Shown here: in pieces, positions 1 through 26,097 of the stretch
Position numbering within the stretch: the first letter of the stretch is position 1
How the letters are laid out: each line of letters opens with the position of its first letter
From: a virus
Strand: one strand, 5' to 3'
UHGV virus genome: UHGV-0386553
DNA: 26,097 bases
Made by a program: the position numbers and the translations under genes
The notes under the pieces: generated by a model
What the model saw: only the letters and a program-made list of their open reading frames with translations
What the model was told of the DNA's origin: nothing
Database searches by the model: none

Positions 1-683
1 GTATAATATGAGTTAAAAACAGCGGCATTTTTGCCTTTGGATATCAACTCCTTAATCATAAAAATATTATCTTCGTAATCAAAAGGAGAAATTATATCCC
101 TCATTTTGCTTTGAAATGTTCGTTGTCTTGCCCCGCTTCCTGACGGTATAAACCAACCAAAACCACCAACAACTCCGGCGATTGCAGCATCGACATAATT
201 ACGCATTGAGCGATTATTTACAGCATCCTGCTCAAGTGATGGATCTGCAAGGTTAGAAATTCTGTTTTGCTTTGCATCGTAATATTTTGCAAGCAAAGAT
301 GGTTTCATCAATGCACGTCTGAACCACCCAAAACATTGCTGGATCAGCATCGTCAGGTAGTCAAAAGCATCTTCATGCACTTCGGGGAAAAATTTTCCCT
401 GATTGCGAAGGTCTGTCTCCTGCACTACATCAAGCACACGATCTATCGTAATTCGCCATCCAGCAGCAAGCGGAGACGGAAGAACAACAGAACCGCCACT
501 ATAAGTGCCCGCCCCAGTTACCGTATAACCGGTATCCAGAACCAATTCTGTTACGTTCCCGTTCAGGTCAGACACCTGAACAACCAGGTCGGATTTTTTG
601 AAAATACGGAAGGTATACGGAAATGATGTCGTAACGCCGTTACCTGTGTATTCGTTGTGGTCAACTTCGGTTGAGACCGTCAT
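1..683 (-). CDS. Tail fibre / tailspike protein, N-terminal part; gene continues beyond the left edge of the window
   Basis: Manual reverse-strand translation from ATG at 681-683 (GGAG 8 nt upstream) gives MTVSTEVDHNEYTGNGVTTSFPYTFRIFKKSDLVVQV..., open to position 1. The pattern resembles the conserved N-terminal virion-attachment domain of podovirus tail fibres (T7 gp17-like). Absent from the ORF track because no stop lies in the window. Confidence 0.65.
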   Translation of the reverse strand, partial: MTVSTEVDHNEYTGNGVTTSFPYTFRIFKKSDLVVQVSDLNGNVTELVLDTGYTVTGAGTYSGGSVVLPSPLAAGWRITIDRVLDVVQETDLRNQGKFFPEVHEDAFDYLTMLIQQCFGWFRRALMKPSLLAKYYDAKQNRISNLADPSLEQDAVNNRSMRNYVDAAIAGVVGGFGWFIPSGSGARQRTFQSKMRDIISPFDYEDNIFMIKELISKGKNAAVFNSYY

Positions 684-786
684 GTTAAATCTCCAGATAG
701 TCGCAGCACCCGTTGCGCCGCATATCTGGCTATTCTATTACCTGAAAAACCACATATGGATAGAAATACTGTGAATACGAATAGAT

Positions 787-803
787 ATTACCTTTCAGGT
801 AAT
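787..803. promoter_or_regulatory. Operator-like inverted repeat, copy 1 (ATTACC-TTTCA-GGTAAT)
   Basis: Perfect 6-5-6 inverted repeat, about 90 nt upstream of the ORF starting at 879. One of five related copies in the window. Confidence 0.55.
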
Positions 804-839
804 TTGCAAAACGTGCTGGATAGCAAACAAATTATTTGT

Positions 840-859
840 TACTGTATAAATATACAGTT
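840..859 (+). promoter_or_regulatory. LexA (SOS) box
   Basis: tACTGTATAAATATACAGtt is CTGT-N8-ACAG and matches the E. coli LexA consensus TACTGTATATATATACAGTA at 18 of 20 positions. It lies 20 nt upstream of the ATG at 879, overlapping the likely promoter. Confidence 0.7.
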
Positions 860-878
860 ATTGCATGGAGAAGATAAG

Positions 879-1136
879 ATGCAGCAGTATCACTATCCAC
901 TGGAAGACGGATTTACCGAAAGGATTCACACGCCGGGAGGCGTCAGGTCACTGGTGGAGGGATCGCACTTGATGAAATTACTCCGGGATCTCGATAAGGA
1001 TGGATTTAATGTCGATGGCCCACTTGCCGAACTGACTGCACTGATTAACTACGTCACCAGCTCACAGATGTCTATGCGGGATCTGCAAACACATCTCGAC
1101 TATTGTGCCGAACAATTACGAAAGCAAACCACATAA
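879..1136 (+). CDS. Small protein (85 aa) homologous to the C-terminal domain of the Bro-N protein; candidate SOS-controlled antirepressor
   Basis: ATG at 879 with GGAG 8 nt upstream. The track ORF 756..1136 is shortened because the LexA box lies inside the longer frame. Product MQQYHYPLEDGFTERIHTPGGVRSLVEGSHLMKLLRDLDKDGFNVDGPLAELT...RDLQTH aligns by eye with residues about 150-220 of the Bro-N protein (roughly 40 percent identity). Confidence 0.6.
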   Translation: MQQYHYPLEDGFTERIHTPGGVRSLVEGSHLMKLLRDLDKDGFNVDGPLAELTALINYVTSSQMSMRDLQTHLDYCAEQLRKQTT

Positions 1137-1158
1137 AGAAAAGGCCGCAAGAGCGGCC
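1133..1158 (-). terminator. Intrinsic terminator for the leftward two-gene operon
   Basis: GGCCGC-AAGA-GCGGCC perfect 6-bp stem at 1143-1158; on the minus strand it is followed by TTTTCTTT. It sits between the convergent genes 879..1136 and 1160..1666. Confidence 0.55.
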
Positions 1159-1159
1159 A

Positions 1160-1666
1160 TTAACAGTCGAAAAATTCTGGGTCCCACAAACTTGCATCGC
1201 GCGGCATGGATTCTAACTTTTTCAGCCGCAAAATTCTGTCACACTCGACAACTAATTTTTGCTTCTGCTCGTCAATTTCTACTGTCTTATGTGCTGGTTC
1301 ATCCCAATAATCCAGAAGGAAGGCATGGCGTTCAGATGTGACCAGATAAATCACATACACGTCACTGGTTGGGATCTTTTTATGCTTGTTAGTGGTCTTG
1401 TCTTTCTTCCCAGACGCCCAGTTTTTCCAGCATTGTTCCGTACCGCTCTCACCAAACTTGTCAGTATAGTTTCCGATGTTTACATGAACGTGGCGTATGT
1501 GATATTCCAGCATCTCTTTCGGTGGATCCCGAAACAGAGTGTCCTTTCCGAAATCCTTATGATGACCGTAGCGCCAGTGATCTATGAACGCGTTTTTGAT
1601 AGGTATTAGCTCAGGGTCCTTCCCAAAAATTCCAGGGTGAACCAACCCCTGGAATTTATTCGGCAT
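1160..1666 (-). CDS. YafO-like toxin-domain protein (168 aa); putative toxin
   Basis: Track ORF 1160..1729; preferred start is the ATG at 1664-1666 (GGAG 10 nt upstream), which overlaps the last codons of the upstream gene. Motifs FGKDTLFRD, HIRHVHVNIGN and YVIYLVTSERHAFLLDYWDEPAHK recall E. coli YafO (FGRDALYDD, AHIHLAN, HLVYCQGAFDEQAWLLIAILKPEPHK). Comparison is from memory. Confidence 0.55.
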   Translation of the reverse strand: MPNKFQGLVHPGIFGKDPELIPIKNAFIDHWRYGHHKDFGKDTLFRDPPKEMLEYHIRHVHVNIGNYTDKFGESGTEQCWKNWASGKKDKTTNKHKKIPTSDVYVIYLVTSERHAFLLDYWDEPAHKTVEIDEQKQKLVVECDRILRLKKLESMPRDASLWDPEFFDC

Positions 1667-2183
1667 CGTCGTAGAGCTCCTGAGCCATATCTTCAGCAGT
1701 GCGTGCAAACATCCTGCGCGAGATTGCATGGGATTTCTCTACGGACATCTTTGGGACCTCATACATAACAAGTTGATGAGTTTTCTCATCAACTTGAAGT
1801 GGCTTGTATAAACGTTGCCACCTTTCGTTAATTTTATCCTTAAAGCCAGCGAAACCACTTTCCTGACTCTTGTATCCAAAATGAGATAAAGCCAAATTCC
1901 TTTCCATTTCATTCCTAATGTACTCAGCAAGGTTGCAGTGGAATACTTCCCCTTGTTTTTTTAGGCATGCTTCATGGTCTGTAACACTGTGACGGCTCTC
2001 ATATAAGTAAATGCGATAGGAATTTTTATTATCCTCTTCTTCATAATTTCTAATCGCATCAGCAGTTGCCATAGCTGCAGCGTAAGCGGCTGCTTCAATC
2101 ACCATCTCTTGCTCTTTTTCTTTTTCAGGCCTTTTCAAGGCAAAGCGTCTATGCCTCATCGCTGTAACTCTCTTCGTGTTCAT
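1656..2183 (-). CDS. Hypothetical protein (175 aa), basic N-terminus and acidic C-terminus; putative partner or antitoxin of the downstream YafO-like gene
   Basis: Track ORF 1656..2195 starts at TTG; the ATG at 2181-2183 gives MNTKRVTAMRH... Its 3' end overlaps the downstream start (ATGCCGAATAA). The C-terminus is acidic (ELYDDAE). No family recognised. Confidence 0.55.
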   Translation of the reverse strand: MNTKRVTAMRHRRFALKRPEKEKEQEMVIEAAAYAAAMATADAIRNYEEEDNKNSYRIYLYESRHSVTDHEACLKKQGEVFHCNLAEYIRNEMERNLALSHFGYKSQESGFAGFKDKINERWQRLYKPLQVDEKTHQLVMYEVPKMSVEKSHAISRRMFARTAEDMAQELYDDAE

Positions 2184-2195
2184 GGGCACCCCCAA

Positions 2196-2210
2196 CTACC
2201 TTTAGGGTAA
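2196..2210. promoter_or_regulatory. Operator-like inverted repeat, copy 5, degenerate (CTACC-TTTAG-GGTAA)
   Basis: Lies between the predicted -10 and the start codon of the leftward operon. Confidence 0.4.
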
Positions 2211-2212
2211 AC

Positions 2213-2242
2213 ATTCTATCGAAAGTATACGCTCACTGGCAA
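2213..2242 (-). promoter_or_regulatory. Sigma70-like promoter of the two-gene operon
   Basis: Minus-strand reading: TTGCCA (2242-2237), 18-nt spacer, TAGAAT (2218-2213), about 30 nt upstream of the ATG at 2183. Confidence 0.45.
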
Positions 2243-2319
2243 AAAAATAGGCAGGTATTTTCTGAAATGGGATCAATCAAACCACATAGGGTTGAAATGA
2301 CGTGAGTTATGCATTTATT

Positions 2320-2336
2320 ATTACCTTTACGGTAAA
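2320..2336. promoter_or_regulatory. Operator-like inverted repeat, copy 2 (ATTACC-TTTAC-GGTAAA)
   Basis: Inverted repeat in the divergent region between the leftward operon and the Bro-N gene. A possible rightward promoter TTGAAA (2292-2297)-N18-TATTAT (2316-2321) overlaps it. Confidence 0.5.
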
Positions 2337-2369
2337 TTTACATCGCACTCCTCTTGTGCCATAGTAATC

Positions 2370-2391
2370 GGGCACTGGCAAAATCCAGTGC
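2370..2391. promoter_or_regulatory. Perfect 8-bp-stem hairpin (GGCACTGG-CAAAAT-CCAGTGCC) of unknown role
   Basis: Seen directly; it has no flanking T-tract on either strand, so it is not a typical terminator. The motif CACTGGCAAAA recurs at 2233-2243. Confidence 0.35.
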
Positions 2392-2602
2392 CGGGATTGG
2401 CGTTCCGGATTACTACAGAGGCACATATGCCGCATAAGCGGTTTTTTTATGTGTAAAGCGCACCTATTCTATGGTGGGCTGTGTGGGGGCACCGAAAGGT
2501 GCGCCGGGTTCCTTTGTAGCCGGTTACGCCAACCCTGCACAGTTCACCACCAACCGATTGGCGTCGGTAGTGGTGATTAACCTAACTACAAAGGTGATCA
2601 CT

Positions 2603-3289
2603 ATGACTGCTAACGTAACCCCATCTGTTTTTCATTTTGAATCAGAAGCAACCATTCGAGCCATTGTTATTGATGGAAATCCTTGGTTTGTTGCCAAAGA
2701 CGTTATTAAAGCTCTTCAACTGACAAACCCCACTATGTCAATAAAATCTCTTGATGATGATGAAAGGGCTAAATTTAACTTAGGCCGTCAAGGCGAAACC
2801 AATATTATCAACGAGTCAGGCCTCTACACACTGATCCTCCGCTGCCGCGACGCAGTGACACCAGGCACTATCCCCTACCGCTTTCGTAAATGGGTTACAG
2901 GTGAGGTTCTTCCTCAGATCCGTCGCACCGGAAGTTACATTAAAAACTCGCTCCCGCAGGAAGAACGCATAAAGATGGTTGCCGACCAGGTAGCCAACGC
3001 CACGGCGTCAGCAGTAATGCAGGCGATGAAGATAGAGAACAAAACCTACAGCGCCCCGCTGAAGCCCGGCTACCGCAGCCTGATTCATTCGCCGTCTGGT
3101 GTTCTCGGCCTGACGGAGAACTCACTGCTGATGAATCTGCTGAACCAGTTACAGGAAGACGGGCACGACGTATCGGGCGCGGCGGCGGAGCTGACCACCA
3201 TGTTCTGTTACATCGTTGGTGTGAGCAAATGCCTGCGTGATATCCAGACGCACGCGGAGTACATCAACGACAAGGCAGGGTTCTTCTGA
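2603..3289 (+). CDS. Bro-N domain protein (228 aa), antirepressor-like
   Basis: ATG at 2603 with AAGGTG RBS; the track ORF starts at 2471 but the upstream part is GC-rich leader. N-terminus VFHFESEATIRAIVIDGNPWFVAKDVIKALQL...NESGLYTLILRCR matches the Bro-N signature (F.F....R.....G..WF.A.DV...L; NESGLY.LIL). The C-terminal domain is paralogous to the product of 879..1136. Confidence 0.7.
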   Translation: MTANVTPSVFHFESEATIRAIVIDGNPWFVAKDVIKALQLTNPTMSIKSLDDDERAKFNLGRQGETNIINESGLYTLILRCRDAVTPGTIPYRFRKWVTGEVLPQIRRTGSYIKNSLPQEERIKMVADQVANATASAVMQAMKIENKTYSAPLKPGYRSLIHSPSGVLGLTENSLLMNLLNQLQEDGHDVSGAAAELTTMFCYIVGVSKCLRDIQTHAEYINDKAGFF

Positions 3290-3296
3290 CGGCGGC

Positions 3297-3320
3297 GGCA
3301 CAGGGACGTGCCTTTAAATA
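3297..3320 (+). terminator. Weak terminator-like hairpin after the Bro-N gene
   Basis: GGCAC-AGGGAC-GTGCC followed by TTTAAATAATT. Short stem. Confidence 0.3.
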
Positions 3321-3332
3321 ATTCTGTACAGA

Positions 3333-3361
3333 TTGCAGACTGTGGGTGAATAGCGTACTAT
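3333..3361 (+). promoter_or_regulatory. Sigma70-like promoter of the 55-aa / 147-aa cassette
   Basis: TTGCAG (3333-3338), 17-nt spacer, TACTAT (3356-3361); operator copy 3 starts at the end of the -10. Confidence 0.45.
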
Positions 3362-3376
3362 TACCTTAAAGGTAAA
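3360..3376. promoter_or_regulatory. Operator-like inverted repeat, copy 3 (ATTACC-TTAAA-GGTAAA)
   Basis: Overlaps the -10/+1 region and abuts the AGGAGG RBS of the ORF starting at 3388. Confidence 0.55.
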
Positions 3377-3387
3377 GGAGGCGCGAT

Positions 3388-3555
3388 ATGACAGCGTTGA
3401 AAAATCGTACTCAGCACAATGAACAAGCCAAGCAATGCTGGGATGTCATTGGAAAAGTTATGCTTGGCCGCGCAAGCAAAGAGCGCGACAAGGATATGGT
3501 TTACCAGACAGGAACATCTTTCAGCGACTTCAAGGCGGCATTTCGCTCCAAATAG
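3388..3555 (+). CDS. Small hypothetical protein (55 aa)
   Basis: ATG at 3388 preceded by AAGGAGG at optimal spacing; manual translation MTALKNRTQHNEQAKQCWDVIGKVMLGRASKERDKDMVYQTGTSFSDFKAAFRSK, stop TAG at 3553-3555. Below the size cut-off of the ORF track. Confidence 0.45.
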   Translation: MTALKNRTQHNEQAKQCWDVIGKVMLGRASKERDKDMVYQTGTSFSDFKAAFRSK

Positions 3556-3575
3556 AAGCACATCAGGAGTTTTCC

Positions 3576-4016
3576 TTGAAGTTTAACATTAGAATATCTA
3601 ATAGTTTTCTACATGGGGAAAGCAACACCCCTTTCGCTGTAGACGGACCTTTCCTTACTGATGATGAAATAAAAATCATACAAAGTTTTTTAGAGGATGT
3701 TGCCAATGGAAGGGCGCTTGTTGGAAAAAACAAGCCCTCGTGGGTTGATGATAACCATGATAAAATTCCCGGCTCAGACAATTATGAGCAAGAGAATTAT
3801 TGGCATTATCATTGTGGGCCAACATGGTATCCAAACACATTTAAGAATTATACCATTAACTTAAATTTCAACCCTGGCGGAAGGCATTCTAATGAATGCA
3901 TTCATTATGCAAAAAATGATAATGAAATTGTCATTGTTGGATTTTCAAGAGAACACATACCTTTCCTTTCATCAGATGGAAACAACAATCCGCTTTTTAA
4001 TGATGAAGAAGAATAG
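3576..4016 (+). CDS. Hypothetical protein (about 146 aa), AT-rich
   Basis: Track ORF 3435..4016 overlaps the 55-aa ORF in another frame. Preferred start is TTG at 3576 with AGGAG 7 nt upstream; no in-frame ATG exists. A strong terminator follows. Sequence ...WHYHCGPTWYPNTFKNY...; no family recognised. Confidence 0.45.
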   Translation: MKFNIRISNSFLHGESNTPFAVDGPFLTDDEIKIIQSFLEDVANGRALVGKNKPSWVDDNHDKIPGSDNYEQENYWHYHCGPTWYPNTFKNYTINLNFNPGGRHSNECIHYAKNDNEIVIVGFSREHIPFLSSDGNNNPLFNDEEE

Positions 4017-4038
4017 CCCGCGCTGCGGGCTTTTTTGT
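4016..4038 (+). terminator. Rho-independent terminator
   Basis: GCCCGC-GCT-GCGGGC stem followed by TTTTTTGT, immediately after the stop at 4014-4016. Confidence 0.75.
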
Positions 4039-4108
4039 GGGCGAAACAAAAGTCAGTGCTACACTCATTGACGCCACATTGAGGTGGCTTATAGATGGAA
4101 ATTTCACA

Positions 4109-4270
4109 ATGAAAAAAGCATTTGCTGCACTGTTCGTTTTGTTGTCTCTGGTAGCTTCAACTCAGGCCTTTGCCGGTCGTTGTCAGCACGACAGCGACAC
4201 TGCTGCTGACGGCTCCCGCTGCGGTGGGCGTTCTGCGGATTCCCGCCCTGGCGGCGGTGGCATTCGTTAA
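4109..4270 (+). CDS. Small predicted secreted peptide (53 aa; signal peptide plus about 31-aa Gly/Cys-containing mature part)
   Basis: Track ORF 4037..4270 begins inside the terminator T-tract. The ATG at 4109 gives MKKAFAALFVLLSLVASTQAFA followed by GRCQHDSDTAADGSRCGGRSADSRPGGGGIR; a terminator hairpin follows. Possible promoter TTGACG (4068-4073)-N16-TATAGA. Weak RBS. Confidence 0.3.
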   Translation: MKKAFAALFVLLSLVASTQAFAGRCQHDSDTAADGSRCGGRSADSRPGGGGIR

Positions 4271-4276
4271 AAACAA

Positions 4277-4300
4277 GGCCGCGAAAGCGGCCTGTTTGAT
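4277..4300. terminator. Hairpin terminator between convergent genes
   Basis: GGCCGC-GAAA-GCGGCC perfect stem (4277-4292) followed by TGTTTGAT on the plus strand and preceded by AAAACAA; lies between the ORF ending at 4270 (+) and the ORF ending at 4300 (-). Confidence 0.6.
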
Positions 4301-5151
4301 CACTGTGCAGTTTTCGCTGATCGATTTTCAGCTCTAAATTCAAGAACCGTTTCAATATTTCTTTCCTTCAGCATATCAATAACATTTTTATTCATTTGAC
4401 TATCACTGGTTAATAACTGGTAAACGTTGCTTCTCTCTTTATCAGAGTTTTCTTTAACAGCTGCTTTGCATGCCAAATGCTTATTGAAATTTTCTACATC
4501 GCTAGTACAGGAATTTACGGCTGCTGATGAAATATCAGACGCTGAAGAAACACCATCATCCAAACGTTTTATAGCATTTTCTATACATGAGTTAAGGGAA
4601 TAAACGACAACTGAGCGATACCCTTCAGACGCACACCATTCTAAATTTCTTGAAGGATCGAGTGGTTTTACTTCGCTGGATTGAATTAACTTGTCAAAAA
4701 CTGACTTATATTCAATCTGTTTTTTATCTATAGCCCATACTTCAGTAGCTGATTTATAATTCCCCGTATGCCTATTAACATCAAATCCATGTTTTATAAG
4801 CAAATCTGCCCATGAAAGATTTATTGATTCATTGTTATGAGGCCATTTTCCTGTCAGAACCGCCCCCATAGACCCCATATATCCGCCATATGATGGTATA
4901 GCACCATGGCTCAGTAACTTCTCAGCAACCACAGGGCAATTAATTACATAAGAGGCGTAAAGCCCATTCCATAAAGCCCCTCTATAGTAATCGCCACGAT
5001 TAGGTTCTTTTAAGTCGATAGCCTTTGATAATTGTTCACACGTTTTGCATGCATCAAAGTTATCCTTATTGCATTGCAATGAACTGGCAGCTGTAGGATT
5101 TACAGAGACTATTGAAAGCACTATGCCAAAAAACAAATTTATTTTTTTCAT
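4300..5151 (-). CDS. Secreted or periplasmic protein (283 aa) with N-terminal Sec signal peptide; possible ankyrin-like repeats
   Basis: N-terminus MKKINLFFGIVLSIVSVNPTAASS is a typical signal peptide. Its ATG lies 1 nt after the stop of the 1129-aa gene (TAGGATG). AT-rich compared with the structural genes. Segments LLSHGA.. and ADLLIKHGFDVN loosely resemble ankyrin repeats (weak). Confidence 0.65.
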   Translation of the reverse strand: MKKINLFFGIVLSIVSVNPTAASSLQCNKDNFDACKTCEQLSKAIDLKEPNRGDYYRGALWNGLYASYVINCPVVAEKLLSHGAIPSYGGYMGSMGAVLTGKWPHNNESINLSWADLLIKHGFDVNRHTGNYKSATEVWAIDKKQIEYKSVFDKLIQSSEVKPLDPSRNLEWCASEGYRSVVVYSLNSCIENAIKRLDDGVSSASDISSAAVNSCTSDVENFNKHLACKAAVKENSDKERSNVYQLLTSDSQMNKNVIDMLKERNIETVLEFRAENRSAKTAQ

Positions 5152-5152
5152 C

Positions 5153-8100
5153 CTATTTCATCTGCTCTTCAACTTTATTTAGTAATGGTGATATCGCCCA
5201 CAGATTCTGAAAAGGTAGCATTTTACGGACAGCGTGGGTTTGCTGGCTGTCAAATTCTCCGTTAAGTACACCATTTGCAACCGTCGCGGCATCACCGCCA
5301 AGATCAAAGGTAGGACCAAGTAAAGCACCAATAGCATTACGACTCTGAAACCTTGATACCGGAGGCGCACCAAACATCGCGCCAAGACCAAACCTACCGC
5401 CGCTTATGTTCTCAACGGTATTCAGCGGCTCAGAGAGCCAGCCAAGCATTCCGCCCCGGTCGATCCCCTCTTTCACAAGGTTATTCCAGCTGTAGTCGAT
5501 ATCGCGACCGCTTAACTTCTGTTTCATCATATAGACCATTGAGCCAAGCGCAATCGTGCCAAGCGCACCAAGATAGAATGCAGCATCGCCCTGCTGGATA
5601 CCAGATACCAGCACCCTGTTATGCTGTGCGAAGATAAACGTTTTAAACTGCGTGATCATCTTCCAGCCTTCTTTACTAAAAAACAGCGGGGTATCACCTA
5701 CGCCAGGCGTTACAATCACTGAGTCTACATCTTTCAGCACTGCAGACTGGAAAATCTCTCTAGCGAAACGGTCATCCCACAGATGACTATGCCCGGTTAA
5801 CAGCCCGTCCATATCCTCTCCGTGCTTCCCGAATTGCTCCCCGATTCGGCGCAGAACATCTTCATTGATGCCGACCTGTGCCATCTTCCGCATTTCACTT
5901 TTGGAGAGCGTGCCACCAGCAGAAACTTGGCGAGCCGCGTCAAGTATCCTCGACTGCACTATCATCCCGGACCATGATTTAAGTGCGCTGTTCCACTGAT
6001 TCATCAGCGTCCAGTTACCGAATTTCTGCGTCATCCAGTTCAGACCTCGCTCAGCGGCGCTTCTCCGGCTATAGGGGTCAGTAAGATCCGCTATAGCCTT
6101 TGTACGCGTAGACAGGACATAATCAAGCCCAACGGCCATTTCTCGCAAATCCCTGGTTGCAATTTTCACTGAGTCCATATTTTTAAGCATGCTTACCATT
6201 GGTCCGAGAGATTTTCTCAGGCCATGCTGCATCATCGGTCGCATCAGATCAGTTGCAGCGGAGACGGTCATTCCACCAAGCAAACGGAGGAAGTTAATAT
6301 TCCTAGCAACTCGCCCGGCACGAACAAAGAAACTGCGTGGATCTTGAGGTGCGCCGTAAGTACCAAGCAGTCGGTCACGCATAGCCGTAATATCCCTAAT
6401 ATCAGCCTCCCGTTGCTTCTCAAGAGCTGCACGTCGTTTAGGTGTTTTAGCCTCTTTTATTAGCCGGGTATATTCCTCACTAACCTGACGGATTTGCTCC
6501 CCCATATCTTTACGGCCAAACTGCGCAGTCAGCTCAATTTCTGGCGCCACCTGCCGGAGATAACTTTCCATGATGTAGTTAACATCTGATTCAAGAAAAT
6601 CTTCTATACGCTCATCAGGAATAAGCAGCGTTCGGCTTTTAGTGAAACCAGCCCGACCAACGAGTCTCTCTGGGATAATATCGGCTGGTACAAGCCCGGA
6701 AGGTGCGCCTATTATTTTATTCACGATCTCGTCAGCAGCGTCCTCTGCTTCCTCTCGGGATAGAGGCTCCATCTGCTTCAGTGCTCGCTCGCGGCTTGCA
6801 TTCAGCCTTGTGGTTGAATTTGCCCGTTTTTGCAGTCGGCGAAGCTCAGAACGATATTTCCGTGGATTATCCAGCAACTCCATATGGCGCTGATAGACAG
6901 GAAGCTCACTCTTTGCCTGCGCTATATCATCAAGGCGTGTTTTAAGGTCAGAGCTTTCTTTCATCATTCTTGCCTGAAGTTTTTCTGATGAAGTCTCGGC
7001 CAACTCTTTTTCTATTCTTGTAAGACGCGCCTGTGTGTCAGTCTCCTGAGATATAAGCTTATTTCGTTTATCCAGTTCTTCCATGAGTAGAATTTTTTTA
7101 CCAGACCATTTCTCCGCTTCAGCGATTTCACTAGCGAGAGCATCAGCGCGCGGTGCTGATTCCTCTGCAGTTTTTAGCAATGAATTTATCTTTTCAATTC
7201 GCTGACCTGCTTTGTCAGCACCTTTGGCACTAATCCCTTGTATCCAGTTGGCAATTCGCCCTCTGAATTCAGTGCGGTCGGAAAGTATCTTATCGAACTT
7301 ATAAATGCGGGGAAGATAACTTTTCGCCGTCACGACATCGATATCCTCAGGAAGGATCCCCAGTTCCTGCATACGGGCTTTTGTGGTCTCGAAAATGGGG
7401 CGGATTCTGGCGGCTGCTTGTGAAACCTCAGGAATATCACTCTGATCACCACGGCGCATAGCCATGCCAACAGCTTCATTGAAATCAATAAAGTTCATCC
7501 TCTTCACGCCGCGGGCGCTAACAGATTTGCTGTACTGCTGGTAAGCATCACGAGTGGCTTCCATCTGCTTATAAAGCATGGCGTCGTATTGCTTAATCTT
7601 AGTCTCGACTGCCGTAAACGTAGCCAACCCCTCATCATTTTTGGCGAAGAAATAGTTATTTTCGGCAAGCTGCTGGTTAATCTGACGGGAGACAAGAGAT
7701 GGTGATTGAGCCAAGCGGCCAGCAGGAGTGACACTCAACGTTTTGTTAGCAAGTCCAAGTCCAGCGAGCTGTTCCTGATCGAGTGTGGTATTGAAAACCT
7801 GAGCTGCACCAATGCTTTGAGGAGAATCCATACCTCGCAAATGATTACCTACTGAGTTAACCACTGCCTCGCGCGCGCTAGGTCCAGCAAGTAGCTGTGC
7901 ACCAGCACCAAGGATCCCACCAACGAGAGCATCAACAACAACGTTCGATACACTCTCCATCGGTGAGCGAGCTTCCTGAGTGGCCTGCAATGCGGCCTCT
8001 GAAGCAACACTGCCAGCAGCATTGGCTAAAGCAAAACGTCCGGCTGTTTCTGCAATACGACCGCCACGAACGACAGCGCCGAACGGAATAAACATAGAAA

Positions 8101-8542
8101 TCGCATTGAATGGATCTGCTAATCTCATTGCTACAGAAGAGACTGTACCAGCAAATCCCAAGCCTGAATTGTATTCCATGTCAGCTCTCTGCTTATCGAT
8201 TCGATGTTTAATTGCCATTGTTTCTTCATGCGAACCGGAGTTGATAAACGAATCTGCAAAATCTTCATAGCCTTTAATATCTGCTGCATCGTTATCAAAT
8301 GGGTTATATCCTTCAACCCTGTCAAACTGACTGAAAGGAGCACTGGCAATAAAGCTACCCAGCGTGTTATCTATACGAAATGCTGCTTGTCTAGACCTTT
8401 GAACGCGTTGATCACTGGTAAATGGGTTCACAGCAGAAAGCAAAGAAGGTGTTTCCATATAGAAATTACTGTCATCAGGTGCTGCTATTTGCTGAATATC
8501 CTCGCCAAGCAACTCTTTAGGATCCTGTTCATATATCGGCAT
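5153..8542 (-). CDS. Internal virion (DNA-ejection) protein, T7 gp16-like by position (1129 aa)
   Basis: Large ORF at the end of the coupled structural block; long coiled-coil-like central region. Called by size and synteny (gp13-gp14-gp15-gp16-like run after the tail tubular genes). No lytic transglycosylase motif recognised. Confidence 0.6.
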   Translation of the reverse strand: MPIYEQDPKELLGEDIQQIAAPDDSNFYMETPSLLSAVNPFTSDQRVQRSRQAAFRIDNTLGSFIASAPFSQFDRVEGYNPFDNDAADIKGYEDFADSFINSGSHEETMAIKHRIDKQRADMEYNSGLGFAGTVSSVAMRLADPFNAISMFIPFGAVVRGGRIAETAGRFALANAAGSVASEAALQATQEARSPMESVSNVVVDALVGGILGAGAQLLAGPSAREAVVNSVGNHLRGMDSPQSIGAAQVFNTTLDQEQLAGLGLANKTLSVTPAGRLAQSPSLVSRQINQQLAENNYFFAKNDEGLATFTAVETKIKQYDAMLYKQMEATRDAYQQYSKSVSARGVKRMNFIDFNEAVGMAMRRGDQSDIPEVSQAAARIRPIFETTKARMQELGILPEDIDVVTAKSYLPRIYKFDKILSDRTEFRGRIANWIQGISAKGADKAGQRIEKINSLLKTAEESAPRADALASEIAEAEKWSGKKILLMEELDKRNKLISQETDTQARLTRIEKELAETSSEKLQARMMKESSDLKTRLDDIAQAKSELPVYQRHMELLDNPRKYRSELRRLQKRANSTTRLNASRERALKQMEPLSREEAEDAADEIVNKIIGAPSGLVPADIIPERLVGRAGFTKSRTLLIPDERIEDFLESDVNYIMESYLRQVAPEIELTAQFGRKDMGEQIRQVSEEYTRLIKEAKTPKRRAALEKQREADIRDITAMRDRLLGTYGAPQDPRSFFVRAGRVARNINFLRLLGGMTVSAATDLMRPMMQHGLRKSLGPMVSMLKNMDSVKIATRDLREMAVGLDYVLSTRTKAIADLTDPYSRRSAAERGLNWMTQKFGNWTLMNQWNSALKSWSGMIVQSRILDAARQVSAGGTLSKSEMRKMAQVGINEDVLRRIGEQFGKHGEDMDGLLTGHSHLWDDRFAREIFQSAVLKDVDSVIVTPGVGDTPLFFSKEGWKMITQFKTFIFAQHNRVLVSGIQQGDAAFYLGALGTIALGSMVYMMKQKLSGRDIDYSWNNLVKEGIDRGGMLGWLSEPLNTVENISGGRFGLGAMFGAPPVSRFQSRNAIGALLGPTFDLGGDAATVANGVLNGEFDSQQTHAVRKMLPFQNLWAISPLLNKVEEQMK

Positions 8543-11289
8543 TATTTGCCCCCTGCGTATATATTGCTCGGAAGGTAATTGGCTGAACCATAACCGAATG
8601 GTTTGGTCAGATCTGGAGGAGTATATCCATCTTTATTGCTGAACTGCGGCAGCAGATTGCCTTCTCTCCGCACTCTAGCCTCATCAACACGTTGTTGCTG
8701 GAACTGAATGGTTTGCCTGTACATTGGAGATGTCAGCTGATCCGGCTTGAAACGAACAGGGAGACCATTTTCTCCAATATAATTTCTCGGTTCTATCGCT
8801 CCGTTTGCGTCAGGCTGTAAAACCATAACAGCATAACTCCTATCCCTTGCCGTAAGGCCATCAGAAACAAGTATTAAGTCCGTATCACTGCGAGGACCGC
8901 CAAAGGATTTTGATTTAAGCTCGCGTTTTTCCTGCTCCCACTGCCCCTGTATCCAGTTACCAGCACCATTATTTACTCCGTACAATGCCTCAGGTGCATA
9001 CTTCATAACCTCTGCTTTGCCATTAACTGTAGAAACTCCCCAGGTGGTTCTGATCATGGCATTGGTCATTTTCTCAGCCTGTTCTGCATCGCCACCTGTC
9101 TGTACAAAGTTAGCATCGTAAATTGTCTGGTAATCTCGCTGATAGGCCGCATTTGATTTTCCTGGATCGGTAATATCCGGAGACCACGAACCAAAGGAAG
9201 TCAGACTGCTGGCGTTATTTTGTGCAGCAGTTGCCCTCGCCGCGACATATTTTTTGTCTCGCATGGCAGTGGAAAGCATCTGTTTCATTCGGTCATCCTG
9301 TTGGAACACCTGGCTGTAAGCCATATCAACAGCCTTATCCTCCGGCACGCCAGCGCGGGAATAATCGTAAACCTTGCCGTAAAATGCCATCGTACTTTTA
9401 TCAAGTGTTGCCGCTGCCGCCGGATTATTATCGAATAACTGACCGTAGAATTTTGCCATCGGGACAACCAGCGCAGGATCTCTTGATGTTGCTCCACTGT
9501 TAAGCATTGTTTTAACCTGAGTTGGTATCATGCCGCTTTTAGTTGTGACGGTGACCAGTGTATTGATGCTCTGCGGATCAGATATGGAAAACGAAGGCGC
9601 GATATCCTGCGCGAAATAACGGTCTACCGCTGCCTGATTGTTTTTGTCGTTCGGGTCCAGCGGGAAGTTATTTTGCATTGAAGACACGAACCTGTTTCTT
9701 CCCTGCTGAATCTCCCACTCCCTATCCATCTCTTTAAATTTGGCCTGCATTTTCTCCCAGCGTTGCTGGTTAGCTGCAAATCCAGGAGCGTTTGGATCCT
9801 GTGGACGTAAACGTTCAAGAATGTCTTGTCGTCCTTCTGGAGTGAGGTCTTTAGCGGCACCAATGACACCTCCATATTGTATCTGCGCCTGCATATCCTT
9901 CCACTTCATAGCGCCAATGCGCGGACCATTGGCCCGGATAAAATCGTCCTCAGAAGGTAACTTCTCAGGTTTCAATCCTTCATCAAGGGCTGAATATGCA
10001 TCTTTAACTACGGTGCTAAGCTGGTCCGCATACTGCTGGCGGTACTGATTTCTCAGCTCATTAGCCTGCCTCAATGCCTGTATTTGCATTTGAGGGCTCA
10101 TAGCATCAAATGCCGCATTGCCCGTATAACGCTTAGGTGAATCAAGGTTAGTTAGACCAAGGGCTGCCGAGATACCAGTTTCAAGCTGTTCGGTGCTATA
10201 AAGCATACTGCCATTTTCGTGTTTAATAATCCCAGCACATAAAGCAGCTAGTGTCTTTGGGTTAGAGATATCAAGCTGATCATTCTCCCCAACACCAAGC
10301 TCACCACACAATGCCCTAATATAAGCATCAGTATTATTACCATCACTAGCCGGAGCATAGCGATTAACAATCTCGCTAACGGTGTCATAGCCTTGACGCT
10401 GGTAAGACAACATATTTTTACCCAACGCGCGGATTCCATGCTCAGGGGTAGCAAACGTTGCAAAACGTCCATCGCTACCGATCTGACCTTCCCACGGGTT
10501 AGATTTGCTCGCTTCAATATTACCAGGGTTATTATTACGTAAACCACGAGCATCCAATGAATTACCATGTGATATTGCACGACTCACACCATCAAGATCC
10601 CCTGGCTCTCCATTAACCTGAAGAAACTCGTTGTATTTTTGAGCGATATTTCCTATCCATGCTTGCTGCCCCATTTGTTCCTTGAGCTGAGTTTTCTGCT
10701 GAACACGCCACTCATCAGGAAGCCCATGCGCATCAGCGTATTGATCAATAGATTCAAATCGCTGCTTGGCTAAATCGACAAATGCTTGGTTATCGCTATA
10801 TAGCCCCGCAGACTGAGTGACAGCCAATGCATTTCCTGACAAATACGTTTGATCTTGGAATTGCTGAAACTGCCCAACTTCATATCGACGTGCCTGATTG
10901 TAATAAGACTGCATAGACTGCTGGAGTTGAAAGGATAATTTATTCCTTTCCTCACTTTCAGGAATTGAGCCTAATAATGCCTGAGCCCTTTCCTGCATAT
11001 TTTTCATAACAGCGTCACTCTGACCAAGAGCGTTTTTACCCTGTTTAGAAATCAGCCCACTTTCAGGGTTGTTAATCTGGTCATCTGCAAATTGGTTAAA
11101 TTGCAGTAACGCCTCCTGGGCCATAGCAACATTCGCTTTCTGCCTGGCTTCACCATATGCCACCGCATACTGATCTGCGACATTCGCCAGCACCTGACCT
11201 GCTTGAGGAACATCGAAGATCTGAAAACCACCGGTTTGCACACCACGACTTTGCACCTGGCGTCCGGATGTAGTAGGAACAACAGGCAT
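8542..11289 (-). CDS. Internal virion protein, T7 gp15-like by position (915 aa)
   Basis: 1-nt overlap coupling with both neighbours. Called by size and synteny. Contains the segment GLRNNNPGNIEASKSNPWEGQIGSDGRFATFATPEHGIRALG, which looks like a conserved enzymatic or binding motif (unverified). Confidence 0.6.
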   Translation of the reverse strand: MPVVPTTSGRQVQSRGVQTGGFQIFDVPQAGQVLANVADQYAVAYGEARQKANVAMAQEALLQFNQFADDQINNPESGLISKQGKNALGQSDAVMKNMQERAQALLGSIPESEERNKLSFQLQQSMQSYYNQARRYEVGQFQQFQDQTYLSGNALAVTQSAGLYSDNQAFVDLAKQRFESIDQYADAHGLPDEWRVQQKTQLKEQMGQQAWIGNIAQKYNEFLQVNGEPGDLDGVSRAISHGNSLDARGLRNNNPGNIEASKSNPWEGQIGSDGRFATFATPEHGIRALGKNMLSYQRQGYDTVSEIVNRYAPASDGNNTDAYIRALCGELGVGENDQLDISNPKTLAALCAGIIKHENGSMLYSTEQLETGISAALGLTNLDSPKRYTGNAAFDAMSPQMQIQALRQANELRNQYRQQYADQLSTVVKDAYSALDEGLKPEKLPSEDDFIRANGPRIGAMKWKDMQAQIQYGGVIGAAKDLTPEGRQDILERLRPQDPNAPGFAANQQRWEKMQAKFKEMDREWEIQQGRNRFVSSMQNNFPLDPNDKNNQAAVDRYFAQDIAPSFSISDPQSINTLVTVTTKSGMIPTQVKTMLNSGATSRDPALVVPMAKFYGQLFDNNPAAAATLDKSTMAFYGKVYDYSRAGVPEDKAVDMAYSQVFQQDDRMKQMLSTAMRDKKYVAARATAAQNNASSLTSFGSWSPDITDPGKSNAAYQRDYQTIYDANFVQTGGDAEQAEKMTNAMIRTTWGVSTVNGKAEVMKYAPEALYGVNNGAGNWIQGQWEQEKRELKSKSFGGPRSDTDLILVSDGLTARDRSYAVMVLQPDANGAIEPRNYIGENGLPVRFKPDQLTSPMYRQTIQFQQQRVDEARVRREGNLLPQFSNKDGYTPPDLTKPFGYGSANYLPSNIYAGGK

Positions 11290-11864
11290 CAGTAACCTCC
11301 TATTTTGAATCGGGAGTCAGAATTCATAAAACCTGAGTTAGATAACATTGGCGTCCCACCACTAGATGTACTTCCTTTAGAGAACGGACTCCACGTCCCA
11401 CCAAACATCTGGTACGCACCGTATGCCTTCAGAGGCGCAGTGAGTAAAGTTGTTGCTGCTCCCACATTCCCCTGTTTACGGGCTGAACTGGCTTCTGCTT
11501 TATAGTTGGCAGCCTGAACCTGATAACCGTAAGCCTCGCGTTGCGCGTTATTCACCGTCGTCAGAGAATCAAGAGCGCCAAACTGGGCAGTGTCGCCAAA
11601 TATATCCAGCGCGTTACCTGTAGATAAATCAGCGCCGGTAGCCCCCATTGTCGCCGCCTGTGTACCAAGCCGCTGTCGGGTCTCTCTGCGTCGTTGCTCA
11701 GCTTCAGCGTTACCTCTGTTTATTGCATCATTTGCCTGAGCTGTGGCTATATCTGCGTTCGCTTCTGCAACCTTCGAGGCATACTTTCCCTGTTGGTACT
11801 GGGTGTATGCCTGAATGCCACTCATGGCGAGCATTGCGCCACCAGCAATAACCGGATCGCACAT
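11289..11864 (-). CDS. Internal virion protein, T7 gp14-like by position (191 aa)
   Basis: Size and position match; Gly/Ala/Gln-rich. Coupled to neighbours. Confidence 0.5.
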   Translation of the reverse strand: MCDPVIAGGAMLAMSGIQAYTQYQQGKYASKVAEANADIATAQANDAINRGNAEAEQRRRETRQRLGTQAATMGATGADLSTGNALDIFGDTAQFGALDSLTTVNNAQREAYGYQVQAANYKAEASSARKQGNVGAATTLLTAPLKAYGAYQMFGGTWSPFSKGSTSSGGTPMLSNSGFMNSDSRFKIGGY

Positions 11865-12328
11865 TATTTTCTCTCCATGTGAAATCTGTGGAAATTAAGA
11901 CCAAGAGCACCATAAGGCGCGGCTTCTTCAAGCCTGAATCCAAGCCAGTGCAGCCATGCTTTGGCAACATGGTTTCGCTCGTCGACGTAGTTTTCCAGGC
12001 GCGGATAAACTGCCAGCATCTGCTGCAATACAGGGCGGCAGTGGCGCAGAAATGTCTTCTGATATTTTTCAATACGGCTGGTTCCTACCAGCCAGGGCGT
12101 ACCATTGCCACCGATCATTGACGCCGGAGATACACCAAACATGGTTACCAGTTCTCCGTTCGCGAACCCTGACCAGGCCATAGTCGCAGTGCGAAGACCA
12201 ACGCGCAGCGCATCTTCGGTAGTCATCAGCGATACCGCATACAGTTCGTCAATATCAGCCTGACGAACATCCGGCAAAATCATCTGAAGATGCTCTTCGG
12301 TAGCGGGAATAATTTGAACATCGATCAT
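11864..12328 (-). CDS. Internal virion protein, T7 gp13-like by position (154 aa)
   Basis: Size and position between the tail tubular B-like and gp14-like genes. Confidence 0.45.
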   Translation of the reverse strand: MIDVQIIPATEEHLQMILPDVRQADIDELYAVSLMTTEDALRVGLRTATMAWSGFANGELVTMFGVSPASMIGGNGTPWLVGTSRIEKYQKTFLRHCRPVLQQMLAVYPRLENYVDERNHVAKAWLHWLGFRLEEAAPYGALGLNFHRFHMERK

Positions 12329-14799
12329 CAGAATCCCCCAACAGTAAGGCGAGGAATAACGGCAAGAACAGACAGCGGCAACGGGTCAAGCTGACGGATT
12401 TTTACACGCCCGTTTTTGCCCCAGTTACTGTCCAGTTTCACTTCTACTTTTCCGGTAGCATCATCAACAGGATCATCGTAGAACTCGAATTCACGCTGTG
12501 GATATTCGTACCATTTACCGCCGGGCGTAGTCGCCCAGATGCCGCGACTGGCATTCACAACCAGAGTAACGGACGGGATCACCTGTTTTTTGTCCAGCAG
12601 CGTTTCCTGTCCGTTAATGTTGATATCCAGTGTTTCGAATTCAGCAGTTATTGGCAGGCCGATGTGCACAACAGCCCCCGGTGATTCCAGCGTGACGGCA
12701 CCTCCGGAAACCACTTTTTGTGGTTCCACGTTCGCATCAGAGAGGATGTTTACGGTCTGGCCTTCAAGATGAGACAAGCCGCCAAATGTCCGGCGCGCCA
12801 TCTGCCAGTTCGTGGTGGCCACATTCCTGAGGGATGGCGGGACGTTCCTGTTAGCACGAACCACTACTGCGGTATTGCTGGTTACAGAAATAATGTCGCA
12901 ACGTAATTCTTTTGACACTTCATCGCCAGTATCAGGATCAGCTCCGGTATAAGGGAACTGTAGTTGCGCACCAACATCACTACTGGTGAAGTACGCACCA
13001 CCAGAAACACTGATTGTATATTCCGCGTGGTAATCCCATTCACCAGAACCACCAGTGATGGTCATCGTTCTGTCAGACGTATTTCTTCCATCATAGCTAA
13101 GGCCAGAATCAACAAAGAAAGCATCTTCATCGCTGGTAAATAAACGGCTGGACAGTCGCTCTATGTATCTCACTGTTTGCCCGTTAACGGTTCGGTTAAC
13201 GACGAAATACACCGCATCTTCATTGCCTTCGCTGATACTGCATGTGCTTTCATATTTCCCGGTACTGGATTGTGGTGCCCATGCAAAAACCTGCTGATCA
13301 CGCAAATAGGTCATCACCAGTAATTTACCGTCATCACGAATGCAGAAGGCGCTGGAGTAAGGGACAATAGAGAAGCACCAGTCAACAATGCTGTGCTTCT
13401 GAAAAAGATGATTGGCAAGGATAGTAAGGTCGTTCCCCTGATAGCCGTCAACATCGAATGAGTAGGCCAGATCACGGACAACACTGCCTTTCTCCTGGAC
13501 GAACAGAGCAATATTCGCCACGGCAATTGGTGGGACATTGCTCGAACCATTTGATCCCTGAGAGCTGAATGCAAATGATGATGGAGTTAATACTTTGTTC
13601 TGGTCGCCGGTGATGACGTACTCACCTCCAGAAGTCAGCGCCACCAGCGAACCAACATCAATCAGGTGGCGGATCTCATTAACCTGACGCCCGGCATAGG
13701 TGTAGATAATTCTGTCGTCATCCTGCGTAGGATTGCTTTTGCCAAAATCCTTATAATCCCCAGTACGGCTGGCCCAGATAGTCTGAGGGAACGCAGTCGA
13801 TGCGGCGAAGTAAAGACGTTGTTGATAATAAACAACAGTGCCAGGATAACCGTTAATACTGTTCCAGGCATATTTAGCCCATTTGTAGCTGGCATTATCC
13901 TCGCCAACAACCTGCGAAGGGATATAGGAAATCACCTCGGCAGTTGCAGTAGTTCCATTTGCAGCAGAGATACGGGCAATGCCAAAACCACTGTGCAGAT
14001 ACTCCCACTCAATGCCGGTATCATCATCACCGGATCCGCCCCAGCCATCCCATGATGTGCCTTCTGTATGCGAAGGGCGCAAAGTGCCTGTTTTGCCTGC
14101 TGTAACGGCGCGATAGTAGTTACTGTCTGCACGGCGAATATCGCCAATCGACGTACTCTTACTGGTTTCCCATACCGGCACAGAATCCACTGCAGGCTGT
14201 TCCAGATAGAACAATTTGCCTACCTGCTCCGCGCCAAAAATAGAGGCGCTTGCCGTTAACGTAATTGTCCCGGTGCTGGCGCTGGCATAAACCGTCACTG
14301 ACTCGTCAATATTGATATCTTCAAATGGCCCGTTCTTCGTTACCACATCAACCAGTTGCCAGTTGTCATGCGCATAGCGGCGCAACTCTTTCGGCGGGTA
14401 TGCCGGATGAACCAGCGTAAGCACGTCTGCGCTTTGCGTGAATTTAATTCGGAACAGATCGGCTTCAGTATATGGCGTGGCAATTTCATAAATAACATTG
14501 CTGCTGTTCAGCACCAACGCACCATCTTTGATAACGCGCATGTACTGGTGTCCGAACTCCAGAGCATAAGTCTGAACCGTCGAGAACTGGAACGGGATCA
14601 GGCGGCATTTCCGATTTGGGTATTTGGCGGCACCGACAAAACGCGTACCAGGTCGATTCTCAACGCCGCCATACTGCCGCACGATAAAGTTATCGCACTT
14701 GCGCAATGCCACCTGGTACTTCGCCATGTCGATACGACCGTACAACGATGGTCCAATCTCACCACCGGCAAAGCTGGGCTGGATCCAACTGATAGCCAT
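12328..14799 (-). CDS. Tail tubular protein B-like (823 aa)
   Basis: N-terminus MAISWIQPSFAGGEIGPSLYGR resembles T7 gp12 MALISQSIKNLKGGISQQPD; size about 800 aa; follows the tubular A-like gene. Confidence 0.65.
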   Translation of the reverse strand: MAISWIQPSFAGGEIGPSLYGRIDMAKYQVALRKCDNFIVRQYGGVENRPGTRFVGAAKYPNRKCRLIPFQFSTVQTYALEFGHQYMRVIKDGALVLNSSNVIYEIATPYTEADLFRIKFTQSADVLTLVHPAYPPKELRRYAHDNWQLVDVVTKNGPFEDINIDESVTVYASASTGTITLTASASIFGAEQVGKLFYLEQPAVDSVPVWETSKSTSIGDIRRADSNYYRAVTAGKTGTLRPSHTEGTSWDGWGGSGDDDTGIEWEYLHSGFGIARISAANGTTATAEVISYIPSQVVGEDNASYKWAKYAWNSINGYPGTVVYYQQRLYFAASTAFPQTIWASRTGDYKDFGKSNPTQDDDRIIYTYAGRQVNEIRHLIDVGSLVALTSGGEYVITGDQNKVLTPSSFAFSSQGSNGSSNVPPIAVANIALFVQEKGSVVRDLAYSFDVDGYQGNDLTILANHLFQKHSIVDWCFSIVPYSSAFCIRDDGKLLVMTYLRDQQVFAWAPQSSTGKYESTCSISEGNEDAVYFVVNRTVNGQTVRYIERLSSRLFTSDEDAFFVDSGLSYDGRNTSDRTMTITGGSGEWDYHAEYTISVSGGAYFTSSDVGAQLQFPYTGADPDTGDEVSKELRCDIISVTSNTAVVVRANRNVPPSLRNVATTNWQMARRTFGGLSHLEGQTVNILSDANVEPQKVVSGGAVTLESPGAVVHIGLPITAEFETLDININGQETLLDKKQVIPSVTLVVNASRGIWATTPGGKWYEYPQREFEFYDDPVDDATGKVEVKLDSNWGKNGRVKIRQLDPLPLSVLAVIPRLTVGGF

Positions 14800-15404
14800 C
14801 AGGACAACCTCGCAATAGTAAACTCGTCAACCGGTGGCTGTGGTTCCTGTGATTCATTCTGGCTATGCGAGCCAGCACTAAGAATCACGCGATTGTACAT
14901 ATTGAGGGCAAACGTACCGAGGTCTGCATTCCCAGTCAGCGCCATGTTAATAGCTGCCGCAAGACGCCAGGCCAACGCCTCCATAAAAATGGCATCAAAC
15001 ATGTTCACATCTGAAACGCGAGAGACATACTTGAGCCATGCCTGCGGCTGGTCTGTGTAGATCAACTTTCCTGTTCCGTTGGTGTCTGCACCAACTTCGT
15101 ACTGAACGCGCATTGCTGCTGTTGGATTGCGTACACCAGGAAGCATAATTTCAGTAATGCGCAGACAATCGGACGGGTACTGATACGCATATTCCCAGTC
15201 AGGCGGTGGATTGCTCGTATTTGCAAGCGCCACGCGTTTGGTAGCAAAGTTCCAGTCAAAATCAGAAAGCACAGCATCACGGCAGGCCTCAAAGTGCAGC
15301 GAACATTCCCCCGCTTCCTTGCTGGCTTCCGTCAGGCTGTTAATGCTGCGGCTGTTGCCAATATTGGACAGCGCACGATTGCAGATCTCTACTACAGAGG
15401 CCAT
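14799..15404 (-). CDS. Tail tubular protein A-like (201 aa)
   Basis: N-terminal SVVEICNRALSNIGNSRSINSL resembles T7 gp11 (SAVNDILASIGEPPVSTL); size about 196 aa; correct synteny. Confidence 0.6.
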   Translation of the reverse strand: MASVVEICNRALSNIGNSRSINSLTEASKEAGECSLHFEACRDAVLSDFDWNFATKRVALANTSNPPPDWEYAYQYPSDCLRITEIMLPGVRNPTAAMRVQYEVGADTNGTGKLIYTDQPQAWLKYVSRVSDVNMFDAIFMEALAWRLAAAINMALTGNADLGTFALNMYNRVILSAGSHSQNESQEPQPPVDEFTIARLS

Positions 15405-15733
15405 TACTCACCCCCATTGCCGTACAGGGTTTCAGCCGCTGATTTTTCTACATCACCGGAAACAGGAGCGATTGCCATATCAGTGATCTGCAGATCGGCG
15501 CTGCGATTAACACCATCGTCAGTTTCTCTGGCATACAGGCCTCGAATAACAGCCTTTGCAGTTATCATCACTTCTGTTCCGACGCCCTGAGGTTGCGCCT
15601 TCAGCTTATTCAATGTGTCGTTATTAAGAGTGATGCACAGCCCCCACGGGTATTCATCGCGAGTTCTGGTTTCTCCTCTCTCATCCTGGTAGCTGTCAGT
15701 GCCGGTTTTGAGGTTTACGAGTTCCATATACAC
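15404..15733 (-). CDS. Hypothetical virion-module protein (109 aa)
   Basis: Coupled ORF; its C-terminus SAAETLYGNGGE shares the motif SAAE[VT]LYG with the scaffold C-terminus. Confidence 0.45.
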   Translation of the reverse strand: MYMELVNLKTGTDSYQDERGETRTRDEYPWGLCITLNNDTLNKLKAQPQGVGTEVMITAKAVIRGLYARETDDGVNRSADLQITDMAIAPVSGDVEKSAAETLYGNGGE

Positions 15734-15777
15734 TCCTGCAATAAAGGGGCCGAAGCCCCTTGTCTGATCCGCGAGGC

Positions 15778-16122
15778 TTACACGCCCAGTTCTTTACGCT
15801 TATCTGCGATCTTCTCGCGGAGCGTTTCAGCTTTGGCGTTATGGTGTGGCTTCTCGTTAAAGAGCAATTCGTACTCTTCACGGAGCTTATCCAGTTCACC
15901 ATCATCTGACACATCGTTGATGATTTTGGTGCTGGTTGCTGCCATTGACACCTTTACTGCAACTTTTGCTTTTGCCTGTCTGGCTGCATCGTTAACAGGT
16001 TCCAGTGCGCTACCAGGCTCACCTTCGTATTCGATTTCTGCCCCCTCCGGCCACAGTGTGTTATGGATATGAGAGAGGCGCAGAACGCGGTATCTTGGTT
16101 TCTCACCTGACATCGATATCAC
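15778..16122 (-). CDS. Hypothetical virion-module protein (114 aa)
   Basis: ORF in the structural block with a charged, helical C-terminal half. No family recognised. Confidence 0.4.
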   Translation of the reverse strand: MISMSGEKPRYRVLRLSHIHNTLWPEGAEIEYEGEPGSALEPVNDAARQAKAKVAVKVSMAATSTKIINDVSDDGELDKLREEYELLFNEKPHHNAKAETLREKIADKRKELGV

Positions 16123-16123
16123 C

Positions 16124-16561
16124 TTAACCAGTTACTTTTGAGCGGATCGGGTACGGCGTATTGGCATCAACATCCAGACTGATACCCGCAGTGAATTTGC
16201 CGGCCGTTAGTGGGCCAGTTGCGACGGAGTAGTTAACACGCAGATATCGCTGAACACCGGCTGGCACCTTTGCAGAAACAACTCGCTTACCTGCTGTCAG
16301 GGTGGCCTTTGCCAACGCACCACTATCATAAATAGTGGTCCAAGAGCTGTTATTCTCACTCGTCTGCAACTGGATGTTTACAGTTGCCTCACTACTTGCC
16401 GTGGCGGCTTCGTTAACCAGCCCCCAAAACTCAAGCGGGTAACCCACACCGATATCGCGACGGTTTCCATCAATTGGACCGAGATCGATTACGTCAGTAG
16501 AAGCCGCGGTATCAGTTACCGCCTGTGCTTCGGAGAACATCAACAGTTTGTCGGTGATCAT
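16124..16561 (-). CDS. Hypothetical structural protein (145 aa), possibly head decoration or minor capsid protein
   Basis: ORF immediately downstream of the major capsid gene; Thr/Ser/Ala-rich. Function inferred from position only. Confidence 0.4.
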   Translation of the reverse strand: MITDKLLMFSEAQAVTDTAASTDVIDLGPIDGNRRDIGVGYPLEFWGLVNEAATASSEATVNIQLQTSENNSSWTTIYDSGALAKATLTAGKRVVSAKVPAGVQRYLRVNYSVATGPLTAGKFTAGISLDVDANTPYPIRSKVTG

Positions 16562-16576
16562 CTTCTTTCTCCATTA

Positions 16577-16596
16577 GTGGGTCTGTTACGACCCAC
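16577..16596 (-). other. Stem-loop immediately after the capsid gene (GTGGGTC-TGTTAC-GACCCAC)
   Basis: Perfect 7-bp stem between the capsid stop (16613) and the next start; no U-tract. Position is analogous to the T7 T-phi element after gene 10. Confidence 0.35.
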
Positions 16597-16612
16597 AGGT
16601 TAATAACAGGCG

Positions 16613-17605
16613 TTACACCACGCGGGCTTCTGTTTCCAGAAGCGCATCAGTTTCACGGATTGGTACACCACGGAATGACGTCCACCACTCGCCTTCAGTC
16701 TCTTTTACGCTAATCGCCAGAGATGTTTTCTCCAGAGACTGCAAATCAAGAGCCTGGCCTACAGTGCGGTTCATGTAGAACACCGGGCGACCCATGCCAC
16801 GGTTTGGAATGCGATGCAGTGCTTTAACCATCAACTTCGCAATATTTGCGGCAGAGGAAGGTTCTGAAAGATTGCTGACATCGATGTTTGCAATGCGAAC
16901 AACATAACGCCAGTCACGCAGAGCAAGTCCGTTGTCCCATTTGTAATGGGTACGGTAGCCTTCGTACTTGCCGCCATTAGCATCTTCCAGTGTCACCTGG
17001 CCTTTATCTTCCATCTGAATGCCAGCCTTCTGCCCTTTCGGGAAGATGCCATGCACGGTGTTTTCGCCCCACACCACTAACCAGATTGAGGTGTTATCTG
17101 TACCCGTGCCACCAGCATCAATGATGTTCTGAGCATTACCTGCAGACAGGCTGGAATAGCGGGAGGACAGTCCCATAAACTGCTGAGGGTTAACGCTGGA
17201 ATCACCATAAAACAGCGTCTGCGCCATCTGCTGATTCATCGCTTCAATAAATGCGCGGTCTTCAGAAAGGCGGAATTCGGCGGTATTGCCGTTCAGATCA
17301 GCCAGTGACTTATCGACTTCAGCATAGGTTTCCAGCATGCCCACGTAATCGGTTACCTGCACTGTGGTTGATTTGCTTGGCTGTACGCCATAGTTCAGCA
17401 AACGCCAGGTAGCTGAAGGTAAACCAGAACGAATGGTGGTTCGGTGTCCGGTAGGAAGGTTCCCTTCGACAAAAGGCATATCCTGAAGGATCGGGTTAGT
17501 TTGACCGAGAAGCTCGATAATCTTATCGACTTTCCCGTTTGGATCGACGCGCTTACCCCAGTCAGCCAGCGTTAGCGCAGTTAAGCCTTTAACAGCCATT
17601 GTCAT
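16613..17605 (-). CDS. Major capsid protein (330 aa)
   Basis: Follows the scaffold gene; size and position typical of an HK97-fold podovirus capsid protein. Start MTMAVKGL has a good RBS context. Confidence 0.7.
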   Translation of the reverse strand: MTMAVKGLTALTLADWGKRVDPNGKVDKIIELLGQTNPILQDMPFVEGNLPTGHRTTIRSGLPSATWRLLNYGVQPSKSTTVQVTDYVGMLETYAEVDKSLADLNGNTAEFRLSEDRAFIEAMNQQMAQTLFYGDSSVNPQQFMGLSSRYSSLSAGNAQNIIDAGGTGTDNTSIWLVVWGENTVHGIFPKGQKAGIQMEDKGQVTLEDANGGKYEGYRTHYKWDNGLALRDWRYVVRIANIDVSNLSEPSSAANIAKLMVKALHRIPNRGMGRPVFYMNRTVGQALDLQSLEKTSLAISVKETEGEWWTSFRGVPIRETDALLETEARVV

Positions 17606-17613
17606 TTCCTCTC

Positions 17614-18315
17614 TTATTTGCCATAGAGCACTTCGGCCGCACTACGCTGGCCTTCATTACCACCGGTGACCATGCCATCTTCAGACATCGCCTTTCCGAT
17701 TTTCACGAACGTTTTGACCAGATCAGGGTGATTACCCAGCCCGGTGGTGTTCAGATATTCTTTGAGTTCAGGTGTCCCGAACTGGTCAAGCGCACGCTGT
17801 GCGGCGCTAAGGTTAGAAATCAACTTGTCGCCACCGATTTCTTTGTCAGCTTTTACATCAGCAGCCCACTGCTCGGTTGTTTTCTGCCAGGCTTCTGCCT
17901 GGCGCTGCTGCACACCTGCCAGAATCTTCGGATAAGCATCAACCAGCTTTTGCGCTTGCTCGTTGGTCAGGTTAAGTTCTCGCGCCACCGGCTCGAACTC
18001 CTTCAACGCTTCTGTATCCAGCTCTACGCCTTCGGCAGCCTGAAACTCGTACTTCTCAGGCGCACCCTCTGGTTTATCGCCGTCCTTTTTTTCATCCTGC
18101 TTATCGTTTTCAGACTTTTTGTCATCAGCAGGTTTATCGCCATCAGCAACAGGTTGTGGCTTATCACCTTCCTGTTGTGATGGATCACCAACTGGAGCAG
18201 GGTTATCACCTGCAGGCGCTGACGGTTCTGACGCAGCCGGAGCTACTCCACCATCGACTGGTTGCTCATTGCAAAGACGGCGATACAGCAAACGCTCAAA
18301 TAAACTCATGATCAC
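17614..18315 (-). CDS. Capsid scaffolding protein (233 aa)
   Basis: Acidic, Pro/Asp/Lys-rich low-complexity N-terminal half and helical C-terminal half; sits between portal and capsid genes. Confidence 0.6.
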   Translation of the reverse strand: MIMSLFERLLYRRLCNEQPVDGGVAPAASEPSAPAGDNPAPVGDPSQQEGDKPQPVADGDKPADDKKSENDKQDEKKDGDKPEGAPEKYEFQAAEGVELDTEALKEFEPVARELNLTNEQAQKLVDAYPKILAGVQQRQAEAWQKTTEQWAADVKADKEIGGDKLISNLSAAQRALDQFGTPELKEYLNTTGLGNHPDLVKTFVKIGKAMSEDGMVTGGNEGQRSAAEVLYGK

Positions 18316-18608
18316 TCCTGTTCACTGGCCTCTTTGGCCATCTTCAAATACTGTTCAGGGCAATGCGCCATAACGCGCTGAAACAGTTCCAGCGCCAGAT
18401 TGCGTTGCCCCTCATTAAATGCCATTGCCATAGCGTCCATCGGCGAGATAGCGGAAAACACACGGCCTTTCTCCAGTACCGACCAGACAACCCGACGCCC
18501 CTGTTCACAGCTCATGACAAAGCGAATGTCATCAATTTCACGCTGTGCCATGTCACGTTGCTTACGGGCGTTTTCTTCTTTCAGTTGATCGTCTTCGTAA
18601 TCTGTCAT
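18312..18608 (-). CDS. Small hypothetical protein (98 aa) between portal and scaffold genes
   Basis: ATGA overlaps at both ends (portal stop / its start; its stop / scaffold start). Confidence 0.45.
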   Translation of the reverse strand: MTDYEDDQLKEENARKQRDMAQREIDDIRFVMSCEQGRRVVWSVLEKGRVFSAISPMDAMAMAFNEGQRNLALELFQRVMAHCPEQYLKMAKEASEQE

Positions 18609-20284
18609 TGTGATTGCCCACCCTGACCACTAACTGCATTCGCCATAGCTGACAAAACACTCGGATCCGAAGTTTTAGCTTCGCTTAGCGTCTTGGCCCC
18701 CTGTGCCGCCGCCATCCCCATCGCCATCATTTGTTGCTGCTGTTGCTGCTGTGCCCGTTGCTGGCGAGCCTGCTCAACCTGTTCCTGCGGAACAATGACG
18801 GTTGGAGACACTCCTGACATATCAGCGAATGCATCGATCGCCTGATCAACGTTGAGTTTGTCGAGAGCTTCTGGTTTCGCTTGCGCAAGTTGACCAATGA
18901 AGTTAACCGTGGACGCCAGACTGGACAGGCCGATAGACTTCTGCGCCTGAGCCATGACGGAAATGTATTCGACCTTCAGGGGCATGCCTTCCATCGCGTC
19001 AGGCGGTGGCGGCAGCATGTTTTTACGCACCATCATCGAGAAAGCGCGGTCAATGAGAGGATTAAGACATTCGTCGTTCAGACGCTCCAGAACCGGCCCC
19101 AACATCAGAAGTTTTTCTTCTTTCATTTCGATCACCGCTTCAACAGGCATCGAGCGGGTATTGATGTTCTGCAACATCATGAACAGATCGACAAAGTAGG
19201 CGCTGTTAATGATTTGACGAGTGTCCTGAATGTCTGCCACCAAATCTGCTGTACTGGGGTTAACCAGATAAGCAGGCCTGAAGCCATCCTGACCAGTAAT
19301 CTGATCGATATACGTGATGTCGCCAGGAAGAAGGGAGGCGCGCTGATTCTTGAGGGAAGTCGGAGCAACCATCGGCGGATTGGTGGCTTTATCAATCAAC
19401 TGCGACTTGCGCTTCTGGAGAAGCTGCAATGCCTTAACAGGTCCAAGCGCCAGCATACCCGGGCATGATGATCCATAAACATCTTCGCCGTTAACTTCCC
19501 AGCGCGGAGCCATAATTGGAAACTCATCGAATCCGGACTCACGCAACAACTTGTCGTTATCGCCACCAACCTCGTAATAAACCGATTTGAATGGCTTGTT
19601 CTTGCTATCCAGCTTCGATGTATCGCGCTCAATGTTCGGGTAAACCGAATGCATCACTTCAATCCACTTCTCGTAGGTGCCGCTTTCCCACATGCTTTTT
19701 ACGGATTCGCTGACGTTATTTAGCCCGAACTCCTGAACAAGCTGACGAACAGTCATAGAGAACTTGCGGAAACAGGTGTCCACACTGCCACGAGGTGAGT
19801 TAGCCAGGTAGTAACTGCCTATAGGGAATGGCATTGTGCGAATGATGTCCTCGTCATCCTCCAGCACCGCCATTGCACCAGTGCTGTATGTGCCGAGGCT
19901 TCCGTATAACTGCGGAAGAGACTGGTAGAGATTCGACTTATTGAACATATCGTTCATGCGGTTCTGCACCGCCTCAAGCCACAACTTAACAGGGCCATAA
20001 TCCATCATTTCAGGATCTGGCGTAGCCAGGCGAAACCACGGACGGGCGGGGCTTGTGATGCCTGACATCATGCCGCTGGCGAGAGTGCGCGCCGCCATAG
20101 TCCCGGTCGAATCAATAATGCGTGTATTGCGTCGATCGTTACGGTTGACCTCAGAAGTCAGAAAGCGGGAACCACGCGGGTTGATGTAATCACTCAACTC
20201 GCGCCAGTGCGGCTCGAACGACTGACGCTCGCTTTCAAGTTGTGCGAACTGTTTGTTCAATCGCTCTTTAGTTGTTTCCGCCAT
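18605..20284 (-). CDS. Portal (head-to-tail connector) protein, T7 gp8-type (559 aa)
   Basis: Size; Gln/Met-rich C-terminal tail QQQQQQQMMAMGMAAAQGA as in T7 gp8; GGAG RBS; immediately upstream of the scaffold and capsid genes. Confidence 0.75.
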   Translation of the reverse strand: MAETTKERLNKQFAQLESERQSFEPHWRELSDYINPRGSRFLTSEVNRNDRRNTRIIDSTGTMAARTLASGMMSGITSPARPWFRLATPDPEMMDYGPVKLWLEAVQNRMNDMFNKSNLYQSLPQLYGSLGTYSTGAMAVLEDDEDIIRTMPFPIGSYYLANSPRGSVDTCFRKFSMTVRQLVQEFGLNNVSESVKSMWESGTYEKWIEVMHSVYPNIERDTSKLDSKNKPFKSVYYEVGGDNDKLLRESGFDEFPIMAPRWEVNGEDVYGSSCPGMLALGPVKALQLLQKRKSQLIDKATNPPMVAPTSLKNQRASLLPGDITYIDQITGQDGFRPAYLVNPSTADLVADIQDTRQIINSAYFVDLFMMLQNINTRSMPVEAVIEMKEEKLLMLGPVLERLNDECLNPLIDRAFSMMVRKNMLPPPPDAMEGMPLKVEYISVMAQAQKSIGLSSLASTVNFIGQLAQAKPEALDKLNVDQAIDAFADMSGVSPTVIVPQEQVEQARQQRAQQQQQQQMMAMGMAAAQGAKTLSEAKTSDPSVLSAMANAVSGQGGQSQ

Positions 20285-20298
20285 TTCAATGACTCCGG

Positions 20299-20505
20299 TT
20301 ACTGACCAAGCAGCGTTTTACCGCTGGTATTAGCGGTTGATGTGTCGCCCTGAGAACCGGTAAGCAGCGTAGAACTACGACCAGCAGCAGCGCGACGGCG
20401 ACGTGTTTCTTCGTCGCGGGCATCAACAACGGCGGCATCCTGCTCCTGTGGTGCTGCCTGAACTTCTGGTGTTGCAGGCACTGATGGTGAGCTACCCATG
20501 CACAT
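20299..20505 (-). CDS. Small low-complexity ORF (68 aa) upstream of the portal gene; uncertain
   Basis: Start context CGGAGTCATTGAtATG duplicates the portal start context CGGAGTCATTGAaATG. Ala/Arg/Thr-rich product. Overlaps another frame (20286..20525) that looks less protein-like. Confidence 0.3.
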   Translation of the reverse strand: MCMGSSPSVPATPEVQAAPQEQDAAVVDARDEETRRRRAAAGRSSTLLTGSQGDTSTANTSGKTLLGQ

Positions 20506-20594
20506 ATCAATGACTCCGTACGCAATTAAATTATTACCAATTTAACGACATATGATTTATTTATCGTAGATAGTTGACATTTAATGCACGAATT

Positions 20595-20611
20595 ATTACC
20601 CTTCAGGTAAG
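20595..20611. promoter_or_regulatory. Operator-like inverted repeat, copy 4 (ATTACC-CTTCA-GGTAAG)
   Basis: 16 nt downstream of a consensus -35 TTGACA (20574-20579); faces the rightward tRNA / Gp49-like unit. Confidence 0.5.
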
Positions 20612-20864
20612 TAAATAGTTCATTCCGGTTATTAACCTGACTGGCTTGTCGTTAAATTGAACAGGTGGAGTGAGCTTTTATTTTGAGCAGTACGGCGTAT
20701 GGCACATGCGACGATAGCGGTCTGGATACGTTTAAGGGGCACCCTCCCTTGCTCGGGCAAACGAACCAGGTAGCCGGAATGTGCAAGTCGAGCGGTTTTA
20801 TTCCGCGCACGGGGATTCACCATCCCGGCGATTTGGTGTGACGCCTCGGAAGAGACGAGGGTAC

Positions 20865-20932
20865 AACGCTGAGAGCATTTATGGAGCCGCGACAAAGTGT
20901 GGCGCCTTAACAGGCTAAGTGCTCTCAGCGTT
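20865..20932 (+). other. 13-bp perfect inverted repeat (AACGCTGAGAGCA ... TGCTCTCAGCGTT) forming a long stem-loop abutting the tRNA 5' end
   Basis: Arms at 20865-20877 and 20920-20932 with a 42-nt loop; the tRNA starts at 20934. Possible precursor-processing structure or small RNA. Confidence 0.4.
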
Positions 20933-20933
20933 G

Positions 20934-21009
20934 TGGCATTAGCTCAGTTGGACAGAGCAACCGCCTTCTAAGAGGTTGGTCGCAGGTTCGAATCCTGCAT
21001 GCCACGCCA
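20934..21009 (+). tRNA. tRNA-Arg (anticodon UCU, reads AGA)
   Basis: Manual cloverleaf: acceptor GTGGCAT/ATGCCAC, D-arm GCTC-AGTTGGACA-GAGC, anticodon loop CTTCTAA (U33, anticodon TCT, A37), T-arm GCAGG-TTCGAAT-CCTGC, discriminator G, encoded CCA. One G-A mismatch in the anticodon stem. Resembles E. coli argU. Confidence 0.8.
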
Positions 21010-21052
21010 GAATCACGCCTAAGGACCGTGATGCCAGAAGTTCCAGGTGCTT

Positions 21053-21096
21053 GGCGGTGATGGTTTCCCTTGAAGGACTATCACCGCCCTTTTTAC
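21053..21096 (+). terminator. Intrinsic terminator downstream of the tRNA
   Basis: GGCGGTGAT ... ATCACCGCC 9-bp stem with an 18-nt loop, followed by CTTTTTAC. Confidence 0.5.
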
Positions 21097-21172
21097 AGCA
21101 GGACGCCATTGCGATGACTTCATGCTGTAAACCCGTACAGACACGGAAGGCATAACTCATTGCTTCCAGTTC

Positions 21173-21197
21173 GCCCGGTTCGCCGGGCATTTTTTTA
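21173..21197 (+). terminator. Intrinsic terminator (UUCG tetraloop)
   Basis: GCCCGG-TTCG-CCGGGC followed by ATTTTTTTA; ends 10 nt before the RBS of the Gp49-like gene. Confidence 0.65.
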
Positions 21198-21207
21198 AGG
21201 TGAGATT

Positions 21208-21564
21208 ATGAACGACCAGCAAATCGAAAAAGAAATCGTTGAGAAAGGCAAAACCGCTCCGCGAGTTACGCCTCAATATATCGAAAGCATCATTCTTGAA
21301 GAGCATTTCTTTACTGCTTATGACGGCATTCGTGCTGCCAATATGGGCGTTGGCGATTCATGGACAGCGCATAAATCTACAGACCTCCTGACTTTCTGCG
21401 TACTGGTGCTGAAGAATGGCTTCACCGTCACCGGAGAGAGTGCCTGTGCAAGCCCGGAAAACTTTGATGCAGAAATTGGTCGGAAGATTGCCCGGCAGAA
21501 TGCTGTAAACAAAATCTGGATGCTTGAAGGTTACTTGCTGAAGCAGAAGTTAAGCGAGCAATAA
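21208..21564 (+). CDS. Gp49-like protein (phage N4 gp49 / Sf6 gene 66 family), 118 aa
   Basis: AAGGTGAG RBS; product contains LTFCVLVLKNGFTVTGESACASPENFDAEIGRKIA...KIWMLEGYLL, which matches my recollection of this family. Opposite strand to the structural genes. Confidence 0.55.
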   Translation: MNDQQIEKEIVEKGKTAPRVTPQYIESIILEEHFFTAYDGIRAANMGVGDSWTAHKSTDLLTFCVLVLKNGFTVTGESACASPENFDAEIGRKIARQNAVNKIWMLEGYLLKQKLSEQ

Positions 21565-21568
21565 CACC

Positions 21569-21580
21569 GTGACATGTCAC
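21569..21580. repeat. 12-bp perfect palindrome GTGACATGTCAC, copy 1
   Basis: Seen directly; an identical 14-nt core CGTGACATGTCACA recurs at about 23832-23845. Confidence 0.5.
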
Positions 21581-21584
21581 AAAC

Positions 21585-21612
21585 AGCCAGCCGATGAGCT
21601 GGCTTTGTTTTA
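21585..21612 (+). terminator. Rho-independent terminator after the Gp49-like gene
   Basis: AGCCAGC-CGATGA-GCTGGCT followed by TTGTTTTA. Confidence 0.7.
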
Positions 21613-21654
21613 TCCTCACCAGAGGATATCTCCGTCATTATCCCCGCTAACGGA

Positions 21655-23130
21655 TTAAGCATAGGGATCGTAATCTGTAATGGTCTTGCCTTGCTGGTTC
21701 TGCTGCCCGGGAATTCGCAGGCGCTTTGACACCGGGAAAGCAAACGTCAGCAGTAGCGCATCGCCTTTACCAGGCGAACGCCCAAGCCGCTCCTTGATAT
21801 CTTCCTTCGGTTCGATAACGATTTTACCGTCCACTCGAACTTTGTACTCTGCCGCCGACAGGTCGTCTGCTGTTTCCTGGTCATCCAGCATGCCGCCAAG
21901 CCTCAGCCATGTCTTGCATGAATTGAACATCTCCCCACGCTTGTTGAGCATCTGCGGGTCAGTAGACGCGCCACCGAACGGAACAAGTTGCCATGTACGA
22001 CCCCAGCCGTCACCGATTGACTTCAGCCCGGTACCGTAACCGAAGTCGATGAACACCGCGTCAGCCTGATACTGGTCTTCAAAGTCAGCGATACGCTTCG
22101 CCATAATCAGATCGTCGGTAGTCTTGTTGCCAGTCCACAGCACCTTACTGTGTAGCCCCTGCCGCAGGTATATCACAGCGTCATCAACGCCTGAATATGC
22201 CGGGTCAACACCGATTATCACCGGAGCATGCGCCACCTGCGCAGCGGTTACCACCCGTTTCATTGCCTCATCAGTAAGACCTGTAGGGATAAACTGCAAT
22301 TCAGATGCATCAGGGAATATGCCACGCACACGGATTTTAACGAAGTCGCTGTCTTCCCCGTAGTCATCAACCCATTTCTGCAACTGCTGTTTGTTAGTGC
22401 CTTCCACCGTCCGGCTGTCAATCTGCGCAGTTTTCCAGCGGTGTTTATATTTGCGGAAACATTCACGGAATCGCCCGGTATTACGCGTCGGGTTTCCGAA
22501 CGCCACCCAGATAATCTCAGTGTCTTCGTCCGTTAGCGCACCTTCGGCAACTTCCCACACCAGATCCGCAATGTTCGACGCTTCATCGAATACCACGATG
22601 ATGCGTTTGCGCTCGTTGTGTAGTCCGGCGAATGCCTCAGTGTTGTGCTCAGACCAGGGGATTGCGTCAGCTCGCCACCGCTTGTCGTGCCCAGGATCAT
22701 TGCTGTACATCGCGGTAGCGGTACAGGTAAACCAGTCTTTCGTGATAGCAAGGTTCGACCACTTGATAATTTCCGGCCAGGTCTTCGTTCGTAGCTGGTT
22801 GTCGGTGTTGGCGGTCACCACGACCTTACAATCCTCGCAAGTGGACATGCCCCAGTTGATCAGCATTGAGATGAATGCGGATTTACCAATACCGTGACCA
22901 GAAGCGCGTGCCAGCATAAGCGGCTGATAGCGCGTCTCTGGATTCTGCAGGTGATCACGTATCTCTCGGAACGCATCAGCCTGCCACTGACGTGGACCGG
23001 TGGCATGTGCCAGTTCAGTCCCCTCTTCCCCCCACGGGAACGCATAGAGGGCATAGCCAAGCGGATCGTGAGTGAACCCTGCAATATCCTCGATCAACTG
23101 CTCTTCAGGAGATAACGCTGCATCTGTCAC
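21655..23130 (-). CDS. Terminase large subunit (491 aa)
   Basis: Follows the small-subunit gene with a 4-nt overlap; size; Walker-A-like segment ARASGHGIGKSAF; C-terminal nuclease-like region with acidic residues. Confidence 0.8.
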   Translation of the reverse strand: MTDAALSPEEQLIEDIAGFTHDPLGYALYAFPWGEEGTELAHATGPRQWQADAFREIRDHLQNPETRYQPLMLARASGHGIGKSAFISMLINWGMSTCEDCKVVVTANTDNQLRTKTWPEIIKWSNLAITKDWFTCTATAMYSNDPGHDKRWRADAIPWSEHNTEAFAGLHNERKRIIVVFDEASNIADLVWEVAEGALTDEDTEIIWVAFGNPTRNTGRFRECFRKYKHRWKTAQIDSRTVEGTNKQQLQKWVDDYGEDSDFVKIRVRGIFPDASELQFIPTGLTDEAMKRVVTAAQVAHAPVIIGVDPAYSGVDDAVIYLRQGLHSKVLWTGNKTTDDLIMAKRIADFEDQYQADAVFIDFGYGTGLKSIGDGWGRTWQLVPFGGASTDPQMLNKRGEMFNSCKTWLRLGGMLDDQETADDLSAAEYKVRVDGKIVIEPKEDIKERLGRSPGKGDALLLTFAFPVSKRLRIPGQQNQQGKTITDYDPYA

Positions 23131-23723
23131 TGATTGCCATCCTGACGTTCTTTCAGTCTCTTCCTGGCTGCCGCTATGCGATCAGCAATTGTCACATTCA
23201 CATTAACATCCAGACGTTCTTTGAACGCGTTGACATCAACATGCTTACCAATCAGCTCAAGGTTCTTCACCTTGTCAGGCCATTTAATTTTTTTGAGGAT
23301 TGTCTCTATCGAATCCTCGTTCATGTTCATGATGGTCGATGACAGATCAAAGCCACTAAGCGTAGTGCGCCAGATTTTCGGCCACTCACGGATTGGTTTA
23401 AGGCTCCCATCGTCGTTGAGGATATCGATCACGTCCATCTGGTCGATCTCCACCAGGCGCATGAGAACGTAATCAGCACTGACGCGCATTCGTTTGTTGC
23501 GCTCCTCCATCAACTCGGCAATCCGTTTTTGAATGCGTTCATCGCGCATCATGACACTGGCTTTAACTGCCGCTGTATTTGGGGAGAATCCTGCGTTAAT
23601 CGCTGCCTGAGTCTGGTTTTCAGGCGTTTTGATGTATGACTGGCAATAAGCCTCCTGCATTGCTGTTAGTGGCTTAAATTGCGTTGATTTGCGTTTATAG
23701 GTTTTAGGTTCAGCAGGCATCAT
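23127..23723 (-). CDS. Terminase small subunit, P27-type (about 198 aa from the Met-Met start)
   Basis: Track ORF 23127..23801; preferred start is MMPAEPKTYKRK... at 23721-23723 because the upstream in-frame codons are tandem DNA repeats. N-terminal region LTAMQEAYCQSYIKTPENQTQAAINAGFSPNTAAVKAS is the typical small-terminase HTH signature. Confidence 0.7.
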   Translation of the reverse strand: MMPAEPKTYKRKSTQFKPLTAMQEAYCQSYIKTPENQTQAAINAGFSPNTAAVKASVMMRDERIQKRIAELMEERNKRMRVSADYVLMRLVEIDQMDVIDILNDDGSLKPIREWPKIWRTTLSGFDLSSTIMNMNEDSIETILKKIKWPDKVKNLELIGKHVDVNAFKERLDVNVNVTIADRIAAARKRLKERQDGNQ

Positions 23724-23730
23724 AACCACC

Positions 23731-23762
23731 GTGGTAATAGTTACCGTTGTGGTAATAGTACC
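23731..23762. repeat. Tandem direct repeat GTGGTAATAGT(T)ACC x2, each containing the palindrome GGTAA-N3-TTACC
   Basis: Seen directly, just upstream of the terminase small-subunit start. Confidence 0.5.
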
Positions 23763-23764
23763 AT

Positions 23765-23792
23765 GCAAAATAAAGCCGCCATAGTTGGCGGC
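23765..23792 (-). terminator. Intrinsic terminator upstream of the terminase genes (leftward)
   Basis: GCCGCC-AACTAT-GGCGGC stem (23775-23792) followed on the minus strand by TTTATTTTGC. Confidence 0.55.
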
Positions 23793-23832
23793 AGTATTCA
23801 AAACACATCAAATTCATCATGCATAATCTACT

Positions 23833-23844
23833 CGTGACATGTCA
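23833..23844. repeat. 12-bp perfect palindrome GTGACATGTCAC, copy 2
   Basis: Identical to the copy at 21569-21580; overlaps the stop codon of the 113-aa ORF. Confidence 0.5.
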
Positions 23845-24183
23845 CACTATTAATTTCGTTTCATGCCAGCCTTTAGTCACCCAGCATTGCGAGTCACCAT
23901 TGCACGGGCATGAATTAACTGGAACTCTCTCGCCGCACTTACCGCAACGTTTTCTGCTGATCGATTTTATACGCCCGCGCACGCGTGCATCATCCTGGCG
24001 GATCAGTAACGCTATATACTCACCAAATTCGTAAGGCGCACGCCCGGGGCGACGCGTGGCACAGTTACGCTCCAGCATTTCAATTTCCTGAGCATCAAGC
24101 ACAATTTCCAGCTTACGCACACCAGATGCAGCTTGTCTGGCTCTCTGAGCGGCTTTGCGCTCTGCTGCTGATTTAGCCATCAA
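23842..24183 (-). CDS. Small basic protein with C-terminal Cys cluster (113 aa), possibly DNA-binding
   Basis: C-terminal C-x2-C ... C-P-C ... C motif suggests a zinc ribbon; the N-terminal basic and helical part may be RHH-like (weak). Start overlaps the ASCH gene end. Confidence 0.45.
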   Translation of the reverse strand: MMAKSAAERKAAQRARQAASGVRKLEIVLDAQEIEMLERNCATRRPGRAPYEFGEYIALLIRQDDARVRGRIKSISRKRCGKCGERVPVNSCPCNGDSQCWVTKGWHETKLIV

Positions 24184-24454
24184 TATTTACCTTTATCGCG
24201 AACACATTTACCGGTTTATCGCCGAAGTGCGGATGTGTGATTGTCTTGATTTCATACCCTTCATACGGGACGTCTATTCTACGACTGGAATCGTCGCGCT
24301 TCGGATATCCCTTTGTGATAATCAGGCGGTCATACTTACGGTTAACGAGGCGCTTATTCCAGTAGTCATTACACAAGCGATACTCTTCCGTTTTCTCTCC
24401 GCGAATCATGGCATCGAAGTATTCACCTTTGACTGCAAGTTGCAGGTTAGCCAC
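24173..24454 (-). CDS. ASCH / PUA-like domain protein (93 aa)
   Basis: KGEYFDAMIRGEKTEEYRLCNDYWNKRL...YDRLIITKGYP resembles the ASCH/DUF3850 signature (EYF-.-..-GEKT-E-R). Confidence 0.5.
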   Translation of the reverse strand: MANLQLAVKGEYFDAMIRGEKTEEYRLCNDYWNKRLVNRKYDRLIITKGYPKRDDSSRRIDVPYEGYEIKTITHPHFGDKPVNVFAIKVNIDG

Positions 24455-25259
24455 GGTTAACCTCCTGCGGCGGTTCCGGTAGCGGCATCCAGTCGGTTAC
24501 ATTGCGGCTTTGTGTTTCAAAAAATTCATCACCATTGCGGACAATATCGAAAAACTCACCGTCTCGATATTGCGCATTAAGAACGAATGCGCCATCACAT
24601 AAAATAATTACGTGCTGACCATCCTCGGGCATTCGCTCACTACAGCTTATCCAACCATCCGGAGTTACCGGATAGTTGCCATTTACATCGAAGTTTGGCT
24701 CTGCGTCCTGAACCAGGAGGATGTAACCATTCTTGGCCGTATCAAGTTCTAACGCCTCGGTGACGGTGCCGAAATAGCGATTACCTAAATCAGCATCACA
24801 AGTGCTTACATCAATGGAAACTTCCATGCCTTCGATTAATTCTGCCAAGTTGTAAGCTTGGCTTACAGGTTCGGCTTCCAGTTCTGCTATGCGCTTATTT
24901 GCTGCTTCCAGCTCAACACGCAGCTTCCCTACCGTTAGCGCAATTTCCTCGTTCTCCTGGTCGCGGCGTTTGATGTATTGCTGGTTTCTTTCCCGTTCAT
25001 CCAGAAGCGCCAGCACAGTAGCCGGATTGGCTGCGGCGATGAATTCAGCATTGGCCTGCTGTTCCATTTGGAAATCTTCATAGAAACGGCTTTCTGGATG
25101 CGCTCCTTCAATTCTGCAAATGGGAATATATCCAGCAGCCTCGCGATGAATTAGTGCATCATCACCATCAAATCGACCCTCTCCATATTCGAGCGACCAC
25201 ACACCACACGTTGCTTTCTCTGCCTTTTCACGCAGTGCCTGATAGTCAATCTTGCTCAT
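24447..25259 (-). CDS. Ead/Ea22-like protein with C-terminal DUF551-like domain (270 aa)
   Basis: N-terminus MSKIDYQALREKAEKATCGVW matches the typical Ead/Ea22 start; C-terminal WISCSERMPEDGQHVII...VTDWMPLPEPP matches the DUF551 signature; central coiled coil. Confidence 0.6.
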   Translation of the reverse strand: MSKIDYQALREKAEKATCGVWSLEYGEGRFDGDDALIHREAAGYIPICRIEGAHPESRFYEDFQMEQQANAEFIAAANPATVLALLDERERNQQYIKRRDQENEEIALTVGKLRVELEAANKRIAELEAEPVSQAYNLAELIEGMEVSIDVSTCDADLGNRYFGTVTEALELDTAKNGYILLVQDAEPNFDVNGNYPVTPDGWISCSERMPEDGQHVIILCDGAFVLNAQYRDGEFFDIVRNGDEFFETQSRNVTDWMPLPEPPQEVNRG

Positions 25260-25260
25260 G

Positions 25261-25560
25261 TCACATCACCCTGAATCCGTTGCATTTACGTAAGAAATCG
25301 CAGATATAGCCCTTCATTTTTTCATGCCAATCTCGATCATTCCCATTGCACCAACCATCAGGTGGAGTCCAGTTTTCTATCAGAGCAGCCATTTTCTTTG
25401 CTTTCGCCGGAGTAGCTGTTGCGGTATCGCAGTAATGACGAGTGTCAACCAACGCATCCATACCATCGATATCAAGTACGCAAAACCATGTGTGATTCGG
25501 CATTTCAACAGATGGTATTTGTTGCCCACGTCGACGTTTATCAATAAGACATACAGTCAC
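25261..25560 (-). CDS. Small hypothetical phage protein (99 aa)
   Basis: ORF coupled to neighbours in the same leftward operon (ATGA-type overlap at 25557-25560). Confidence 0.4.
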   Translation of the reverse strand: MTVCLIDKRRRGQQIPSVEMPNHTWFCVLDIDGMDALVDTRHYCDTATATPAKAKKMAALIENWTPPDGWCNGNDRDWHEKMKGYICDFLRKCNGFRVM

Positions 25561-26097
25561 TGGTTGCCTCCTTTGCGAAGCTGTTCAGCAATACTTACGC
25601 ATATCTCTGCGCCTCTAATCAGCCCCGGAACGTTCTTGTTTGGCCCAACTTCACCATCAACAAAATCAATCATCGCGTTACGAGCCATATCCACGCCCTG
25701 CGCCCGTACTTCAGCCAGGAAAGCATCGGTGGCTGGAGTTTCGCTGTGGTGCAGGGCATCGTTGATAATCATTGCAGCAACTCCGGCCTGCCCTGCATCC
25801 GTGACCGACACATGCTCAAGAGTTACAGCCATTGCATGTTTCAGCCCAGCATTCTCCGCCGCCAGCGCTGAAAAGTTCTCGTGTGCCAACTTAACAGCCG
25901 CATCAGCCTGCTTAATTGACTCAATCGCTTTCTGTTGGTCTTCGGCCAGCGCATTAGCACGCACCAGTTGCACTTCCAGTTGCGTTGCCAAATCGCTGAT
26001 CAGCTTTGCCACACTACGCATATCAACGGCGCCACATTCTGCTTTCAGTTCCGAAGCCATCTCATGCCCGGCGGAAGCAAAGAAAATGGCTGCTCTG
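25557..26097 (-). CDS. Ead/Ea22-like coiled-coil protein, possibly N-terminally truncated by the window edge
   Basis: Track ORF 25557..26060 starts at a Met, but the frame stays open upstream to the window end (...RAAIFFASAGHE-MASELK), so the true start is uncertain. Confidence 0.4.
   Translation of the reverse strand, partial: RAAIFFASAGHEMASELKAECGAVDMRSVAKLISDLATQLEVQLVRANALAEDQQKAIESIKQADAAVKLAHENFSALAAENAGLKHAMAVTLEHVSVTDAGQAGVAAMIINDALHHSETPATDAFLAEVRAQGVDMARNAMIDFVDGEVGPNKNVPGLIRGAEICVSIAEQLRKGGNQ

What the first reader, a model, noticed from the sequence alone, without database searches (positions are those of the whole stretch)
21569..23844. Identical 12-bp palindrome GTGACATGTCAC at two intergenic sites flanking the terminase genes
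The same 14-nt core CGTGACATGTCACA occurs at 21568-21581 (after the Gp49-like gene, before its terminator) and 23832-23845 (upstream of the terminase small-subunit gene, overlapping the stop of the 113-aa ORF). Two identical perfect palindromes bracketing the terminase genes could be binding sites for a late regulator, recombination or insertion boundaries of a module, or packaging-related sites.
Basis: seen in the sequence. Interest (0 to 1): 0.45.

Follow-up and report, generated by a model that had tools for sequence, protein, structure and literature searches.

The report
Conserved phage palindrome tied to regulator gene
The two identical palindromes are real copies of a 14-bp DNA signal that in many temperate phages of enteric bacteria sits at the end of one small uncharacterised DNA-binding-protein gene and at ends of other transcription units, so it is most likely that protein's binding site, not a terminase or packaging signal.

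Summary
Observation confirmed. GTGACATGTCAC occurs exactly twice (21569-21580, 23834-23845); no shuffle gave one copy. The window is an epsilon15/phiV10-like prophage with late genes on the minus strand. The copy at 23834 contains the stop codon of a 112-aa gene (epsilon15 gp49 / N15 gp46 family, phrog_536), whose model has a ribbon-helix-helix fold plus four invariant cysteines. The other follows the converging Gp49_66 gene, 4 nt before a terminator.

In 80 loci from different bacterial species chosen only for encoding this protein (41-81% identity), 56 carry GTGAC-N2-GTCAC at the gene's 3' end. These loci hold 108 such sites against about 1.4 expected. Only the 2-nt spacer is enriched. Flanks are Y...R, giving a 14-bp site.

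Five complete Uetakeviruses, ZF40 and N15 each have three sites. N15's three all share a TG/CA centre unseen elsewhere. About 31% of sites lie within 45 nt of an intrinsic terminator.

Best reading: the cognate operator of this protein, placed at operon ends. What binding does is inferred only.

The half-sites equal host matS, but spacing fails matS and bases 5-6 fail the SlmA site. Mosaic junctions fall at the site. A packaging role is not supported. I found no description of it in the searchable literature.

The parts
23833..23846 (.). Site A: 14-bp site CGTGACATGTCACA (12-bp perfect palindrome 23834-23845). It contains the TGA stop of the RHH/Cys4 gene and marks the end of the early-right operon.
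   Evidence: The same position is kept in 75/80 close relatives and in 56/80 distant loci.
21568..21581 (.). Site B: the identical 14-bp site, 4 nt after the stop of the converging Gp49_66 gene and 4 nt before the terminator hairpin that also follows the large terminase gene.
   Evidence: It is conserved in phiV10, epsilon15, Tyrion, typing phage 9 and PAT1 while the adjacent gene varies.
23842..24180 (-). Gene for the 112-aa candidate binding protein (epsilon15 gp49 / phiV10 p55 / N15 gp46 family; phrog_536): basic N-terminal arm, ribbon-helix-helix fold, and a C-terminal domain with four invariant cysteines.
   Evidence: No Pfam family matched and every homologue is named 'hypothetical'.
23775..23792 (-). 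Intrinsic terminator hairpin (GCCGCCAACTATGGCGGC followed by TTTATTTT) 41 nt downstream of site A. It closes the early-right operon before the terminase operon.
   Evidence: The equivalent stem-loop is annotated in epsilon15 at 39646-39672.
21585..21604 (+). Terminator hairpin (AGCCAGCCGATGAGCTGGCT followed by TTGTTTT) for the Gp49_66 gene. On the other strand it follows the large terminase gene with a weaker U-tract.
   Evidence: It is annotated as a terminator in phiV10 at 2238-2257.
23798..23824 (-). Eight-codon mini-ORF MHDEFDVF* between site A and the terminator.
   Evidence: 67 copies in 4.27 Mb of fetched loci. 61 lie within 25 nt of an exact palindrome; the 6 scored 'far' include phiV10, typing phage 9 and L144, whose adjacent palindrome has one mismatch. 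Variation is mostly at third codon positions.
23722..23756 (.). Two adjacent operator-like sites of the prophage repressor type (ATTACC-N5-GGTAAT, one mismatch each) immediately upstream of the small terminase start. They mark the start of the terminase transcription unit that the two palindromes flank.
   Evidence: 6 sites in the window against 0.08 expected. The motif is annotated as the repressor site in epsilon15.
21655..23720 (-). Small and large terminase genes (TerS 23127-23720 from the ATG, TerL 21655-23130), which form the unit lying between the two sites.
21208..21564 (+). Gp49_66-family accessory gene converging on the terminase genes. Site B belongs to its 3' end.
   Evidence: PF13876, E = 1.7e-34. 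In Tyrion site B stays with this gene although another gene separates it from TerL.
4294..4303 (.). Position of the lost third site (site C). The terminator ggccgcgaaagcggcc is followed by GTTTGATCAC instead of GTGACATGTCAC.
   Evidence: homology with relatives ends at window 4295, the second base of the palindrome position.

Best explanation
The palindrome is the core of a 14-bp protein-binding site, Y-GTGAC-(A|T)-GTCAC-R. It is most likely bound as a dimer by the small ribbon-helix-helix / four-cysteine protein encoded immediately upstream of the copy at 23834 (window 23842-24180, minus strand). Gene and site travel together: the site normally overlaps or directly follows the gene's stop codon. 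A phage genome typically carries three copies, placed at the 3' ends of transcription units, often right before an intrinsic terminator, or inside early genes. In this window one copy closes the early-right operon just before the terminator and the repressor-controlled terminase operon. The other closes the converging accessory gene at the terminator that also ends the terminase operon. The inferred action is that the protein, made from the early operon, occupies these sites and changes how much transcription crosses operon ends, as a roadblock or termination aid, possibly with bridging of sites. This would insulate neighbouring units and feed back on its own operon. Shown here: the motif, its enrichment, spacing, flanks and gene linkage, the fold, DNA-level selection, and within-genome covariation. 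Inferred: that this protein binds the site, and what binding does.
Against: No binding experiment exists; the assignment rests on association. About 30% of homologous genes lack a site at their 3' end, and 5/80 loci have none within 10 kb. Aeromonas and P2-like Yersinia homologues show none within 2.5 kb. A site at the 3' end of the regulator's own gene is unusual for ribbon-helix-helix autorepressors. The negative control is small (two genomes), so I have not shown that sites are absent wherever the gene is absent. Some copies of the 14-mer occur in other contexts: the start of Q-like genes (MRDMSQ) and a CxxCxGxG protein. The window phage and EC.W1-9 lack site C, so at least that copy is dispensable. 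The proposed effect on transcription is not tested at all.
Confidence: 0.6

Rival explanations
1. The palindrome is primarily a recombination 'linker': a short conserved sequence at which different phages exchange modules, by microhomology or by a site-specific activity, so that it marks cassette boundaries.
For: Homology between relatives breaks exactly at the edge of the 14-mer. At site C at least seven unrelated upstream genes abut the same palindrome-plus-terminator. At site A several unrelated downstream modules follow it. At site B the converging gene varies. In the window the swap that brought in the 283-aa gene has its junction inside the palindrome. The palindrome carries TGA and ATG on both strands and is used as a stop and as a start codon in different phages. 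Boundary sequences are an established idea for lambdoid phages and are annotated as bsq2-bsq7 in Sf6.
Against: Variable cassettes have a palindrome on one side only, and the other boundary lies in ordinary conserved genes. 14 bp is short for homologous exchange, and 5-2-5 is too small for a tyrosine-recombinase core. Copies inside coding regions under DNA-level selection (cII-like gene, N15 repA) are not module junctions. Strict spacing, Y/R flanks and N15 covariation fit protein recognition. A conserved functional site next to fast-changing accessory genes produces the same junction pattern without any recombination role.
Confidence: 0.12
2. The site is read by a host protein of enteric bacteria, for example MatP (it has matS half-sites), SlmA (it has the same 5-2-5 layout) or an unknown factor, and the phage uses it to connect with host chromosome organisation or division.
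For: The half-sites GTGAC/GTCAC are those of matS, GTGACRNYGTCAC. The outer GTGA...TCAC and the 12-bp length equal the SlmA site GTGAGTACTCAC. The protein family is found in Enterobacterales, Vibrio and Aeromonas phages, a range that from my own knowledge resembles that of MatP and SlmA. The motif is the same in very different phage types.
Against: matS needs a 3-nt spacer, and spacer-3 sites are not enriched (2 against 1.4 expected). True matS is absent from 500 prophages and judged counter-selected (PMC3603311). SlmA strongly prefers G at position 5 and a pyrimidine at position 6, whereas the phage site has C and A (PMC3020112). N15's three sites share a private centre, pointing to a phage-specific reader. 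The tight linkage to one phage gene is not explained by a host factor.
Confidence: 0.1
3. The element acts in RNA: a small 3'-UTR or intercistronic hairpin, or a stop-start coupling signal (gUGAcAUG), that affects mRNA stability, termination or re-initiation.
For: Every site follows a gene end in the direction of that gene, often directly 5' of a terminator hairpin. TGA and ATG within it serve as stop and start. A conserved 8-codon mini-ORF accompanies many copies.
Against: The hairpin alone is worth only -1.2 kcal/mol and is no better than shuffles. The stem never covaries; its sequence is invariant while the loop-equivalent centre varies, which is the signature of sequence-specific recognition rather than structure. 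No Rfam family matches. Sites B and C have no downstream gene to couple to.
Confidence: 0.08
4. The sites are packaging signals (pac or accessory terminase sites) because they flank the terminase genes.
For: In this window they bracket TerS-TerL. In about 12 of 80 loci the protein's gene is immediately upstream of a small terminase gene.
Against: There are three copies per genome, including the end of the virion operon. In ZF40 the sites lie in the early region, 9-19 kb from the terminase genes. N15 packages from cos at its genome end, yet has the sites at 28.5, 33.2 and 39.3 kb. Site B stays with the accessory gene, not with TerL, in Tyrion.
Confidence: 0.02

Closest known systems
Ribbon-helix-helix (MetJ/Arc/CopG-type) regulators with palindromic operators, such as P22 Arc and Mnt, CopG, PutA, and the antitoxins MazE, ParD and TacA
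   Different: There is no sequence-level family match (no Pfam hit; NCBIfam YbfE only at E = 0.05). A C-terminal domain with four invariant cysteines is fused. The site sits at the 3' end of the gene, overlapping the stop codon, instead of in its promoter. Further copies lie at operon ends and inside coding regions.
MatP / matS of E. coli (Ter macrodomain organiser)
   Different: matS is 13 bp with a 3-nt spacer, whereas the phage site is strictly 5-2-5. No sequence homology was found (hhalign probability 0.1%). The phage protein model shows no four-helix bundle or coiled coil and has a cysteine cluster instead. matS itself is absent from prophages (PMC3603311).
SlmA-binding sequence (SBS) GTGAGTACTCAC
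   Same: It is a 12-bp palindrome with a 5-2-5 layout and the same outer GTGA...TCAC.
   Different: SlmA is a TetR-family protein. Positions 5 (G) and 6 (pyrimidine) are important for its binding (PMC3020112), and the phage site has C and A there.
Boundary sequences (bsq) of lambdoid phages (Sf6/HK620 annotation)
   Same: They are conserved short sequences found exactly where mosaic modules meet.
   Different: The annotated bsq elements are 31-241 bp, not palindromic, and are viewed as substrates of homologous exchange. Here the element is a 14-bp palindrome with strict spacing, linked to a DNA-binding-protein gene and also present inside genes.
Lambda Q / qut late module (regulator gene followed by its site, a short leader and a terminator before late genes)
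   Same: In epsilon15-like phages the order is regulator gene, site, short leader with mini-ORF, terminator, then first late genes. A weak promoter-like match uses GTGACA as the -35 hexamer.
   Different: There is no similarity to Q. ZF40 and N15 have their own Q-like genes, and there the homologue is not next to late genes. Sites B and C leave no room for a promoter.

Membership tests
Ribbon-helix-helix transcription factor with operator | Ribbon-helix-helix fold of the DNA-binding domain | tested here: met
Ribbon-helix-helix transcription factor with operator | Specific binding of a dimer (or higher form) to a symmetric or repeated operator | not testable with these tools
   This is inferred only, from gene-site linkage, strict spacing, Y/R flanks and N15 covariation.
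Ribbon-helix-helix transcription factor with operator | Operator overlaps the regulator's own promoter (autorepression) | tested here: not met
   The site is at the 3' end of the gene, usually containing its stop codon. No copy lies upstream of the gene in the window.
MatP / matS | 13-bp site GTGACRNYGTCAC (3-nt spacer) | tested here: not met
   The window sites have a 2-nt spacer. In 1.48 Mb there are 108 spacer-2 sites against 2 spacer-3 sites. The consensus is taken from PMC6907758 and PMC3603311.
MatP / matS | Protein homologous to MatP (four-helix bundle, ribbon-helix-helix domain, coiled coil) | tested here: not met
SlmA / SBS | G, T, A, G at positions 1, 2, 4, 5 and a pyrimidine at position 6 of the 12-bp palindrome | tested here: not met
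   The phage site is G T G A C A: position 5 is C and position 6 is A. The requirements are taken from PMC3020112.
Lambdoid boundary sequences (bsq) | Conserved sequence located at junctions between mosaic modules | tested here: inconclusive
   The junction location is met. However, copies also occur inside genes, the element is far shorter than the annotated bsq elements (31-241 bp), and an excess of exchange at the site was not measured.
pac / cos packaging site | A site in or next to the terminase genes, or at the genome end, where packaging starts | tested here: not met
   There are three dispersed copies per genome. In ZF40 and N15 they are far from the terminase genes and cos.
Q/qut-type late antitermination module | Regulator gene directly followed by the late promoter with its binding element and a terminator, upstream of late genes, in all members | tested here: not met
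   The layout fits only epsilon15-like phages. In ZF40 the homologue precedes NinB and a separate Q-like gene. In N15 a separate Q-like gene 40 exists.
Integron-like cassette site (attC) | An imperfect palindrome of 57-141 bp at every cassette boundary, plus an integron integrase (definition from my own knowledge) | tested here: not met
   The site is 14 bp, lies on only one side of the variable genes, and no dedicated integrase is adjacent.

The most novel reading that the evidence does not exclude
The protein and its (typically three) sites form a phage-borne architectural system analogous to MatP/matS. Dimers on the 14-bp sites are bridged through the cysteine domain, folding the phage genome into loops that insulate transcription units. 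The motif would deliberately sit one step away from the host signals (matS half-sites, SBS spacing), so that the phage avoids or competes with host chromosome organisers.
Probability: 0.12. Interest if true: 0.8.

Novelty: new variant of a known kind. Interest (0 to 1): 0.55.

Why it matters
If the assignment holds, a widespread, unnamed protein family of temperate phages and prophages of Escherichia, Salmonella, Klebsiella, Yersinia, Pantoea, Xenorhabdus and others, including the model phages epsilon15, phiV10, N15 and ZF40, gains a defined DNA target and a small, predictable regulon. The family has at least 726 sequence clusters, all labelled 'hypothetical' or given a generic name. The placement of the sites is unusual: at operon ends, over the regulator's own stop codon, and next to intrinsic terminators. 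This points to control of read-through or insulation rather than classical promoter repression, and simple experiments can test it. The motif is also a practical landmark for annotating operon ends and mosaic junctions in these prophages. Its near-identity to host matS and SlmA sites raises a testable question about interplay with host chromosome organisation.

Tried and rejected
- **Chance:** rejected.
- **Part of a longer repeat:** rejected. The flanks of the two window copies differ beyond the 14-mer, and the 14-mer is explained by the Y...R consensus.
- **CRP or LexA site:** does not fit by spacing or sequence (my own knowledge). LexA-type boxes do occur, but downstream of the palindrome in other prophages.
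- **Prophage repressor operator:** rejected. That motif is ATTACC-N5-GGTAAT and occurs elsewhere in the window.
- **Known RNA family:** none found; only a tRNA and a sub-threshold rseX match.
- **Stable RNA hairpin:** rejected.
- **Sequence homology of the protein to solved structures:** none; only PARP zinc-finger noise at E of about 1.
- **MatP homology:** rejected at sequence level.
- **Literature:** no paper in the library contains the 12-mer. The ZX5 paper concerns other regulators. A lysogen proteome of a telomere phage lists a 'gp46' among the expressed proteins, but I could not confirm it belongs to this family.
- **Structure prediction:** I repeated it with database proteins.
- **Not done:** a true census of sites in phages lacking the gene (only lambda and Sf6 were checked), and a count in host chromosomes.
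Full report
**1. The observation**

GTGACATGTCAC occurs exactly twice in the window, at 21569-21580 and 23834-23845. None of 100 dinucleotide-preserving shuffles contained even one copy. Allowing two mismatches adds only a coding-region match at 18545, which is within chance.

**2. Genomic context**

The window is an epsilon15/phiV10-like temperate podophage (Uetakevirus) with its late genes on the minus strand.

- Site A (23834) contains the TGA stop of a 113-codon ORF. The real start is probably the ATG at 24180, giving 112 aa. This is the last gene of the early-right operon and the homologue of epsilon15 gp49 and phiV10 p55.
- Downstream on the minus strand come an 8-codon mini-ORF, a terminator (23775-23792) and two operator-like sites of the prophage-repressor type (23722-23756). 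The small and large terminase genes follow.
- Site B (21569) lies 4 nt after the stop of a converging Gp49_66-family gene (PF13876). It is 4 nt before the terminator hairpin at 21585-21604, which on the other strand also follows the large terminase gene.

**3. Relatives have three sites, not two**

phiV10, epsilon15, Enterobacter phage Tyrion, O157 typing phage 9 and Salmonella phage PAT1 each have three copies, at the same three places:

- after the gp49-type gene;
- after the Gp49_66-type gene;
- between the last gene of the virion operon and its terminator.

In phiV10 and typing phage 9 the first copy has one mismatch, and the phiV10 record is cut inside it. In PAT1 the second copy has an AG centre. 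In Tyrion the second copy stays with the accessory gene although another gene separates it from the terminase gene.

The window lacks the third copy. The conserved terminator at 4278-4293 is followed by GTTTGATCAC, the end of a 283-aa gene shared only with phage EC.W1-9. Homology to all other relatives stops at window 4295, the second base of the palindrome position.

**4. Linkage to one gene**

Among 80 viral contigs encoding near-identical proteins, 75 have the exact palindrome overlapping the stop, with two quite different downstream sequences.

For an unbiased test I fetched 80 loci from different bacterial species. They were chosen only because they encode a relative of the protein, at 41-81% identity.

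- Forty have the exact 12-mer within 25 nt of the stop.
- Twelve have one change and four have two. Most changes fall in the central dinucleotide, but a few 1-mismatch copies break a half-site.
- The site can lie 2-23 nt beyond a different stop codon, so it is not a by-product of coding.
- 75 of the 80 loci hold at least one GTGAC-N2-GTCAC within 10 kb.
- In total there are 108 sites in 1.48 Mb, where about 1.4 are expected.

The linkage reaches N15 gp46 and phiKO2 gp45 (about 35% identity), where CGTGACTGGTCACG overlaps the stop.

**5. Anatomy of the motif**

Only the 2-nt spacer is enriched: 108 sites, against 1-3 for spacers of 0, 1 and 3-6 nt, and none for the everted arrangement. The centre is AT in 87 of 108 sites. 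The base before each half-site is a pyrimidine in 211 of 220 cases. The functional unit is therefore 14 bp, Y-GTGAC-AT-GTCAC-R. This explains why the two window copies share 14 rather than 12 bases.

The RNA hairpin it could form is worth only -1.2 kcal/mol, no better than shuffles. No Rfam family matches. An invariant stem sequence with a variable centre is the signature of sequence-specific protein recognition, not of RNA structure.

**6. Selection acts on the DNA**

In a cII-like gene found in many of these prophages and in ZF40 (gp12), 10 of 15 distinct homologues carry YGTGACATGTCAC in frame, encoding R/C-D-M-S. The neighbouring codons vary, and the preceding codon switches between CGT (Arg) and TGT (Cys), which keeps the pyrimidine. 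Homologues without the site encode RDRPQ or RDVTQ at that place. The protein does not need those residues; the DNA motif is what is kept.

**7. The protein**

It has no Pfam family. PHROG 536 labels it 'transcriptional regulator' without tested function. The only NCBIfam hint is a sub-threshold match to the ribbon-helix-helix protein YbfE. All database relatives are 'hypothetical' or 'gp46'.

**8. Phage reader or host reader**

The half-sites are those of host matS, GTGACRNYGTCAC (PMC6907758, PMC3603311). The layout is that of the SlmA site GTGAGTACTCAC (PMC3020112). Both memberships fail.

- matS needs a 3-nt spacer, which is not enriched here. True matS was found in none of 500 prophages.
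- SlmA needs G at position 5 and a pyrimidine at position 6, where the phage site has C and A.
- The protein shows no sequence relation to MatP.

In favour of a phage-encoded reader, N15 has exactly three sites: 28550, 33237 (inside repA) and 39269 (stop of gene 46). All three have a TG/CA centre, which never occurs among the 108 sites of the other set. Lambda and Sf6 lack the gene and have no site, but this control is small.

**9. Where the sites sit and what that suggests**

ZF40 also has three sites: inside gp08, inside the cII-like gp12, and 2 nt after gp22, which lies in the nin-like region before NinB and a Q-like gene. Across all loci the recurrent contexts are as follows:

- stop codon, 2-5 nt, site, terminator hairpin, behind many unrelated genes;
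- site between two tandem genes, with its TGA used as the stop and its ATG as the start;
- site just upstream of a ribosome-binding site;
- site inside early genes.

None was seen in a divergent promoter region. A terminator-like hairpin lies within 45 nt of 33 of 108 sites, against 12% of long-ORF ends and 7% of random positions. In 19 of the 33 it is 0-8 nt away.

My inference is that the protein, made from an early operon, binds at operon ends and modulates read-through, as a roadblock or termination aid, perhaps by bridging sites. This would insulate adjacent units and limit its own operon. In the window that means the boundary between the early operon and the terminase operon, and the convergent junction behind the terminase genes. 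This step is not shown by any result here.

A weak promoter-like match uses GTGACA of site A as a -35 hexamer. That could apply only to site A.

**10. Module boundaries**

At site C at least seven unrelated upstream genes abut the same palindrome-plus-terminator. At site A different modules follow the gene: a terminase operon, an extra small gene, a LexA-box promoter with a umuD-like gene, or excisionase-like genes. At site B the converging gene varies. In the window a module swap has its junction inside the site.

However, the variable segments carry the palindrome on one side only, 14 bp is very short for exchange, and copies inside genes are not junctions. A conserved functional site beside fast-changing accessory genes gives the same picture. 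I therefore rank a dedicated recombination role as a minor rival.

**11. Packaging**

A packaging role is not supported. There are three dispersed copies per genome. In ZF40 and N15 the copies are far from the terminase genes and cos. Site B follows the accessory gene rather than the terminase gene.

**12. Novelty and verdict**

No paper in the searchable library contains the 12-mer. The deposited annotations of epsilon15 and phiV10 list terminators, repressor, IHF and RNase III sites but not this element.

I file it as a new variant of a known kind: a ribbon-helix-helix regulator with a palindromic operator. It is unusual in three ways: the fused cysteine domain, the position of the site at the 3' end of its own gene, and its dispersal to operon ends.

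- Confidence that the site is this protein's binding site: about 0.6.
- Confidence in the proposed effect on transcription: lower.
- Interest: moderate (0.55). The element is widespread, previously unnoticed as far as I could find, and directly testable.

Noticed in passing
window 23798-23824 (minus strand); also L002 (epsilon15) about 2158-2184, and L209, L113, L208, L218: A conserved 8-codon mini-ORF, M-x-D-E-F-D-x-F-stop. 67 copies were found in 4.27 Mb of fetched loci, 61 of them within 25 nt of an exact palindrome; the 6 others include copies whose palindrome has one mismatch. At site A the order is palindrome, mini-ORF, terminator, with the stop 5 nt before the stem. At site B of epsilon15 the order is gene, ATGA overlap, mini-ORF, palindrome, terminator. 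Variation is mostly at third codon positions, which suggests it is translated. It may be a leader peptide influencing the terminator.
   Followed up: partly
window 787-803, 2320-2336, 3360-3376, 20595-20611, 23722-23738, 23740-23756: Six matches (at most 1 mismatch) to ATTACC-N5-GGTAAT, the motif annotated as the prophage-repressor site in epsilon15, against 0.08 expected. Two sit directly before the small terminase gene and one before the portal operon. This suggests that the immunity repressor directly controls several late transcription units.
   Followed up: partly
window 4270-5151: The third palindrome found in relatives is missing. A 283-aa gene (4300-5151, minus strand), shared only with phage EC.W1-9, replaces the usual small gene, and the novel joint lies inside the palindrome position (homology ends at 4295).
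   Followed up: yes
window 20933-21006 (+): A tRNA gene (Rfam tRNA, 63 bits; annotated tRNA-Arg in typing phage 9) overlaps the mechanically listed 83-aa ORF at 20939-21190 (minus strand).
   Followed up: no
L293/L286 (phage N15): record positions 28550, 33237, 39269: N15 has exactly three sites, all with the non-palindromic centre TG/CA. One lies inside repA (around codon 204), one between genes 33 and 32 of the anti-repressor region, and one on the stop of gene 46. phiKO2 gp45 has the same variant at its stop.
   Followed up: yes
L228 3965, L285 (ZF40) 7622, and 8 other loci: A cII-like activator gene carries the palindrome in frame near its 3' end (R/C-D-M-S). Homologues without the site encode other residues there, so the DNA motif, not the peptide, is conserved. 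The place recalls the antisense oop region of lambda cII (from my own knowledge).
   Followed up: partly
L205, L206, L211, L212, L220, L222, L223 (20-70 nt after the palindrome or gene end): In several prophages the gene is followed by a LexA-box-like sequence (CTGT-N8-ACAG, for example tactgtttaaatgtacagt) and, in L205, by a umuD-like gene. This looks like an SOS-controlled promoter directly downstream of the site.
   Followed up: no
L009, L014, L019, L071, L112, L121, L248: The 14-mer also forms the first codons (M-R-D-M-S-Q) of a Q-like antiterminator gene in lambdoid contigs. In other loci the central ATG of the palindrome is the start codon of genes beginning MSR.../MSQ... (for example L239 17605, L262 17146). 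I did not resolve whether these copies are functional sites or coding coincidences.
   Followed up: no
L001 (phiV10 RefSeq record), ends of the record: The deposited phiV10 and Tyrion records are cut inside the palindrome (right after the p55/gp52 stop), so site A is invisible unless the record is circularised. The RefSeq start of phiV10 TerS (41, 224 aa) would overlap the terminator, and the ATG giving 197 aa fits better.
   Followed up: partly
PMC12042878 (telomere phage NAR688 lysogen proteome): A protein called gp46 is among only nine phage proteins detected in lysogens. If it belongs to this family, the protein would be expressed in the prophage state. Identity with the N15 gp46 family was not verified.
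   Followed up: no
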